Source: a virus
Virus record (IMG/VR): IMGVR_UViG_3300035701_000023
Coordinates: 4,303 to 68,302 of that record
Reading direction: 5' to 3' (one strand)
Length of the DNA stretch: 64,000 bases
The translations under genes were made by a program, and so were the position numbers. The notes under the pieces were generated by a model. It ran no database searches. It was not told the DNA's origin and worked only from the letters and a program-made list of their open reading frames with translations. Shown here piece after piece: positions 1-64,000 of the stretch. Position 1 is the first letter of the stretch, and each line of letters opens with the position of its first letter.

Positions 1-2
1 AA

Positions 3-1499
3 AAATACACAAGATGTTCCATGAACCCAGATATGCCGGGATATATCGCAAAGAAAATTGGTACAAGTAATACAGAATATGAATTACAGTCTAAATATAT
101 TATGTTGGTTATAGCTGATAATGCCCCAATCGACGCTTTCCCTGCGGGATTTAAAGGATTTGTGAGTAATAGTAATGTGTCGGGATCAACATTAGGTAGT
201 GTAGTATATAAAACACAATATTTTGATGCGGGTGATGTTGTTTATTACAATAGTGACGGATCTGAGGAAACAACAAACGGAGATAAGGTTAGAAAAGTTT
301 GTTTGGGACTTTCTTCACAATCAGGTTTTGATTTTGATGCTGATTTGTTTACGTATAAAGGTCAATCAGCTAATGACGAAACATTTGGTTTCCACTTATC
401 AGTAAATGCCGCAAGTATTACTGGAACAACATATAAAACAACTCCATATGATTTGGAAGGAGTTAATAAAGATAAGTTGGATACAATTGGGTATCGTAAA
501 TTTACATTTGCGGTTTGTGGTGGTTTCGATGGTTGGGACATTTACAGAAACGTAAGAACAAATGGTGATTCCTATATATTTGGTAGAAATACCTATATAT
601 CTGGAAATACAACAAATGGTGGTGTGTTCAGTACGTCAGCAGGAAATTCAGATTACTATTCTTATCTAGCGGGTATTGAGACCTTCCTAAATCCTGAAGC
701 GGTTAACATTAACGTGTTCGCAACACCGGGAATCAACTTCTATGATCACAGTTCACTTACCACACAGGCAATTGACATGATTGAGAACGACAGATCCGAC
801 TCACTTTACATTATAAACTCACCTAACGTAACTACATCTGATGAGGTGATAAGTAATCTAGATAATCTAGGATATGATAGTAGTTATTCCGCAACATATT
901 GGCCTTGGATTCAAATTAGAGATCAGGACAACGCAACACAATTGTTCATTCCACCAACAGCTGAGGTTGTTAGAAACATAGCGTTAACTGATAACGTATC
1001 CTATCCTTGGTTCGCAGTTGCTGGATATTCAAGAGGTTTGGTTAAATCAATTAAAGCCCAGAAGAAACTGACTTTGGATGAAAGAGATGAACTTTATTTG
1101 AACAGAATTAACCCGATCGCTACTTTCTCGGATACTGGTACAATCATTTGGGGTAATAAAACCCTTCAGGTTAGAGAATCAGCCCTTGACAGGATGAATG
1201 TGAGAAGGTTACTATTGAGAGCAAGAAAATTGATATCAGCGGTATCAGTAAGGTTGTTATTTGATCAGAATGACGATCAGGTGAGAAATGAATTCTTGAG
1301 GTTAACTAATCCAATTCTTGAAGCAATTAAGAAAGAGAGAGGTCTTTATGACTTCCGTGTAACGGTTTCAAACGCACCAGAGGATTTGGATGCTAACACG
1401 ATGAGAGGTAAGATTTACATCAAACCAACTCGTTCTCTTGAGTTCATTGAATTGGAATTCATTGTTACACCAACAGGTGCATCATTTGAAAATATATAA
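3..1499 (+). CDS. Contractile tail sheath protein, C-terminal part (5' end outside window)
   Basis: Frame is open from the window edge. Sheath motifs YWPWIQ, PWFAVAGYSRG, ERDELYLNRINPI, IWGNKTLQ, RMNVRRLL and IYIKPTRSLEFIELEF (T4 gp18 family). Confidence 0.95.
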   Translation, partial: KYTRCSMNPDMPGYIAKKIGTSNTEYELQSKYIMLVIADNAPIDAFPAGFKGFVSNSNVSGSTLGSVVYKTQYFDAGDVVYYNSDGSEETTNGDKVRKVCLGLSSQSGFDFDADLFTYKGQSANDETFGFHLSVNAASITGTTYKTTPYDLEGVNKDKLDTIGYRKFTFAVCGGFDGWDIYRNVRTNGDSYIFGRNTYISGNTTNGGVFSTSAGNSDYYSYLAGIETFLNPEAVNINVFATPGINFYDHSSLTTQAIDMIENDRSDSLYIINSPNVTTSDEVISNLDNLGYDSSYSATYWPWIQIRDQDNATQLFIPPTAEVVRNIALTDNVSYPWFAVAGYSRGLVKSIKAQKKLTLDERDELYLNRINPIATFSDTGTIIWGNKTLQVRESALDRMNVRRLLLRARKLISAVSVRLLFDQNDDQVRNEFLRLTNPILEAIKKERGLYDFRVTVSNAPEDLDANTMRGKIYIKPTRSLEFIELEFIVTPTGASFENI

Positions 1500-1509
1500 T
1501 AAAAATAAG

Positions 1510-1538
1510 AATGGGTGGTCAAAAGACCACCCGTTTTT
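1510..1538 (+). terminator. Intrinsic terminator after sheath gene
   Basis: AATGGGTGGTC-AAAA-GACCACCCGTT stem followed by a T run. Confidence 0.8.
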
Positions 1539-1540
1539 AG

Positions 1541-1556
1541 TGTTCCACGCGGAACA
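1541..1556. promoter_or_regulatory. parS-like palindrome (ParB binding site)
   Basis: TGTTCCACGCGGAACA, one mismatch to the parS palindrome TGTTCCACGTGGAACA; intergenic. Confidence 0.65.
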
Positions 1557-1607
1557 AAAAATATATAACGTTTATAACTTTTTGAAGAAAATAATTTGGT
1601 AAAAAAA

Positions 1608-1696
1608 CCCAGTATATAGGGACCTAATTATCTAGTATTTATTATTGAAGCTCTTTTTTTGAGGAAGTTAATTTTAAATATTCTAGTTATACTGGG
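1608..1696. repeat. Inverted repeat CCCAGTATA/TATACTGGG with further C(C/T)AGT copies in an AT-rich spacer
   Basis: CCCAGTATA at 1608-1616 and TATACTGGG at 1688-1696; CTAGTA 1632, CTAGTT 1683, CCAGTA 1697. Confidence 0.55.
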
Positions 1697-1702
1697 CCAG
1701 TA

Positions 1703-1734
1703 AAAAACTACGAAAAAAAATTGATAAAGTCAAA
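1703..1734 (-). promoter_or_regulatory. Bacteroidota-type sigma70 promoter, leftward
   Basis: Minus strand reads TTTG-N20-TAGTTTTT against the consensus TTTG-N19-21-TAnnTTTG; no sizeable ORF downstream. Confidence 0.5.
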
Positions 1735-1767
1735 TATTTCCAAAAAAAAAGTTTTTAAACGAGGATA

Positions 1768-1774
1768 TATTTAT
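1768..1774 (+). promoter_or_regulatory. Putative late promoter TATTTAT (tube gene)
   Basis: The same heptamer recurs upstream of most structural genes in the window. Confidence 0.6.
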
Positions 1775-1809
1775 AAAGAAGATAAACAAAAAAATTAAAT
1801 AAGAATAAA

Positions 1810-2298
1810 ATGGCAGATCTTTTAATGAAAATGCCGGTTCCTTATGAACCGAAAAGAGTCAACCGATTCCTCCTTAGATTTCCTTCATCATTGGGAATTA
1901 ACGAATGGTATGTTACGTCGGCCGCTAGACCTAGTGCTAAGATAAACTCAGTACCTATTCCATTTATCAACACAGAAACATACGTTGCTGGTAGATTCGT
2001 TTGGAATGAACTTAGAGTTACCTTCAAAGACCCGATTGGACCTTCAGCTTCACAAGCGTTGATGGAATGGTTCCGTTTACATGCTGAATCTGTTACTGGT
2101 AGAATGGGTTACGCCGCAGGATATAAAAAAGACATTGAATTGGAAATGTTAGACCCAACAGGGGTTGTAATTGAAAAGTGGATCCTACAAGGAACATTCA
2201 TTACTGATTTAAACTTTAATGAATTGGACTATTCAAGGGACGAACTTGCAACTATTACTGCGTCGCTTCGTATGGATCGTTGCATCCTCGTGTATTGA
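1810..2298 (+). CDS. Tail tube protein (T4 gp19-like)
   Basis: 162 aa directly after the sheath; YEPKRVNRF, YVAGRFVW, GYAAGYKKDI, EKWILQGTF and LRMDR motifs. Confidence 0.92.
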   Translation: MADLLMKMPVPYEPKRVNRFLLRFPSSLGINEWYVTSAARPSAKINSVPIPFINTETYVAGRFVWNELRVTFKDPIGPSASQALMEWFRLHAESVTGRMGYAAGYKKDIELEMLDPTGVVIEKWILQGTFITDLNFNELDYSRDELATITASLRMDRCILVY

Positions 2299-2319
2299 TT
2301 TTTTCTTAACACCAAATAT

Positions 2320-2368
2320 AAACCAGTAATTACTTTAGGGATCATTCCCGGGAGATTACTGGTTTTTT
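2320..2368 (+). terminator. Intrinsic terminator after tube gene
   Basis: AAACCAGTAAT...ATTACTGGTTT outer stem, inner GGGA-TCAT-TCCC hairpin, T run. Confidence 0.7.
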
Positions 2369-2416
2369 GTTGCGGGAAACTTTACAATACACTACTTATT
2401 AAGTAAATTATACATT

Positions 2417-3172
2417 ATGGACGAATACAGAATTGACCCAACAATCGCTTACGATGTTGTTACCCTACCTTCGGGAGGAATCTACTACGAAAATAAAAAG
2501 AAATCAGTCAAAGTGGCATATCTAACTGCAACAGATGAGAACATCCTTTCTTCACCAAACTTGGTAGCAACGAATGGTGTTATCGATGAACTTATAAAGA
2601 GGAAAATTCTTGATAGAGACATCCAAGGTGATGATCTGATTGAGGAAGATAGACAAGCCATTCTTATTTTTTTAAGAAACACTGCTTGGGGTTCAGAGTA
2701 TAATGTATCAGCTATTGATCCAAAAACTGATAAAGAATTTCCATTTAAGGTTGATCTTTCGGTGTTAAAAACAAAAGAATTCAAACTTGTGGAGGATTCA
2801 AATGGGGAATTTCCATATCATTTTGAGAAAAGTAATGTGAACATAACATTTAAATTTCTAACAAGAAAACAGGAAAAAGAGTTAAAAGAATTAATAGATA
2901 GTTGGACAGATGAAACTCTCGGAGTTCCTCCACGATCATCCAAACGATTGGAAATGATGATCAAATCTGTTGCAGGTAGTCGGGATCAAATGAATATTCA
3001 TAATCTTATTGAAAGACTACCAATTAAAGATGCTCAAGATTTCAAGAAATTTGTTAATGAAAATAAACCCGGATTAGACTTAACCCAAAATGTAAAAACC
3101 CCGTCAGGAGATATAATCCAAGTTAATATTGGATTCGGGGTAGAATTCTTTCGCCCTTTCTACGGATTATAA
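2417..3172 (+). CDS. Tail/baseplate hub assembly chaperone (T4 gp26-like)
   Basis: Between tube and tape measure; VTLPSGGIYY, YLTATDENIL, DRQAILIFLRNTAWG and terminal GVEFFRP; upstream TACTTAT at 2393-2399. Confidence 0.8.
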   Translation: MDEYRIDPTIAYDVVTLPSGGIYYENKKKSVKVAYLTATDENILSSPNLVATNGVIDELIKRKILDRDIQGDDLIEEDRQAILIFLRNTAWGSEYNVSAIDPKTDKEFPFKVDLSVLKTKEFKLVEDSNGEFPYHFEKSNVNITFKFLTRKQEKELKELIDSWTDETLGVPPRSSKRLEMMIKSVAGSRDQMNIHNLIERLPIKDAQDFKKFVNENKPGLDLTQNVKTPSGDIIQVNIGFGVEFFRPFYGL

Positions 3173-3302
3173 AAAAACACAACTTACGGAAATATTGTTC
3201 TTAATTAAAAGAGGGTTCTCATGGGGGGACATTCTTTCTATGCCTGTATATGTGAGAAGGTATTATGTTGAGTATATTCTTGAATTAGAAAATTCAAGTT
3301 AA
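3144..3302 (+). CDS. Frameshift-extension ORF of the tail chaperone (gp51/GT-like), absent from ORF track
   Basis: +1 frame open 3144-3302 (FALSTDYKKTQLTEILFLIKRGFSWGDILSMPVYVRRYYVEYILELENSS). It fills the gap to the tape measure, has no upstream ATG, and carries an FSxxDIxxMPxxxR motif typical of GT/gp51-like extensions. Confidence 0.75.
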   Translation, partial: NSFALSTDYKKTQLTEILFLIKRGFSWGDILSMPVYVRRYYVEYILELENSS

Positions 3303-3315
3303 CCTATTTATTAGT

Positions 3316-5277
3316 ATGAATCAAGAACTATTAAGATTAGCAAGAGCACGAAACAGTTCCTTGTTTATTAGTACATATCTCTCATTAAATCCGGGACACA
3401 CTAACACTCAAGCGTCAAGTGCATATAATGGATATCTTTCACAAATTGCTGGAGGAAATGGCGGAGGAACAGGTGGTGGTTATACTCCCCCACCCGCAAA
3501 CAACAATGGTGGAGCTGGTGTTGGGGGTGGTGGATGGTTAACAACCATTGGATCAACACTAAACGATGGATTTAAAGGTATTGTCGGTCTTACAGAAAAA
3601 TTTTACAGAACACAGTTTGGACAAAATAAAGAACTTGGTGGTCCTGATAATAATGTGGGTCAAAAAATATTAGATCTATTACAAAGTGGTGGATTTAATC
3701 CACTTAAATTAATTGGTGGTGGTTTTGTTGAAATTGAAAATGAAATTCTTGATCAGTTAACCAGAGAATCTCAATTAAAAAGTGAGATAAACTCAAAAAG
3801 TACTTTAACATTAGAACTATCAAAAGACTTAAGAGAAGATATTTTAGAATCATCAATAAATGCTTCTAAATTTGGATTTACACTTAACCAACTTGGTGAA
3901 TTATATACGGGTTTAGCTGAAAAATCTGGTAGATATGCATTAATTAATAAGGAGACAATGGATTTAGCTGCACCAGTGGCCGCAACTTTATCCATGAGTA
4001 TGGAACAACTATCAGATACAATTAATGAATTTGAAAAAGTTGGTAAGGGTGCTAATGACACACTTGAAACTATATTTGAAGTTGAGAAAAGATCAATGGT
4101 TCTTGGGTTAAATGGTAAAAAAATAGTTGCAGATTTACAAACAAATATTGGAAAATTAAACGAATACGGATTTAAAAAAGGGGTTGAGGGATTAGCTGAA
4201 ATGACGAGAAAGGCCGTTGAATTCAGAATGAGTATGGAGGAATCATTTAAAATTGCCGATAAGGTAATGAATCCAGAGGGTGCGTTAGAGTTAACGGCAA
4301 ATTTACAGGTATTAGGTGGAGCAATTGGTGATTTTAATGATCCACTTAAACTAATGTATATGGCAACAAATAATGTTGAGGGATTACAAGATGCGTTAAT
4401 TGATGCATCAAAATCTCTAGCAACATATAATGAGGAGCAAGGTAGATTTGAAATTACAGGGATTAATCTAAGACGAGCTAAAGAAATGGCAACTCAATTG
4501 GGTGTTTCTTATCAAGAATTGGCAAAGGGTTCAATAGCGGCCGCTGAAAGATCTAATGCTGCAACGTCATTAATGATGAGTGGATTACAAATGAAAGATG
4601 ACGATAAAGAACTTCTTTTAAACTTATCAAGAATGGAAAAGGGTGAAATGGTTATAAAAATACCACAAACCATTGCTAGTAGATTTGAAGGTAAAACAGA
4701 AGTTAGACTTGACCAAATGACTGAAGGGTTGAAAAAGGAATTAATAGCAAATGCCGAAGCCATAAAAGGAATGAAACCTGAAGATATGGCTATGGCACAA
4801 TTAACTGAGACACAAAAGATGGCTATGTATTTAGAATCAATTGCCGCTTGGGGAAAAAGAAGAGGAGTACAAATATTCAGAGGAGCATTAGAAGGATCGG
4901 GGTTACAGGGTAAAATGCAAGATAAATATAGTGACATAATCAAATATAGTAATGAAATAAAACCCACAATAAAAGACGTAAACTTTCAGCAAAATATTAA
5001 AGTGAAAACCGAAGAAGGTATTGATAATTTAAAAAAAATACCCGAAAGATTAAAACAAAAGGGTAAAAAAATATTAAACGATGCAGGTGATTGGATAGAA
5101 GATAATTTAGGTATAGGTAAAGTTGATGTTAAACACACACACGAACATATCTTCAGAACACCAAATCTTGTTGATAACATTTCAAGAGAAATGATTAAAG
5201 GTAATATGATGATGACCGAAGAACCAAATCCAAGAGGATATCTTGGTAAAAATAAAATGAATAATAATTATGTTTAA
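3316..5277 (+). CDS. Tape measure protein
   Basis: Position after chaperone; Ala/Leu/Glu-rich helical protein with Gly-rich N-terminus; TATTTAT at 3305-3311. Confidence 0.8.
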   Translation: MNQELLRLARARNSSLFISTYLSLNPGHTNTQASSAYNGYLSQIAGGNGGGTGGGYTPPPANNNGGAGVGGGGWLTTIGSTLNDGFKGIVGLTEKFYRTQFGQNKELGGPDNNVGQKILDLLQSGGFNPLKLIGGGFVEIENEILDQLTRESQLKSEINSKSTLTLELSKDLREDILESSINASKFGFTLNQLGELYTGLAEKSGRYALINKETMDLAAPVAATLSMSMEQLSDTINEFEKVGKGANDTLETIFEVEKRSMVLGLNGKKIVADLQTNIGKLNEYGFKKGVEGLAEMTRKAVEFRMSMEESFKIADKVMNPEGALELTANLQVLGGAIGDFNDPLKLMYMATNNVEGLQDALIDASKSLATYNEEQGRFEITGINLRRAKEMATQLGVSYQELAKGSIAAAERSNAATSLMMSGLQMKDDDKELLLNLSRMEKGEMVIKIPQTIASRFEGKTEVRLDQMTEGLKKELIANAEAIKGMKPEDMAMAQLTETQKMAMYLESIAAWGKRRGVQIFRGALEGSGLQGKMQDKYSDIIKYSNEIKPTIKDVNFQQNIKVKTEEGIDNLKKIPERLKQKGKKILNDAGDWIEDNLGIGKVDVKHTHEHIFRTPNLVDNISREMIKGNMMMTEEPNPRGYLGKNKMNNNYV

Positions 5278-5287
5278 TAGTAATTAA

Positions 5288-8200
5288 ATGCCGAGTTATT
5301 TAGATTTTGATACGACGAGAGTTTTTAGGGACTTTATATTGGGGAGAACACTCCAACAACCAAATGGTCCACAGACTTTTACTGCCTCTAACTATGACTA
5401 TCATGATTTAAGTAATTTCCCAAATGTTGATCCGGGGGACGTTGAAACAAACAGACCACAGGAATTATTACAAACACAAACATCCAACATTTATAAACCC
5501 TTAATATATGATATTGAGGATACATTACATACATTACCAAGACGGGCAAATTTAAGTTTATATCCATATTTTCAAAGTGATTCACATAATCTTATTGGTA
5601 TAATGTTGACGGATCATTATGACAATGAATCGGAACTTTTCAAATTCGCAGCTCATTACATAAAGGAAGAGAGAAACGGACCCGTTCACGCTAGGATTGA
5701 ACAAAACACATATGCAGCAACGGTCGGAAGGGTAAGACTTATAGATGCTCTTAACGGTAATACTGCGACGGCTATAAATCTTTTAACAGGTAGAGAACCA
5801 CTTATTGAAAGTAATAATAAAATTACAGTATCAAAAACCGTTCCCGGTAAAGTAATTGATTTCACTCAAACCGTTGTGGGTACTGAATTACCATTCTCAC
5901 TTATTCCGGGTAACTATTTAACTGACCCAGCAAATCCAATTAATTATAGACCCGTAGCAAACACACAAGTGGGAGCAATCATACAAGATGTAACAGGAGC
6001 TCTCGGATCATTAATTGGAGTACAAAGAAGACCTAAATTAGATAAAAAACCTTCAGATCTTTTTATTGAATATATGGGTGATGGTCAGAAGAAAGAATTA
6101 TATAATTTATTAACGTTTTCAAAATACGCTCCAAATTATACAACAACAGCAAGATCACAAAATTCATCAAAACCATTTAATTTTATTGACAGAGCGGCAC
6201 AAGGTGTAAAAGATTTCTTAGGACTTGAGGCGCCCGCAGGAGTAGCATATATTGGTGATGATCGAGCCAACGATGTAAAACATGGAATGAATGACTTTTA
6301 TGACAGACCTGTTAAGAGTCCTTATTACCTTAGTTTAATGTTTGATACAATACAAGCTGAATTGTTTCAAACTTCTAAAAATGTGGGTGAAGGCGGACAA
6401 ATATCAGGTAAATTAACGTGGATAAGTAAGAATTCAAAAAATAAACTTGGGATTAACAACGACCAATATGTTTCACAAAGTTCAAATTTAGAAACCTCTC
6501 TTTCAACAAAATATGGTTTCAGAGAAGATTCAATTTTAGGTGTTACCCAAGAATTATTAAATACATTACCAACCAATGGAGGTGAATCACGATCACACGT
6601 TGCAAATGTTATTGATCAAACAAGTAGAGTTTTCCGTGAGGGAGATGTGAGAATGTCGAGAGGTTCTGCGATAAAATATGTTGACAAAACTTCCGGGGAA
6701 GAAAGTGGAGTGGAATATTGTAGGGTGTGGACAAAAGATAGGCCATACTTTTCTATGTCAGACACAATGAAGAAAACCAATAATATTAGAAAGTTTGATG
6801 ATAGTGTATTGGGTGGAACTAGTCGTGTTTGGAATATAAACATTGCCCCCATGTCTGACGGTAACAAGGGATTTGGTAATTCTTCGAATATTGTGTCAGA
6901 TAAAGATCATTATGGTGGACAATTTTATGCTAAGAAATACATGTTTTCCATTGAGAACTTAGCGTGGAAATCCTCAACATCAGAAGGGTTTACCGTATTA
7001 AATTTACCATATTGTGAAAGAGGTCCAAATGGTGGTCGTGTAATGTGGTTTCCACCATACGATTTAAAAGTGAGTGAACAAAATAGTGCGAAATGGGAAG
7101 AAAACACTTTTTTAGGAAGACCCGAGCCAATATATACATATCAGAATACATCAAGGTCTGGACAGATTTCATTTAAGGTTGTTGTTGACCACCCAAGTGT
7201 ATTAAATTTACTTATCCGTGAATATTTCAGGGATATGACAGACGATGATGCTGAAAACTACATCAACGCTTTCTTTGCGGGATGTCAAGATGTAGATCTA
7301 TATGCATTGGTAAGAAAATTTGCCACTCTTGATGGGGATGATGTTATATTAATACAAAGATATCTAAACGCTGGTCTCAATTCTGAGATAATTCAGAAAT
7401 ATAAAACAACAACAGATGATATTAAAGAAAATAAACCAACAAGTGAATCTGTTACGAGTGATCCAAAGAATTCTAATGCGGGAGGTGATGGAGGTAGTTT
7501 TGATATATCATTAAATTTTGCAAATGATTATCCAAAAAATTCAAATAGCTTTAAAAGTGATGTGTCATATAAGAAACTTTATACCGAATTTAATAATGTA
7601 GACGTGAAAAACGCGTCGGTGGCTAAGTTAGGCACAGATGTAACAACATTGATTTTAGGATATGCTGCTAATAAAACAACATATGGTAATGACCATAATA
7701 TTTTATTTGGTAACCCTGTTCCTGTTGTTGCTAATCTTGCGACAAGTGTGACACAGATACAAACTGAGTTAATAAAAAGGTTTGATGATTTAACAACAAA
7801 ATATCAAGATTATAATAGTAAATTAACACAATTGAAAACGGATATTTCTGACGGGAAAGTACAAACTGTTACATTTAATATTCACTCATCAACATCTGCG
7901 GTTGCAGATAACAAATACAATATGAAACTTTCTTATAGAAGGGCTTATAGTATTATTATTGATATTTTGGAAAAAGTGTCAAAAACATCATCAGTTGATT
8001 CTAAAGTAATAAGTGGGTTAAAATGGGATAATTTTGACACTAACGATGATGGTACTGGTAAATCACAAGATAGAGAGGTGTCATTTAAAGATTTGGGGTA
8101 TTCAACAGACGGATCAATTAAGTTTAAAACATTAAACTATGGTGAGAAATATTCAAATGATGATGCTGATGGTTTGATATGTACTGGTAAAGAATTTAAA

Positions 8201-10069
8201 GGAGTTAAAGATTTGAATATAAACGCCCCAATCTCATTTGGTTGTAGAAGAACCAAAGTTAAAATGTCCTATACTAAGTCCGTTACTCAACCAACACAGG
8301 AGAATACGAATGTTACTAAACCAACATCCGCTTCTAATACAATATTAACTCCAGATGGTGTTGTAACAATTCCATCTAGAATAAAAAAGCCACCAATCGA
8401 TGTGATGAAAAGGATAATAATGAAGACGCTTTCTGAATGTTATTATTTTAAGAAACTTGAAGAAGATTCACCAGTTGCGTTTACCGCATTAAGAGAAAAA
8501 TTAAGATATTTTCATCCGGCGTTTCACTCAACAACGCCAGAGGGATTAAATGCGAGATTAACATTTTTAAACCAATGTGTAAGACCCGGTGACACTATTC
8601 CCATTAAAGGTATATCAGATGACATGGATCTTAACGCTAGAAATACAACGTTTGGTCCACCACCAATTTGCGTTCTAAGGGTTGGTGATTTCTATAATTC
8701 AAAAGTGGTTATCAGAGATGTTAATATAACATTTGACGACACAACATGGGATCTTAATCCAGAAGGTATTGGGGTTCAACCAATGATTGCCAATGTTAAC
8801 CTACAGGTTAATTTTATCGGTGGTCACGGTTTAGCAAGACCAGTGGAAAGATTACAGAACGCGTTATCATCAAACTTCTATGCAAATACGGAGATGTATG
8901 ATGAAAGGTCAATTTCAACCAATAAAACAATTGATGGAGTTGACGCTGAAAAATATACGAAGGAGTTTTTGGAACAAATTCAAAAAAACGCACATGAAGC
9001 TCCAAGATCAACAACAGATGTAAGTAGCATGGGTAAAATTCATCAAGGTGAATATATTGGACAACCTATTAAAACGACATTATCCTATGACACACTTATA
9101 AAAGATGTTTTTGAGAAAACAAAAAATTACTTTACATCATATCAGGATGCATATAATAAAACACAAGTAAAATATGGCCCCGAAATAACAAGTATGTTCT
9201 TTTCTTCAACTTATAGAACAATAAAAGACTATACGGTATATCAGGGCGCCGCGGGTTCACCACAAACAACAATCACATTATTTGGTCTTTATCTAAAGGG
9301 TAAAGAATTGAACATTTTGAGTAGAGGACTTAAATCAAAAATGGTTGATGATATTGAAAATAATATTGTTAATTTAACCAAAGACGTTTTTAATATAAAA
9401 ATAGGTGAGGTTAAAATACCAAATTCAAACCAACTTCTAAAACCTTTTATTAGTTCAACAATTCAGAATGTAATTGATGATATTGTAAACCATAAACCAG
9501 TTCAGGATTTGGAGACATCCAGAAATGAGTTGATTTCAGCATTGGATAAGGTAAATTACATAATTTATTATTTACATGATGCAATGATAGAAGGGGAAAA
9601 GTATTCTCAATTTGGATTAACTGGGTTTACATATGATTTATTGTATAACAAATATTCAAATTGTATTAATTTTTTAACTTCAAATTTATCAAAATTAACA
9701 TCACATATTGACACATCAATTGATTTTAATAATCCATCTTCAATAACAACCGCACAAACGGTAAGTATGATGTCTGTTTTATTAAAACCATATCGGAACG
9801 ACATTTATAACTTATATCAAGATACTATTGTGTTCAGACCTAACGTTGAAAAACCAATAATTGGAACAGCGTTAGATAAATTCATGGTAACACCTAGTGA
9901 AATATCATTTAAATTGGGTAAGACACCTGAATTAACAGATACAAAGACACTTAGTTTTGAATTTTCATATAATGGAGAAATAACAGACACAAGTGAAAGG
10001 ACAAATCTTAAGAATTTAAAATCATCAAAAGTACTGGTGACAACAAAATTAAACTATTATAAACCATAA
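5288..10069 (+). CDS. Large baseplate/tail-tube-initiator protein with inserted OmpA-like domain
   Basis: WEENTFLGRPEPIYTYQNTSRSG and PPICVLRVGDFYNSKVVI segments (tube-initiator/gp48-like folds); YNMKLSYRRAYSI OmpA_C signature. Confidence 0.7.
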   Translation: MPSYLDFDTTRVFRDFILGRTLQQPNGPQTFTASNYDYHDLSNFPNVDPGDVETNRPQELLQTQTSNIYKPLIYDIEDTLHTLPRRANLSLYPYFQSDSHNLIGIMLTDHYDNESELFKFAAHYIKEERNGPVHARIEQNTYAATVGRVRLIDALNGNTATAINLLTGREPLIESNNKITVSKTVPGKVIDFTQTVVGTELPFSLIPGNYLTDPANPINYRPVANTQVGAIIQDVTGALGSLIGVQRRPKLDKKPSDLFIEYMGDGQKKELYNLLTFSKYAPNYTTTARSQNSSKPFNFIDRAAQGVKDFLGLEAPAGVAYIGDDRANDVKHGMNDFYDRPVKSPYYLSLMFDTIQAELFQTSKNVGEGGQISGKLTWISKNSKNKLGINNDQYVSQSSNLETSLSTKYGFREDSILGVTQELLNTLPTNGGESRSHVANVIDQTSRVFREGDVRMSRGSAIKYVDKTSGEESGVEYCRVWTKDRPYFSMSDTMKKTNNIRKFDDSVLGGTSRVWNINIAPMSDGNKGFGNSSNIVSDKDHYGGQFYAKKYMFSIENLAWKSSTSEGFTVLNLPYCERGPNGGRVMWFPPYDLKVSEQNSAKWEENTFLGRPEPIYTYQNTSRSGQISFKVVVDHPSVLNLLIREYFRDMTDDDAENYINAFFAGCQDVDLYALVRKFATLDGDDVILIQRYLNAGLNSEIIQKYKTTTDDIKENKPTSESVTSDPKNSNAGGDGGSFDISLNFANDYPKNSNSFKSDVSYKKLYTEFNNVDVKNASVAKLGTDVTTLILGYAANKTTYGNDHNILFGNPVPVVANLATSVTQIQTELIKRFDDLTTKYQDYNSKLTQLKTDISDGKVQTVTFNIHSSTSAVADNKYNMKLSYRRAYSIIIDILEKVSKTSSVDSKVISGLKWDNFDTNDDGTGKSQDREVSFKDLGYSTDGSIKFKTLNYGEKYSNDDADGLICTGKEFKGVKDLNINAPISFGCRRTKVKMSYTKSVTQPTQENTNVTKPTSASNTILTPDGVVTIPSRIKKPPIDVMKRIIMKTLSECYYFKKLEEDSPVAFTALREKLRYFHPAFHSTTPEGLNARLTFLNQCVRPGDTIPIKGISDDMDLNARNTTFGPPPICVLRVGDFYNSKVVIRDVNITFDDTTWDLNPEGIGVQPMIANVNLQVNFIGGHGLARPVERLQNALSSNFYANTEMYDERSISTNKTIDGVDAEKYTKEFLEQIQKNAHEAPRSTTDVSSMGKIHQGEYIGQPIKTTLSYDTLIKDVFEKTKNYFTSYQDAYNKTQVKYGPEITSMFFSSTYRTIKDYTVYQGAAGSPQTTITLFGLYLKGKELNILSRGLKSKMVDDIENNIVNLTKDVFNIKIGEVKIPNSNQLLKPFISSTIQNVIDDIVNHKPVQDLETSRNELISALDKVNYIIYYLHDAMIEGEKYSQFGLTGFTYDLLYNKYSNCINFLTSNLSKLTSHIDTSIDFNNPSSITTAQTVSMMSVLLKPYRNDIYNLYQDTIVFRPNVEKPIIGTALDKFMVTPSEISFKLGKTPELTDTKTLSFEFSYNGEITDTSERTNLKNLKSSKVLVTTKLNYYKP

Positions 10070-10074
10070 TTGAA

Positions 10075-10398
10075 ATGAGTAGATCATATTACGATAGATA
10101 CGAAGAGTTTATACAAGATGGTGAATTTAAAATTGTACCCGGGATTGAAATTCCAATTAAAAAAACTGACAAATACGTAATCTACAAAAAGAGTAAGGAT
10201 AGATTTGATAAAATTTCCGACGATAGTTATGATTCACCCCTTTTCGGTTGGTTAATAATGTTAGCGAATCCGCTAGTGGGGGGACTTGAACATGAAATAC
10301 CGGACAATTTCTTGGTAAGGGTGCCTTTTCCATTGGTCAGCTCTTTACAAGACTATAAAAGGGGTGTAGAATTGTATAAATTGTATTATGGGGAATAA
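10075..10398 (+). CDS. Baseplate wedge LysM-like protein (gp53/P2 gpX-like)
   Basis: DRFDKISDDSYDSPLFGWLIMLANP motif; size and position. Confidence 0.75.
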   Translation: MSRSYYDRYEEFIQDGEFKIVPGIEIPIKKTDKYVIYKKSKDRFDKISDDSYDSPLFGWLIMLANPLVGGLEHEIPDNFLVRVPFPLVSSLQDYKRGVELYKLYYGE

Positions 10399-13300
10399 TG
10401 ATCTATCAAATAATGAGAACATACTTGTTAAAATTGATCACAATAACTTAATTTATGTTGATCCAAATAGTGTTGTAAACAATGGTGAGGTAGAACCAAG
10501 AGGAGTTAAACAAGAAAATTTAGTGATGTATGTTAATTTGGAGGCGGATTTGGTTCCTAGAACCACTTTGGTCGCTGATGGTGATAAAAATACGCTTTTT
10601 TCAGTTGCAAAAGGCACGATTAATCTTCTAAGAAATCAAAAAGACCGGGATTATGACACTACTTGGTCAGACGCATATTTTAATGTGGAGGAAAAAACCA
10701 CAAAAGACATAAAAGGGAATCTTAAAGGTACTGGTGAGTTCTTTCAATCAGATGGTATGGCACAATCATTCGGTATTGATAGTATTAACATCACAACGAA
10801 GGGTTTAAATTCCATTCCACAAGTCACGATCAATTTTATTGATGTAAGAGGAAAGACATTGTTTGAATCACCAGAGAACTCACCATACAAAGCGTTCTTT
10901 CATTTACCTTGGCCAATATTTTATCTAACGGTTAAGGGTTATTATGGTAAAGCAATACGATATAGACTTCACATGGTGAAGTTTAGTACAAAATATAATG
11001 AAAATAATGGTAATTTTGAGATTACCACAAACTTCGTCGGATCTACTTTTGCGTATCTCAATGATATTCCAATCAATGGTATTCTTAACTCACCATACAT
11101 GTACATGATTGAGGAAGAAGTTTCTGAAAAAACATTAAAAGACGGTGTAGAACAGATAAAAGTTAAAAAATCTTCCAAAGGGTATTCAATGTTAAGATCA
11201 ATATACAATGAATACAAACAAAAGGGATTAATTGATAAGAATTTCCCCGTAAGAACGTTACGTGAACTAATTGAAATTGCAAAAAGTCTAGATAAGACAC
11301 TTGAAAGAGAAATTTTTGCTGAAATTGTGGATATGAAAATTTTTTCGGGGGTTAAAGATTTTGAACAGAAAGTAGTTGACTTTGAAACCGCCGTAGAATC
11401 GTGGGCTGAACAATATTTAACATTTGAAAGTTTTTCCATATTGGAAAGTAATTCTCTCACAATAGGGACAGGAACAAATGTTAAATATTTTTATATAAAG
11501 GGGCCCAATAAAACAATAGACAAGTCTATTATTGGATCCGAAATTGTGGGGACACTTGAAAAAATAATAAAAGAAAATATTGATTCTTTAGATAAAATTC
11601 AATTTTCAACTAATTCTAAAGTTGATAAAAAGATTAAATTTACTGAAATAAAAGCGAACAGTTATGTTAAATATTCAAACGGTATTAAACAATATCATAA
11701 TAAAGATAAAGATGGAAAAATTGGTGTTGCAATAGATAAACTTATTGAGGATATAAGAAAAATAATTAATCAATTTAACAAACAAAAATTAAAACTTCAA
11801 GGAGAGGTTGAAGCGGAAATGAATACGATTGTAAGAGATCCAACAAAAGGTATTGGATTTAATCCTACAATCAGAAATATATTTGCAGTGGTTCTTGCAA
11901 ATGCAGAAGTATATATTCGCTTAATGAAGGACGTTCATACACGAGCATTTGATAAGGCAGATGAAAGAAAAGAATTATTAAAAGGATTTAGTGATGAAAC
12001 TCCGGGAGGAAGTTCAATTTATCCGTGGCCAGAAGTAAAAAAGAGCGCGGGAAGTGGATCTAAACATAAAGTGATAGTATATCCCGGTGATAAAGATCTT
12101 GCGCAACAATTACAATCTAGAAATCCCGAATTATGGCCAGAAGTTGATTTCATTGAAAATTATCAAGCAATTGCAACCAAAAAATTTGATACATTATCAG
12201 ATAATGAAGGTGGTGTCGGTAAAATAAACTATGTTTTTGAAAGTAATCAACCCGAAGACTCATTAAGAAAGATCAGTTCATTGAATAATATAATTTATGG
12301 CAATCCATATATAAATAAATCAATTGTTTCTATACTTTATGAGATTTTTGAAAGATCATATTATATAACACTAATCGATTCCTTTAATGATGCCACAATT
12401 AAGGAATTGGCTAATATTGAATTTAAAAATTTAGAAGAAAGTATCAAAGAAGATTTTGATGTGATGGGATTTTTACAAAAAGAAATAAAAGATTCTAGTA
12501 GTCTTTATTTAAGGATGGTACAATTGTCAATATTTGAAAAATATCCATATTTAAAAGATCAACTTCCTACTATTCCATATTTAAATGATAGTTTAAATTC
12601 CCCATTCAGTATTGAACAATATGTCGGAACCATATCTACCGATCATGATACCGATTACCCAAAACTTGAGGATAATTTAAAGAATTATGCTCCAGAAAGT
12701 TATAGAAAAAATATATATCCATTTAATTCGTCATTATACTTAAACTATTTAAATCAAACCACATTTAGTGATGATGAATTCAAATTCGGTGAAGTATTAA
12801 ATGTTAATACACAAGAAGCGTTTATTAGTTCGCCAATTGATCCAACATTATGGGTAAAAGATGGAAGTCAAGCAAATCTTTTCAAAAATGATTTTAATTT
12901 ATCGGGGAAAACAGTAAACATTTTAAACACACCATATTTTCACAAACAATTACAGTCTGAATTTGGAACAAGTGAGAATCGTGGAAAATATGTTGGGTCA
13001 TCATATCTTCTTTTAAACTCATTACCCTTTAAAGATTTGGATGATAGTTTCTTATTATCAAAAATAAAGGTTTCGTCTTTATTTAGGGAAATTGGATCAA
13101 CACATTTTGTTCCATATCACTTAATTTTAAAGTGGGGGTCATTATATCACAGATATAAGAAACAAATCATCGATGGTGTTGATATATTGGATGGGTTTTT
13201 AACCGCATTAAACAAAACGGAAAGTTTTGATGGAAATATGTTCTTTGATAACTATTCTGGAACGACATTCTCAGTATTAGGTACTAACATTACATATTCC

Positions 13301-16126
13301 AACCATAAAGATGTTGGTGTTCACCCTGTTTATGATGCAATATTCCATCAAATAATTAATGGATATACTCACTATGATGTTCTGTCAGGTAACACGTCAT
13401 TTTCAGCAAAAACCAATAATGGTAGTATAGTGATGATTAGTGGAAACACAAATGGTCAGAATTATTGGACAAATTTCGTGGATAACTCAAAATATGATGG
13501 ATCATTAAGATATACCATATTACCTAGTGATGGGTCTAACTTAAAACCAACAAACGATAACTTTTTTGTTAGAGAACAGAGAAGTATGAGATCAATATGG
13601 AAAGAAGAGGTAAATAATGTTAGTTTTAGTGGTTTAACCTTCCCTGCATATAATGAATATGATAGAACATATGTTTCCGGGTCAACAAGGGCAACAGATG
13701 ACAACAAATTTGGAATCTCAACAAATTATAGAAAGGTAATCGACTTAATTGCCACTTTTAGTCCTGATATTTTAAATCAATTTGAGGATATGTTCTTAAC
13801 ATTTGCATCTAATAAATTGGATGAGGAAATAGAGTATAAACAGTTTGGTAATGTTTCATATTATCAATTTCAGGATATATTGAAGGATATTTCTACCGTT
13901 GAAAAATTATCAACCGATACGACGAATATTCAACAGTTAATTGTTGATATAAAAAATAGACAAGATAAAAAACTTGTAGAAATCACTAATAAGATATTAA
14001 GAACAAACAATTTGTTAAGTTTTACCGTTGCAAACCCAAAAGAGATTGATGCTCATGTTATCGGTGGATTTGCAGAGGCGTATCCATCAATAATAATTGA
14101 TAATAATGTACTTGGAGGTAACACATTCTCATATGCAACATTTAACATATCACAAATTGCAGGTAATTCAAAATACATTAAATTGTATGTTGGTGAAGAT
14201 GTGGATGGAAATTATTTACAATTCTTTGCAACAAATGATGTTGAATTGAGTGAAGAGAATGTATTAACATTCAGACCATTAATATTACTTTTTGCGGGGC
14301 TTTATAGTATAAATCCATCGTTAACAAAAATTGATTTTCAAAAATACCTAAGAGATAATGTATTAACCATCCCAACATCAAGAGGGATAAAATTAACAAA
14401 AAGACATGCCCTATTCTTGGATACATTAATACCAAAATTTTCAGGATTTAAGTTTGATGACGCACAACAAACCACGGAGAAAAATGGATACAATGATGAT
14501 CCACTAAAACTAGAGACATATAGTTATTTTAAATCGTTTAACGATAAATGGATTGGGGGGAATTCAATAGGACAAAGAACCCTACTAGAAGAGTTTTTAT
14601 TTTTGGATAAGTCAAATAAAGACATTGGAAACATTGCTTATTTAAATTTAGAAAGATTAATTTCAATAGGGAACACTAAAAATCAGAACACTAACTTATA
14701 TGGGGTTATTTCGATGTTAATTCAGGGAACGGGATTTGATATGAGGGCTCTCCCATCATATGTTAATTTTTACGGTGCCAATTATGGTATAAAAGCTAAA
14801 CCAACACCATCAAAAACGTTAGCGAAGAATTTGTTTGGTACTTTCTTGGAGGTTGACTATCAGGAATCATCTCCAAAAATTATTATACAATATACTGGTC
14901 CAACTTCAAAACATCTTGATCTTTCTAAATACAGTAAAGAATATAAATTCGTGGATGATAGTTTCAACATGGGTAACATTAATAATCATCCATTGGTGTT
15001 AACAGCCCCAGAGGTATTTAACACCGGTGATCTCTATAGGTCAAACAGGGTAGTTGCGTTTGAGGTAAGTTTTGGTGATCAATACCAATCAATTTTCAAG
15101 GGAGTTCAACTTGATCAAGCATCCATTAAAAACACAACAGAGGCGTTTATTGCTCAAGAAAATCTAGCCAGAGCTGAATCAGGAGCAAACGCATATCAAG
15201 TAGATATTGGATTATTTGACATATATCGACAATCATCATACACTTGTGCGGTTACATGTATGGGTAATGTAATGATACAACCAACAATGTATTTCTATCT
15301 TAAGAATATACCAATGTTCAAGGGATCATATTGGATTAAAGAGGTTACACATAACATCAAAGGAAACTCAATATCGACCACGTTTACCGGAGTAAGAATA
15401 CCTTATGCTTCGCTTCCTGATCCAAAAGATTCGTTCATGGCAACGTATAAACCGTTCTTTGATGCAATAACCAATAAGGCAATAATAAGACAAAATAAAA
15501 TAGATAAAAATCCAACCTTACAAAAGTCAATAAAAACTAATGACGGTAAAAATGTATCTATTATTGTTTTAAATAAAGAAACGTTGAATAATATCATTAA
15601 TAGATCGGGAATAAGTGACTATGGTATTCCGTTTAATGGTGGGGGAATTAATCAAGAACAATACATCCAATTAATTAAATATAATGGTGAAGAATGGTTA
15701 GAGGCCGTTGCCGTCGAAATGGGAGGAAGTAATTATACGCCGCCAGTACCATTATCAATATTTAACAAAGTCACTAATCCTCCAACCAATCCGTTGTATT
15801 TTAGTGAACTTAATAAAGACAGTCAGGGAAACTACAGAGACTTGGATTTCTATGCCACAAGATTCCAACTTGACACAGGTATACCAAATATGTTAACGGG
15901 ATGTACAACTGATTTTTTTAATCCTAAAAATGGAATCTCACGTAGTGGCCTAGAATCGAGTAATCAATTAATATCAACACCAAGACGTGCAACTGGCGCG
16001 GTTCACGTTGGTCCAAATAGTGAAGAATATGGTATTGCACTATCAAGATCCCTAATGACTAAATTAAAATTGGTTGATGGGGATGTTGTATATTTTAAGA
16101 TAAGGAATGATAAGTACGATCATTAA
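10388..16126 (+). CDS. Large baseplate hub protein (gp27/VgrG/late-control D-like)
   Basis: N-terminal FGIDSINI...PQVTINFIDVRG; C-terminal YTCAVTCMGNVMIQPTMYFYL...GSYWIKEVTHNI...TTFTGVR hub motif. Confidence 0.7.
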   Translation: MGNNDLSNNENILVKIDHNNLIYVDPNSVVNNGEVEPRGVKQENLVMYVNLEADLVPRTTLVADGDKNTLFSVAKGTINLLRNQKDRDYDTTWSDAYFNVEEKTTKDIKGNLKGTGEFFQSDGMAQSFGIDSINITTKGLNSIPQVTINFIDVRGKTLFESPENSPYKAFFHLPWPIFYLTVKGYYGKAIRYRLHMVKFSTKYNENNGNFEITTNFVGSTFAYLNDIPINGILNSPYMYMIEEEVSEKTLKDGVEQIKVKKSSKGYSMLRSIYNEYKQKGLIDKNFPVRTLRELIEIAKSLDKTLEREIFAEIVDMKIFSGVKDFEQKVVDFETAVESWAEQYLTFESFSILESNSLTIGTGTNVKYFYIKGPNKTIDKSIIGSEIVGTLEKIIKENIDSLDKIQFSTNSKVDKKIKFTEIKANSYVKYSNGIKQYHNKDKDGKIGVAIDKLIEDIRKIINQFNKQKLKLQGEVEAEMNTIVRDPTKGIGFNPTIRNIFAVVLANAEVYIRLMKDVHTRAFDKADERKELLKGFSDETPGGSSIYPWPEVKKSAGSGSKHKVIVYPGDKDLAQQLQSRNPELWPEVDFIENYQAIATKKFDTLSDNEGGVGKINYVFESNQPEDSLRKISSLNNIIYGNPYINKSIVSILYEIFERSYYITLIDSFNDATIKELANIEFKNLEESIKEDFDVMGFLQKEIKDSSSLYLRMVQLSIFEKYPYLKDQLPTIPYLNDSLNSPFSIEQYVGTISTDHDTDYPKLEDNLKNYAPESYRKNIYPFNSSLYLNYLNQTTFSDDEFKFGEVLNVNTQEAFISSPIDPTLWVKDGSQANLFKNDFNLSGKTVNILNTPYFHKQLQSEFGTSENRGKYVGSSYLLLNSLPFKDLDDSFLLSKIKVSSLFREIGSTHFVPYHLILKWGSLYHRYKKQIIDGVDILDGFLTALNKTESFDGNMFFDNYSGTTFSVLGTNITYSNHKDVGVHPVYDAIFHQIINGYTHYDVLSGNTSFSAKTNNGSIVMISGNTNGQNYWTNFVDNSKYDGSLRYTILPSDGSNLKPTNDNFFVREQRSMRSIWKEEVNNVSFSGLTFPAYNEYDRTYVSGSTRATDDNKFGISTNYRKVIDLIATFSPDILNQFEDMFLTFASNKLDEEIEYKQFGNVSYYQFQDILKDISTVEKLSTDTTNIQQLIVDIKNRQDKKLVEITNKILRTNNLLSFTVANPKEIDAHVIGGFAEAYPSIIIDNNVLGGNTFSYATFNISQIAGNSKYIKLYVGEDVDGNYLQFFATNDVELSEENVLTFRPLILLFAGLYSINPSLTKIDFQKYLRDNVLTIPTSRGIKLTKRHALFLDTLIPKFSGFKFDDAQQTTEKNGYNDDPLKLETYSYFKSFNDKWIGGNSIGQRTLLEEFLFLDKSNKDIGNIAYLNLERLISIGNTKNQNTNLYGVISMLIQGTGFDMRALPSYVNFYGANYGIKAKPTPSKTLAKNLFGTFLEVDYQESSPKIIIQYTGPTSKHLDLSKYSKEYKFVDDSFNMGNINNHPLVLTAPEVFNTGDLYRSNRVVAFEVSFGDQYQSIFKGVQLDQASIKNTTEAFIAQENLARAESGANAYQVDIGLFDIYRQSSYTCAVTCMGNVMIQPTMYFYLKNIPMFKGSYWIKEVTHNIKGNSISTTFTGVRIPYASLPDPKDSFMATYKPFFDAITNKAIIRQNKIDKNPTLQKSIKTNDGKNVSIIVLNKETLNNIINRSGISDYGIPFNGGGINQEQYIQLIKYNGEEWLEAVAVEMGGSNYTPPVPLSIFNKVTNPPTNPLYFSELNKDSQGNYRDLDFYATRFQLDTGIPNMLTGCTTDFFNPKNGISRSGLESSNQLISTPRRATGAVHVGPNSEEYGIALSRSLMTKLKLVDGDVVYFKIRNDKYDH

Positions 16127-16155
16127 CAAAAATTGAGATATTTATATAAAAAAGA

Positions 16156-16359
16156 ATGCAAAATCCTAAATTAAATGACGCGGTTGAACAATTCTTAAAT
16201 CCCAAGATAGTTACCCCTATTTCTGATGACGATAAAGATCAGGAAGTATGTGACCTACAAACGGGAGAATGTTATGTAATAAGAACCAAAGATGGAATTG
16301 TTGAAAGAATAAATAAAACTTATGTCACCGAAGACGGTAGACAATTACTACAAGACTAA
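16156..16359 (+). CDS. Small late protein of unknown function
   Basis: 67 aa; TATTTAT at 16139-16145; EVCDLQTGECYV. Confidence 0.7.
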   Translation: MQNPKLNDAVEQFLNPKIVTPISDDDKDQEVCDLQTGECYVIRTKDGIVERINKTYVTEDGRQLLQD

Positions 16360-16363
16360 AGTT

Positions 16364-17074
16364 ATGTTAGAGAAAAAACTACAGGAGGAACTTGATCGTT
16401 TTAGAAGTATTAACAAATACGCTAGAAAATTAATGATGGAACAAGATGTTCCACCACCCCCAGAAGAAACCCCACCACCACCTCCACCACCCGGAGGAGA
16501 CGCTCCCGCAGAGGACGTTCCACCACCCCCAGATGCTACGGCACCCGGAGATGACACACCACCCCCTCCACCCGGTGGAGAGGCACCAATGACAGATCCA
16601 TCAATACCATCAGATACCGGTATGGGTGGAGAGGATACACAGGAAATGGATATAACTGATTTGGTTAACATGACCACGAGTATCAAAAAAGATCTTGAAG
16701 CACATACACAGGACAATGGTACCGTTATCGCTAAAATGGACGATGTGTTTACCAAGTTAACGGATCTTGAACACCAACTATCTCAAATGGATAATGTAAT
16801 AGCAAAGATTGATGAATTGGGAGCAAAGGTAGAAACAATGAAAGATAAAACACCTGAAGAAAAATTAGAAATGAGATCATTAGATTCCTACCCATTTAAC
16901 CAAAATCCACAAGAATTCTTCGCAAAGAAACAAGAAGATATGAGGTCAAGTGGTAAGAATGAATATGTTCTAACAAAGGGTGATGTTCAAGATTATTCAA
17001 TTGACTCCGTTAAGAAATCTTTTAATCCGAATGACGAAGAACAGGACGACCAAGAATTGGGTCAACGATTTTAA
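16364..17074 (+). CDS. Proline-rich/coiled-coil protein, probable head-internal or scaffold-type
   Basis: ATG at 16364, just after the upstream stop, is the likely start; N-terminal LQEELDRFRSINKY, poly-Pro acidic tract, heptad region. Confidence 0.65.
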   Translation: MLEKKLQEELDRFRSINKYARKLMMEQDVPPPPEETPPPPPPPGGDAPAEDVPPPPDATAPGDDTPPPPPGGEAPMTDPSIPSDTGMGGEDTQEMDITDLVNMTTSIKKDLEAHTQDNGTVIAKMDDVFTKLTDLEHQLSQMDNVIAKIDELGAKVETMKDKTPEEKLEMRSLDSYPFNQNPQEFFAKKQEDMRSSGKNEYVLTKGDVQDYSIDSVKKSFNPNDEEQDDQELGQRF

Positions 17075-17101
17075 CCCACAAAAATATTTTAAAAAAAGAT
17101 T

Positions 17102-17141
17102 AAGCCAGATTTTACATTCTGGCTTTTTTTATGTATATTTT
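17102..17141 (+). terminator. Terminator hairpin overlapping an early-type promoter for ssb
   Basis: AAGCCAGA...TCTGGCTT plus T run (17102-17130); TATATTTT at 17134-17141. Confidence 0.6.
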
Positions 17142-17176
17142 ATTATAAACAATTAAATAAATTTAAAAAAAAACTT

Positions 17177-18034
17177 ATGTCAGTATTAGAATCAGTACTC
17201 GCACAGTACGAAAAAAACAAGCAAGCCACAAGTGGTAATAACAATTTTTCTGAAGAAGAAAGAATGAAAAAGTACTTCACCACAGTTCTCGGAAAGGGAG
17301 TAACTACAGAAGAAAGACGTATTCGTATTCTTCCTCCAGCAGATGGAACAACACCATTCGTTGAAGTTAAATTCCACGAAGTTCAGGTAGGTGGAAAATG
17401 GGTAAAATTATGGGATCCAGCACAAGAAGGAAAAAAATCTCCATTAAATGAAGTGGCTGAGGGTTTAAAAATGACTGGTGATCCAAATGACGCTGAACTC
17501 GCTAAAAGCTATTATTCACGCAAATTCTTTATTGTTAAAGTGATTGATAGAAATCATGAACAAGATGGTCCAAAATTCTGGAGATTTAAATTTAATTCTA
17601 AAGGTGATGGTGCCATTGACAAGATATTACCCATCTGGAGGAATAAGGGGGACATTACAGACCCAGAAAAAGGTCGCGACCTTATCCTCACCCTAACTCT
17701 AACTAAGTCAGGAAAGGGAAAAGAATACACCGTGGTTAGTTCTGTAATCCCTGAAGATATAGGTCCATTAAGTACCGATCCTGAACAAGCAAAAGTTTGG
17801 TTGGATAACAAATCAGTTTGGTCAGATGTTTATTCTAAAAAAGGTGAAGATTACCTTGAAATGGTTGCTAAAGGTGAAACGCCTAAATGGGATAGAGATG
17901 CTAAAAAATGGGTTTCAGATTCAACTGGTGAAATTAATATAAACGGAACGGGGGCATCGGCTACCGCGTCGCCAACCATTCCGACCGTTGATCCACAGGA
18001 TACCGAAGAACCAAGTGACGAATTACCATTCTAA
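17177..18034 (+). CDS. ssb: Single-stranded DNA-binding protein (T4 gp32-like)
   Basis: RIRILP, KVIDR...GPKFWRF, GDITDPEKGRDL; acidic C-terminal DELPF tail. Confidence 0.85.
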   Translation: MSVLESVLAQYEKNKQATSGNNNFSEEERMKKYFTTVLGKGVTTEERRIRILPPADGTTPFVEVKFHEVQVGGKWVKLWDPAQEGKKSPLNEVAEGLKMTGDPNDAELAKSYYSRKFFIVKVIDRNHEQDGPKFWRFKFNSKGDGAIDKILPIWRNKGDITDPEKGRDLILTLTLTKSGKGKEYTVVSSVIPEDIGPLSTDPEQAKVWLDNKSVWSDVYSKKGEDYLEMVAKGETPKWDRDAKKWVSDSTGEININGTGASATASPTIPTVDPQDTEEPSDELPF

Positions 18035-18040
18035 TTTATT

Positions 18041-18103
18041 GAGTTTGGGTGTATAGTATCATATAGTATCATAACTTTTCACATATACATCCAAACTCTT
18101 TTT
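18041..18103 (+). terminator. Long intergenic hairpin/terminator between ssb and recA
   Basis: 15-bp stem GAGTTTGGGTGTATA / TATACATCCAAACTC followed by a T run. Confidence 0.6.
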
Positions 18104-18122
18104 CATTAAAAAAACAAGTACA

Positions 18123-19145
18123 ATGGCCAAGGACAAAGAAATTAAGAAAAAAACATTCGACTATATTGCTGAATTTTCAAGTGACACAAAATATAAAGAA
18201 GAAAATTTTTATAACTGTGGAGACGCATTTTTAAATGCGTGTGGTGTTCCGGGGCCAATCATGGGAGGAATAAACATGTTTTTGGGTCACACTAATTCCT
18301 CAAAAACAACAGCAATGATTTTAGCGGCGGTAGACGCTCAAAAAAAGGGTCACCTACCAATTTTCATTATTACCGAAAAGAAATGGGATTGGATACACGC
18401 TAAACAACTTGGGTTACAAGTATCTCAAGACGAAACGGGAAAATGGGTTGGAGATTTTATTTTTAACGATAGTTTTGATTATATTGAACAAATAACAGAT
18501 TTTATTAATAAAATTTTGGATTATCAAATTGCGGGAAAGATTGATAGATCAATAGTGTTTTTGTGGGATTCAGTTGGTTCTATTCCTTGTAAAATGACAT
18601 TTGATGGTAAGGGTGGAAAACAACATAATGCGTCGGTATTAGCTGATAAAATTGGAATGGGAATTAGTTCAAGAATTTCAAATTCAAAAAAAGAAGATTA
18701 CCCAACAAAAGAAAATCCATTATACGCCACATTAGTTATCGTTAATCAACCGTGGGTGGATATTCCATTAACAAAATTTGAAGGATTACCTGAAATTAAG
18801 GCTAAAGGTGGAAACGCTATCTGGCACGCATGTACTCTTGTGTTCTTGTTTGGTAAACAAAAAAAGGCAGGAATTAATCCAATTGATGCAACAAAAAATG
18901 GAAAGAAAATTGTTTATGCAATTAGAACAAGAGTATCGGTTATAAAGAATCACATGAATGGTTTACAATTGAAGGGTGGTAAAATAATTGTAGTACCACA
19001 AGGATATATTTTCGACACAAAAGACGCTATGGAGGAATATAAAAAAGAATATTCTAAATTTTGGGATGATATTTTAGGTGCTGGCGGGGAATTAATAATA
19101 ACTGACACCCACAAAGAAGAAGATGAGGATGATGATGATGATTAA
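18123..19145 (+). CDS. recA: RecA/UvsX-like recombinase
   Basis: Walker A-like GHTNSSKTT, catalytic E (ITEKKW), Walker B FLWDSVG, IVNQ, KGGNAI, IKNH; acidic tail. Confidence 0.85.
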   Translation: MAKDKEIKKKTFDYIAEFSSDTKYKEENFYNCGDAFLNACGVPGPIMGGINMFLGHTNSSKTTAMILAAVDAQKKGHLPIFIITEKKWDWIHAKQLGLQVSQDETGKWVGDFIFNDSFDYIEQITDFINKILDYQIAGKIDRSIVFLWDSVGSIPCKMTFDGKGGKQHNASVLADKIGMGISSRISNSKKEDYPTKENPLYATLVIVNQPWVDIPLTKFEGLPEIKAKGGNAIWHACTLVFLFGKQKKAGINPIDATKNGKKIVYAIRTRVSVIKNHMNGLQLKGGKIIVVPQGYIFDTKDAMEEYKKEYSKFWDDILGAGGELIITDTHKEEDEDDDDD

Positions 19146-19181
19146 GAAAAAAGATTTTTTAATATAATAATTTAATGATAA

Positions 19182-20201
19182 ATGACAACCCTGCTTGTTG
19201 ATGGAGACAATTTACTTACCATAGGATTTTATGGAGTTAAGAATTATTTCTATAAGGGTAAACACATTGGTGGTATCTACCATTTTTTAAATACTTTAAG
19301 AAAATCATTTGAAACCTATAAATTAGAAAAGATCGTTGTTTTTTGGGATGGTGAAGAAAATACTTTATCACGTAAAAAGATTTACGCACAATATAAAGAA
19401 GGAACAAAACCCCGGTTTAAAAGTGAAGAAGAGAAGGGTTCTTATAATTACCAAAAAAATAGGATTAAACAATATCTCGAAGAGGTCTTCGTGAGACAGG
19501 GTGAATATCAATACTGTGAGACGGATGATTGTATTGCATACTATGTTCAAAATTCACCCGGGGAAAAGAAAATTATTTATTCGTCTGATGGAGATCTAGC
19601 TCAGCTGGTCTCAGAATTTACAACCCTCTATAATCCATCACATCATAAAGAATATAAACCAAATGATTTATTTACATATCATCATGAAGAGGTATTAATA
19701 GAGAACATCAAAATAGTTAAAATGATATGTGGAGATCCATCAGATAACATCTCTGGAATTAGAAACCTAGGAATAAAAAGATTTATTAGTTTTTTTCCAG
19801 AGGTTAAAACCCACCCGATGACATTAACCGGGATAATTAATAGATCAAATATTTTGTTTGAGGATGATAAACATAATAAAACTCTTGCAAATTTATTAAC
19901 TGGAGTAACTAAGTATGGTGTCTTTGGAGATGAATTTTTTGAAATAAATAACAAAATAGTGAATCTTGATGATCCACTTTTAACTGAAGAAGCGAAGGAT
20001 GACATTGATGGGTTGATTGGAGGAATTTTGGACCCTGACGGTAGATCATATAAAAATACAATAAGGATGATGACAGAAGATGGTCTATTTAAGGTTTTAC
20101 CTAAATATGACGATGCGTGGACAAACTTTTTTAATCCATTTTTACGATTAACAAGAAAAGAAAAAAATAAGAGAATAATTAAAATTAGAAATTATGAGTA
20201 A
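19182..20201 (+). CDS. 5'-3' exonuclease / flap endonuclease (T4 RNase H, Pol I N-terminal-like)
   Basis: LLVDGDNL, VFWDG, RKKIYAQYK, ETDDCIA, SSDGDLAQL, GDPSDNISGIRNLGIK. Confidence 0.92.
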   Translation: MTTLLVDGDNLLTIGFYGVKNYFYKGKHIGGIYHFLNTLRKSFETYKLEKIVVFWDGEENTLSRKKIYAQYKEGTKPRFKSEEEKGSYNYQKNRIKQYLEEVFVRQGEYQYCETDDCIAYYVQNSPGEKKIIYSSDGDLAQLVSEFTTLYNPSHHKEYKPNDLFTYHHEEVLIENIKIVKMICGDPSDNISGIRNLGIKRFISFFPEVKTHPMTLTGIINRSNILFEDDKHNKTLANLLTGVTKYGVFGDEFFEINNKIVNLDDPLLTEEAKDDIDGLIGGILDPDGRSYKNTIRMMTEDGLFKVLPKYDDAWTNFFNPFLRLTRKEKNKRIIKIRNYE

Positions 20202-20643
20202 TAATCAAGAAATAACAAAATTTGAGTTTTTATTGACATTGGAAGGTAATATTATATGTCAAAGATTTTTCAATGTAAAGGGTCATAACCCCGTTTCCAG
20301 AAGATCTATGGATCTCCATTATTATATAAAAGAAATTTGTTCACATATCTCGGAAGATTTAAAAATAAAAAGTTCCGACTATCTATGTGAAAATCAAAAT
20401 TATTTATCAAATTTCGACCATGTGGAAGGTGATGTTGATAAAAAAAATGAACATTTTTTAATGGAAATTAAGCTCGGAGACGACGTATTTATTCAAAGAA
20501 TATTCCCAGCATATTACTATCACCCAAAGGTAAGGTATACTGTGGATATTAGGCCGCGGCTTAAGATAATATTACAGAATTTGACAGATATATTGTCACT
20601 GGAAGAGCTTGAGACGAGTTACCTACAGCACGAATTAAATTAA
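20194..20643 (+). CDS. Hypothetical protein in replication cluster
   Basis: 149-aa ORF coupled between exonuclease and helicase. Confidence 0.7.
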   Translation: MSNNQEITKFEFLLTLEGNIICQRFFNVKGHNPVSRRSMDLHYYIKEICSHISEDLKIKSSDYLCENQNYLSNFDHVEGDVDKKNEHFLMEIKLGDDVFIQRIFPAYYYHPKVRYTVDIRPRLKIILQNLTDILSLEELETSYLQHELN

Positions 20644-20663
20644 TGAATATTATATAATCTTTT

Positions 20664-22034
20664 ATGAACGAAAAAAACTTTGGGCATCTCGGGTCGACCT
20701 TCCAACAGTCACTAATCAAATCAATAATTGAAGATAGAAAATACGGGGAAACAATAATAGATGTAATTGAAAGTAGGTATTTTGATAATGTCTCCTTTAA
20801 ATTCATAATGGAGAACATTAAGGAATTCTATTTAAAGTATAACGTGATCCCTGACTATAGTAGTCTTGAACAAAAAATTGCGGCTGAAAATCAATCCAAA
20901 GATTCCACAAAAATACATATTGATACTCTTACCATAATCCGGGAAAAAGCGGTTGATACCATTTATACTAGGGACACTGCCCTTAATTTCTGTAAACAAC
21001 AGAATTTAAAAAAAGAGTTAAAGAAAGTAGATAACATTATTGAGAATGGTAACTTCGAGGAATATTCCACAATAGAGGAAATTATTCAAAAGGCATTACA
21101 AGTAGGTGTAACTACAAATTTAGCTAAAGATGTTTTTGATGATATCGAAGGAACATTAAGAAAGAATTTCAGACACCCGATACCGACCGGTATTTCTGGG
21201 TTGGACTCAATGTTAAAAGATGGATTAGGAAGAGGAGAATTAGGAATAGTACTCGCACCGACTGGTGTTGGTAAAACCACTTTTTTAACCAAAATTGCTA
21301 ACAGTGCTTTTAATTGTGATTTCAATGTGTTACAAATCATTTTCGAAGATAATGAAGAAGTTATAAAAAGAAAACATTACACAATATGGTCGGAGATAAC
21401 GGCGGATGAACAACCTGACAGACAGGAAGAAGTTATACGTACAATACTTGAAACACAAGAAAACTCCAAGGGTAAACTTAAGATTTTAAAGTTGGTTAGT
21501 GGTGATGTAACAATATCTGAGATAAAATCTCAGGTAAGAAAACTAAAGTCCGAGGGGTTTAAAATAGATTTATTGGTTTTAGATTATATCGACTGTATAG
21601 CGCCAGAGAGAGCAAGTTATGGTGAAGAATGGAAGGGTGAGGGTCAAATCATGAGAAATTTAGAATCGATGACTGATGAATTTGATATTGCTATATGGAC
21701 AGCAACACAAGGTAATCGTGAGTCAATCGTTACTGAAATTGTAACAACAAATCAAATGGGTGGATCAATCAAGAAGGCACAGATTGGACACGTCGTAGTA
21801 TCGATAGGTAAAACATTGGAACAGAAAGAACACAATTTAGCTACGGTGACACTATTAAAATCCCGTATAGGTAAAGATGGAATTGTGTGGCAGAATTGTA
21901 AATTTGATAATGAGTTCCTTGTTATTGATACAGAGTCGCAAAATACCCTTCTTGGTCATGAAGAATTGAAGATAGAAGATAAGAAGACAAGGGCAAGGGA
22001 GGCTTACATAAAGCGACAGGAATTAAATAGATAA
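20664..22034 (+). CDS. dnaB: Replicative DNA helicase (DnaB/gp41 family)
   Basis: IPTGISGLD, Walker A APTGVGKT, Walker B LVLDYID, WTATQGNR, LKSRIGKDG. Confidence 0.95.
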   Translation: MNEKNFGHLGSTFQQSLIKSIIEDRKYGETIIDVIESRYFDNVSFKFIMENIKEFYLKYNVIPDYSSLEQKIAAENQSKDSTKIHIDTLTIIREKAVDTIYTRDTALNFCKQQNLKKELKKVDNIIENGNFEEYSTIEEIIQKALQVGVTTNLAKDVFDDIEGTLRKNFRHPIPTGISGLDSMLKDGLGRGELGIVLAPTGVGKTTFLTKIANSAFNCDFNVLQIIFEDNEEVIKRKHYTIWSEITADEQPDRQEEVIRTILETQENSKGKLKILKLVSGDVTISEIKSQVRKLKSEGFKIDLLVLDYIDCIAPERASYGEEWKGEGQIMRNLESMTDEFDIAIWTATQGNRESIVTEIVTTNQMGGSIKKAQIGHVVVSIGKTLEQKEHNLATVTLLKSRIGKDGIVWQNCKFDNEFLVIDTESQNTLLGHEELKIEDKKTRAREAYIKRQELNR

Positions 22035-22122
22035 AAGTGGAAACAAAAATAATACGTTCATATGTTCGTATGGGTAATCTATTTTTAAAAAAATAAAATA
22101 AAAAAATATAGACAAAAGAAAA

Positions 22123-24396
22123 ATGCATAAAGGAAAAAAATTTCTGAGTGACTTGAAATTACATTCAGATTATTTCAAGTGGTTAGAAGATAAGGGTAGA
22201 TATGAAACATGGGACGATGCATGTTACAACATAATAGATGGACACAAAAAAAAATACGATAAACATCTTACCGAATTAGATCCATATTTGAATTCTGCAT
22301 TGGAGAGTATGAAAGATCAAGTAATCTTATCCTCCCAACGAAATTTACAATATCGGTATGAACAGATAATGAAACATAACACAAGAATGTTTAACTGTAC
22401 ATCTGGTCACATTGTAAGAAATAAAGTATTTCAAGAGATTTTTTATTTAGCATTATCTGGATGTGGTTTCGGTGGCGGATTATTAATACCATTTGTAAGA
22501 AACCTAAGTAAGATTAAAAAAAGAACCCTTGGTGCTAAATCATTTATTATTGACGATAGCATTGAAGGGTGGGCAGATGCATTAGGTGTGTTAATGTCCT
22601 CATATTTTGTAGATGACCAACCATTTCCAGACTATGCTGGATATGTGGTCAAATTTGATTATTCAAAAATCAGAGATAAAGGATCACATATTAGTGGCGG
22701 GTTTAAAGCTCCCGGTCCAGATGGAATAAAACAATCATTGGAAAACATTGAAGAATTGATAAATAGATGGATTGAAAAGGAAGGAAATACAATTCGACCA
22801 ATTCTTGCGTTTGACATTATTTGTCATTCTGCCGATGCGGTATTATCGGGTGGTGTTCGTAGATCCGCTCTAAATATGATTGTTGATCCAAATGATGATG
22901 AAATGATTCACGCAAAGACGGGTAATTGGAGAACAGAAAACCCACAAAGAAAACAGAGCAACAACTCCGTATTGTTGTTAAGAGGAGAAGTAACAAAAGA
23001 AAAATTTGAATATCTTGTTAAATTAAATGATGGGGCAAATGATATTGGATTTGTGTTCGCTAACAGTTGGTTTGATATGTTCAATCCATGTTTTGAAATT
23101 CTTAAGATACCAGTATTGATGGCTGTTGATTTTTCAAAAATCAAATACAGCCAAATTTATAATTTTGTTAAAGAGAATAAAGATAAGTTTGGTATACAGG
23201 GATGTAATCTATCAGAAATAAATGCTGAGAAATGTACAACAAAAGAAAAATTTTTAAGAGCCTGTAAAGATGCTTCTATTTTAGGAACATTACAGGCAGG
23301 ATATACTGATTTTCCATACTTGGGAAAGACAAGTAAAAAAATATTCGAAAGAGAAGCACTATTGGGTGTGAGCATAACAGGGTGGATGAATAACCCAAAA
23401 TTATTTAATCCCGAATTATTAAGAGAGGGTGCCGAAGTAGTTAAATCAACAAATAAAGAAGTTGCAACTATCATTGGTATTAATCAGGCAGCAAGAACCA
23501 CTTGTGTTAAACCGTCAGGTAACGCATCAGTTGTGTTGGGAACAGCTAGTGGTATTCATCCAGAACATTCTGAAAAATATTTCCGTGTCATGCAATTAAA
23601 TAAAGAAACTAATACCGCAAAATGGTTAGAAGAAAACATGTCATTTTTACTTGAGGAAAGTGTTTGGTCAAGTACCAAGAGTGATTATGTTGTTTTTGTT
23701 CCCATTGAAAATCCAAAGAATGGTTTATTTAAAAAGAATATGAAAGGTGTTAAACATCTTGAATACATTAAAATGGTTCAGGAGAATTGGGTAAACGCTG
23801 GCACGAACAAAGAATTGTGTGTTTATGATGGAATAAATCACAATACAAGTTGTACAGTAATCATTGACGATAAGGACGAAATTATCAATTATATTTGGGA
23901 TAATAGAAATTTTTTCACTGCAGTTAGTTTTATGTCAGATTATGGAGATAAGGACTTTAATCAAGCTCCATTTACATCTGTATTGGAACTTAATGACCTT
24001 ATTGTTGAATATGGTAAGGGGTCTATCTTAGCCTCTGGTTTGGTAATTGATGGGTTACATTATTTTGACAATAATCTATGGTTAGCGTGTGATATTCTTA
24101 TAAGTATGCAAACAGACAAACAAATACCAATTACTGGAACAAGAGAACAGGTTCTTTTAAGAAATTATTGGTTAATGAGAGCCAAAAAATTCGCAAAGAA
24201 CTATTTCAAAGGAGACATCACCAGAATGATATATTGTTTAAAAGATGTACATTTGTTTCATAAATGGGAAACCGTTACTCGTCAATTTAGGGAAGTGAAT
24301 TTTGGTGAAATTTTAGATAAACCACAATATAAAGATATTTCAGATTATGCTGCCATGAGTTGCAGTGGAGGAGCGTGTGAAATTACAAAAATTTAA
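22123..24396 (+). CDS. nrdJ: Class II (adenosylcobalamin-dependent) ribonucleotide reductase, monomeric type
   Basis: MFNC, GGVRRSA, NPCFEI radical Cys, GCNLSEIN, TTCVKPSGNAS, C-terminal SCSGGACE; no beta-subunit gene adjacent. Confidence 0.88.
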   Translation: MHKGKKFLSDLKLHSDYFKWLEDKGRYETWDDACYNIIDGHKKKYDKHLTELDPYLNSALESMKDQVILSSQRNLQYRYEQIMKHNTRMFNCTSGHIVRNKVFQEIFYLALSGCGFGGGLLIPFVRNLSKIKKRTLGAKSFIIDDSIEGWADALGVLMSSYFVDDQPFPDYAGYVVKFDYSKIRDKGSHISGGFKAPGPDGIKQSLENIEELINRWIEKEGNTIRPILAFDIICHSADAVLSGGVRRSALNMIVDPNDDEMIHAKTGNWRTENPQRKQSNNSVLLLRGEVTKEKFEYLVKLNDGANDIGFVFANSWFDMFNPCFEILKIPVLMAVDFSKIKYSQIYNFVKENKDKFGIQGCNLSEINAEKCTTKEKFLRACKDASILGTLQAGYTDFPYLGKTSKKIFEREALLGVSITGWMNNPKLFNPELLREGAEVVKSTNKEVATIIGINQAARTTCVKPSGNASVVLGTASGIHPEHSEKYFRVMQLNKETNTAKWLEENMSFLLEESVWSSTKSDYVVFVPIENPKNGLFKKNMKGVKHLEYIKMVQENWVNAGTNKELCVYDGINHNTSCTVIIDDKDEIINYIWDNRNFFTAVSFMSDYGDKDFNQAPFTSVLELNDLIVEYGKGSILASGLVIDGLHYFDNNLWLACDILISMQTDKQIPITGTREQVLLRNYWLMRAKKFAKNYFKGDITRMIYCLKDVHLFHKWETVTRQFREVNFGEILDKPQYKDISDYAAMSCSGGACEITKI

Positions 24397-24399
24397 AAT

Positions 24400-24627
24400 A
24401 TGAAATGGTCAGAAACAGCTGAAATGGTATTCATATCAAATCGAATCAAAGAAGATGATCGTATACGATTTGTTAAGGACTTACGTTTGACACTCAGGTT
24501 AGATTATGAAATGCCAGCAAAAGAAGTTAGAAAATTAAATGACAATAAGGTTATTGAATTATGGTTGGAAATTCATTCAAGACCTGAAAATCGAATCGGT
24601 GGAGCGGATTTGACTACTCGACTATAA
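24400..24627 (+). CDS. Hypothetical protein
   Basis: 75-aa ORF starting 3 nt after the nrdJ stop. Confidence 0.6.
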   Translation: MKWSETAEMVFISNRIKEDDRIRFVKDLRLTLRLDYEMPAKEVRKLNDNKVIELWLEIHSRPENRIGGADLTTRL

Positions 24628-24634
24628 AGATAAT

Positions 24635-24741
24635 GGATGGCTCCCTCAAACGAAATATGGAATAACCTCCAGAGTCTAGTGTCATCAAGGTGTACCTTGA
24701 ACATCTATGGTTTGGTAATACAGGGGGCGAAAACCGAACCA
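24635..24741 (+). ncRNA. Candidate structured RNA with pseudoknot
   Basis: GC-richer intergenic segment with stems GGATG/CATCT, TCAAGG/CCTTGA and TGGTTTGGT/ACCGAACCA, plus long-range GCTCCCT/AGGGGGC; followed by a strong hairpin. Confidence 0.6.
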
Positions 24742-24749
24742 CTAACTTG

Positions 24750-24784
24750 ATAACCCGTGACGAATTGTCACGGGTTATTGTTTA
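24750..24784 (+). terminator. Strong hairpin terminator
   Basis: Perfect 12-bp stem ATAACCCGTGAC-GAATT-GTCACGGGTTAT then TGTTTA. Confidence 0.8.
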
Positions 24785-24816
24785 TTACCATTTTTCTATT
24801 CATTATATTTATTGAT

Positions 24817-25269
24817 ATGAGTATAACATATGGAGTAGATTATCCCTTCATGGACAGTCAAAAGGGAGATTTTTTAAAAATGACCGAAACTCCCGAAAGA
24901 GAGGTTAGAGCGAATCTGATTCATCTTCTTTTATCTAGAAAAGGTAGTAGATATTTTTTACCTGATTTCGGAACAAGATTATATGAATATATTTTTGATG
25001 AGAATGACACAGTAGTCTTCGGTCAAATTGAAGATGAAATAAGAGAATCTATAAGAAAATATATTCCAAATTTGGATATAAATTCCATAACAATAACATC
25101 GGCCGAAAATGATCCCGATGAACCTGTAAGTATTGTTGAGGGGGAAGATAATAGATTGTTTAGGGTTTCACAAGGAGCAACTAAACCATACACCGCAAAG
25201 GTTAAAATAGACTATACGGTAAATAACGGAGCATTTTCATCTTCCGACTTTATAATTATTAACATATAA
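24817..25269 (+). CDS. Baseplate wedge protein gp25-like (sheath initiator)
   Basis: NLIHLLLSRKGSRYFLPDFGTRLYEYIFD; ATG at 24817 follows TATTTAT 24806-24812 (the track's GTG start lies in the terminator). Confidence 0.9.
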   Translation: MSITYGVDYPFMDSQKGDFLKMTETPEREVRANLIHLLLSRKGSRYFLPDFGTRLYEYIFDENDTVVFGQIEDEIRESIRKYIPNLDINSITITSAENDPDEPVSIVEGEDNRLFRVSQGATKPYTAKVKIDYTVNNGAFSSSDFIIINI

Positions 25270-25270
25270 A

Positions 25271-27103
25271 ATGGGTAAAAAAATTACATACGCAAAGAGA
25301 GATTTTGCGGGACTAAGACAAGAATTAGTTAATTTAACTAAGGATTATTATCCCGATTTGGTTAAAAATACAAATGATGCTTCAATATACTCTGTTTTAT
25401 TAGATTTAAACGCGGCCGTTTCAGATAATTTACATTTTCATATTGATAGAGTATGGCAGGAAACGATGTTAGATTTTGCCCAACAAAGACAATCCCTCTT
25501 TTTTATTGCCAAAACATATGGGGTTAGATTACCGGGAAACAGACCCTCAGTTGCGTTATGTGACTTTTCAATTACTGTTCCAGTAAGGGGGGATAAAGAA
25601 GATGAAAGATATGAGGGTATTCTAAAGACGGGAGCTCAGGTTTCTGGTGGAGGTCAGATATTTGAAACAATCAATGATATTGATTTTTCAATACCATATA
25701 ATGATAGAGGGGAACCAAACAGATTAAAGGTTCCCAATTTTGATGGAAATAATCAATTAGTATCATACACTATAACAAAGAGAGAACCCGTTGCAAACGG
25801 TGCAACAAGGATTTATAGAAGGGTTATAAACACATTAGATCAAAGACCATTCCTTAAACTTTATTTACCTGAGCAAAATGTTCTTGGTGTTACTTCGGTA
25901 ATTCATAAAGAAGGAACAAATTTTTCATCAAATCCAACATCAAGTGAGTTTTCAAATTCCACAAATAAATGGTATGAAGTTAAATCCTTAATTCAGGATA
26001 AGATTTTTATTCCAGATCCTACCTCCGTTTCGGATACTGAAAACTTTAAATCGGGGAACTATCTTAGTGTAAATAATAAACTCATAACAGAATATACTCC
26101 CGAAGGTTATTTTTCATTAACATTTGGATCGGGTAATGTTGATCCAATGGACAATATGGATAGTTACATGACAGGAAATATGAAAGTTAATCTATCAAAT
26201 TATTTGAATAATCTTTCATTGGGAATGTTACCTAAAGCGGGAACAACATTGTTTGTTAAATATAGAATAGGTGGGGGTAAGAGTTCTAATCTGGGGGTTA
26301 ATATTATTACAAGTGTGGACAATATTGAATTTAATGTAGGTGGACCAAATGGTTCAATTAATACACAAGTTGCAAATTCGTTAAGAGTTACCAATGTAAC
26401 TCCTGCGGTTGGGGGAGCAGATCAACCAACAATTGAAGAGATTAGAAATATGATTGCATATAATTTTGCGGCTCAGAATAGGGCAGTAACATTAAACGAT
26501 TATAAATCATTAATTGAAAGCATGCCATCAACATATGGCGCGCCAGCCAAGGTGAATGTTATGGAAGAGGATAATAAGGTTAGAATCAAATTAATCTCAT
26601 ATGATGATAAAGGAAATTTAACTGATGTGGTTTCCAATACCCTAAAAAATAATATTGTAAATTACTTATCTGAATATAGAATGATAAACGACTATATCGA
26701 TATTGTAAGTGGTGAAGTTGTTGATTTGGGGTTAGAGATTGATTTGATGATTGATAAAAATGAAAATCCAACAGATGTTGTGTCGGCTTCTATAAATACG
26801 GTTATATCATCTTTTGCAATAGAAAAAAGGAAGATGGGTGACCCATTATTTCTTGGTGACTTATCCAAAGATCTTGGAAATGTTCCCGGAGTAGTTAACG
26901 TAATTGAAATTCGGGCTTATGGATTAACCGGAGGAGAATATTCTTCATCTGAGGTTGCTCAATCTTATCTTGACGATATCACTAAAGAAATTGCACAATC
27001 CGATATGACTATCTTCATGAAGTCAAATCAAATATACCAGATTAGATTCCCAAACAAGGATATTAAGGTTAGAGTAAAAACATTGGGAACGACTACATTC
27101 TAA
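25271..27103 (+). CDS. Baseplate wedge protein gp6 / baseplate J-like
   Basis: RDFAGLRQEL, AVGGADQPTIEEIR, AQNRAVTLNDY. Confidence 0.9.
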   Translation: MGKKITYAKRDFAGLRQELVNLTKDYYPDLVKNTNDASIYSVLLDLNAAVSDNLHFHIDRVWQETMLDFAQQRQSLFFIAKTYGVRLPGNRPSVALCDFSITVPVRGDKEDERYEGILKTGAQVSGGGQIFETINDIDFSIPYNDRGEPNRLKVPNFDGNNQLVSYTITKREPVANGATRIYRRVINTLDQRPFLKLYLPEQNVLGVTSVIHKEGTNFSSNPTSSEFSNSTNKWYEVKSLIQDKIFIPDPTSVSDTENFKSGNYLSVNNKLITEYTPEGYFSLTFGSGNVDPMDNMDSYMTGNMKVNLSNYLNNLSLGMLPKAGTTLFVKYRIGGGKSSNLGVNIITSVDNIEFNVGGPNGSINTQVANSLRVTNVTPAVGGADQPTIEEIRNMIAYNFAAQNRAVTLNDYKSLIESMPSTYGAPAKVNVMEEDNKVRIKLISYDDKGNLTDVVSNTLKNNIVNYLSEYRMINDYIDIVSGEVVDLGLEIDLMIDKNENPTDVVSASINTVISSFAIEKRKMGDPLFLGDLSKDLGNVPGVVNVIEIRAYGLTGGEYSSSEVAQSYLDDITKEIAQSDMTIFMKSNQIYQIRFPNKDIKVRVKTLGTTTF

Positions 27104-27155
27104 AAACGATTTTCTTTATCTTAATAGAAAATCATCTGGTTTCTATTTATTATAA

Positions 27156-30100
27156 ATGCAAAAACATCGGATTTACACGGATATTGGTAAGGACCAAAAG
27201 ATTACCTTAGAAATTAAACAAGATTATGATCTTCTTGAGATATTGTCTCTCAAATTTTCACAAAAGGATATCTATTCATCTTTCTGTGCTGATTATGGTG
27301 TGGTTTGTGGTAGAATTTCAGTAAATAATGGATTTGGTATTCCAAACGCTAAAATTTCTATTTTTGTTCCTCTTTCAACGGATGATGAGAATGATCCTGT
27401 AATATCTTCCCTATACCCATATAAATCAACTGATCAAAGAGACGAAAACAATTATAGATATAATTTACTACCCTCTAGACAACAACATGGCGGTCACGTA
27501 CCGACAGGTACCTTTCCTGATCAAAGAGACGTATTAACCCGGGAAGAGGTGTTAGAGGTGTATGAGAAATATTACAAATACACGGTTAAAACAAATACCG
27601 CGGGTGACTTCATGATTTGGGGAGTACCACTTGGGTCTCAGATTCTTCATGTTGATGTTGATCTGTCAGATATTGGTTGTTTTTCTTTACGACCTTATGA
27701 TTTCATCAGACAGGGTTCGGGGGTGGATTCATTTCAAAACAAATATACTTTCAAAGGATCTGAAGATATTGATTCATTACCACAGATAGTTTCATTTGAT
27801 AAAACAATTGAAGTTTATCCATTTTGGGGAAATCAGGATCTATGTGAAATAGGGATAACGAGAACAGATTTCGACTTATCAAGTCAAGGAGTTAAAATAG
27901 AACCGAAAGCCTTCCTTATTGGGGGAACATATACCGATACAGGTAAGAACGCAGTAAATAAAAATTGTGACGCAAGAACCAAAATGGGTAGAAAGTGTGA
28001 CTTAACCACTAAAACTGGAACAATTGAGGCTATTAGATTTACATCCACAAAAGATGAAAATTACAGACCAATTTTAGAAAAATTTGAATTACATGAGGAT
28101 ATACCAGAGGATGGTTCATTTGTTGTTCCATTACCAATGAACATGGAATATATCATCACCAATGAATTTGGTGAAAATGAAATAACCAATGATCCGAATA
28201 AAGGAATACCCACAGCTGCGTGTTATAGATTCCGATTTACATTAAATGATTCTGGAAACTCAAGAATCAGGAAGAACGCGTCGTATTTAGCTCCGAATAT
28301 TCGAGAGTATAGTACCGATATTAATAAATCATATTCCTTTTCTACAGACTATAATGATTATCCATCGTTGGCCATTAATAGTTTAATTCTTGATAATACC
28401 GATGGACAATTCTATCCAAAGGATTATTTTTATAGATTTCAATATAATAAAGTTTATACCGTATCATCATTTCAAAGCTTATATTCACAAAATTCCACAT
28501 TTGAACGTGATAAGTATGTTGGAATTAAAGAAATAGTTCCTTCAGAAGAAGAGGATTGTTCGTCAGATGTTGTAACTCCCCCGGTTAATTTTGGAGTTAA
28601 AAATAAAACATTTCAGTTATTAATTGCCGATGTTCTTTTATTTTTTGAACATCTCATAAATTTAATTGTGTTGACATTTATCAACACGGTTACAATTGTA
28701 TTTCATGATTTTGCAGATGCGGTTGATTTTCATCCAATAAAGTTTCTTGCGAAGGCAGTAAGAAAATTTGCATATAGAATACAATCTGGTGGACAAAAGA
28801 AACTATATCTAATTTCATATCCTGAATGTGAAGAATGTAATGGTGAAGATAGTTTTGGGGCAGAAACTCAAAATACAGAAATATTAAATTTTTGTCCTGT
28901 TGCGAGTGGTCAAACATATGGAAGCAATGATCAAACTATATTTACATCAGGTATAACGGGGGCAAGTTCTTCGTGGGTTATTAATCATGGTTTAGGTGAG
29001 TTAAATCCAATCGTACAAGTTATTGATGGTACAAATACAACAATAACTCCAACAAATATTGTATATACAGATGTTAATAATTTAACCATAAATTTTGGTT
29101 CTGCCGTTACGGGTACAACAATTATTACCTTATCGAATCAATCATATCGAATAAGACCAATGGTGGGATCAATTGACTATACTACAGTTACAGGTGGAAC
29201 GGGTTGTACATTAAATACTCGAATAGCTAATGACGCTGACTTGGTTGCTAAACAATATTATCCACCCCCAAGTCTTAGTAGTGGTTATTATCTTAGATAT
29301 ACAGGAATAACAACGAGTGCAACAACGATTGTTGAATTAAATACCGAACCAAATGGTGATCATTTTGAAATTCAAAACGGACAATTAGTATTTATAGACT
29401 ATTCAAATATATTCACCCCACAAGCTACATATACTTTTGAAATTGTTGATAAGTGGCAACCATCAGGGTCTACTGGAACGACACTTACCCTTGAATCAGG
29501 ATGTGAATTATTTGATTGTCCATATGATGAAGATTTGGTTAAATATTACTATGAGGGAACGGGATCATCAAGAACAGTCGTTAGTGGTTGTACAGCATTG
29601 GTTACTGCAACCAATTTATCAAATAGAGACGAACATCTGGTTACATCATATAAGGGTGAGAATTTTCCAAGAGATACTGATAGTGGTGAAACTGAATTTG
29701 CAAATGGTGTGTTTTATTTTGTACCGGCTACACAAACAAATAAGAAATTATGGTCAATTCTTAAAGAATATAGAAGAAGAAAAAGGGTATGTAAATTATT
29801 TTGTGGTGGAATAGTAAACTTTTCATTCATAGATAATTGGTTATCTGGTTCACTATATTTTTTCCAATTCAAATCAAAAAAAAATAAATATTGTAGTGAT
29901 GTAATTCATAAAGATACCGATGATAGATATTATTATAGATCAACATCATATGTTGACGCAACAAATACTTGGGGAATAGATAGAGGAGATGTAACACTTT
30001 TAAATCGACCAACAACATTTGTTGATTTAGGCCCGAGGGATGAATTTATAAAAGAAATTTGTATTGATCAATCTCTTGACCCTAATTGTTCAGTATCAAG

Positions 30101-31082
30101 ATCAATTGGACCAACATCATTTCAAAGTTTTGGTGAACTTTTAGGGTTAGCCATAAATTATAGAATGGATGTGAGTAATAATTTATTTGATATAAATAAC
30201 TTCTTCGATAATTCTGGGTTTACAGTTACTAATAGGGTTTTCGATGGTGATATTACACAATTAATTTCTATTAATAATGAGGTTGGAATTGCTGAGTTTG
30301 ATCTACAAGATCCAAAATATTTAGGATATAGTTATCAGGTATTAGACCCGGATACTTATCCACAATTATTTAAACCACATGGATATTGGGGACCACTTCC
30401 TGTAACGTTTGTGTTGGATGAAGATGGTCAAAGAATAAGGGCATGTATAAATGAACCAACCCATATTGACTATTATGGTAATCCTGTTGAGGGTAGATTA
30501 ACAGAAGCTTCTCAACCTGTACCGTTTTTCTTATGGGATAAAAAAGGAACGGGGTTTGGTGGAACAGATGAGAATACATCAGATGACCAATCATGGGACT
30601 ATTCAACAGTTGTTGTACAACCACTTCAAGGAATGACAACAGGGTACACCATAACAGGTATACCAAACGATTCGTCTGATAAATATTTGTTATTACCAAT
30701 AACCGAAACGTTTAGTGGACTTACAATAACAGGAAACGTTACAAATGAGGTTCACTATGATGCAATTTCCTTAACGGATGATCATTTGAATTATGACACC
30801 GAATATCCGGGATTTGTGTTTTTACATGTAACAGGTGGAACTACCACAACACCAACAGCTGGAGTTTTATATGCCAGATATGGTGCTGCGGGAAATTGGT
30901 GGTCAACATATTGGGACATAAATATTGATTTTATTTTACATAGAACGGAGGACTACTGGGGACGAAGACAAATATTATCAACCCCATTTATGTTTTATTT
31001 CGGATTAAAGGCGGGTAAAACAGGAATAGATAAATTTATTGACCTATTTGGTCCTAAAGGGGCGTTCCCATCAGCTGAATAA
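27156..31082 (+). CDS. Large virion (baseplate/fibre-network) protein with N-terminal carboxypeptidase-regulatory-like beta domain
   Basis: GVVCGRISVNNGFGIPNAKISIF, TNTAGDFMIWGVPLG; TATTTAT 27144-27150; terminal PFMFYFGLKAGKTGIDKF. Confidence 0.7.
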   Translation: MQKHRIYTDIGKDQKITLEIKQDYDLLEILSLKFSQKDIYSSFCADYGVVCGRISVNNGFGIPNAKISIFVPLSTDDENDPVISSLYPYKSTDQRDENNYRYNLLPSRQQHGGHVPTGTFPDQRDVLTREEVLEVYEKYYKYTVKTNTAGDFMIWGVPLGSQILHVDVDLSDIGCFSLRPYDFIRQGSGVDSFQNKYTFKGSEDIDSLPQIVSFDKTIEVYPFWGNQDLCEIGITRTDFDLSSQGVKIEPKAFLIGGTYTDTGKNAVNKNCDARTKMGRKCDLTTKTGTIEAIRFTSTKDENYRPILEKFELHEDIPEDGSFVVPLPMNMEYIITNEFGENEITNDPNKGIPTAACYRFRFTLNDSGNSRIRKNASYLAPNIREYSTDINKSYSFSTDYNDYPSLAINSLILDNTDGQFYPKDYFYRFQYNKVYTVSSFQSLYSQNSTFERDKYVGIKEIVPSEEEDCSSDVVTPPVNFGVKNKTFQLLIADVLLFFEHLINLIVLTFINTVTIVFHDFADAVDFHPIKFLAKAVRKFAYRIQSGGQKKLYLISYPECEECNGEDSFGAETQNTEILNFCPVASGQTYGSNDQTIFTSGITGASSSWVINHGLGELNPIVQVIDGTNTTITPTNIVYTDVNNLTINFGSAVTGTTIITLSNQSYRIRPMVGSIDYTTVTGGTGCTLNTRIANDADLVAKQYYPPPSLSSGYYLRYTGITTSATTIVELNTEPNGDHFEIQNGQLVFIDYSNIFTPQATYTFEIVDKWQPSGSTGTTLTLESGCELFDCPYDEDLVKYYYEGTGSSRTVVSGCTALVTATNLSNRDEHLVTSYKGENFPRDTDSGETEFANGVFYFVPATQTNKKLWSILKEYRRRKRVCKLFCGGIVNFSFIDNWLSGSLYFFQFKSKKNKYCSDVIHKDTDDRYYYRSTSYVDATNTWGIDRGDVTLLNRPTTFVDLGPRDEFIKEICIDQSLDPNCSVSRSIGPTSFQSFGELLGLAINYRMDVSNNLFDINNFFDNSGFTVTNRVFDGDITQLISINNEVGIAEFDLQDPKYLGYSYQVLDPDTYPQLFKPHGYWGPLPVTFVLDEDGQRIRACINEPTHIDYYGNPVEGRLTEASQPVPFFLWDKKGTGFGGTDENTSDDQSWDYSTVVVQPLQGMTTGYTITGIPNDSSDKYLLLPITETFSGLTITGNVTNEVHYDAISLTDDHLNYDTEYPGFVFLHVTGGTTTTPTAGVLYARYGAAGNWWSTYWDINIDFILHRTEDYWGRRQILSTPFMFYFGLKAGKTGIDKFIDLFGPKGAFPSAE

Positions 31083-32869
31083 TGGAAAACAAAAAAATAA
31101 TATTACCAACATTAAAACATGCTAACTCCAGTGAAGAGGAACATTCACTTAGGGTGGAGCTTGAAAAAAAAGAAATACTTTTAAGAGAAGGTGATCGGGA
31201 CATTGTTTTAGATTTATCGAAACTTTTTGATAAGGAACGAAATGAAAGTAAGGGATATAAAATTTATGGAAAAATAAAAATGATTTTCCGTAACATGTAT
31301 AGTGGTAATACAAATTATGAGTATCTAAGACAAAGATTGTATTTAGTTGGTGACGGGTCCGATGGCAATTTTAGTGGATTTTTACCATATGATGAATTCG
31401 CTTTTTTAAGGCGCGATGTCATAAGAGAATTAAACACACCAAATAGTGGTAGTGTGTTGGGTAGTTTTACACAAAATTTAAGTTTAGTAGGAAGTTCTGG
31501 CCATACACTCGTTACCTCAATTACCGCCCCATATCAAAATTGGAATCTTTATCTTTCTTATGTTTATACCGGAGACACCACATATCCAATAAGTTATACA
31601 TTAACGGGGGGAACAGACATATCATTCACAGCCGAAGATGGAATTCCGTTTAGAGTGTCAAGTAATGGAAATTATTATAAACTCACATCTCCAATTGAAC
31701 ATGGTATGAGTGAAGGAGAATTTATTGTTGTATCTGGAGGAACATTAAATAATTCAGTGCCAATTAGCGGAAGAACATTTCATATTGATAGTGTTGGTGA
31801 TGAATATCATAATTCTGAAAAATATGTTGTAAATGTTTTGAAGAATGAGTTTACCACTGGAACAACACTCAGCACAGTTATATTGGGTAAAAGATGTACC
31901 GATAGAAACAATATATCATTAACCTTATCTAAATATTATGTTCATAAACATAAGACATTAACCGACATTAATGGTTATATAATGGATAAAGTGGGGTTTG
32001 AATCTGCATTATGGGAAGACGAAAAGAAAATAATTTTTGAAAACTCAGCGGGGGTTAACGATCTTATTGTTGAAAGAAACAGAATGGAATCTGTTCTTTT
32101 TGATTTCAAAGAACCATTCATTTTAACGGGATTAACCAACAATTTAGGATATACACCAACGGATGTTTATGTAACAATGATTTTCAGAAATGGTGAAGGA
32201 TATTTTGATTACCCACCCAAGATTGGATATAAGTTTAATTTTCACGATTCGTGGATTGACAATCATTTTAGTGGAACAACATCTAATGAAATAACATTAA
32301 CGGGAGTAACGTTTACGGGGAACACTAGTATATCTGGTTATACTGGTTATACGTTTATTAGCGGACAAACATTACCAAAAGGATCAATTCTTGTGGGAGC
32401 ATTTGTTGAATATAATGAATATGAATTAAAAGAAAGAATTGTTAGTGAGACTTTTCATAAAATAGTTACTCCTGTTGTACATTTTGATTTTGAACAAGAC
32501 AACCCAGCGTTTTATTCTGGAGCATCTGCCAATAATTTAGTGGGACTTTATTACCAACCACATCATAGAATTAAATTAAGGGAATTATCACCATATATGG
32601 AAACAGCAAAAATGGGAGAAACAATCATTGATTTACCTGAAAATACAAAATATTTTAAAAGTGAAAACATATGGAAATGGAGAGATTTATATGATCACGG
32701 ATATGTTGATCCCGATGGAAATGGAACAAATTTTCCATTTTTAAATGATGTACATAATGTTAAATTAGAGATTAATTTCTATTTAAGAAATGAGAAACAA
32801 TATATAAATAAATCAGATGGGTTAGATAAATTTAATTACATCGGTAAAAAGAAAAAGAAAGATTGTTAA
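31082..32869 (+). CDS. Virion structural protein (baseplate periphery)
   Basis: TAATG-coupled within the structural operon; Thr/Gly-rich. Confidence 0.7.
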   Translation: MENKKIILPTLKHANSSEEEHSLRVELEKKEILLREGDRDIVLDLSKLFDKERNESKGYKIYGKIKMIFRNMYSGNTNYEYLRQRLYLVGDGSDGNFSGFLPYDEFAFLRRDVIRELNTPNSGSVLGSFTQNLSLVGSSGHTLVTSITAPYQNWNLYLSYVYTGDTTYPISYTLTGGTDISFTAEDGIPFRVSSNGNYYKLTSPIEHGMSEGEFIVVSGGTLNNSVPISGRTFHIDSVGDEYHNSEKYVVNVLKNEFTTGTTLSTVILGKRCTDRNNISLTLSKYYVHKHKTLTDINGYIMDKVGFESALWEDEKKIIFENSAGVNDLIVERNRMESVLFDFKEPFILTGLTNNLGYTPTDVYVTMIFRNGEGYFDYPPKIGYKFNFHDSWIDNHFSGTTSNEITLTGVTFTGNTSISGYTGYTFISGQTLPKGSILVGAFVEYNEYELKERIVSETFHKIVTPVVHFDFEQDNPAFYSGASANNLVGLYYQPHHRIKLRELSPYMETAKMGETIIDLPENTKYFKSENIWKWRDLYDHGYVDPDGNGTNFPFLNDVHNVKLEINFYLRNEKQYINKSDGLDKFNYIGKKKKKDC

Positions 32870-33660
32870 TGAAAATACTACGATCCGACAATGAATTAAA
32901 ATTGATCTTGAATAGCGAACAAGATTTTAAACCAGACGCTGGATGGGAGGAGAACTTGTCTCAATTAGAGGAAGAGAGTTTAAAAAAGGTAATTAACCCT
33001 GCGGAGAACTATGAAACGATTAGGTATATTCATAAACCATACCTGTCAGTAAGCGGAGTTATCCAGACCGACATATGGTTTTATTTTTATTTTGTTAGTG
33101 GTGGAACATATACAAATGGATTGGAATATGGATTAGTTGGTATTACACCACAGGAAAACGCTAAAATGTTAAAACAATCAACTGAAAGTTTTTTCAGGTT
33201 AGAATTTTATAAAACACCAAACAACGACGATCCTGACAGAATAAATAGAAAATTGGTTTTCAGTAAAAATCTTTCATTACCACTAGGTGAAAAATTTTTT
33301 TACACCACGTTAAGAGATTATATCCACGTACCTGTATTCATGGGTAGTAACTATCGTAATAAAGAAAACATGTATCTATTTTGGTTTCAGGATGATGAGG
33401 CGTTTAGTGAGACAACGTTAACTGGAGACACATTTTGGATGACGGCAAAATTTTTTAATGCAAAGGATGGGTCAATAATTGATTTCACAAATAGTGGTTT
33501 AACAATCTCCCAAGAAGTGGAAGAAATCAGGGATATGTATTATAAGATCATAATTGATAGATCAGATTATTCATATCAGGTTTATTCATACACGGGAACA
33601 ACAGGAACAAGAGTTGGAAAAACATTTATCCCAATTAAGTTCTATGAAAAACAGTCATAA
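32869..33660 (+). CDS. Virion structural protein
   Basis: ATG at 32869 overlaps the upstream TAA; operon context. Confidence 0.7.
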   Translation: MKILRSDNELKLILNSEQDFKPDAGWEENLSQLEEESLKKVINPAENYETIRYIHKPYLSVSGVIQTDIWFYFYFVSGGTYTNGLEYGLVGITPQENAKMLKQSTESFFRLEFYKTPNNDDPDRINRKLVFSKNLSLPLGEKFFYTTLRDYIHVPVFMGSNYRNKENMYLFWFQDDEAFSETTLTGDTFWMTAKFFNAKDGSIIDFTNSGLTISQEVEEIRDMYYKIIIDRSDYSYQVYSYTGTTGTRVGKTFIPIKFYEKQS

Positions 33661-34574
33661 TGGAAAAGGTAAGACATCAAATATTAAAATACAACACGGG
33701 GTTAACTTTTGATCTTCCTATTTACCTAGAATCATCAGTTGATGAAATGGGGGTGATGGTTGATTTTGATGGAGACATTACCCAAGTGGAACTTTTCTGT
33801 AATTTCAGTTACACACAAACAGGATCAACAATTGATGTTTATAATACCGTTTATATTGAAAGATTTAGAAGATATTATGAGGCAACATTCACAATTGATT
33901 GGGGGGACACCACGACATCCAACTTACCCGCCCATACGGGTAATACATTAACAACAGCAAGTAAATCGTACACAGGAACAGGAGAATATAACATTTCAAT
34001 CACCCTAGATTCTCCGTGGACAAAACAGAAATTAACTAAAAGGGTAAAAGTCCCTATGGATATTTCGGTTTCAAATCCTTTGGGAACATTTAGTGGATTT
34101 ACAATCCCATATACAATTTTACCCGGTTCAATTGACTATCTGAATGATTTGGATTACACTACGGGACATACTGGGAATACCACATTCACATATATAGCGA
34201 TTGGTGGTAGTAAAATAATTGAAAAGAAACTTTATGGTTCTAATACCTATACAGGAATCACTACGGGGACTACTGGTGACCTAACATATAGTGGGTACAC
34301 TATTGACACCTTGAATTATCGAGACTATTCTGATGGGTATACAATGATCACAGGAACAACATCGGGATTTACTAAGGAAGAGGTGTTTAATTCTGTTTTA
34401 ACCAGAAATGAACATTTTTTAGGGTTTGTGGATGAACCAACGATATATTCGGACATTTTTGTGGAAAGAGGTAAGATGGGGGTGATGGAAAATAATCTAA
34501 GATTAAGTGAAATTGATAACATGATGGAGTTGGAGATCTATGGAAATGGGTTCTTCGTTGTTAAAAAACAATAA
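33660..34574 (+). CDS. Virion structural protein with PKD/Ig-like segment
   Basis: FTIDWGDTT...SYTGTGEYNISIT is PKD-like; TAATG-coupled. Confidence 0.7.
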   Translation: MEKVRHQILKYNTGLTFDLPIYLESSVDEMGVMVDFDGDITQVELFCNFSYTQTGSTIDVYNTVYIERFRRYYEATFTIDWGDTTTSNLPAHTGNTLTTASKSYTGTGEYNISITLDSPWTKQKLTKRVKVPMDISVSNPLGTFSGFTIPYTILPGSIDYLNDLDYTTGHTGNTTFTYIAIGGSKIIEKKLYGSNTYTGITTGTTGDLTYSGYTIDTLNYRDYSDGYTMITGTTSGFTKEEVFNSVLTRNEHFLGFVDEPTIYSDIFVERGKMGVMENNLRLSEIDNMMELEIYGNGFFVVKKQ

Positions 34575-34599
34575 AAATCATATTTATAAATAAAACATT

Positions 34600-35517
34600 A
34601 TGGCAGTAGGATCATACGGAATTATAAGACCATCAGATATCTCTCCCGCAGACGTGGAAATTTATTACCATTATGTGGCCAGTAGAATATCCACCGCTGA
34701 TGTCACACTAAAAAGATTAGATCCACAGGATGTTCTCACCCCTGTGTTTCATAATAGTGAAACAACAGACGACACTAATGCGCCGAATGTTGAAATTTTG
34801 GGTGGGTTATATAATCTAAAATTAAGTTCAGCTGATTTTTCTGAACTCGGGATATATACCCTTCACATTAGACCAAAACAAATAAGAACATCCATTACAG
34901 ACTGTGGAATACTCGCTTCTTTACCTTCAGTTAGGGGATTAATAATTGATTTGAGTAATGTTCCATCCGCTGACAGAAATAAATTCACCCCACAAGGATT
35001 AGTTGGATATAGGATTGAGTATATCAATCCAGATAACAACGCTAAAATTCCGAATTTTTACAGAGTGGTCACATCTTCGTTTTTCTGTACTCCCGTTGTT
35101 TCAAATTTAACAAACACAGCACAGAAAGCAATCAGATACCAATATAGTGATGAAGCAACGAATCTGATGTTCTTAACTGTAACACCATCATCGGCGCCAT
35201 CAAGTAGGCCAAACACGGTTCCATTCATTGGTCAACCAGCACAGAAAATTATTTTAACGAACACATTTTTGAATCCAACTACACTTGAAATCGAAATGGT
35301 TGAACATGATTCAACAACATTAGCATATGCGTTGTATGGTAATCAAACCAAAGCAATAGCTCCGGGTATTTACACCATCTACGATAATAACAATAATATC
35401 TATAAACAATACAATTTATATGAAATCAAGGATGACTTGAATGAAACATTGTATGAAGTTAGGGAAAAGAAAACGGATATTGATCAGACGTTAGATTTTA
35501 ATACCATAACAGGATAA
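34600..35517 (+). CDS. Virion structural protein
   Basis: 305 aa; own TATTTAT at 34581-34587. Confidence 0.7.
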   Translation: MAVGSYGIIRPSDISPADVEIYYHYVASRISTADVTLKRLDPQDVLTPVFHNSETTDDTNAPNVEILGGLYNLKLSSADFSELGIYTLHIRPKQIRTSITDCGILASLPSVRGLIIDLSNVPSADRNKFTPQGLVGYRIEYINPDNNAKIPNFYRVVTSSFFCTPVVSNLTNTAQKAIRYQYSDEATNLMFLTVTPSSAPSSRPNTVPFIGQPAQKIILTNTFLNPTTLEIEMVEHDSTTLAYALYGNQTKAIAPGIYTIYDNNNNIYKQYNLYEIKDDLNETLYEVREKKTDIDQTLDFNTITG

Positions 35518-38500
35518 TGGCGACAACACATAAAGTACCAAGTCAGGCGGCGAGCGGTAGGGATACCTTTAATGATAATTTAGTCGGTGTACAAATTACC
35601 GATGGTACTAGTCAATTGACTAATACAAACTTTGAACTTGACAAGAACATTCCAGAAAAAGATAGTAAAAAATTTAAAACAAATCCTTTTTCTGAATTCT
35701 TAACTTTAGACACATTAAACAAAGAAACATCTTCCCCAACAACACAGACACAAGAAGAAATTGATCAACAAATTAGGTTTAAAAACGCTAAAAATGATGC
35801 TGGCAGATCACTTTACGGGTCATTATCAAGTAGAATATTAGTATCTATCAATAGAATTATAAGTAAGTTTCCCGCGGCGTTCATGGTGGATAAGGATAAT
35901 TCAACAAGTACGTCAGCGGTTACCGCAAGTGAAATATCATATGATATTAGTACTAACACCACTAAATTTACGGTTGAATCCTCAAAAACATATAACCCAT
36001 TTGAAATTGAATTTTCAAAACCAAATTCCAATATCTTACCTGAAACGGATAATGAAATAAGAAGATTTTTTTCTTCTTATAAAAAATATGTTGTTGAATT
36101 AAGTGGAATACAATATAGTGTTGTAAATTATATTGAACCAAACATTAACAAAAAGATGGTATTAACCATCGAAGGTAATCCTTTTACTGGTTCAACATAT
36201 TTGGAAAATATTTTAGTTAGACCAATAGATGGTATTACTGAAGAATTTTTCAATGGGTTGGATGACTTAGAAAATCAACTATTAAATAGGGAATCAAATC
36301 CATTGTATACCGCAAGTTTCATTGTTCCAAGAGATAGTTTTGATCATACCACAACAGATTTAATAACGGTAAAATACACTTGGCCAACATCTAAAGATGG
36401 GTGGAACATTAAAGTGACTGGTTCGGATTACGATGCCATGATCAACGAATTGAGTGATTTAGCAACGGAAATTGATGATTATAAGTCTAATTTAATGGTT
36501 AGATTTTTATCCTCACCTCAATTATTTGAGTTTGATACTGAAGATAAGAAAATGGAATCGGTGTTTCAGTTATATGGTCAGAACTTTGACAAGGTAAAAA
36601 AATACATCGATAATATTGCTTTCATGAGGAACATATCCTATGATGGTATTAATAATTTACCTGATATCTTACTTAAAAATCTTGCGGAAACCCTTGGATT
36701 ATCAACTGTGAACCTATTTGATGAAAAGAAATTTGAAGAAATTCTTTATACACGACACGACACACAATATGGTGGTGAATCGATGGCTCGCAATATAATT
36801 GAGGCGGAATATGAATTTTACAGAAGATTATTGGCTAACCTATCCTTTATTTATAAATCAAAGGGAACAAGGTCTGCAATTAATTTCTTTTTAAGATTTT
36901 TAGGGGCGCCAGAACCTTTGATTAAAATTGAAGAACATGTTTATCAGGTTATAGGTCTTCCAGAATCTAAAGATTTGGAAGGGGATATTAGAGACGTAAT
37001 TCAGGGAACAAAAACAAGAATCACCGGATATTATAGTGGAGTAACAAGTGGATATACTTATGAAAAACTAATTGAAACAGGAACAACAACATTTACAAGG
37101 GAAGGTTATCCCGTTGATGAAGTAAGCGGATTACCAAGAAAAGCATCCAATTCAATAACTGACATATATTTCCAAAAGGGTTCGGGATGGTACGATATTA
37201 CGTTACAGCATCGCTCAAGAGACATTTTAGACACCGAAAATTCAATTTTAACTGGCAGAACAAAAACAATCAAAACAAAATCAAGGGCATATGATTATGG
37301 TGAAGATTATTTTGATGTTTTTAGGACGCTTCCCGGGTTAGATACAGGATATGAACTTGAAAACGTGGTAGACAATGTAAAGGCGCATATTGTTGATGAC
37401 AAATCACCAATAATATTGAACAGGAAGAATATCGGTGTTTATTTATCACCAAGCAGAGCAATTGATTATGATATATGGAAAAAATCCAGAGATTTAGTGT
37501 TAACATTTGGTACGGAAACATTATATCCACAAACCGGTATAACCTTTGCTGAATTTTTAGATAAGACAATACATAGTCAAATAAAAAACTCACATACGAT
37601 TCGATATAAAAAGAATTACATCGCTCTTGAGGATGTATACACATCATATGTTAACAGCTCAGGATTCACACCATATAATTTCATTGATTCACATGAGTTT
37701 ATTTTGAAAATGAGCCCATATTGGGTTCAAGTTATTGAACAGATAATTCCAGCAACTACTTTATGGACGGGAGGTAATTTAATTGAAAATAACCTATTTG
37801 GTAGGTCAAAATATAAATATAATCTAGGGTGTCAAGTAAAAGAGATAATACAGAAATTAGAACCAGAACCGGGGTTTGTACAAGAAGTTACAGATGAAAT
37901 TGTATTATGGGATCCAGATAAAATTTGTAATATTAAATTCTATCCAGAATTTATTATCGATTGTATAACATATAGTGGAACATTATCATCATCATATGCC
38001 ATAATGAGTGGATTAACATCCGTTCCAAATCTCAATGCCGCATTATATAGTGATCTCTATGTAACATATAATCCAGATTACACTGCGCTTCGTGTATTAT
38101 GGAAAAAAGCGTTGATTAATTATTTGGATAATGAATTAAACGTCCCCGATCCCGTTGTTTCATATGAATTTTTTACTAACACCGATGGTATTGAAATGAT
38201 TAAATTTAGTTCATATAAAAACGGCCCACATGAGTGTAGTATAATGGATTCTTTAGAATTTAAAACGAAAGTTGTTTCTGTTGGAGGGTGTGCAATTGTA
38301 CCATGTAATCCAGATTGTAGCATTTATAACATAACAATAGATCAGGGAGACATTAATCTCGGAAATGGGAATGTTGTTTATTTATCTAATTATGAATGTG
38401 GAGCAACTGGCTCAACCACATTAACATATACAACACCACAAACATTTGATCTTTGTATACAGGCAACTGAAGGAATTCCATATCTCTACATTTATACGGG

Positions 38501-39539
38501 AGCATCAGTTAATGTACCATGTATATATTCAACCGCAGCGAACACTCACGGATGTTGTACGGGATGTACTGATGGTTGTACTAATTTTGATGTTACATTT
38601 TATGGTCCATATACCGTAGCATTAGCGACAGGTAATACTATTCATGCGAATAATACTGTTTACGTTGAATATAAAACATGTGGTCAATCAATTTCAACTC
38701 CAGATAATATTTCAACTAAGATACTTACTGGAAGTACAACAGGATACACAACATATTATAATGAACTATGTACAATATATTATACAAGTACCGGTATGAC
38801 AAATTACCCAAGAATGTATTTCTATCAAAACGACATTGCACAATCAATAGATCCGGATAACTATATATTCAATGATACTAGAGTTTGTTGTACCACTATT
38901 CAATGTGCGTTTACTTGTGAAAATTATACTGTAGCGGTTGACCCATTAGATCTCGCGATGGCAACAGGAAACACAGGTCATAGTAACAATACGGTTTATG
39001 TTGGATATAAATTATGTGACCCAACAACTGGAGATCCAACAACCAGTACATTAGAATTTACAACGGGAGGAACATATATTGATGCTTTCTGTAATAGATC
39101 ATCTTCAGATCCGGGGGTATATTTCTATCAAAATGATATTCAAATTACTGGTGGTGTATCATCGTATCTCACAATTGGTGATACTTGTTGTGATACGGGT
39201 TGTACTAAACCTAGTGGTCTTGTAACAAATTCATTAATTAGTAGTGTAATTATTACAGGAACTACGTATAATTTTTATACTGGGGACACATCTGAAGTAA
39301 ATACGGCCTTTGATCGATATCTTATTAGTGGAGGTACAATTACTGGATATACAATGTTTGATTCATACTCAGTTAATCTAAATGAGAGAATATACACAAC
39401 AGGTCAGACAAATTGTTCGTGTTCAATATCAGACGGAATATATTGGCAGTTTGATAGTTCACTTAACAATCCATATAATCCAAATGTGAAGTTAGTAACG
39501 GTGATTAATTGTATAATTTACAATATAATAGGTCCATAA
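35517..39539 (+). CDS. Baseplate wedge gp7/P2 gpI-like protein with Cys-rich C-terminal repeats
   Basis: NLPDILLKNLAETLG...YKSKGTRSAINFFLRFLG tail-protein-I motif; three Cys-rich repeats at the C-terminus. Confidence 0.72.
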   Translation: MATTHKVPSQAASGRDTFNDNLVGVQITDGTSQLTNTNFELDKNIPEKDSKKFKTNPFSEFLTLDTLNKETSSPTTQTQEEIDQQIRFKNAKNDAGRSLYGSLSSRILVSINRIISKFPAAFMVDKDNSTSTSAVTASEISYDISTNTTKFTVESSKTYNPFEIEFSKPNSNILPETDNEIRRFFSSYKKYVVELSGIQYSVVNYIEPNINKKMVLTIEGNPFTGSTYLENILVRPIDGITEEFFNGLDDLENQLLNRESNPLYTASFIVPRDSFDHTTTDLITVKYTWPTSKDGWNIKVTGSDYDAMINELSDLATEIDDYKSNLMVRFLSSPQLFEFDTEDKKMESVFQLYGQNFDKVKKYIDNIAFMRNISYDGINNLPDILLKNLAETLGLSTVNLFDEKKFEEILYTRHDTQYGGESMARNIIEAEYEFYRRLLANLSFIYKSKGTRSAINFFLRFLGAPEPLIKIEEHVYQVIGLPESKDLEGDIRDVIQGTKTRITGYYSGVTSGYTYEKLIETGTTTFTREGYPVDEVSGLPRKASNSITDIYFQKGSGWYDITLQHRSRDILDTENSILTGRTKTIKTKSRAYDYGEDYFDVFRTLPGLDTGYELENVVDNVKAHIVDDKSPIILNRKNIGVYLSPSRAIDYDIWKKSRDLVLTFGTETLYPQTGITFAEFLDKTIHSQIKNSHTIRYKKNYIALEDVYTSYVNSSGFTPYNFIDSHEFILKMSPYWVQVIEQIIPATTLWTGGNLIENNLFGRSKYKYNLGCQVKEIIQKLEPEPGFVQEVTDEIVLWDPDKICNIKFYPEFIIDCITYSGTLSSSYAIMSGLTSVPNLNAALYSDLYVTYNPDYTALRVLWKKALINYLDNELNVPDPVVSYEFFTNTDGIEMIKFSSYKNGPHECSIMDSLEFKTKVVSVGGCAIVPCNPDCSIYNITIDQGDINLGNGNVVYLSNYECGATGSTTLTYTTPQTFDLCIQATEGIPYLYIYTGASVNVPCIYSTAANTHGCCTGCTDGCTNFDVTFYGPYTVALATGNTIHANNTVYVEYKTCGQSISTPDNISTKILTGSTTGYTTYYNELCTIYYTSTGMTNYPRMYFYQNDIAQSIDPDNYIFNDTRVCCTTIQCAFTCENYTVAVDPLDLAMATGNTGHSNNTVYVGYKLCDPTTGDPTTSTLEFTTGGTYIDAFCNRSSSDPGVYFYQNDIQITGGVSSYLTIGDTCCDTGCTKPSGLVTNSLISSVIITGTTYNFYTGDTSEVNTAFDRYLISGGTITGYTMFDSYSVNLNERIYTTGQTNCSCSISDGIYWQFDSSLNNPYNPNVKLVTVINCIIYNIIGP
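38316..39191 (+). repeat. Three degenerate ~90-110 aa Cys-rich protein repeats
   Basis: Units begin at 38316, 38577 and 38916; shared C..(Y/F).(I/V), GN...VY...Y..C, P..Y(F/I)Y and terminal CC. Confidence 0.75.
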
Positions 39540-39563
39540 ATAAAAAGATAATATTTATCAAAT

Positions 39564-41699
39564 ATGAGTTTTTTAAACACAAATAATTCTGAGTTCCTAA
39601 CCGTAAGAATTACAAAAAAGGGAAGAAACGCCATTTCTAAGGGTAATTTTGTTATTTCCTATTTTCAGGTTGGAGATTCTGAATATGATTACACTCATCC
39701 CTTTGATAAGTTAACGGGTGCGGGAGGATCACCTAGTCAGAAGGTATTTTCACCTATGGATAAAGAGAGTGGCGTTAAATACCCGTATAAAATAGACTCA
39801 ACAAGTGGTGTAACCACATATGGTAACCCAATACAACAAGCATATACTGACACATTAAGAAATGTGATGGGGCCAGCTGGTTTCGTCACAGATTATATCC
39901 CATATCAAACAACAGGAACGGGGTTTACTGGAACAACCGTAATGTGTGTTACATCTACGTTAAATTTTACTGGTTTAACCGGAACAAATACACTTACAGT
40001 ACCAACAGGCAACACATATCAAAATTGTGAGTTCATAACATTAGTTTTTAATACGTTTGATAATACCAACCCTAATGATCCATTAATTAAAAGTGGTAGA
40101 ACAAACAGTTTAGTTTACAAAGTAACCGGAATAACTGGTAACACTTTATATTTGGATAGAAAAACCCCAACACTTTCCGGAGTAACAGGAACAGCAGAAA
40201 TTGTAGGAAATAAATGTTCAATTGAATTCCCAATTATTACGGGAACAACATGTCCACCACCAAGTTGTGATCCATATGATCAACACGATCCTTGGACTTT
40301 GGATATTGTGTGGGGAGAAAACCCAATTGGATATACGGGGGCAACGGAAAATAATTTGACTGGTTTTACCGGCAACCAATTCGTATCGACAAAACAATTT
40401 TTGGGATATACAACATCATCGGGTCAGAGTGTAAATTCAGGTACAACATATACAAACTCATATGACGAGGTGATTTATGTAACACCCGAAGAACAAAGGG
40501 TACTAGCAATTATACATTACTCTGAATTGGGGGACATTGTAAATGATCCCGAAAGATTTTTCAAGTATGATGATTATATTAGTACCAATGATGTGATTGG
40601 TGATTCAATAGTTGATGATAGGAGTGGTAACACAATTACTGATACCGAATATTTTGAAATATATATACCATTTATTTTATACCACAGGAACACAGGAACA
40701 ACTATTGGCGCCACTTTCCATATGGATACGGTTAACCAACTGGTAGAGACACCAACAACGATTAGTGATGGAAGATCTGAATTAGCGTTTAGATATTTGT
40801 TAGACGAACAGAACAATAGGGTTGGTAGGGCTTATTACAATAACAAAACAATTGTATTTGATGATCAAGAATTGGTAGCAATACTAGATTACAGATCAAA
40901 CAGGAAACATACCCTTGGATCACCTAAGACATTCTTAGTACATAGTGATAACACTTTAGTAAATTCATTGGTTTCCGGGGTAACAGACCAAAAATTCTGG
41001 ATAACTTATATATTCACGAATTCAGGAACAACATTGAATTCATTACCGTGTAATTACTATACAAGTATTACAAGTGTTGGATCTTCATCAAATGATTGTC
41101 ACCCAAATGTCCCGTCTAACATTGGAATTAAATTTGACATAGGTACATTCCAATTCATGGAAACCACATTATCTGGTTTTACAAAAGGATTTTTAGGAAC
41201 TGGATTTAAGGTGTTGGTACAAGAAACCACAATGACTGGGTATCCATCCACCGATTTATGGAGAGAAATTGATTATACCACACAGGCAAGTGGAAATGGT
41301 ATTTCATATCTGAATAGAACAAATATTGAAGACAAAACATTTATAATCACCAAGTCGGGATATACAGGTGCATCATTATTTAATCTCGACACATATATGG
41401 GAAATGGATACATTGTTCAGGAACCATCTACCAAACCAAAATTCGGTGACGAACAACCATTCCCCGGAAGCATAAAACTTATTAGATCAACCGACATAGA
41501 AGTGATGGACTTTCTAATAAATCTACCAAGTACTCAATTTACCGTAACACAAAATCCAACATATACAATTGGAGATACTAAAAAAATAACGGAGATTGCA
41601 TTATTGAATAATAATAAGGAAGTATATGCTGTTGGAAAAACAGCAAGTCCTTTAACAAGATCAGGTACTCAGGTGTTTGCGTTGAAATTGGATTTCTAA
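39564..41699 (+). CDS. Baseplate/tail-fibre attachment protein (gp8/P2 gpH N-terminal-like)
   Basis: ITKKGRNAISKG...YFQVGDSE at the N-terminus and ITEIALLNNNKEVYAVGK at the C-terminus; TATTTAT 39552-39558. Confidence 0.65.
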   Translation: MSFLNTNNSEFLTVRITKKGRNAISKGNFVISYFQVGDSEYDYTHPFDKLTGAGGSPSQKVFSPMDKESGVKYPYKIDSTSGVTTYGNPIQQAYTDTLRNVMGPAGFVTDYIPYQTTGTGFTGTTVMCVTSTLNFTGLTGTNTLTVPTGNTYQNCEFITLVFNTFDNTNPNDPLIKSGRTNSLVYKVTGITGNTLYLDRKTPTLSGVTGTAEIVGNKCSIEFPIITGTTCPPPSCDPYDQHDPWTLDIVWGENPIGYTGATENNLTGFTGNQFVSTKQFLGYTTSSGQSVNSGTTYTNSYDEVIYVTPEEQRVLAIIHYSELGDIVNDPERFFKYDDYISTNDVIGDSIVDDRSGNTITDTEYFEIYIPFILYHRNTGTTIGATFHMDTVNQLVETPTTISDGRSELAFRYLLDEQNNRVGRAYYNNKTIVFDDQELVAILDYRSNRKHTLGSPKTFLVHSDNTLVNSLVSGVTDQKFWITYIFTNSGTTLNSLPCNYYTSITSVGSSSNDCHPNVPSNIGIKFDIGTFQFMETTLSGFTKGFLGTGFKVLVQETTMTGYPSTDLWREIDYTTQASGNGISYLNRTNIEDKTFIITKSGYTGASLFNLDTYMGNGYIVQEPSTKPKFGDEQPFPGSIKLIRSTDIEVMDFLINLPSTQFTVTQNPTYTIGDTKKITEIALLNNNKEVYAVGKTASPLTRSGTQVFALKLDF

Positions 41700-41738
41700 C
41701 TATTCACATTTGTAAAAATATTACGTATATATTGTTTT

Positions 41739-42338
41739 ATGGACGTAAAATTTAAAAATAAGCCAAAAATTCTCGGGTTAGATATCTCAACCAAAACAAT
41801 TGGATTTGCATTATTTGATATTTCAGGATCAAATCTACTAGAACTAACCCATTTTTCTCCGAAAATTAAACCACAACCAGAAGAGAAGATGGAGGAAATG
41901 ATAAAAAAGGCCGACACATTCAAAAAACATTTAGAAGAATATAAAGATGTGGGAATTGTTCGAGTTATCATTGAGGAACCCTTATTAAATTCAAATAACA
42001 TTTATACAATTGCAACATTATTGAGGTATAACACGATGATTTTAAAATCATGTTATGACGTGTTGGGAATTCTACCAACATTTATTTCTACATATAATGC
42101 AAGAAAATTTGCGTTTCCTGATTTGGTTGGACCAAACGATAAAGGTAGGAATGTTTTGTTTGGTGGATACCCCCGGGATATTGATAAAAAACATATTATT
42201 TGGGAGCACGTAAACGCCGTTTGTCCCGAAGTTAAGTGGTTATATGGTAAAACGGGGTCCCTTAAAAAGGAGTGTTATGATATGAGTGATGCAGCAACAG
42301 CCGTTATTGGGTATATCAATATGAACAAAATAAAATAA
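41739..42338 (+). CDS. RuvC-like Holliday junction resolvase
   Basis: ILGLDISTKTIGFA, VIIEEP and DMSDA RNase H-fold catalytic pattern. Confidence 0.85.
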   Translation: MDVKFKNKPKILGLDISTKTIGFALFDISGSNLLELTHFSPKIKPQPEEKMEEMIKKADTFKKHLEEYKDVGIVRVIIEEPLLNSNNIYTIATLLRYNTMILKSCYDVLGILPTFISTYNARKFAFPDLVGPNDKGRNVLFGGYPRDIDKKHIIWEHVNAVCPEVKWLYGKTGSLKKECYDMSDAATAVIGYINMNKIK

Positions 42339-42409
42339 ATGATAAAAAGTTTTAAATATATTTTCAAGACTATTTTACTTTTTGGTTTTTATGCGTTATA
42401 TTTAAACTA

Positions 42410-42479
42410 GGACGGGACATGTGGAAACGCATGTTGATTAGCATCCTCCGGAGTTGGTGTCTTCGGAGGATTTTTTTTT
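42410..42479 (+). ncRNA. Candidate small RNA with its own promoter and terminator
   Basis: TTTA-N19-TATATTTA promoter-like element (42374-42404); GAAA-tetraloop hairpin 42416-42435; 11-bp terminator stem 42443-42471 plus T run. Confidence 0.5.
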
Positions 42480-42507
42480 ATCACAAATTTTTCGTATTAT
42501 TTTCGTA

Positions 42508-43449
42508 ATGTCAAAACGTAATGAGGAATATATACCAGTTCTTGAAATTTTAAAAGACATTTTAGGTACCTATAAATTTCATAATGATTATAAGGGTCAA
42601 ATCTCCTTTGATTGTCCAGTTTGCTCATATGAAATTAAAGGATTAGAACGTGGAGATGGTAAAGGTAACTTGGAAATCAATTACATAGACGAAGTATACA
42701 AGTGTTGGTCTTGTGCTGAGACTCACGAAACTCACGGATCTATTTTTAAGTTAATTAAATCCTTTGGAACACCAAAACAACTTAAACAATATAAACTTCT
42801 AAGACCCGAATCAGAAGAAGATCGTCCCGAGAGAATCTACAAACCAGTTAAAATTCCCAAAGAATTTATTTCATTTAAAACCGCAAGCCCCGGAATAAGA
42901 CTTACCCATTATTATAAACAGGCGTTAAATTACATTAGAAAAAGAAATATCACCGATGAAATGATTGAAAAATATGACATTGGGTTTTGTTATAGTGGTG
43001 AATATGAAAATAGAATTATAATTCCGTCCTACGATGTTGAGGGGGAGTTAAATTACTTTATTGCTAGATCCTATCTTCCGAAAACAAAAATGAAATATAA
43101 AAATCCTGAAGCCCAAAAGGAGATAATCATATGGAATGAACATCTCATTAATTGGGATGATCCGGTCTATCTTGTTGAAGGGGCGTTCGATGGTATATTC
43201 TTAAATAACTCAATACCCATGTTAGGTAAGTTTATAACAGATAAACTTTTCAAGTTAATATATGAAAACGCAAAAAAAATCATAATAGTTTTGGATGGAG
43301 ATGCTTGGTACGATACGGAAAAACTATACCACAAACTTAATTGTGGTAAATTGTTTGGTAAAATATTCGTTGTCAAACTACCCATAGATAAGGATATTGC
43401 TGATTTACAGGGGAAATTAAACGATTATAAAATATATCAATTAGATTAA
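42508..43449 (+). CDS. dnaG: DNA primase (Zn-finger + TOPRIM)
   Basis: CPVC...YKCWSC zinc finger, RIIIPSY, KYKNP, YLVEGAFD, LDGDA; ATG 42508 preferred over the TTG inside the terminator. Confidence 0.9.
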   Translation: MSKRNEEYIPVLEILKDILGTYKFHNDYKGQISFDCPVCSYEIKGLERGDGKGNLEINYIDEVYKCWSCAETHETHGSIFKLIKSFGTPKQLKQYKLLRPESEEDRPERIYKPVKIPKEFISFKTASPGIRLTHYYKQALNYIRKRNITDEMIEKYDIGFCYSGEYENRIIIPSYDVEGELNYFIARSYLPKTKMKYKNPEAQKEIIIWNEHLINWDDPVYLVEGAFDGIFLNNSIPMLGKFITDKLFKLIYENAKKIIIVLDGDAWYDTEKLYHKLNCGKLFGKIFVVKLPIDKDIADLQGKLNDYKIYQLD

Positions 43450-43450
43450 A

Positions 43451-44308
43451 ATGGATTTAAAAACAATTGCAGAAGAAATAAAAGAAATTATTTCACAGAG
43501 ACAAAAAGAACTTAGATTATCATTCGTAGAGAAAAAACACATTTACTATATGATGGATACCGATGGAAAAATTAGAAGCAATTTCCCATCAGTATCAAAA
43601 CTTGTTAAGAAATTTCATGAACCATTTGATGCTAACGCTAAGTCTCTTCAAATGTGTAAAGGTGATGTTGAGGCTCAGAAACTATTACTTGCTGAATGGA
43701 GAGCCGCTGGTGACTATTCAACTAATATGGGTAGTAGGGTTCACTATTTGTTGGAAACGGATCTTGTGGAAAGATATGGTAATTATAAGGAAATAAGACA
43801 ACCAGAATTTGTGGTTGACGATATTCAAATAGGTAAGAGCGATAAAATGATTGAAGCAGGAAAACAATATATCGACCTGATGCATGAAAGAGGGGCGGTT
43901 TTATTGGATACAGAAATGGTGTTAGGTGATCCTGAATTGGGTTACACTGGACAGCCCGATAAGAACTGGTTGATGTTTAATAAAGAAAAAACCGATATTG
44001 GGTTCGTTGTTTCAGATTGGAAAAGTAATCAACCGAAAAATTTTATTCCACAATGGTATAATAAGTACTTATATCCACCTTTTAATAAACATAGAGATTA
44101 TGCGTTAACACATTATTTTGTACAGTTACCATTATACGCAAGACTTCTCTTAAAAATGTTAAAGGGGTCTAAGTATGAAGATCTAAAATTACTTGGATGT
44201 GTTGTTACACTATTAAAAGAAGATGGAACATTTGAAGAATTCAGAGTTCCTCCAGATATTAACCAAACAATATTAACAATGGACATTACAAAATACACTA
44301 AAAAATAA
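43451..44308 (+). CDS. PD-(D/E)XK exonuclease (RecB/Cas4-like)
   Basis: PSVSKLV, GSRVH, TEM, TGQPD, DWKSN, QLPLY. Confidence 0.85.
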   Translation: MDLKTIAEEIKEIISQRQKELRLSFVEKKHIYYMMDTDGKIRSNFPSVSKLVKKFHEPFDANAKSLQMCKGDVEAQKLLLAEWRAAGDYSTNMGSRVHYLLETDLVERYGNYKEIRQPEFVVDDIQIGKSDKMIEAGKQYIDLMHERGAVLLDTEMVLGDPELGYTGQPDKNWLMFNKEKTDIGFVVSDWKSNQPKNFIPQWYNKYLYPPFNKHRDYALTHYFVQLPLYARLLLKMLKGSKYEDLKLLGCVVTLLKEDGTFEEFRVPPDINQTILTMDITKYTKK

Positions 44309-44313
44309 ACTAT

Positions 44314-44508
44314 ATGAGTGGAGACGTTGAATTTGGTAATTGTAAAATCTGTAAAAAAGAAGACATACCAATAAATAGGAGATACTATCATTATGATATA
44401 AAATGTGAATGTCACTCACCTAATCATTTTGAAATTGTTTACCATTGTAATAATTGTGAACCAAAACCACCACAAAAAACACAAATTTGGATCAAACCAA
44501 TTGATTAA
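44314..44508 (+). CDS. Small Cys/His-rich zinc-finger-like protein
   Basis: CKIC...CECH...H...HCNNC in 64 aa. Confidence 0.65.
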   Translation: MSGDVEFGNCKICKKEDIPINRRYYHYDIKCECHSPNHFEIVYHCNNCEPKPPQKTQIWIKPID

Positions 44509-44520
44509 AAAAATAAATTC

Positions 44521-45324
44521 ATGATAAAGAAGACCATTCACATTGCTGACATCCATATCAGGACGTTTCAATTACACGACCTCTACCGAAAACAATTTGA
44601 AACGTTTTTAGATAAATTAAAAACAGATTTGTTGATGTTTAATAAAGATGAAGTGAGAATTATAATTGCTGGAGATATTGCTCACCAAAAAATAAACATA
44701 TCCAATGAACAGGTTATGTTAACCTCTTGGTTCTTGTCTGAGTTGTCAAAACTTGGTAAGGTAATCATTATTCCGGGTAATCACGATTTCTTGGAGAACA
44801 ACACACAGAGGTTGGATAGTATTTCCCCCGTTGTAGAATTATTAAACAGTTCCAACATTGTTTATTATAAAGATGGTGGAGTATACAAAGATGATAACCT
44901 AAATTGGGTTGTGTTCTCATTATATGAACATAATCAGAGACCAATTTATACACCAGAAAAGGGTGAAATGTATATTGGACTATTCCACGGACCAATACAG
45001 GGATTATCAACCGATTTGGGATTTCAGTTTGAGGATGCATATGAACCATTAAATTTTCATGGGTTAGATCTACTTTTATGTGGAGATATACATAAACGTC
45101 AAATATTCAAATTACCGGGAGGTGGTAAAGGTGTGATGATTGGTTCATTAATACAACAAAATTTTGGGGAAACAATGAAACATCACGGATATGGAGTTTA
45201 TGATGTGGAAGACGATGATTATACATTCGTTGATATTGAAAGTATACAACCATTTATGCATTTTAAAATAACTGACATTAAAGATATTGAAAATGAAAAA
45301 GAAGAGTTACTTAACCTTGGATGA
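44521..45324 (+). CDS. sbcD: Mre11/SbcD (gp47-like) nuclease, C-terminally short
   Basis: HIADIH, AGDIAH, PGNHD, FHG, GDIHKRQ, GSLIQQNFGE. Confidence 0.9.
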   Translation: MIKKTIHIADIHIRTFQLHDLYRKQFETFLDKLKTDLLMFNKDEVRIIIAGDIAHQKINISNEQVMLTSWFLSELSKLGKVIIIPGNHDFLENNTQRLDSISPVVELLNSSNIVYYKDGGVYKDDNLNWVVFSLYEHNQRPIYTPEKGEMYIGLFHGPIQGLSTDLGFQFEDAYEPLNFHGLDLLLCGDIHKRQIFKLPGGGKGVMIGSLIQQNFGETMKHHGYGVYDVEDDDYTFVDIESIQPFMHFKITDIKDIENEKEELLNLG

Positions 45325-45592
45325 TGAGTTCATAATGTATTGTGAGTTAAATAATATTCAAGACATTGAGAAATTAGCGAAGGAGACATTTAATAGAGGG
45401 TTTACTCTTTTGAAATATGGTGAAACCCCAAAAATAGATAAGAAAGAGGTAATAAAAAAATGGGAAGAATCGGAATTACTTAACGGATTAAAGCCAGCTA
45501 AAAAGAAAAAAGCGTTCAAGATAATGGAACCAAATCCAAATCAAACAATAACACCAATAGTAAAAGAAGAAAAAGATTTATATGATGAATAA
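45293..45592 (+). CDS. Hypothetical protein
   Basis: ORF overlapping the end of sbcD; ATG at 45293; terminal KDLYDE. Confidence 0.7.
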   Translation: MKKKSYLTLDDEFIMYCELNNIQDIEKLAKETFNRGFTLLKYGETPKIDKKEVIKKWEESELLNGLKPAKKKKAFKIMEPNPNQTITPIVKEEKDLYDE

Positions 45593-45640
45593 ATTTGGTG
45601 ATATAATTTTTTTTATCATTTTTTTTGTTTATATTTTATT

Positions 45641-45952
45641 ATGTTACAATTAAGTTTATGGATATTGATAGCTTACGGGATGACCTCTATAATTGTGTGG
45701 GGAGCAATATTTGAAGATGTGAGAGGATGGATTAAAAAAAGATCCAAATTCTTTGGTGATTTAATAAGTTGTACATTATGTACAGCAACGTGGGTGGGGT
45801 TCTTCCTGTCCATTTGTTTAGGAGGATTAACATCAACAACCTTTGGTGTTCATTGGTTGATTGGAATATTTTTCGACGGTATGCTTACCGCCGGCGCCGT
45901 TTGGGTATTAAATTCTCTTATCGAGTTCTTCGAAGAGAATAGAATTAAATAA
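45641..45952 (+). CDS. DUF1360-like small membrane protein
   Basis: Three hydrophobic helices with an LISCTLCTATWVG CxxC-W motif. Confidence 0.7.
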   Translation: MLQLSLWILIAYGMTSIIVWGAIFEDVRGWIKKRSKFFGDLISCTLCTATWVGFFLSICLGGLTSTTFGVHWLIGIFFDGMLTAGAVWVLNSLIEFFEENRIK

Positions 45953-45960
45953 TAAATTAA

Positions 45961-46584
45961 ATGGGACATGTAATATTAACAAACGCATCGTATGATGATA
46001 GTAAAATAAGAATCGCCGCCCCCGAAATTATAGAAAAATGTTTAGGAATCAAGGTTTATTCAAACCCAGCAAAATATAAAGTAGATACTTTAACATTTGA
46101 ACATCCAACAATTGAGGCCATTGAACTTGATCATGGACGATTTATTGGTCATTATTTCCATCCAGATAATGAATGGTACAATAAAAAGGGATTGTATGGA
46201 ATACCAAAAATTTTGGACGAAACGTTAAATATTCCGTATAGAAAATTTGAATCAAAAACGGTGGGAAATGGTAAACAGGTCATTTATTTAAGAACTAATA
46301 TTGATTTCTCCCAAGCAAATTTTATTATGCCTCCTATAATTAATGATGTGTCAACACATCTATACTCAACGTGGATTTGTGAGAATAATAAAAATAAAAC
46401 ACCCGAACACTTTGCTTGTTTTTTACGTAAATATTGTAACGTTTATAATAGAGATAAAAAAACAAATCTATTCCTTATGGAAGAAACCATACCCATATTC
46501 AGACTAACATCTGACATAGAAAAAGAGAACGATAAAAAGATGAGACTAATAAGAGTAAATGAACGCAGATTAATAAAAAATTAA
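45961..46584 (+). CDS. Putative PD-(D/E)XK-fold nuclease-like protein
   Basis: YKVDTL...AIELDH...TLNIPYRK pattern resembles small phage restriction-fold proteins. Confidence 0.4.
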   Translation: MGHVILTNASYDDSKIRIAAPEIIEKCLGIKVYSNPAKYKVDTLTFEHPTIEAIELDHGRFIGHYFHPDNEWYNKKGLYGIPKILDETLNIPYRKFESKTVGNGKQVIYLRTNIDFSQANFIMPPIINDVSTHLYSTWICENNKNKTPEHFACFLRKYCNVYNRDKKTNLFLMEETIPIFRLTSDIEKENDKKMRLIRVNERRLIKN

Positions 46585-46655
46585 TATTAAATAAATACAT
46601 ATTCAACTGAACGAATAGATTATTTACATAGTTTTACGTTAAGATAAAAAAATAG

Positions 46656-48992
46656 ATGAACAATCCGTACATAAAAGTTGAATGGGAAGATACACCGGAG
46701 AATCTTACACAGGAAAGAATTAAGAGGGTTAAAACGTATTTTGAAAATAAATACAATTCCACCAACGTAAAAATAGTTACAAAAATATCTTCTAACGATT
46801 CCAACACCAAATTAAAATCATTAGAAGTTAGTGATAATATATTAGATCAACAATATCAGAAAACATTGGTGAAGGATTTTATTGAAGATAATAAAATCGA
46901 CATCAAATGGGACATGGTAAACAGGTTGGACGATAAGGTTAATGCTGAAATCGATAAATCCAATCAAAATAAGGTCAGATATAATAAATGGCATCTTAAA
47001 CGGATTGAATTTTCAAATTTTCTTTCATTCGGTGAAGATAATATAATTGATTTTACGGATCTGGATGGAATAACCGTAATTGAATCAACCCCAAGGAATT
47101 TCGGTGGGAAATCCACCGCCACGGTGGATCTATTGTTGTTTCTGTTCTTTAATGCCACCACAAAAACAAAAACCAACGTTGAGATCTTCAATAAGTTTAC
47201 AGATGTTGATGAGGTAAAAGTTAAAGGACATGTCACCATTGATGGTGAAAATTATGTTATATCGAGAATCATTTCAAGAAAGAAAAGTAAATCAGGAGAG
47301 TATACAGTAAAAAATGACTTGGAATTTTCAAAAGAAAGTAACAATGGTGCAATCTTAAATTTATCGGGTGAACAAAGAAGAGAAACAGAAAGCATCATCA
47401 CTTCAGCAATTGGTACTGAAGAGGATTTTCTTTCAACCATTTTAACTACTGGTAATAATTTAGAAGAACTTATTGAATCAAAACCCACCGCTAGAGGGCA
47501 GATATTAACCAAATTTTTGGGATTGGAAAGTCTCAAACAAAAAGAAGATATTGCTAAGAATATATATAATGAGTGGTCAAAGAAACTTGTTTCTAATACA
47601 AACAATACTGTTGATCTTATTGATCAAAATAAAAAACATTCCGAAAGTATTGAATTTTCAAATTCCGAAATTATACGTTTAAGTGAGAAATTAATTTTAA
47701 CAACTGGGAGATTAAAAGAGTTGGAGGATAAAAGAGAAAACGCCCTTAAATCTAGAAATAACGGAATTGATCAGGAGTTAATTAATACTAACCCCGTAAC
47801 ACTCAAAAAAGAAATTGACATTGATATATTACAGAAATCAACAATCGTAAAATCCGGTAATGAGGTAAATGTGGTTGAACCCAAAAGTTTCTATTTGGAA
47901 GAGGAACACGAATCCATCAAGAAAAAAATATCAAATCTTCAATTTGATATTAAATTAAAAAGGGATGAGATTAATAGAAACAATAATACCATCAAACAGA
48001 TTGAAGAGGGTAAAATTTGTCCAACCTGTAATAGACCAATGGATGAGGTTGATCATAGTGATGAAATTCAAAAATTAAAAGAAACTAATCATGGGTTAAA
48101 CGGGTTAATAGATATAAATGTTTTGGATGTTGATGAAAATACCATCGAAGAAGTTAATTTTTCAATTCTCAAAAAAGAATATGATGAATATGAAAGGAAC
48201 AAGCTTCGTAAAGCAAGATATGAATTGGATGCCGAACAAAAACAGATTGAGATTGATTCCAAACACACAAAATTGGAACGATATGAAAATAATAAATTAA
48301 AACTTGAAGAAAATCAGAAAATTGATCAGGACATAATAATATATAAAACACAAATCGACACCGCGAACGGGGATATTCGGCAAATAAGTAATAATATCGA
48401 GAGGGAAAGAAATAACGTATCCAATCTAACAGAAAAAATTCAAATTAACATTGAACTCATTAAGAAAATCAAAAGTGAAGAGGAGTTGATTGGAGTATTT
48501 AAAATTTATTTTACGATATATGGTAAGAATGGAATATCAAAAGTAATCATCAAAAACATGATACCACTTCTTAATCAGGAGTTACATAGGTTGTTGTCTG
48601 ACAGTTGTTATTTTACTTTAGAACTAAACATCAACGACAAGAATGAATTGGAATTTTTAATGATTGATAATGAAACTCGTGTAGTTAAACCACTATCAAG
48701 TGGATCTGGATATGAAAAAACCATCGCCTCATTAGCAATAAGAAGTGTATTAACGAAGGTTTCATCATTACCCAAACCAAATGTTGTGGTAATGGATGAA
48801 GTGTTGGGTAAAATTGCCGACGATAATTTGGAAATGGTGGGTGAGTTTTTCAAGAAGATTAAAAATTATTTTGAACACATTTTTGTAATATCACACAACC
48901 CGTTGATTAGGAACTGGTCGGATAATATAATTATGATCAAGAAACCCGACAATGTGTCATCAATAGAATACGTTACAACAAAAATTTCATAA
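46656..48992 (+). CDS. sbcC: Rad50/SbcC (gp46-like) ATPase with N-terminal extension
   Basis: IEFSNFLSFG, Walker A NFGGKST, coiled coils, CPTC zinc hook, SGYE signature, VVMDEVLG, VISH. Confidence 0.92.
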   Translation: MNNPYIKVEWEDTPENLTQERIKRVKTYFENKYNSTNVKIVTKISSNDSNTKLKSLEVSDNILDQQYQKTLVKDFIEDNKIDIKWDMVNRLDDKVNAEIDKSNQNKVRYNKWHLKRIEFSNFLSFGEDNIIDFTDLDGITVIESTPRNFGGKSTATVDLLLFLFFNATTKTKTNVEIFNKFTDVDEVKVKGHVTIDGENYVISRIISRKKSKSGEYTVKNDLEFSKESNNGAILNLSGEQRRETESIITSAIGTEEDFLSTILTTGNNLEELIESKPTARGQILTKFLGLESLKQKEDIAKNIYNEWSKKLVSNTNNTVDLIDQNKKHSESIEFSNSEIIRLSEKLILTTGRLKELEDKRENALKSRNNGIDQELINTNPVTLKKEIDIDILQKSTIVKSGNEVNVVEPKSFYLEEEHESIKKKISNLQFDIKLKRDEINRNNNTIKQIEEGKICPTCNRPMDEVDHSDEIQKLKETNHGLNGLIDINVLDVDENTIEEVNFSILKKEYDEYERNKLRKARYELDAEQKQIEIDSKHTKLERYENNKLKLEENQKIDQDIIIYKTQIDTANGDIRQISNNIERERNNVSNLTEKIQINIELIKKIKSEEELIGVFKIYFTIYGKNGISKVIIKNMIPLLNQELHRLLSDSCYFTLELNINDKNELEFLMIDNETRVVKPLSSGSGYEKTIASLAIRSVLTKVSSLPKPNVVVMDEVLGKIADDNLEMVGEFFKKIKNYFEHIFVISHNPLIRNWSDNIIMIKKPDNVSSIEYVTTKIS

Positions 48993-49006
48993 AAAAAATA
49001 AGAAAA

Positions 49007-49678
49007 ATGTACAACAGTAGTAACCAGTTTAATCTTTTTGCAAAAGATAAAGGAATTAGTTCACTTACGATGGATTATCACAAAAAAAGAATTGAAAATA
49101 ATATGACACCATATATTATTGAGGAACGACCAATGAATATTGCTCAGATGGATGTGTTCTCGCGTTTGATGATGGAACGGATTATTTGGGTGGCTGGTGT
49201 TGTAAATGACAATATGTCAACAATTGTTCAGGCACAACTTATGTTCTTGGATAGTATAGATAAGAATGATATTACGATGCATATCGATAGCCCGGGAGGG
49301 GGAGTTAAAGAAGGATTATCGATGATTGATGTTATGGAATACGTTCATTCCGATATAAGAACAATCAACACTGGTATGGCGGCTTCAATGGGATCAATAC
49401 TATTGGGAGCGGGAACAAAAGGTAAAAGAGGATCATTGAGGTTTTCGAAAACAATGCTCCATCAATCTTCAGGTGGATTTGAGGGTAATATTCAAGATGC
49501 TGAAATTAATATGGTGGAATGGAAAAAGACGAATAATATTATTTTTGAACTCTTGGGTAATTATTGTGGGAAGACCAAAGATCAGGTGATGAAAGACGCT
49601 ACCCGGGATTTATGGTTATCTTCTGACGAGGCACTGAAATACGGTATAATCGATGAGATAGTGAAAAAGAAGAAGTAA
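49007..49678 (+). CDS. clpP: ClpP protease subunit
   Basis: MDVFSRLMMERII, AQLMFL, IDSPGG, GMAASMG (Ser), MLHQ (His), RDLWLS (Asp), YGIIDE. Confidence 0.95.
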   Translation: MYNSSNQFNLFAKDKGISSLTMDYHKKRIENNMTPYIIEERPMNIAQMDVFSRLMMERIIWVAGVVNDNMSTIVQAQLMFLDSIDKNDITMHIDSPGGGVKEGLSMIDVMEYVHSDIRTINTGMAASMGSILLGAGTKGKRGSLRFSKTMLHQSSGGFEGNIQDAEINMVEWKKTNNIIFELLGNYCGKTKDQVMKDATRDLWLSSDEALKYGIIDEIVKKKK

Positions 49679-49698
49679 TGGCAATTTCTATATATGTA

Positions 49699-49755
49699 TA
49701 TTTATAGAAATAATTCTAAAAAATTTTGAATTATGAATTTTATTTAATATATTAA
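49699..49755 (+). promoter_or_regulatory. Tandem late (TATTTAT) and host-type promoters upstream of the sigma gene
   Basis: TATTTAT at 49699-49705; TTTG(49725)-N19-TATATTAA(49748). Confidence 0.45.
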
Positions 49756-49778
49756 TAAACCAACACAATCAACTCACC

Positions 49779-50597
49779 ATGCAGATAAAAAAATCTATAA
49801 CCCTAAACACCGAAGAATTTCAACAATACATAAAAGATTTAAAGAAAATACCAGTAATTAGCCACAAAAGGCAGGAGGAGATCTTTTTAAAACTTAATAA
49901 AAAAAATATTGATAAAACGGAACGGGAAGAACTTTTAAATGAGTTGGTGATTGGTAATTTACGTTTTGTGATTTCTGTTGCTAAAATGTATCAAAATCAG
50001 GGGTTAGATATACTTGATTTAATTTCCGAAGGAAATATTGGGTTAATAAAGGCATCCAAGAGATATGATCCAACGAGTGGGTTTAAATTCATATCATATG
50101 CTGTGTGGTGGATAAAACAATCAATCATTGCGTCTTTAAATGAATATTCTCGGACAATACGAATACCATCAAATTTAATTCAAGAGTCACAGAAACAAAA
50201 AAAGGGTAACGATAAATCCGAAGAAAATGATTTTTTCATAAAACCAGAAGATGAATCAAACGAAACTAATTTACCATACTGTGTTGGATTGAATAGTGAA
50301 ATAAATGAAGATGGTGATCAACTTATTGATATCATACCAAATAGAAATGCCGATAATCCTGAAAACTCATTAAATACTAAGGATGAGATAAAAAAGAAGG
50401 TATCATTAATGTTAAGTGTCTTAGATGAAAGAGAAAAAATCATTATTGAAAAATATTATGGATTGACAGGGGTTGAGTCAAATTTAGATGATTTGGGTGA
50501 GGAATTTGGATGTACAAAAGAAAGAATCCGTCAGTTGAGAGATAAAGCCATAAAGAAGTTACGAAACGAAAGTTTTACACTTCTTAAGTATTTATGA
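49779..50597 (+). CDS. RNA polymerase sigma70-family factor (Bacteroidota RpoD-like, no region 1.1)
   Basis: NLRFVISVAKMYQNQG, DLISEGNIGLIKA, GFKFISYAVWWIKQSI, RTIRIP, TKERIRQLRDKAIKKLR. Confidence 0.93.
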   Translation: MQIKKSITLNTEEFQQYIKDLKKIPVISHKRQEEIFLKLNKKNIDKTEREELLNELVIGNLRFVISVAKMYQNQGLDILDLISEGNIGLIKASKRYDPTSGFKFISYAVWWIKQSIIASLNEYSRTIRIPSNLIQESQKQKKGNDKSEENDFFIKPEDESNETNLPYCVGLNSEINEDGDQLIDIIPNRNADNPENSLNTKDEIKKKVSLMLSVLDEREKIIIEKYYGLTGVESNLDDLGEEFGCTKERIRQLRDKAIKKLRNESFTLLKYL

Positions 50598-50601
50598 TAC
50601 T

Positions 50602-51789
50602 ATGAAATGGCTTAAAATATTATTGGGATTTTCGGCAATATTGGTTGCTGGATGTGCCGCATTTTTTTCCGTAACAGGTTTAGGTTTATTATTTAGTGGT
50701 GCCGCTATGTCAGTAATGATAATGGCGGGATCACTTGAGTTTGCTAAGTTGGTTGCGGCTACCTATCTTAAACAAAAGTGGACAGAACTCAAGGGTTTCT
50801 TTAAATGGTATCTCGTTTCCGCTGTTATTATTTTAATGATAGTAACATCTGCGGGTATTTTCGGATTTTTATCAAACGCCTTCCAACAACAAAGTATTAA
50901 ATTAGATCAGGTACAAAGAGAAATTTCCGTATGGGATGTAAAAATTAAATCAAATGATGATCAGGTTAAATCCTTAACAACCCAACTATCGGCATTACAG
51001 AGTAATCAAACAACCATTATTGATAAAGGTAAAATCAATAGAACGTTATTGAGATCGGTTGACAATAGGGATAAACAAGTATCCAAGATACAAGATAAAA
51101 TTTCGGTTTATCAAGATAGTACCGTTAAATATAATCAATACATTAATAATATTAAAAATACCAATATTGGATTGGAAAAAGAAATTGGTGGATTTAGATT
51201 TGTTGCTCAGGCTTTTAATGTTGAATTGGGAACGGTTGTAAAGTTTTTTATATTATTAATCATCTTTGTTTTTGATCCATTGGCTATAGCGTTGATAGTT
51301 GCGTTTAATCAGATGTTGATGTTCAAAAAAAGAAAGGATGATGATGTAAGTGACGGTGTTAATCCTCAAGATTTAATGGGTGAAGTTTCAAGAGTTAGAT
51401 TATCTGAAGATGATCTTAGTAAATTGGAAACATTTTTAAACAGACCACCCAAACCAAATGATGATTTAAAACTCGCGGCGGATGAGTATGAAAAAAGAAT
51501 GAGAGAATATGTTGACGAACACCATGACGATAATGATGAGGATCATTCTCACAAAAATTACCCACACGATAACGAAGAGGATGATCATGGTGCGGAAATT
51601 AATGAGAGGGAAAGTTCTTTCCACCAAGCCCCCGAATTTGTTGATAAAGAGACAATAATTTCCACCGTAACCCCCGAAAAAGAAAATAATTTCCACGAAG
51701 AACCAAAAAAAGAAAAAATCTATCATAAAGAATGGCCTCATTATGAATTGAACAACAATGAGGAAAACGAGAAAAAAAATAAAACATAA
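50602..51789 (+). CDS. Membrane protein: 3 N-terminal TM helices, coiled coil, 4th TM, acidic tail
   Basis: Hydropathy pattern seen in the translation; IFVFDPLAIAL. Confidence 0.75.
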   Translation: MKWLKILLGFSAILVAGCAAFFSVTGLGLLFSGAAMSVMIMAGSLEFAKLVAATYLKQKWTELKGFFKWYLVSAVIILMIVTSAGIFGFLSNAFQQQSIKLDQVQREISVWDVKIKSNDDQVKSLTTQLSALQSNQTTIIDKGKINRTLLRSVDNRDKQVSKIQDKISVYQDSTVKYNQYINNIKNTNIGLEKEIGGFRFVAQAFNVELGTVVKFFILLIIFVFDPLAIALIVAFNQMLMFKKRKDDDVSDGVNPQDLMGEVSRVRLSEDDLSKLETFLNRPPKPNDDLKLAADEYEKRMREYVDEHHDDNDEDHSHKNYPHDNEEDDHGAEINERESSFHQAPEFVDKETIISTVTPEKENNFHEEPKKEKIYHKEWPHYELNNNEENEKKNKT

Positions 51790-51792
51790 GAT

Positions 51793-52452
51793 ATGTTGAC
51801 CATTTATGATATAGAAAGTCTAAACAACATTAAATTAAATGTTAATAAAAGAAGGACAAAAAAAACACAAATTTTCCTATATGACACTCAAAGGAGGATG
51901 GATGATTTTATTAATAAATTGAAATACCGGAATAACGGGACATATAAAGACGTGCCACACTTCATTATCTCCAAACTGGGACACATTTATCAGATATTTG
52001 ATACCAACCATTCATCGGTAACATTTGGTGATTCGAAGATCGATAATCGTTTAATAAAGATAGCCATTGAAAATCTCGGATGGTTAAATAAAAATACCAT
52101 AAATGGATTCCTTTTTAATTGGATTGGTGACCCTTACCGAGCTGAACCATGTGTTAAAGTGTGGAGAAACCATTATTACTGGGACAAATATACCGATGAA
52201 CAAATGAGTACCATATTTGAACTCTCCAATTTCCTTTTTGAGAAACACAAAATTAATAAAAAAATAGTGCCCTCTCAGGGTTTTCTCCAAAACATACAAA
52301 ATTTCGATGGGATAGTCTGTAAATCAAATTTTTCAGATATTTATACAGATATAAACCCTTCGTTTAATTTTAGATTATTCAATAATGGAGAACAAACCGA
52401 TATCAAATTACGATCTGACAAAAAAGATGTTGAACACATTAAGGAAACTTAA
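51793..52452 (+). CDS. Amidase_2/PGRP-like protein, probably catalytically degenerate
   Basis: PHFIISKLGHIYQ, IAIENLGWL, YTDEQ, TDINP; Zn-ligand His residues appear replaced. Confidence 0.65.
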   Translation: MLTIYDIESLNNIKLNVNKRRTKKTQIFLYDTQRRMDDFINKLKYRNNGTYKDVPHFIISKLGHIYQIFDTNHSSVTFGDSKIDNRLIKIAIENLGWLNKNTINGFLFNWIGDPYRAEPCVKVWRNHYYWDKYTDEQMSTIFELSNFLFEKHKINKKIVPSQGFLQNIQNFDGIVCKSNFSDIYTDINPSFNFRLFNNGEQTDIKLRSDKKDVEHIKET

Positions 52453-52951
52453 TGAGGAACAAGCATCTAAGAGAGCCCTAACTGAAGGGTATGATTTACC
52501 TGACGATATGCCCGCCAACGATAACCCTCAAGGTGGATCCGATCAAACTCCCGAATCCGTGGCGAGTGACAATGTTAAAGACAATATTACCGTTATAAAT
52601 GACGTTGACGTTAAATTACAATCCGGGGATCAAGCAGATATGCAGTTGTCGGACGAACAAAAGACAGCAATTTCAGGAATAATAGACACATTCAGACAAC
52701 AGGTTTCACAGATCGCAAGTCTTGACCCCGGATTTTCAATTAGTCCAAATCAGATTAGATTTGATGGACAGTTAACCGATTTTGATTTAAGATTCACATT
52801 TGTTGCTGGACAAGACACGGGATTATATCTAATTTCAGATATGATGTTGGTTAATCCAGATGTATTAGCAATTATAACGAAAATGGGACAGTTTGATAAG
52901 ATGTATAGGGATGCGATGGAACCATTACTAACACAAAGACAAAATAACTAA
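52385..52951 (+). CDS. Hypothetical, probable head-associated protein
   Basis: N-terminal KKMLNTLRKLNEE propeptide-like segment; acidic linker. Confidence 0.65.
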   Translation: MENKPISNYDLTKKMLNTLRKLNEEQASKRALTEGYDLPDDMPANDNPQGGSDQTPESVASDNVKDNITVINDVDVKLQSGDQADMQLSDEQKTAISGIIDTFRQQVSQIASLDPGFSISPNQIRFDGQLTDFDLRFTFVAGQDTGLYLISDMMLVNPDVLAIITKMGQFDKMYRDAMEPLLTQRQNN

Positions 52952-52953
52952 TA

Positions 52954-53193
52954 ATGCCGTTAACAGCTCAGGATAAAAGTGAAATTAGAAGTATGATAAA
53001 GAAAGAGGTAAAAAACTTTCTTGATACAACTCAGGCTCACAATGTCGTTATCAAAGTTATTCAAAAAGAACTTGGAACAAGGAATATTGATGATAAAATC
53101 GTTGAACTATCAACCAAAGTTGTTGTTGAATTGTTTAAGACATTGTGGCAGAGAAAATCGTTCTGGGAAGGAGCAATTAAAAACGTTAGATAA
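52954..53193 (+). CDS. Hypothetical protein
   Basis: 79 aa, tightly packed in operon; LFKTLWQRKSFW. Confidence 0.7.
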   Translation: MPLTAQDKSEIRSMIKKEVKNFLDTTQAHNVVIKVIQKELGTRNIDDKIVELSTKVVVELFKTLWQRKSFWEGAIKNVR

Positions 53194-53852
53194 TGGAAAA
53201 AGGATTAAAATCATTAAGAGATAGATTAGATTTTCTAGAATTTTCATTATCCAACACCGTCGATCCGATAAATGTAATACATATAGAGGGACAAATGAAA
53301 GAGGTTAAGAATAAAATAGAAAAAATAAAAAAGAATAATAAAATGGGTGGGTTAAAAGATAAACATAAGGAAAAAAAAGTGGAGAAATCTGAACCTAAAG
53401 AACAAACAATGGCCGATTCTTCTGGTTCGTTTGAATCTCCAATGAGCGCCCCCATTACAAAAAGAAAAATCTACCAACAACACAATTCCAAAAAATATGG
53501 TAAACAGCAGGATGTTGATGAGGTAACGGACGCATCATCATCTGGATCGTTTGATGTTCCATTTGGTGGTGGAACGAAAGGGCGTAAAGATCCATTAAAA
53601 ATTGATGGGGTTAAGAGTATTGCGAACTGTATGGCCGTAAAAAAGAAAAACTTTCCAAAGTGGGGTGGTCCCGGTGGAACATTCATCAAGATTAAGGAGA
53701 AATGTAAGAAGTTCCCCTATTGTAATCAGGGTGACATCAACGCTATTGAACCACTACGTGAGGCGATCGCTGAAACAGCAAAAGAATATGGTTTATCGAT
53801 TGGTGAGGTGGAGAATCTTGTGTTAAACGAGATTAAACGAATATTTATCTAA
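53193..53852 (+). CDS. Hypothetical, probable head-internal protein
   Basis: Internal repeat ExTxxxSSGSFxxP twice; KCKKFPYCNQG. Confidence 0.65.
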   Translation: MEKGLKSLRDRLDFLEFSLSNTVDPINVIHIEGQMKEVKNKIEKIKKNNKMGGLKDKHKEKKVEKSEPKEQTMADSSGSFESPMSAPITKRKIYQQHNSKKYGKQQDVDEVTDASSSGSFDVPFGGGTKGRKDPLKIDGVKSIANCMAVKKKNFPKWGGPGGTFIKIKEKCKKFPYCNQGDINAIEPLREAIAETAKEYGLSIGEVENLVLNEIKRIFI

Positions 53853-53853
53853 T

Positions 53854-55263
53854 ATGAAACCAAAAGAATTAAATGATTTTATTAATAGTATCGTTGCCGA
53901 AGAGGTAAAAAATACGATATTAGAAGAATCTATGGAGGGTGGAAAGAAGGTTTACCACATTAAAAGTGAAAATGAGCCTGTTGATACCTTTGATACTCCT
54001 GAAGAAGCTTATCATCATTTAGATCTTTATAAAAAAGACCACCCCGGTAAACAATTTATTATTGAGAAGGGGATATATGAATCCCATTCCGATATGATTG
54101 AGAAATTAGACGCTATGGGTGAACAAATTGAACAAAACGAATCAAACAACATGAAAAAATCTCCAGTTAAGGTAAAAAGTATTGCTGAGGCAATATTACA
54201 CGCTAAAGAAAACGGAATCAAGAAAGTTAGAATAAACGAAGAAGTATTTGACGTTGCTGAGGCATGGGAAGAAATGGAAAAACAGGAAGGTAAGGAAGAA
54301 GAAATGAGTGAGAATGATGACTTCGCTTCAAAAAAATGGGGGGTTAACCATAAAAAATCAACCGCTGGAATGCCTGAACTTCCTGAAAAGAATCCGTGGG
54401 ATGAAAAGGAAGAAGATGGTGGTGATGAAAAAAAAGAACCAAAAAAAGGTGTTGATCTTGGTAAGTCATTTGAAAAATTTAAAAAAGAAACAAAAGAGGA
54501 AGAAGAATGTGATGAGTGTGGAGGAGAGGAAATAAGCGAGGCTGTTTGTGAAAAATGTGGTAAAGAACCATGTGAGTGTGTCGTTAAAGAATCAAAAAAG
54601 AAAAGTGTTAGAATAACCGAAGCCCAACTCATCAATGTAATTTCAAACATTGTAAAAGAATCATCAGAAAGTATTCCGGGTGTTTCAGTAACTAAGAAGG
54701 CGCAGGCGGGGTCTAAGAAAGAGAATGACGCAAATGCCACAGCGGTAGGAAAGAAGATGAAAGATTATCTATCATTTGACGGTAATGACAATCCAGAATT
54801 CCCTAAACAGATCGGTAAAGGAGAAAAAATTGCGATTAATAATACTAAAGAAGAAGAAAGTGTGGTTGATGATAATAGAGGAAGGGGTCCAGAAAATTTA
54901 GTATATGATCAGGAGCCATCCAAAAAATTTAAAGAAAGAATGAAAGGTTCATTGGAAGGAGATACGAAGATGGGCAATTCAACAGACTCAACAAAAATTC
55001 AAAAAAAGGATATAACAAATGGTGGAGATGTGGGTGACACGATGGATGGTAATGGAACAACAATTAAAACCGACACCGGTAAAAAAATTAATAAATTAAT
55101 ACCAACGAAGGAAAAGGAAAAGAAAGAAGAACCAAGATATAAAAAAGAACCAGTACCAGTTAAGGTTGTAAAAGAATCCACAGGTATTAAGTTCTCTACA
55201 TTAGTTGAAGAAGAATTGGTAAGAATGAACAGGCTAACAAAATACAATAATAAAACTCAATAA
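53854..55263 (+). CDS. Highly charged probable head-internal/core protein
   Basis: Glu/Lys-rich; many (I/L/V)xE sites; CDECG and CEKCGKEPCEC; TATTTAT 53842-53848. Confidence 0.65.
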   Translation: MKPKELNDFINSIVAEEVKNTILEESMEGGKKVYHIKSENEPVDTFDTPEEAYHHLDLYKKDHPGKQFIIEKGIYESHSDMIEKLDAMGEQIEQNESNNMKKSPVKVKSIAEAILHAKENGIKKVRINEEVFDVAEAWEEMEKQEGKEEEMSENDDFASKKWGVNHKKSTAGMPELPEKNPWDEKEEDGGDEKKEPKKGVDLGKSFEKFKKETKEEEECDECGGEEISEAVCEKCGKEPCECVVKESKKKSVRITEAQLINVISNIVKESSESIPGVSVTKKAQAGSKKENDANATAVGKKMKDYLSFDGNDNPEFPKQIGKGEKIAINNTKEEESVVDDNRGRGPENLVYDQEPSKKFKERMKGSLEGDTKMGNSTDSTKIQKKDITNGGDVGDTMDGNGTTIKTDTGKKINKLIPTKEKEKKEEPRYKKEPVPVKVVKESTGIKFSTLVEEELVRMNRLTKYNNKTQ

Positions 55264-55310
55264 TTTCTTTTTTTTAAATCCTTTTATATGTATATTAGTG
55301 ATGATAGATT

Positions 55311-55766
55311 ATGGAAAATAAACAGGATTATATTGAGCACATTTCACCAGATAATTATAAGAAGCAAATAGAAGTTTGGTATCGGGCATATAATATCAGT
55401 CGTGAGAAAACAGAACTTTTTCACGACTTTCTTATTTCCATATGTGAGTTGGTTAATAATACCTTTCTTGGAAAAGAAGTTATGGAATATGAAGAAGACC
55501 AAAAAAATCATTTTAATTGGTGTTGGGATAAAAATATAACCAATTTTGCCAAGGAAAAGATTTTCTTTAAAAACAGAGGTAATCTTCATGAGTATTTCTG
55601 GAATTTCTTTCTGGAAGGATACTATTTTCCGAAAATGGAAGATACCCCCATTAAATTGATGGATTATTTTACAAAACTATTTGATTTTAACTACATTAAG
55701 TCCAGATCTGAACTCGATGTTGTTATGGAAATTTACAAATTATTAGAACAAAACTTGAAAAAGTGA
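55311..55766 (+). CDS. Hypothetical protein
   Basis: 151 aa, aromatic-rich; TATATTAG element upstream. Confidence 0.7.
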   Translation: MENKQDYIEHISPDNYKKQIEVWYRAYNISREKTELFHDFLISICELVNNTFLGKEVMEYEEDQKNHFNWCWDKNITNFAKEKIFFKNRGNLHEYFWNFFLEGYYFPKMEDTPIKLMDYFTKLFDFNYIKSRSELDVVMEIYKLLEQNLKK

Positions 55767-55785
55767 TTTTTATTCCATATATTAA
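55754..55785 (+). promoter_or_regulatory. Host-type (early/middle) promoter
   Basis: CTTG-N20-TATATTAA upstream of the Hc1-like gene. Confidence 0.45.
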
Positions 55786-55803
55786 TATCAAAAACTGAAT
55801 ATT

Positions 55804-56016
55804 ATGGAATCATTAAAAACTATAAAAGAATTGGTGGAAAAGATGTCCGTCGACACCAATAAGGTTTATCTAAAAGGTAATAGAAGCGCATCCATCAGGG
55901 CAAGAAAATATGCTCAAGAGATCAAAGATCTCATAAAAACATTTCGTAAGGATATTTTAGAAGAAATGAAGAAACACGATACAAAAAAAGTAGTAAACCA
56001 TGATGGTGGAAATTAA
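55804..56016 (+). CDS. Histone H1-like (Hc1 family) small basic protein
   Basis: KGNRSASIRARKYAQEIKDLIKTFRK matches the GNKxAxxRARK...R Hc1 motif found in Bacteroidota and Chlamydia. Confidence 0.8.
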   Translation: MESLKTIKELVEKMSVDTNKVYLKGNRSASIRARKYAQEIKDLIKTFRKDILEEMKKHDTKKVVNHDGGN

Positions 56017-56179
56017 ATTATTTCTTTTTATATTAAGTTGCTTATATTCTTTAAAATATATTGTTCAATTTATTGTAAGATTAAAGGAACCAGACCCTAA
56101 ACCAATTGTTATTAACAATGTTTCTCAGGTATTATTATATCTTGGGGTGGCATATATAATAACATTTATATTAACTTAA
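56000..56179 (+). CDS. Small two-TM membrane protein (59 aa, below track cutoff)
   Basis: MMVEIKLFLFILSCLYSLKYIVQFIVRLKEPDPKPIVINNVSQVLLYLGVAYIITFILT; fills the gap between neighbouring genes. Confidence 0.7.
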   Translation: MMVEIKLFLFILSCLYSLKYIVQFIVRLKEPDPKPIVINNVSQVLLYLGVAYIITFILT

Positions 56180-56183
56180 TTTT

Positions 56184-56678
56184 GTGTACGAAAGTATAAA
56201 ACAATTACAACCGTATTTTTATTCTCTCCGGGAGATAAATAATAAAGTCAGTTTAGATATTAAACTTCCATTATCTTGGAAGTATGATGCCATTGTTTTT
56301 CCATATAAAGGAATAAACACACAAGTACAGGACAAGAACGATAAGTTTAATTTATTGTCTCTAATATCTGTAACAACAAAGGAAGGATATGATATGGTTT
56401 TAGCGTGTGCCACGGAAATAATATCAGTTAATAAGGATGAAGAAGAAAAACGAAAACTTTATGACTTAAAGATAAAAGAACTTAATTCATTTTTTGAACA
56501 AAAAGTCAACGAATTAAAAACATTATTTCAGAGTCAATCGCTAGAAGCATTAAAGGAATTAAATTATAAACCAGAAAATGAACGAGAAGATACACATAAC
56601 CCAAGCGTTGGATTGGTTGAACAAGGAGATAAAGAAGGACGAGAAGCAAGTACAGAAGAACAAGGAAAGAATGATTAA
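56184..56678 (+). CDS. Hypothetical protein with coiled-coil C-terminus
   Basis: GTG start; 164 aa. Confidence 0.7.
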   Translation: MYESIKQLQPYFYSLREINNKVSLDIKLPLSWKYDAIVFPYKGINTQVQDKNDKFNLLSLISVTTKEGYDMVLACATEIISVNKDEEEKRKLYDLKIKELNSFFEQKVNELKTLFQSQSLEALKELNYKPENEREDTHNPSVGLVEQGDKEGREASTEEQGKND

Positions 56679-56775
56679 TGAAATTAAGACGTTGGATAAA
56701 AACGAGATGTTTCCAACTCCAAAAAAAATATCATTCTTGGATAAGGTCTTTAAAATATTTGGCATAAAACAATGA
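56578..56775 (+). CDS. Hypothetical small protein
   Basis: 65 aa with amphipathic C-terminal SFLDKVFKIFG; ATGA overlap with the next gene. Confidence 0.6.
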   Translation: MNEKIHITQALDWLNKEIKKDEKQVQKNKERMINEIKTLDKNEMFPTPKKISFLDKVFKIFGIKQ

Positions 56776-57065
56776 GGGAAATTCTAATGAGAAGGGAAAT
56801 TATAAGATTTAAACGGTATATTGAACAATATTTAATTCATCATCTATTTGACATAATTAATATGGATGACATTAATGGTGAAATAAGTAACATGTTTGAG
56901 TTTGAAAAAATAGAGGGGGTATATAGAGATTCACCAGATGGATATCAAACCTATACGTTTTATATTCAACCAGCTGTTGCTGTTGAACATATTGTTATTG
57001 ATTTTACAATTGTGTCAAGTGGAATTATCAATAATCCTATTGATAATTTTAAGTATTTAAAATAA
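56772..57065 (+). CDS. Free-standing tail-sheath C-terminal-domain-like small protein
   Basis: RREIIRFKRYIEQYLIHHLFD and FYIQPAVAVEHIVIDFTIVSSG align without gaps to the sheath's RRLLLRARKLISAVSVRLLFD and IYIKPTRSLEFIELEFIVTPTG. Confidence 0.6.
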   Translation: MREILMRREIIRFKRYIEQYLIHHLFDIINMDDINGEISNMFEFEKIEGVYRDSPDGYQTYTFYIQPAVAVEHIVIDFTIVSSGIINNPIDNFKYLK

Positions 57066-57072
57066 AGTAATC

Positions 57073-57306
57073 ATGGAAAAGAAAGGCGACCCATTAAATC
57101 AATTGGCAATCATATCAGATCTTATTGAAAGATTAAATATCAACTCAGATTCAAACACTTTGGTTATTGGATTAAATAAAGTTGAATTCACTAAAGTATT
57201 TGATTTGATTCAAAAAAAATATGATAAGAAAACTGAGGCACCCGAAGACACGTTTAAATTAACAATAGGTGCTCTTGAGATTATCTTTAATATGAATAAT
57301 GTCTAA
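57073..57306 (+). CDS. Hypothetical protein
   Basis: 77 aa, converging on the minus-strand gene. Confidence 0.65.
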   Translation: MEKKGDPLNQLAIISDLIERLNINSDSNTLVIGLNKVEFTKVFDLIQKKYDKKTEAPEDTFKLTIGALEIIFNMNNV

Positions 57307-57925
57307 ACAACTCAGTTCTCTTAAATCCTTTAGACTCTAATAAATTATATAGTTGTTTTCTTTGGTAGGTAGTAACATCTTTTACGAATATAAAATTACC
57401 TCTTTTTTTTCTTGTAACCTCATCTTTAACAATTTCAAATAATCTTTCAGTATCGGCAATGTTTTTATTACCAAATAAGAGTATATCATTTTCGACCTGA
57501 ACAAATAATTTATTATTTAGTGTGAATATTTGGGCAATGTCATTTATTTTTAAGATTTGTTCCATCATAACATGATAACGGATTCTTTTTTTCTTTTGAA
57601 AATCGTAAACTAACTCCTCTTCCCAATATGGAATGATTTCCTTGATTCTGAATTTATTATTTTCAATTATTGCCTCTGTTAATCTACCTAAACTATCCCG
57701 AACATAAGTTTTAGTTGCCCATCTGTTATTGGGAAATATTAATGAGAGTTCATAAATGAGTTCTTGTTTTCTTTTATTACCTTGTAATTTTATATATAAG
57801 GGTTTTTTTTGTGTTTTAAACTCTCTCCAATATTCATATACGGTTGTTCTTCTCATACACCGGTACAATATCCTAACTCTCTTCTTGTTACAGAAAAGAA
57901 CAATAAAATATTTACCATTTTTCAT
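57287..57925 (-). CDS. Basic hypothetical protein (minus strand)
   Basis: 212-aa ORF with no competing + strand ORF. Confidence 0.8.
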   Translation of the reverse strand: MKNGKYFIVLFCNKKRVRILYRCMRRTTVYEYWREFKTQKKPLYIKLQGNKRKQELIYELSLIFPNNRWATKTYVRDSLGRLTEAIIENNKFRIKEIIPYWEEELVYDFQKKKRIRYHVMMEQILKINDIAQIFTLNNKLFVQVENDILLFGNKNIADTERLFEIVKDEVTRKKRGNFIFVKDVTTYQRKQLYNLLESKGFKRTELFRHYSY

Positions 57926-58083
57926 AATAATTTAATTAAAGAATAAATTCCGTATATTGCTAAGAGTGACCATATTATAACGAACCAAACCACTCCCCAA
58001 CTAAGGGTTGGTACATTATTAGAGATTTCCCTCTCCATCCTCTCCCTGAATTTATCTTTCTTTTTACAATCTGAACATCCCAT
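57922..58083 (-). CDS. Small CxxC membrane protein (53 aa, below track cutoff)
   Basis: MGCSDCKKKDKFRERMEREISNNVPTLSWGVVWFVIIWSLLAIYGIYSLIKLL; ATGA overlap with 57287-57925; TACTTAT 8 nt upstream. Confidence 0.75.
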   Translation of the reverse strand: MGCSDCKKKDKFRERMEREISNNVPTLSWGVVWFVIIWSLLAIYGIYSLIKLL

Positions 58084-58121
58084 AGTATAATATAAGTATT
58101 TTTTTTATATTTTCCAACCAA

Positions 58122-58153
58122 TTTCTTTTTTTGGTTTTTTTTATGTATATTTT
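58122..58153 (+). promoter_or_regulatory. Host-type (early/middle) promoter
   Basis: TTTC-N20-TATATTTT with T-rich spacer, just upstream of the Nudix ATG. Confidence 0.45.
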
Positions 58154-58158
58154 TTCAT

Positions 58159-58587
58159 ATGAAATACGTGTCGGGGTTTATGTTTAATAGGGATAGGTCT
58201 GAGGTGGCGTTGATTAAAAAAAATCGCCCAGAATGGCAGAAAGGGTTTTTAAACGCCATCGGGGGTAAAATAGAAGAGGGAGAACATGAAATAAACGCAA
58301 TGTGTAGAGAGTTTGAGGAGGAGACGGGGTTAAAAACGTATTACTATGACTGGAAGTATCTTATAAAGTTAATTAATAAAAATCCAGACTGGGAAGTTCA
58401 ATTTTTTAAGGGTAATGTCGAGGATTTTAGTCAAATCAAATCAATCACAGACGAAGAGGTTGTTATTATTAATGTTTCAAACTTAGAGAACGAAAAAGTG
58501 ATACCAAATCTTCATTGGTTAATTAAAATGTGTTTAGATGATGAGGTTGTTGGTGGCAATATTACAAATAAATCAAAAATAAAATAA
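58159..58587 (+). CDS. Nudix hydrolase
   Basis: Nudix box GGKIEEGEHEINAMCREFEEETGL. Confidence 0.92.
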   Translation: MKYVSGFMFNRDRSEVALIKKNRPEWQKGFLNAIGGKIEEGEHEINAMCREFEEETGLKTYYYDWKYLIKLINKNPDWEVQFFKGNVEDFSQIKSITDEEVVIINVSNLENEKVIPNLHWLIKMCLDDEVVGGNITNKSKIK

Positions 58588-58588
58588 A

Positions 58589-59431
58589 ATGATTTCATAT
58601 ATTGGTGGAAAGGCTAGAATCGGCAAATGGATCGTTCCATTTATCCCAAAAGATATAGAAACGTATGTAGAGGGGTTTTCAGGGATGTTCTGGGTCTTCT
58701 TTAATATGAACCTTATGGACTATCCAAATTTAAAAACGGTCATTTATAACGACTTTAATGGTCTTAACGCGAATCTTATGAAGTGTTCCCTTCAATATGA
58801 AAGATTGTGGGAAGAATTGAACAAATATCCTTGTCAACAGCTCGGAGTAGTCGACACCCCTAAAGAATATGGTGAATTATTCAGAACGTGTCAAAAAGAG
58901 GTTTTTGATCCGGGGTTTGTGGTTGGGGATGAACCAAATTTTGATGCTGCGGGTAAATATGTATATGTTTTAACACAGGTGTTTTCAGGATCTAAACCAG
59001 AAACCTCTACCTATACTGATTATAAGGGAAAATACCGTTGCAAGGTTCTTATTTTTATGGATAAGTTAAAACATCCCGAATATAGGAAACATTTTGATAA
59101 AATAACATTTGTGGAGAATAAAGATTTTGAAGAGGTGGTTGAAAAATACGATTCACCAACAACTTATTTTTATATGGACCCACCCTATTGGAAAACCGAA
59201 AATTATTATTCAAATCATGATTTTGATGCAAAGGATCACGAGAGATTAATTAATTGTTTAAAAAATATGAAAGGAAAGTTTGGTTTGTCTTATTATGAAT
59301 TCCCCAAACTTTTAGAATGGTTACCGAAGGATCTTTATCATTGGGAACAGAAAAATTTCAAGAAGGCGGCCGCAGCCAAGAAAGACGGGACGCAAAATGA
59401 GGGAACTGAATTGTTAATTATGAATTATTAA
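58589..59431 (+). CDS. DNA adenine methyltransferase (Dam/D12 class)
   Basis: SYIGGK, YVEGFSG, IYNDFN, FYMDPPY, ELLIMNY. Confidence 0.9.
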   Translation: MISYIGGKARIGKWIVPFIPKDIETYVEGFSGMFWVFFNMNLMDYPNLKTVIYNDFNGLNANLMKCSLQYERLWEELNKYPCQQLGVVDTPKEYGELFRTCQKEVFDPGFVVGDEPNFDAAGKYVYVLTQVFSGSKPETSTYTDYKGKYRCKVLIFMDKLKHPEYRKHFDKITFVENKDFEEVVEKYDSPTTYFYMDPPYWKTENYYSNHDFDAKDHERLINCLKNMKGKFGLSYYEFPKLLEWLPKDLYHWEQKNFKKAAAAKKDGTQNEGTELLIMNY

Positions 59432-59452
59432 TTGGTATTTATATAAAAAAGA

Positions 59453-59974
59453 ATGGATAAATTTTGGTATATTGTAAAAGTGCTACCGGGAAAAGAAAGA
59501 CAATTATCTGAGCAGTTCAACCAACAAATATTATTAAACAAAATAAAAAATATTAATAGATTTGTTTGTCCAACTGAACAGGAAGTTATTACATTAAAAA
59601 ACAAAAAAATTTTAAGAGAAAAGGTGATATATACGGGATATCTTTATTTTGAATCTAAAAAAAAATTAGATAATTTAGAATTGGAAGAAGTGGCTAATAT
59701 TCAAAATATTATGGGTATGATGGGGAATAAAACCCCTCAATTAATGAACGAACAGGATGTAAAAAAAATAATTAAAGATGAATTACTTGAAAACCATATT
59801 GAGTCCAAAAAATTGAAATATTTAACCGGAGATAAGATAATGGTATCAGATGGTCCATTTACCGGGTTCAACGGGGTAATTTCAGAGGTTAAAGGGGATA
59901 ATGTTGAGGTTATTGTTAAAATATTTGGTAGAGATACTAAAGTTTTATTAACTTCGGCACAAATTAAAAAATAA
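59453..59974 (+). CDS. nusG: NusG-family transcription factor
   Basis: WYIVKVLPGKE, YTGYLYFE, and KOW motif GDKIMVSDGPFTGFNGVI...KIFGRDT; TATTTAT 59436-59442. Confidence 0.92.
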   Translation: MDKFWYIVKVLPGKERQLSEQFNQQILLNKIKNINRFVCPTEQEVITLKNKKILREKVIYTGYLYFESKKKLDNLELEEVANIQNIMGMMGNKTPQLMNEQDVKKIIKDELLENHIESKKLKYLTGDKIMVSDGPFTGFNGVISEVKGDNVEVIVKIFGRDTKVLLTSAQIKK

Positions 59975-60282
59975 TGACAATGTCACCCGATGTTTTAATT
60001 TATATACAGACCGTTAAGGAGTATTTTGAAAAAAACGAAGAAGCGAGAAATTATTTTCTAAATAATGTGAATGAAGAACGTTTTTTCGAATATGTTAACC
60101 AAACTGCACAAAAAAATTACGATAAGGAGGGTGAGGCAATGTTATCTCAAATACAACTTGAAGAAATAAGAAGATCGTTGATAATTGAGAGTATTGAGAA
60201 TAAAAAGATTCCTAAAGAAAATGATCCAGAGGAAAACATTTATTTTAACACAAAAGGATTCGGAAGAATCAATCTAAACTGA
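59974..60282 (+). CDS. Hypothetical protein
   Basis: TAATG-coupled 102-aa ORF. Confidence 0.7.
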   Translation: MTMSPDVLIYIQTVKEYFEKNEEARNYFLNNVNEERFFEYVNQTAQKNYDKEGEAMLSQIQLEEIRRSLIIESIENKKIPKENDPEENIYFNTKGFGRINLN

Positions 60283-60287
60283 TTTTT

Positions 60288-61367
60288 ATGGATAATAATT
60301 TTCCAACCAATTATTCGTTGTATGATGCCGCGTATGGATTTGATTTTCCAGTAGAACAATATTTTTTATTTACATTTAATTCTATTCCATCAAAATATTC
60401 AACAAATTCATTCTATCACGAATCGATCAAAGAATATTTTATTGAAAAAAATTTTGAGGTCATCGCAAGTAATTTTTCTACAAATAAACGAGACGAAGAG
60501 TCTTTAGCTTTTCTTTTTATTGATAGGAAAAAACACATTGCAATAAGATTAAACGGATCACAAGAGAAGAAAAACAATCTATATCAATTCGATGTAATGT
60601 TTAACTGTAAACTGGGAGACATTAATGACCTCTTTAATTGGGAAGAAATAAAAACATATGAAAGAAAAAAGAAAAAAGCGAGTATCAATCTCATTAAAAG
60701 TGAGATGGGTCATTTGGACACACAGGAGTATGATATTTTTATTCCCGACATCAATTTAACGTTAAATTACGGAGAATCATTTGTTAAAATACACAATTAT
60801 ATAATTTCTAGATTAAATAAGGATAAAGACAAAGGAATAGTTCTATTTCATGGTGATCCCGGAACAGGTAAAACCTCATACATAAAATATCTTACAAAAT
60901 TAATTAAAGAAAAGGAAATATTGTTTATCCCCCCGTCAATGGCTGAGATACTTTCAGAACCAACCATTATACCATTTTTAATGGATCATAGAAATTCTAT
61001 TTTAGTTATTGAGGACGCTGAACGGGTAATTTCAGACAGGGAGGGAAATGGTTCACAAGCGGGGGTATCAAACATATTAAATTTAACCGATGGTATTCTG
61101 GGGGATTGTTTAAATATCCAAGTCATTGCAACTTTTAATATGAAAAAAGAAAAAATAGATCCGGCTCTTCTTCGTAAGGGTAGGCTTATTAGTGAACATA
61201 AATTTGATAAATTAACCGTGGATGAGACTAATATCTTATTAAAAAAATTAAATAAAGACTTTGTATCCGATGAAGGAATGATTTTGGGAGATATTTATAA
61301 TCTTGATGAAGAAATTTATAGGGTAACAAAGAATACTTCAAAAATAGGATTTTTAAATGGAAAATAG
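60288..61367 (+). CDS. AAA+ ATPase
   Basis: Walker A GDPGTGKT, Walker B LVIEDAE, LNLTDG, ATFN, SRH IDPALLRKGR. Confidence 0.92.
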   Translation: MDNNFPTNYSLYDAAYGFDFPVEQYFLFTFNSIPSKYSTNSFYHESIKEYFIEKNFEVIASNFSTNKRDEESLAFLFIDRKKHIAIRLNGSQEKKNNLYQFDVMFNCKLGDINDLFNWEEIKTYERKKKKASINLIKSEMGHLDTQEYDIFIPDINLTLNYGESFVKIHNYIISRLNKDKDKGIVLFHGDPGTGKTSYIKYLTKLIKEKEILFIPPSMAEILSEPTIIPFLMDHRNSILVIEDAERVISDREGNGSQAGVSNILNLTDGILGDCLNIQVIATFNMKKEKIDPALLRKGRLISEHKFDKLTVDETNILLKKLNKDFVSDEGMILGDIYNLDEEIYRVTKNTSKIGFLNGK

Positions 61368-61674
61368 TTCATTAGACGTTGTACAACAATTACAATCCCA
61401 AGGAAAAAAAATCTTGGTTGATTATTGGGGAGCGTGGTGTCAACCATGTAAATTATTAATTCCAATTTTGGAAAATATTCAACCTGATTATCCTGATGTT
61501 ATATTCTTAAAAATAGATGTTGGACCTATTATCTCTCAAGTACGTGACATGGGAATAACCTCCGTTCCAACTGTAAAGATTTATGATGGTGAGACTCTTG
61601 TTAGTAGCACCGTTGGAGTAAAAAGTGAAAATTTTTACAGAGGAGAATTAAATAAATTATCTAATAATGAATAA
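61357..61674 (+). CDS. Thioredoxin
   Basis: VDYWGAWCQPCK and cis-Pro SVPT. Confidence 0.92.
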   Translation: MENSSLDVVQQLQSQGKKILVDYWGAWCQPCKLLIPILENIQPDYPDVIFLKIDVGPIISQVRDMGITSVPTVKIYDGETLVSSTVGVKSENFYRGELNKLSNNE

Positions 61675-61936
61675 AGTTATCATTTTTACATTAGATGGTT
61701 GTGATCATTGTGTAAGTCTTAAAAAAAGATTAATTGAACATTCCATACCATATGATGAAATTGAAACTACGGAAAATGAAGAATTATGGAATAAAATTGT
61801 TAAAGAAATACAAGACGAAATTCTCCCAACCACTCTCATACTAAACCCTAAAACCGAAGAATCGTTAGTTTTCGTCCCGGGGGTACATTATCAGAACGAA
61901 GAGGAAATTATAGAAATAATAAAATTACATATGTAA
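61667..61936 (+). CDS. Glutaredoxin/NrdH-like redoxin
   Basis: IIFTLDGCDHC...LPT. Confidence 0.85.
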   Translation: MNKVIIFTLDGCDHCVSLKKRLIEHSIPYDEIETTENEELWNKIVKEIQDEILPTTLILNPKTEESLVFVPGVHYQNEEEIIEIIKLHM

Positions 61937-61959
61937 GAAGAAAAACAATAAATGATGTG

Positions 61960-61984
61960 GAGGAATGAAAGTTCCTCTTTTTTT
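61960..61984 (+). terminator. Intrinsic terminator
   Basis: GAGGAAT-GAAA-GTTCCTC plus T7. Confidence 0.75.
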
Positions 61985-62031
61985 GTGTCAATAACTCATA
62001 AAAAAGTATTTATTACAATACGTACTTTAAT

Positions 62032-64000
62032 ATGGGGCCACTACAAAGAATAAATTGGACACAAATCACATCTAACAAAGTTCCATCTGGATATACAGTT
62101 GATATTGGAGAGTGTGAATGTCCAATTAACGCCATTTATTCTGAAAAAATATATCTCGGTTGTACTTCAATTGAGGATTTATATATTACAGGGGGAACAT
62201 TTGATAACGCCACACTAACTTTATATAGTGTGAGCGGGTCTCCAATTGTTGTTACAGGGTTTTCATTTGCTATTGACACATATACAACGGGAGCAACTTT
62301 ATCGGGAACAACCATTTGGTTCAGTAGAACAAACACCCCAAACGCATATAGTGTTGATCTTTCTTCTTTAGTTCTTAGTGGAGCTACTGGAACATCAGGA
62401 ACCAGTGGTAGAAGTTCAACTGCGGGAACAAGTGGAACATCAGGTTCTTCTGGCTCTTCTGGTTCTTCTGGTTCTTCTGGTTCAAGTGGTTCATCAGGAA
62501 GTTCTGGTTCATCAGGAAATTCTGGTACAAAAGGAACATCTGGCACATCAGGTTCAAGCGGATCATCTGGTTCATCAGGTTCAAGTGGTAGTAGTGGTAC
62601 TTCTGGAACATCAGGTTCTTCTGGATCATCAGGTTCTTCTGGTTCAAGTGGTAGTAGTGGTACTTCTGGAACAAAGGGAACGTCTGGTACGAGTGGAACA
62701 TCTGGTTCTTCTGGTTCTTCTGGTTCTTCTGGTTCTTCTGGTTCTTCTGGTTCATCTGGTTCTTCTGGAACAACAGGAACATCTGGCACGAGTGGAACAT
62801 CAGGTTCATCTGGTTCAAGCGGATCATCAGGTTCATCTGGAACATCTGGTTCAAGCGGATCATCGGGTTCTTATGGAACAAGTGGAACATCTGGTTCAAG
62901 CGGATCATCGGGTTCTTCTGGAACAAGTGGAACATCTGGTACGAGTGGAACATCTGGTTCTTCTGGTTCTTCTGGTTCTTCTGGTTCTTCTGGTTCTTCT
63001 GGTTCTTCTGGTTCATCTGGTTCATCTGGTTCTTCTGGAACAACAGGAACATCTGGCACGAGTGGAACATCAGGTTCATCTGGTTCAAGCGGATCATCAG
63101 GTTCATCTGGAACATCTGGTTCAAGCGGATCATCGGGTTCTTCTGGAACAAGTGGAACATCTGGTTCAAGCGGATCATCGGGTTCTTCTGGAACATCTGG
63201 AACATCTGGAACAAGCGGAACATCTGGTACTAGCGGAAGTAGTGGTTCTTCTGGTTCAAGCGGATCATCAGGTTCTTCTGGTTCTTCTGGAACAACAGGA
63301 ACATCAGGAACATCTGGTACAAGTGGTACAACTGGAACATCTGGTTCTTCTGGTTCTTCTGGTTCAAGTGGATCATCAGGTTCTTCTGGAACAAGTGGAA
63401 GTGACGGAACGGCGGGAACATCAGGAAGAACAGGCTCAAGTGGATCATCAGGTACTAGTGGACGAAATGGTACGTCTGGTACAAGTGGAACGTCTGGTTC
63501 ATCTGGTACAAGTGGTGTAGGTACTCCCGGAACATCTGGTACAAGTGGAACGTCTGGTTCATCTGGTACAAGTGGTGTAGGTACTCCCGGAACATCTGGT
63601 ACAAGTGGAACGTCTGGTTCATCTGGTACAAGTGGTGTAGGTACTCCCGGAACATCTGGTACAAGTGGAACATCTGGAACAAGCGGAACATCAGGTTCTT
63701 CTGGCTCTTCTGGTTCAAGTGGATCATCAGGTTCATCTGGTACAAGTGGTGTAGGTACTCCCGGAACATCTGGTACAAGTGGAACGTCTGGTACAAGTGG
63801 AACATCAGGTTCTTCTGGCTCTTCTGGTTCAAGTGGATCATCAGGTTCTAGTGGAAGTAGCGGATCATCTGGCACAAGTGGAACATCTGGTTCAAGTGGA
63901 ACATCTGGAACAAGCGGAACATCTGGTTCAAGTGGTACAACCGGAACATCTGGTTTATCATTTGGAACATCTGGAACAAGTGGAACATCTGGTTCTTCTG
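62032..64000 (+). CDS. Collagen-like Gly-Ser/Thr repeat fibre protein (3' end outside window; absent from ORF track)
   Basis: ATG 62032 after TATTTAT 62007-62013; MGPLQRINWTQI...; open to the window end with >500 aa of (G-S/T-S)n. Confidence 0.88.
   Translation, partial: MGPLQRINWTQITSNKVPSGYTVDIGECECPINAIYSEKIYLGCTSIEDLYITGGTFDNATLTLYSVSGSPIVVTGFSFAIDTYTTGATLSGTTIWFSRTNTPNAYSVDLSSLVLSGATGTSGTSGRSSTAGTSGTSGSSGSSGSSGSSGSSGSSGSSGSSGNSGTKGTSGTSGSSGSSGSSGSSGSSGTSGTSGSSGSSGSSGSSGSSGTSGTKGTSGTSGTSGSSGSSGSSGSSGSSGSSGSSGTTGTSGTSGTSGSSGSSGSSGSSGTSGSSGSSGSYGTSGTSGSSGSSGSSGTSGTSGTSGTSGSSGSSGSSGSSGSSGSSGSSGSSGSSGTTGTSGTSGTSGSSGSSGSSGSSGTSGSSGSSGSSGTSGTSGSSGSSGSSGTSGTSGTSGTSGTSGSSGSSGSSGSSGSSGSSGTTGTSGTSGTSGTTGTSGSSGSSGSSGSSGSSGTSGSDGTAGTSGRTGSSGSSGTSGRNGTSGTSGTSGSSGTSGVGTPGTSGTSGTSGSSGTSGVGTPGTSGTSGTSGSSGTSGVGTPGTSGTSGTSGTSGTSGSSGSSGSSGSSGSSGTSGVGTPGTSGTSGTSGTSGTSGSSGSSGSSGSSGSSGSSGSSGTSGTSGSSGTSGTSGTSGSSGTTGTSGLSFGTSGTSGTSGSS
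62684..63195 (+). repeat. Near-exact ~250-270 bp tandem duplication within the fibre gene
   Basis: The second copy has two extra 9-bp units (offset 252 rising to 270) and differs by TAT/TCT (62872 vs 63142). Confidence 0.85.
63481..63660 (+). repeat. Three exact 60-bp tandem repeats (TSGTSGSSGTSGVGTPGTSG)
   Basis: The 60-mers starting at 63481, 63541 and 63601 are identical. Confidence 0.95.

Follow-up and report, generated by a model that had tools for sequence, protein, structure and literature searches.

What does a phage do with a small gene whose product appears to resemble the last domain of its own tail sheath? Myophage tails, tailocins, eCIS and T6SS are all joined by a beta-strand handshake onto the sheath C-terminal domain (CTD). 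The sequence-only reading of the DNA considered here, a window of 64,000 nucleotides from the IMG/VR virus record IMGVR_UViG_3300035701_000023 (positions 4,303 to 68,302), had proposed that an open reading frame (ORF) at 56772-57065 encodes a miniature and stand-alone paralog of this domain, possibly acting as a chain-terminating inhibitor of sheath polymerization, as a timing regulator or as a decoy.

A single-gene insertion between conserved genes

The ORF is present on the + strand as claimed, bounded by stops and intact, with 97 aa from its first ATG. Translation more likely starts at the second ATG (56787) and yields 92 aa, a start favored because its homolog P0003 begins at the second Met and because GAGGG is found 8 nt upstream of this ATG (Table 1). 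The ORF is a genuine and intact gene, accessory to a contractile-tailed jumbo phage of about 300 kb, and constitutes a strain-specific one-gene insertion between two conserved small genes. It is missing from 61/61 syntenic IMG/VR loci, in which the flanking genes of 65 aa and 77 aa directly adjoin, and no homolog of it was detected in these 61 relatives by tblastn at E values up to 10. The GC content of the insertion (27-28%) is the same as that of its flanks. Given its absence from all of these relatives, the ORF can be neither an essential part of the tail nor a timing regulator common to this group of phages, the latter being one of the roles that had been envisioned for it. The same absence fits an accessory or conflict role, and other accessory roles fit it equally well.

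Table 1. Position of the ORF, its parts, its neighbors and the related tail genes in the window.
Feature	Position	Strand	Basis or remark
Own sheath CTD, last 113 aa of the 940-aa sheath	1158..1496	+	Closest to the ORF by sequence
Canonical gp25-like sheath initiator / baseplate wedge gene	24757..25269	+	PF04965 E 1.4e-11; adjoins a gp6-like wedge gene
Left flanking gene, 65 aa	56578..56775	+	Kept in relatives; stop overlapping with the ORF's first ATG
Single-gene insertion, approximate extent vs 61 related phages	56763..57069	+	Flanking genes abut or overlap in relatives
Putative mini handshake-domain ORF	56772..57065	+	ORF call; AF2 model and fold neighbors
Shine-Dalgarno-like GAGGG, 8 nt before ATG 56787	56774..56778	+	Read from the sequence; the corresponding Met is the start of P0003
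C-terminal tail behind the final core strand (residues 85-97)	57024..57062	+	Partly kept in P0003; low model confidence
Right flanking gene, 77 aa	57073..57306	+	Conserved in 61/61 relatives

The ORF is tightly packed in an operon. Its immediate neighbors are small and devoid of structural annotation, and genes coding for Nudix, methyltransferase, Hc1-like and sigma/antiterminator proteins are found nearby, in agreement with the claim that it is encoded among small non-structural genes. The distance of 55 kb to the tail module is correct for the sheath and tube genes, but not for the baseplate wedge genes, which lie at 24.7-27.1 kb of the window, or for the tail fiber gene at 62 kb. The latter is located 5 kb from the ORF, and this genome has its structural genes scattered among non-structural ones. 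The transcription unit of the ORF was also said to be devoid of TATTTAT and to be driven by a host-type promoter. The first statement is borne out, with no + strand copy of the motif between 53842 and 59436, and TATTTAT is not enriched overall (41 observed vs 50.7 expected). As for the second, the promoter amounts to one 10/12 consensus match at 55755-55783, and the region shows no excess of such sigma-70-like sites (20 observed vs 22.8 expected).

The gene is extremely rare. P0003 (92 aa, 74% identity over the full length) is the sole homolog of the ORF product in two databases that hold billions of proteins, and the hydrophobic pattern as well as the C-terminal tail are kept between the two. 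Among GenBank phages, neither megablast of 55300-58600 nor tblastn of the ORF product retrieved a match. Scans of IMG/VR and of JGI metagenomes with the two-sequence alignment returned 144 and 198 pattern matches, none of which was confirmed, and a degenerate DNA pattern of a conserved nonapeptide had 0 matches in IMG/VR. Likewise, no fused form of the domain was found among 1.84 billion representatives of any length, and a PDB sequence search with the profile gave two chance matches (E 0.69 and 0.97), none of them to a sheath or gp25. Two proteins matched by phmmer, P0004 (866 aa, five stretches) and P0005 (1458 aa, four stretches), were rejected as relatives, both being tandem-repeat proteins in which repeated hairpins sum up. 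With only two such sequences in billions of proteins, any role of the ORF has to be a narrow one, and the generality of what can be learned from it is limited to the same extent.

Sequence similarity to the sheath CTD

The window opens with the 3' part of the gene for the 940-aa tail sheath (3..1499; phrog_23 E 2e-51, PF04984, PF17482), a fragment that itself scores 25.5 bits against PF17482, for a cut-off of 26.9. The two blocks said to align between the ORF product and the sheath are found verbatim in both proteins, with identities of 7/21 and 7/22. In Smith-Waterman comparisons with the last 113 aa of the sheath, the ORF product scores 60 (z 7.5), a value reached by 0/2000 shuffles (null 26.0 +/- 4.4), and P0003 scores 53 (z 5.9), a value reached by 1/2000. 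Of the 188 six-frame ORFs in the window, the sheath is the top match of both proteins (60 vs 44 for the next one with the ORF product, 53 vs 46 with P0003), and in both the match is colinear over the whole domain. Comparison of the two-sequence profile with a CTD alignment by hhalign gave a P of 1e-4 over 34 columns, above 200/200 column shuffles, and a score of 31.1 vs 6.0-19.7 for unrelated real families, 30/30 of which it beats.

With a more diverse CTD alignment, hhalign recovered the C-terminal block alone (34 columns), and with full-length sheaths the probability was 6%. BLASTP gave the ORF-sheath alignment an E value of 1.7. After correction for scanning of the whole window, the sheath score was reached by 11/400 shuffles for the ORF product (p about 0.03) and by 37/400 for P0003. 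Among 2066 real ORFs of related phages (258,780 aa), one reaches 60 for the ORF product and two reach 53 for P0003. Unrelated real ORFs score up to 61-62, these spurious matches being inconsistent between the two homologs (61 and 39; 52 and 62). Pfam returned no family for either protein (E values up to 10 for the ORF product and up to 0.1 for P0003), and PHROGs gave no match for the ORF product. Taken alone, the evidence from sequence should thus be regarded as marginal.

The phage also carries a canonical gp25-like gene, whose product scores 44.5 bits against PF04965 for a cut-off of 27.2, and which together with its gp6-like neighbor corresponds to phrog_261 and phrog_43. Since this canonical gene is present elsewhere in the window, the ORF would be an extra handshake-fold gene. 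Neither the ORF product nor P0003 displays similarity to the gp25-like protein (z -1.6 and -1.2, respectively), and the profile similarity points to the sheath CTD of the phage rather than to its gp25. Across the 120 relatives listed, the identity of the sheath CTD is 86-94%, and the ORF is far more diverged. The ORF product is acidic (pI 5.0) whereas the CTD of the sheath is basic (pI 9.5), which argues against a simple surface mimic.

Predicted fold of the ORF product

The AF2 model of the ORF product, built from an alignment of two sequences and with 2/5 models below a pLDDT of 50, has a pLDDT of 72.7 and a pTM of 0.68, and is compact, with two helices followed by four strands. A model from the ESM Atlas has a pTM of 0.61. 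Among the ten structural rows listed for it there, all of them flagged as under the family-naming bar, clusters of sheath C-termini, gp25 and T6SS sheaths predominate. These rows include PF17482 clusters (TM 0.79, 0.64 and 0.72), gp25/LysM, IraD, VipB_2, TssC and GP46, and 3/10 have no family. The feature search of the ESM Atlas gave no match for the ORF product or for P0003, the latter being without a model there.

VIA-align compared the AF2 model with 48,161 PDB chains, Z scores of 7-9 being "middling" on the scale of this tool. The best solved match is IraD (Z 8.8, rmsd 2.5, 86/97 residues, 5% identity). T4 gp25 (5iw9_A, Z 7.7, rmsd 2.8, 81 aa; 5iv5_BD, Z 7.3), TssE (6gj1_D, Z 7.2) and the gp25-like 2ia7 (Z 6.5) were also retrieved, as were the C-terminal regions of the sheaths of phi812 (Z 6.4, 424-579), Anabaena CIS (Z 5.0, 376-470) and DSY3957 (Z 4.3, 339-439). 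Other neighbors of the model are pilins and pseudopilins (Z 6.5-8.0), and inositol monophosphatases and PI3K segments (Z 5-8).

As a control, the sheath CTD of the phage was modeled (pLDDT 78.4), and its secondary structure elements follow the same order as those of the ORF model. The top neighbors of this control are the phi812 sheath (Z 8.9), IraD (Z 8.6) and TssE (Z 7.4), 22 of its 50 listed PDB chains are also in the list of the ORF model, and inositol monophosphatases, PI3K and pilins are among its neighbors too. Foldseek, which had been put forward as a means to recognize sheath or gp25 folds, retrieved nothing at E <= 0.001 for the ORF model in PDB (0/231) or BFVD (0/648). The control CTD model likewise had no Foldseek match at E <= 0.001. 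IraD was matched by Foldseek with a probability of 0.75 for the ORF model and an E value of 0.03 for the control CTD.

Fold neighbors, overlap with the CTD control and profile similarity agree with the proposal of a miniature, stand-alone relative of the sheath CTD. We therefore consider it quite likely that the ORF product is a shrunken handshake-domain protein that stands alone and is nearest the sheath CTD, the handshake domain being common to sheath C-termini, the sheath initiators gp25/TssE, and IraD. The handshake layout is supported by the model, with two helices and then a small antiparallel sheet, and the N-terminal arm as well as every other sheath domain are absent. Judging from the alignment, the tail formed by residues 85-97 would sit where the C-terminal arm of the sheath lies.

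Possible functions and alternative explanations

According to PMC10457771, two subunits of the upper ring dock their N- and C-terminal handshake strands on the CTD of a subunit in the lower ring. Since the strands of the next ring dock on the CTD by beta-sheet augmentation, a free and soluble copy of it would most likely bind the terminal arms of the sheath. Sheath proteins made recombinantly often assemble by themselves into polysheaths (PMC6357053). Alternatively, the ORF product may donate its own conserved C-terminal tail to the platform of the sheath or of gp25. By either route, sheath subunits could be capped, sequestered or mis-nucleated. As relatives of the phage do without the gene, its role is likely optional; it might dampen premature or off-pathway polymerization of the sheath, or poison the contractile tails of competitors, be they co-infecting phages, tailocins or T6SS. 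Complex prediction of the ORF product with sheath residues 1-110 and 690-940 gave scores of 0.27 and 0.00, both under the mark of 0.32, and is counted neither for nor against binding. As a whole, the reading of the ORF product as a shrunken handshake copy that caps, sequesters or mis-nucleates sheath subunits in an optional role is put forward tentatively, as a possible explanation that may well have to be revised. Its more specific version, a dominant-negative handshake domain in which a free, acidic and minimal platform caps the arms of sheath protomers and blocks the contractile tails of rivals sharing the cell (co-infecting myophages, tailocins or the host T6SS), is unlikely.

The product could instead be a handshake domain repurposed in the manner of IraD, namely as a small adaptor or anti-adaptor for some regulator of the host or of the phage that has nothing to do with tail assembly. 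IraD, which the part of PMC6546054 used here presents as a stand-alone protein of the gp25 fold with a non-tail function, is the best solved match to the ORF model. The location of the ORF among small non-structural genes is compatible with such a role, and its acidic pI, unlike that of the sheath CTD, suggests a changed surface. However, the genuine sheath CTD used as a control is equally near IraD, so the match reflects a shared fold and carries no functional information. Moreover, identity to IraD is as low as 5%, the EPRI motif is absent from the ORF product, and no candidate partner is known. Altogether, we find a regulator-binding function rather unlikely.

The same fold evidence would apply to a strain-specific minor component of the virion, an extra piece resembling an initiator, a cap or a decoration that plugs into the sheath or baseplate via the handshake. 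The proximity of the tail fiber gene and the interspersion of structural with non-structural genes are in line with it, and jumbo phage tails hold many extra small proteins according to the portion of the phiKZ atlas drawn upon here. Nevertheless, the gene is absent from 61/61 relatives whose tails are otherwise conserved, a canonical gp25 is already encoded beside the wedge gene, and the small genes next to the ORF have no structural annotation, which together make a virion component quite improbable.

Chance resemblance is also quite doubtful as an explanation. In that case, an unrelated orphan alpha/beta protein would mimic the handshake domain through its layout and AT-rich composition, as could be suspected from the lack of family matches, from the BLASTP result, from the Smith-Waterman scores attained by unrelated real ORFs, and from the fact that pilins, inositol monophosphatases and PI3K segments are matched too by models that are shallow. 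Yet these odd neighbors are shared by the true CTD, and the spurious Smith-Waterman matches differ from one homolog to the other whereas the sheath match is colinear and spans the whole domain in both. In addition, hhalign scores above 30/30 real-family nulls, and the ESM Atlas neighbors, the AF2/VIA neighbors with their CTD control, and the profile-profile similarity converge on one domain. Finally, a functionless remnant in decay, left by partial duplication of the sheath gene at its 3' end, would account for the correspondence to the last sheath domain alone, for the extreme rarity and for the divergence relative to the conserved CTD, but is very unlikely. Both copies are intact over their full length and keep 74% identity, the C-terminal tail and the pattern of hydrophobic residues, and the gene is tightly packed in an operon and preceded by a ribosome-binding-like motif of its own. 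Furthermore, the model is compact and folded, and a recent remnant would resemble sheath DNA while an old one would have gained stops.

If the ORF product does cap sheath subunits, it would act on contractile tails as a simple inhibitor or regulator that is genetically encoded, and would represent a structural domain recycled into an accessory and possibly conflict-related protein, for which IraD sets a precedent in the gp25 fold. Should its dominant-negative version hold true, the ORF would define a new class of inter-phage or anti-weapon proteins that act by poisoning a polymer. In principle, a docking platform that is free, minimal and borne on an optional gene would lend itself naturally to capping or mis-nucleating sheath polymerization. 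If sheath capping proves wrong, the ORF would still provide a clean case in which structure prediction combined with a matched control places an orphan unseen by sequence libraries.

Comparison with known systems

In predicted models of moderate confidence, the sheath CTD (PF17482) and the ORF product share the order of their elements, two helices and then three to four strands, and the best sequence and profile similarity of the latter is with this phage's own copy of the domain. The ORF product differs by standing alone, with 92-97 aa and without the N-terminal arm, PF04984 or a Pfam match, by its shorter helix 2 and loops, by its acidity, and by the location of its gene outside the sheath-tube cluster. 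For comparison, the smallest sheaths described in the part of PMC9230969 drawn upon here have 321-341 aa. Small PF17482 proteins found in databases (95-198 aa) are closer in length and contain the domain, and clusters of such proteins are the top ESM Atlas neighbors of the ORF product. However, the 120 matches listed out of 184 show 63-91% identity to the sheath CTD, with none intermediate between it and the ORF. Most of them come from contigs of 0.5-5 kb, and they have the appearance of truncated or split calls of orthologous sheath genes, so that they were rejected as paralogs comparable to the ORF. A non-exhaustive survey of the literature retrieved no stand-alone diverged paralog of the sheath CTD and no phage-encoded inhibitor of sheath polymerization.

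Like the ORF product as modeled, gp25 and TssE (PF04965) are small stand-alone proteins of the same fold, which they use to present a handshake platform to sheath subunits. The portion of PMC6546054 consulted reports that gp25 homologs are needed for sheath polymerization, and that an EPRI motif at the helix-to-strand junction is strictly conserved in gp25, IraD and HsiF. In contrast, the ORF product has neither a PF04965 match nor the EPRI motif and is dissimilar to the gp25-like protein of this phage, and its gene is located away from the wedge genes and absent from 61/61 relatives.

In E. coli, IraD is an anti-adaptor encoded by a bacterial chromosomal gene that binds the response regulator RssB (PDB 6od1); anti-adaptors of this type bind RssB and stabilize sigma S. 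The ORF differs from it in being phage-borne, and its product in the low identity and the missing EPRI motif noted above. As the best solved structural match, IraD nonetheless offers a precedent for a free protein of the gp25 fold that acts as a soluble binder.

A Rare, Optional Single-Gene Insertion

The open reading frame considered here (the ORF; product P0002) has 97 codons. Searches of 5.8 billion clusters and 1.84 billion representatives gave a single homologue, P0003, a 92-aa protein that aligns from the second methionine of the ORF onward with 74% identity and no gaps. Given this alignment, and since GAGGG lies 8 nt upstream of the second ATG (56787) with nothing comparable before the first, 56787 is the likelier start, with a predicted product of 92 aa. 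The source IMG/VR record has 68,302 bases (CheckV completeness 22%), of which the window covers 4303-68302, and the longest contig with a related locus has 333,612 bases; the window is a piece of a jumbo phage genome of roughly 300 kb, and GC content near the ORF is 27-28%.

Sixty-one distinct related loci were fetched via a conserved 212-aa gene. A check of distribution was proposed in an earlier, sequence-only reading of this DNA: tblastn, even at E 10, found no homologue of the ORF in any of these loci, and in every one the 77-aa gene directly abuts the 65-aa gene. In the junction alignment, the 65-aa gene of the relatives extends into the start of the 77-aa gene, and the window carries some 300 extra bases (roughly 56763-57069) that contain the ORF alone and whose base composition is no different from the flanks. 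Absent from all these relatives and having a single database homologue, the ORF is thus a rare, optional, single-gene insertion. This excludes it as an essential component of the tail or as a general regulator within the phage group.

The surroundings comprise small unknown genes, an Hc1 histone-like gene, a Nudix hydrolase and a DNA methyltransferase, with sigma factor, antiterminator and tail fibre genes within a few kb. The distance of 55 kb from the tail module, stated in the same reading, holds for the sheath and tube genes but means little, since structural and replication genes are interspersed throughout the window.

The sigma factor and antiterminator genes flank the small-gene region and bear on any claim about expression timing. 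TATTTAT is not enriched window-wide (41 copies observed, 50.7 expected). About half of its 22 plus-strand copies (examples at 3305, 27144, 39552, 50589 and 53842) begin 11-25 nt, in one case 42 nt, upstream of a start codon (3316, 27156, 39564, 50602, 53854, 59453, 34600, 62032 and 1810); rather than being a 'late' marker, the motif may function as a promoter or in translation initiation. The Hc1-like gene has a tblastn match in 61/61 related loci, mostly at about 61-85% identity; the presence of a nucleoid protein of chlamydial/Bacteroidota type in a jumbo phage may be a clue to the host or to DNA compaction. The Nudix gene, which tblastn does not find in any of these 61 loci, represents another strain-specific insertion, not more than 1.5 kb from the ORF, and the methyltransferase and 53-aa membrane-protein genes lie close together in most of these loci. 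The 164-aa and 65-aa ORFs, which share about 100 nt but are read in different frames, each have tblastn matches in nearly all relatives, which suggests true overlapping genes, a later start of the 65-aa gene or a frameshift product. Hydrophobic stretches resembling those of membrane proteins occur in the 53-aa and 59-aa frames, both kept in most relatives.

Window coordinates of the ORF and of the other features discussed
Feature	Position	Strand	Match or remark
Tail sheath gene, 3' part	3..1499		phrog_23 E 2e-51; PF04984, PF17482; whole gene L063:2979-5798 (record G000:C1)
Tail tube gene	1810-2298		Downstream of sheath gene
Baseplate hub gene	2417-3172		Downstream of sheath gene
Canonical gp25-like sheath initiator	24757-25269		PF04965 E 1.4e-11, 44.5 bits (cut-off 27.2); phrog_261, phrog_43
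Phage RNA polymerase sigma factor	49779-50597	+	phrog_351 E 2e-51
Hc1 histone H1-like gene, 70 aa	55804-56016	+	PF07432 E 2.2e-15, 56.7 bits
59-aa frame	56000-56179	+	
164-aa frame	56184-56678	+	
65-aa gene	56578-56775	+	
The ORF (P0002)	56772..57065	+	
77-aa gene	57073-57306		
212-aa gene	57287-57925	opposite to the ORF	
53-aa frame	57922-58083	-	
Nudix hydrolase	58159-58587	+	PF00293 E 2e-8
Transcription antiterminator	59453-59974	+	phrog_6386 E 1e-19

Sequence Similarity to the Sheath C-Terminal Domain

The full-length sheath in the record has 940 aa, and its C-terminal domain (CTD, the last 113 residues) is very conserved by sequence comparison, with 86-94% identity among the best 120 of 817 matches. 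Full-length relatives have 803-828 aa and their alignment with this sheath takes 1019 columns, pointing to an extra insertion in its N-terminal half. As the phage also encodes a canonical gp25-like initiator, adjoined by a gp6-like wedge gene, the ORF is an additional handshake-fold gene rather than the initiator. Neither P0002 nor P0003 has similarity to that gp25-like protein (z -1.6 and -1.2).

The two ungapped blocks that the sequence-only reading had matched to the sheath C-terminus are present exactly as quoted, with 7/21 and 7/22 identities. BLASTP places ORF residues 13-84 colinear with residues 401-486 of the sheath fragment (E 1.7); its best segment (E 0.024) falls elsewhere in the sheath. 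Pfam and PHROGs gave no match for the ORF or P0003, and a profile search of PDB sequences found no sheath or gp25. By Smith-Waterman (BLOSUM62, gap penalties 11/1), ORF residues 6-84 align with CTD positions 15-107 of 113 at a score of 60, spanning the whole domain in order. None of 2000 shuffles of the ORF reached this score (null 26.0 +/- 4.4 against the CTD, 33.3 +/- 4.5 against the full sheath), and one of 2000 reached the 53 obtained by P0003. Among 188 six-frame ORFs of the window (>= 60 aa; 32,772 aa in total), the sheath is the top match of both the ORF (60, next 44) and P0003 (53, next 46); in the null for such a window-wide scan, 60 is reached by 11/400 shuffles and 53 by 37/400, respectively.

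The likeness could be a chance resemblance, since unrelated real ORFs reach 61-62: among 2066 six-frame ORFs from related phage loci (258,780 aa), one scores 61 with P0002 and two score at least 53 with P0003, so that the raw score of 60 is not decisive. These chance matches are, however, lopsided between P0002 and P0003 (61/39; 52/62) and cover only part of the protein, and we regard coincidence as improbable. With hhalign, the two-sequence profile singled out the CTD from 821 match columns of 45 full-length sheaths (81 columns, ORF 4-85 on sheath 840-935; P 0.006, probability 6%). Against a more diverse 31-sequence CTD alignment it gave P 1e-4 and probability 56%, over the C-terminal block only (34 columns, ORF 52-85 on CTD 71-108). 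The observed scores, 31.1 for the CTD alignment and 25.3 in the other comparison, were reached by 0/200 column shuffles in each comparison (11.3 +/- 2.3, maximum 21.8; 14.6 +/- 2.6, maximum 22.6). Reversed profiles scored 11.2 and 15.5, and 30 unrelated real-family alignments from related loci 6.0-19.7 (best P 0.0064). The signal thus appears weak but real, and points to the sheath CTD.

Predicted Fold

A model of precisely this protein exists in the ESM Atlas (pTM 0.61, pLDDT 0.67). Contractile-machine families occupy 7/10 of its structural rows, every row being flagged 'under the bar': a viral PF17482 cluster of 114 aa (TM 0.79 by query), a cluster of 96 aa in which 63% of the members have PF17482 (TM 0.64), gp25/LysM, IraD (PF04965), VipB_2, TssC and GP46. 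The eighth, a 522-aa cluster, has sheath domains in a minority of its members (PF17482 38%, PF04984 35%), and the remaining two are without any family. AlphaFold2, from a two-sequence alignment, gave pLDDT 72.7 and pTM 0.68, with 2/5 models below 50 pLDDT. The best model predicts helices 2-23 and 31-39 followed by strands 44-53, 59-67, 74-80 and 86-92, with low confidence for the last strand and the tail.

VIA-align, run against 48,161 representative chains, matched this model to IraD (Z 8.8, rmsd 2.5, 86 residues), pseudopilin GspK (8.0), TssE (7.2), pilins (6.5-6.9), gp25-like 2ia7 (6.5), phi812 sheath residues 424-579 (6.4), a cyanophage baseplate initiator (5.1) and Anabaena CIS sheath residues 376-470 (5.0). 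In a re-alignment of the top 999 Foldseek chains, T4 gp25 took ranks 2 and 3 (Z 7.7 and 7.3), and a sheath crystal structure (339-439) had Z 4.3. Because the tool itself calls this range middling, the true CTD was modelled alone as a positive control (31 sequences; pLDDT 78.4). Its helices (15-33, 40-61) and strands (65-70, 82-89, 97-104, 107-110) follow the identical order, and it matched phi812 sheath (Z 8.9), IraD (8.6) and TssE (7.4). The two models have 22 chains in common among the best 50 of each. They also share 'odd' neighbours: inositol monophosphatases, PI3K segments, GspK, pilins and PanC. Sheaths are fewer among the matches of the ORF model (2 versus about 11) and pilins more numerous, as would be expected of a smaller, more diverged version of the CTD.

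An HHpred/Foldseek check had been suggested at the outset. Profile similarity to the CTD was found; Foldseek against PDB and BFVD returned nothing at E <= 0.001 (IraD at probability 0.75). The control likewise had no Foldseek match at this threshold, and its list included sheaths, IraD (E 0.03) and T4 gp25. Fold neighbours, the control and the profile comparison together support the structural part of the sequence-only reading, a stand-alone relative of the sheath CTD, and with the sequence similarity they make a handshake domain the best-supported assignment and a likely one.

Possible Functions

According to PMC10457771, whether a sheath is extended or contracted, the N-terminal strand of a subunit pairs with the C-terminal strand of its ring neighbour, and this pair augments the CTD sheet of the subunit one ring below. 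The conserved core of sheaths requires both its N-terminal and its C-terminal part, and 321-341 aa is the length of the smallest sheaths described (PMC9230969). A 92-aa platform-only protein would be unable to polymerise; it may accept the arms of sheath protomers or, alternatively, a platform may receive its own tail of 13 residues, which is partly conserved. In both cases sheath subunits would be capped, sequestered or mis-nucleated. The target may be the phage's own sheath, premature polysheath formation being prevented, or foreign contractile machines. The full mechanism of arm binding and capping is a tentative proposal; that the gene is rare and dispensable speaks only loosely for an accessory or conflict role.

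The predicted pI of 5.0, against 9.5 for the CTD, indicates an altered surface, which is equally compatible with a handshake fold that has acquired a new partner, as in IraD, an alternative that we consider rather unlikely. A minor structural role of the product is improbable, and so is a decaying remnant.

Relation to Known Systems

The candidate sheath-arm binder may be likened to the gp25 type (PF04965) as a handshake platform in its way of working. Unlike gp25, the ORF has no profile match and no EPRI motif, lies in a different genomic context and coexists with a canonical gp25; it is therefore not a PF04965 member. With PF17482 it appears to share the fold and, weakly, the sequence, but it does not reach the threshold of the profile and does not belong to a sheath protein.

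Numerous database proteins of 80-198 aa carry PF17482 only (P0128-P0247). They were rejected as ORF-like stand-alone proteins: their identity to the CTD is 63-91% and most come from short contigs, which marks them as apparent truncated or split calls of ordinary sheath genes. Several clusters have a length of 94-96 aa. A few of the proteins come from long contigs, the longest of 302,742 bases, and may represent split sheath genes. In clustered resources such fragments can pass for families of stand-alone sheath domains, and they probably account for the top ESM Atlas clusters of the ORF. A limited literature search found neither a stand-alone diverged sheath-CTD paralogue nor a phage-encoded inhibitor of sheath polymerisation. 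Built on two sequences and shallow models, a putative sheath-related accessory protein is a neat and testable idea.
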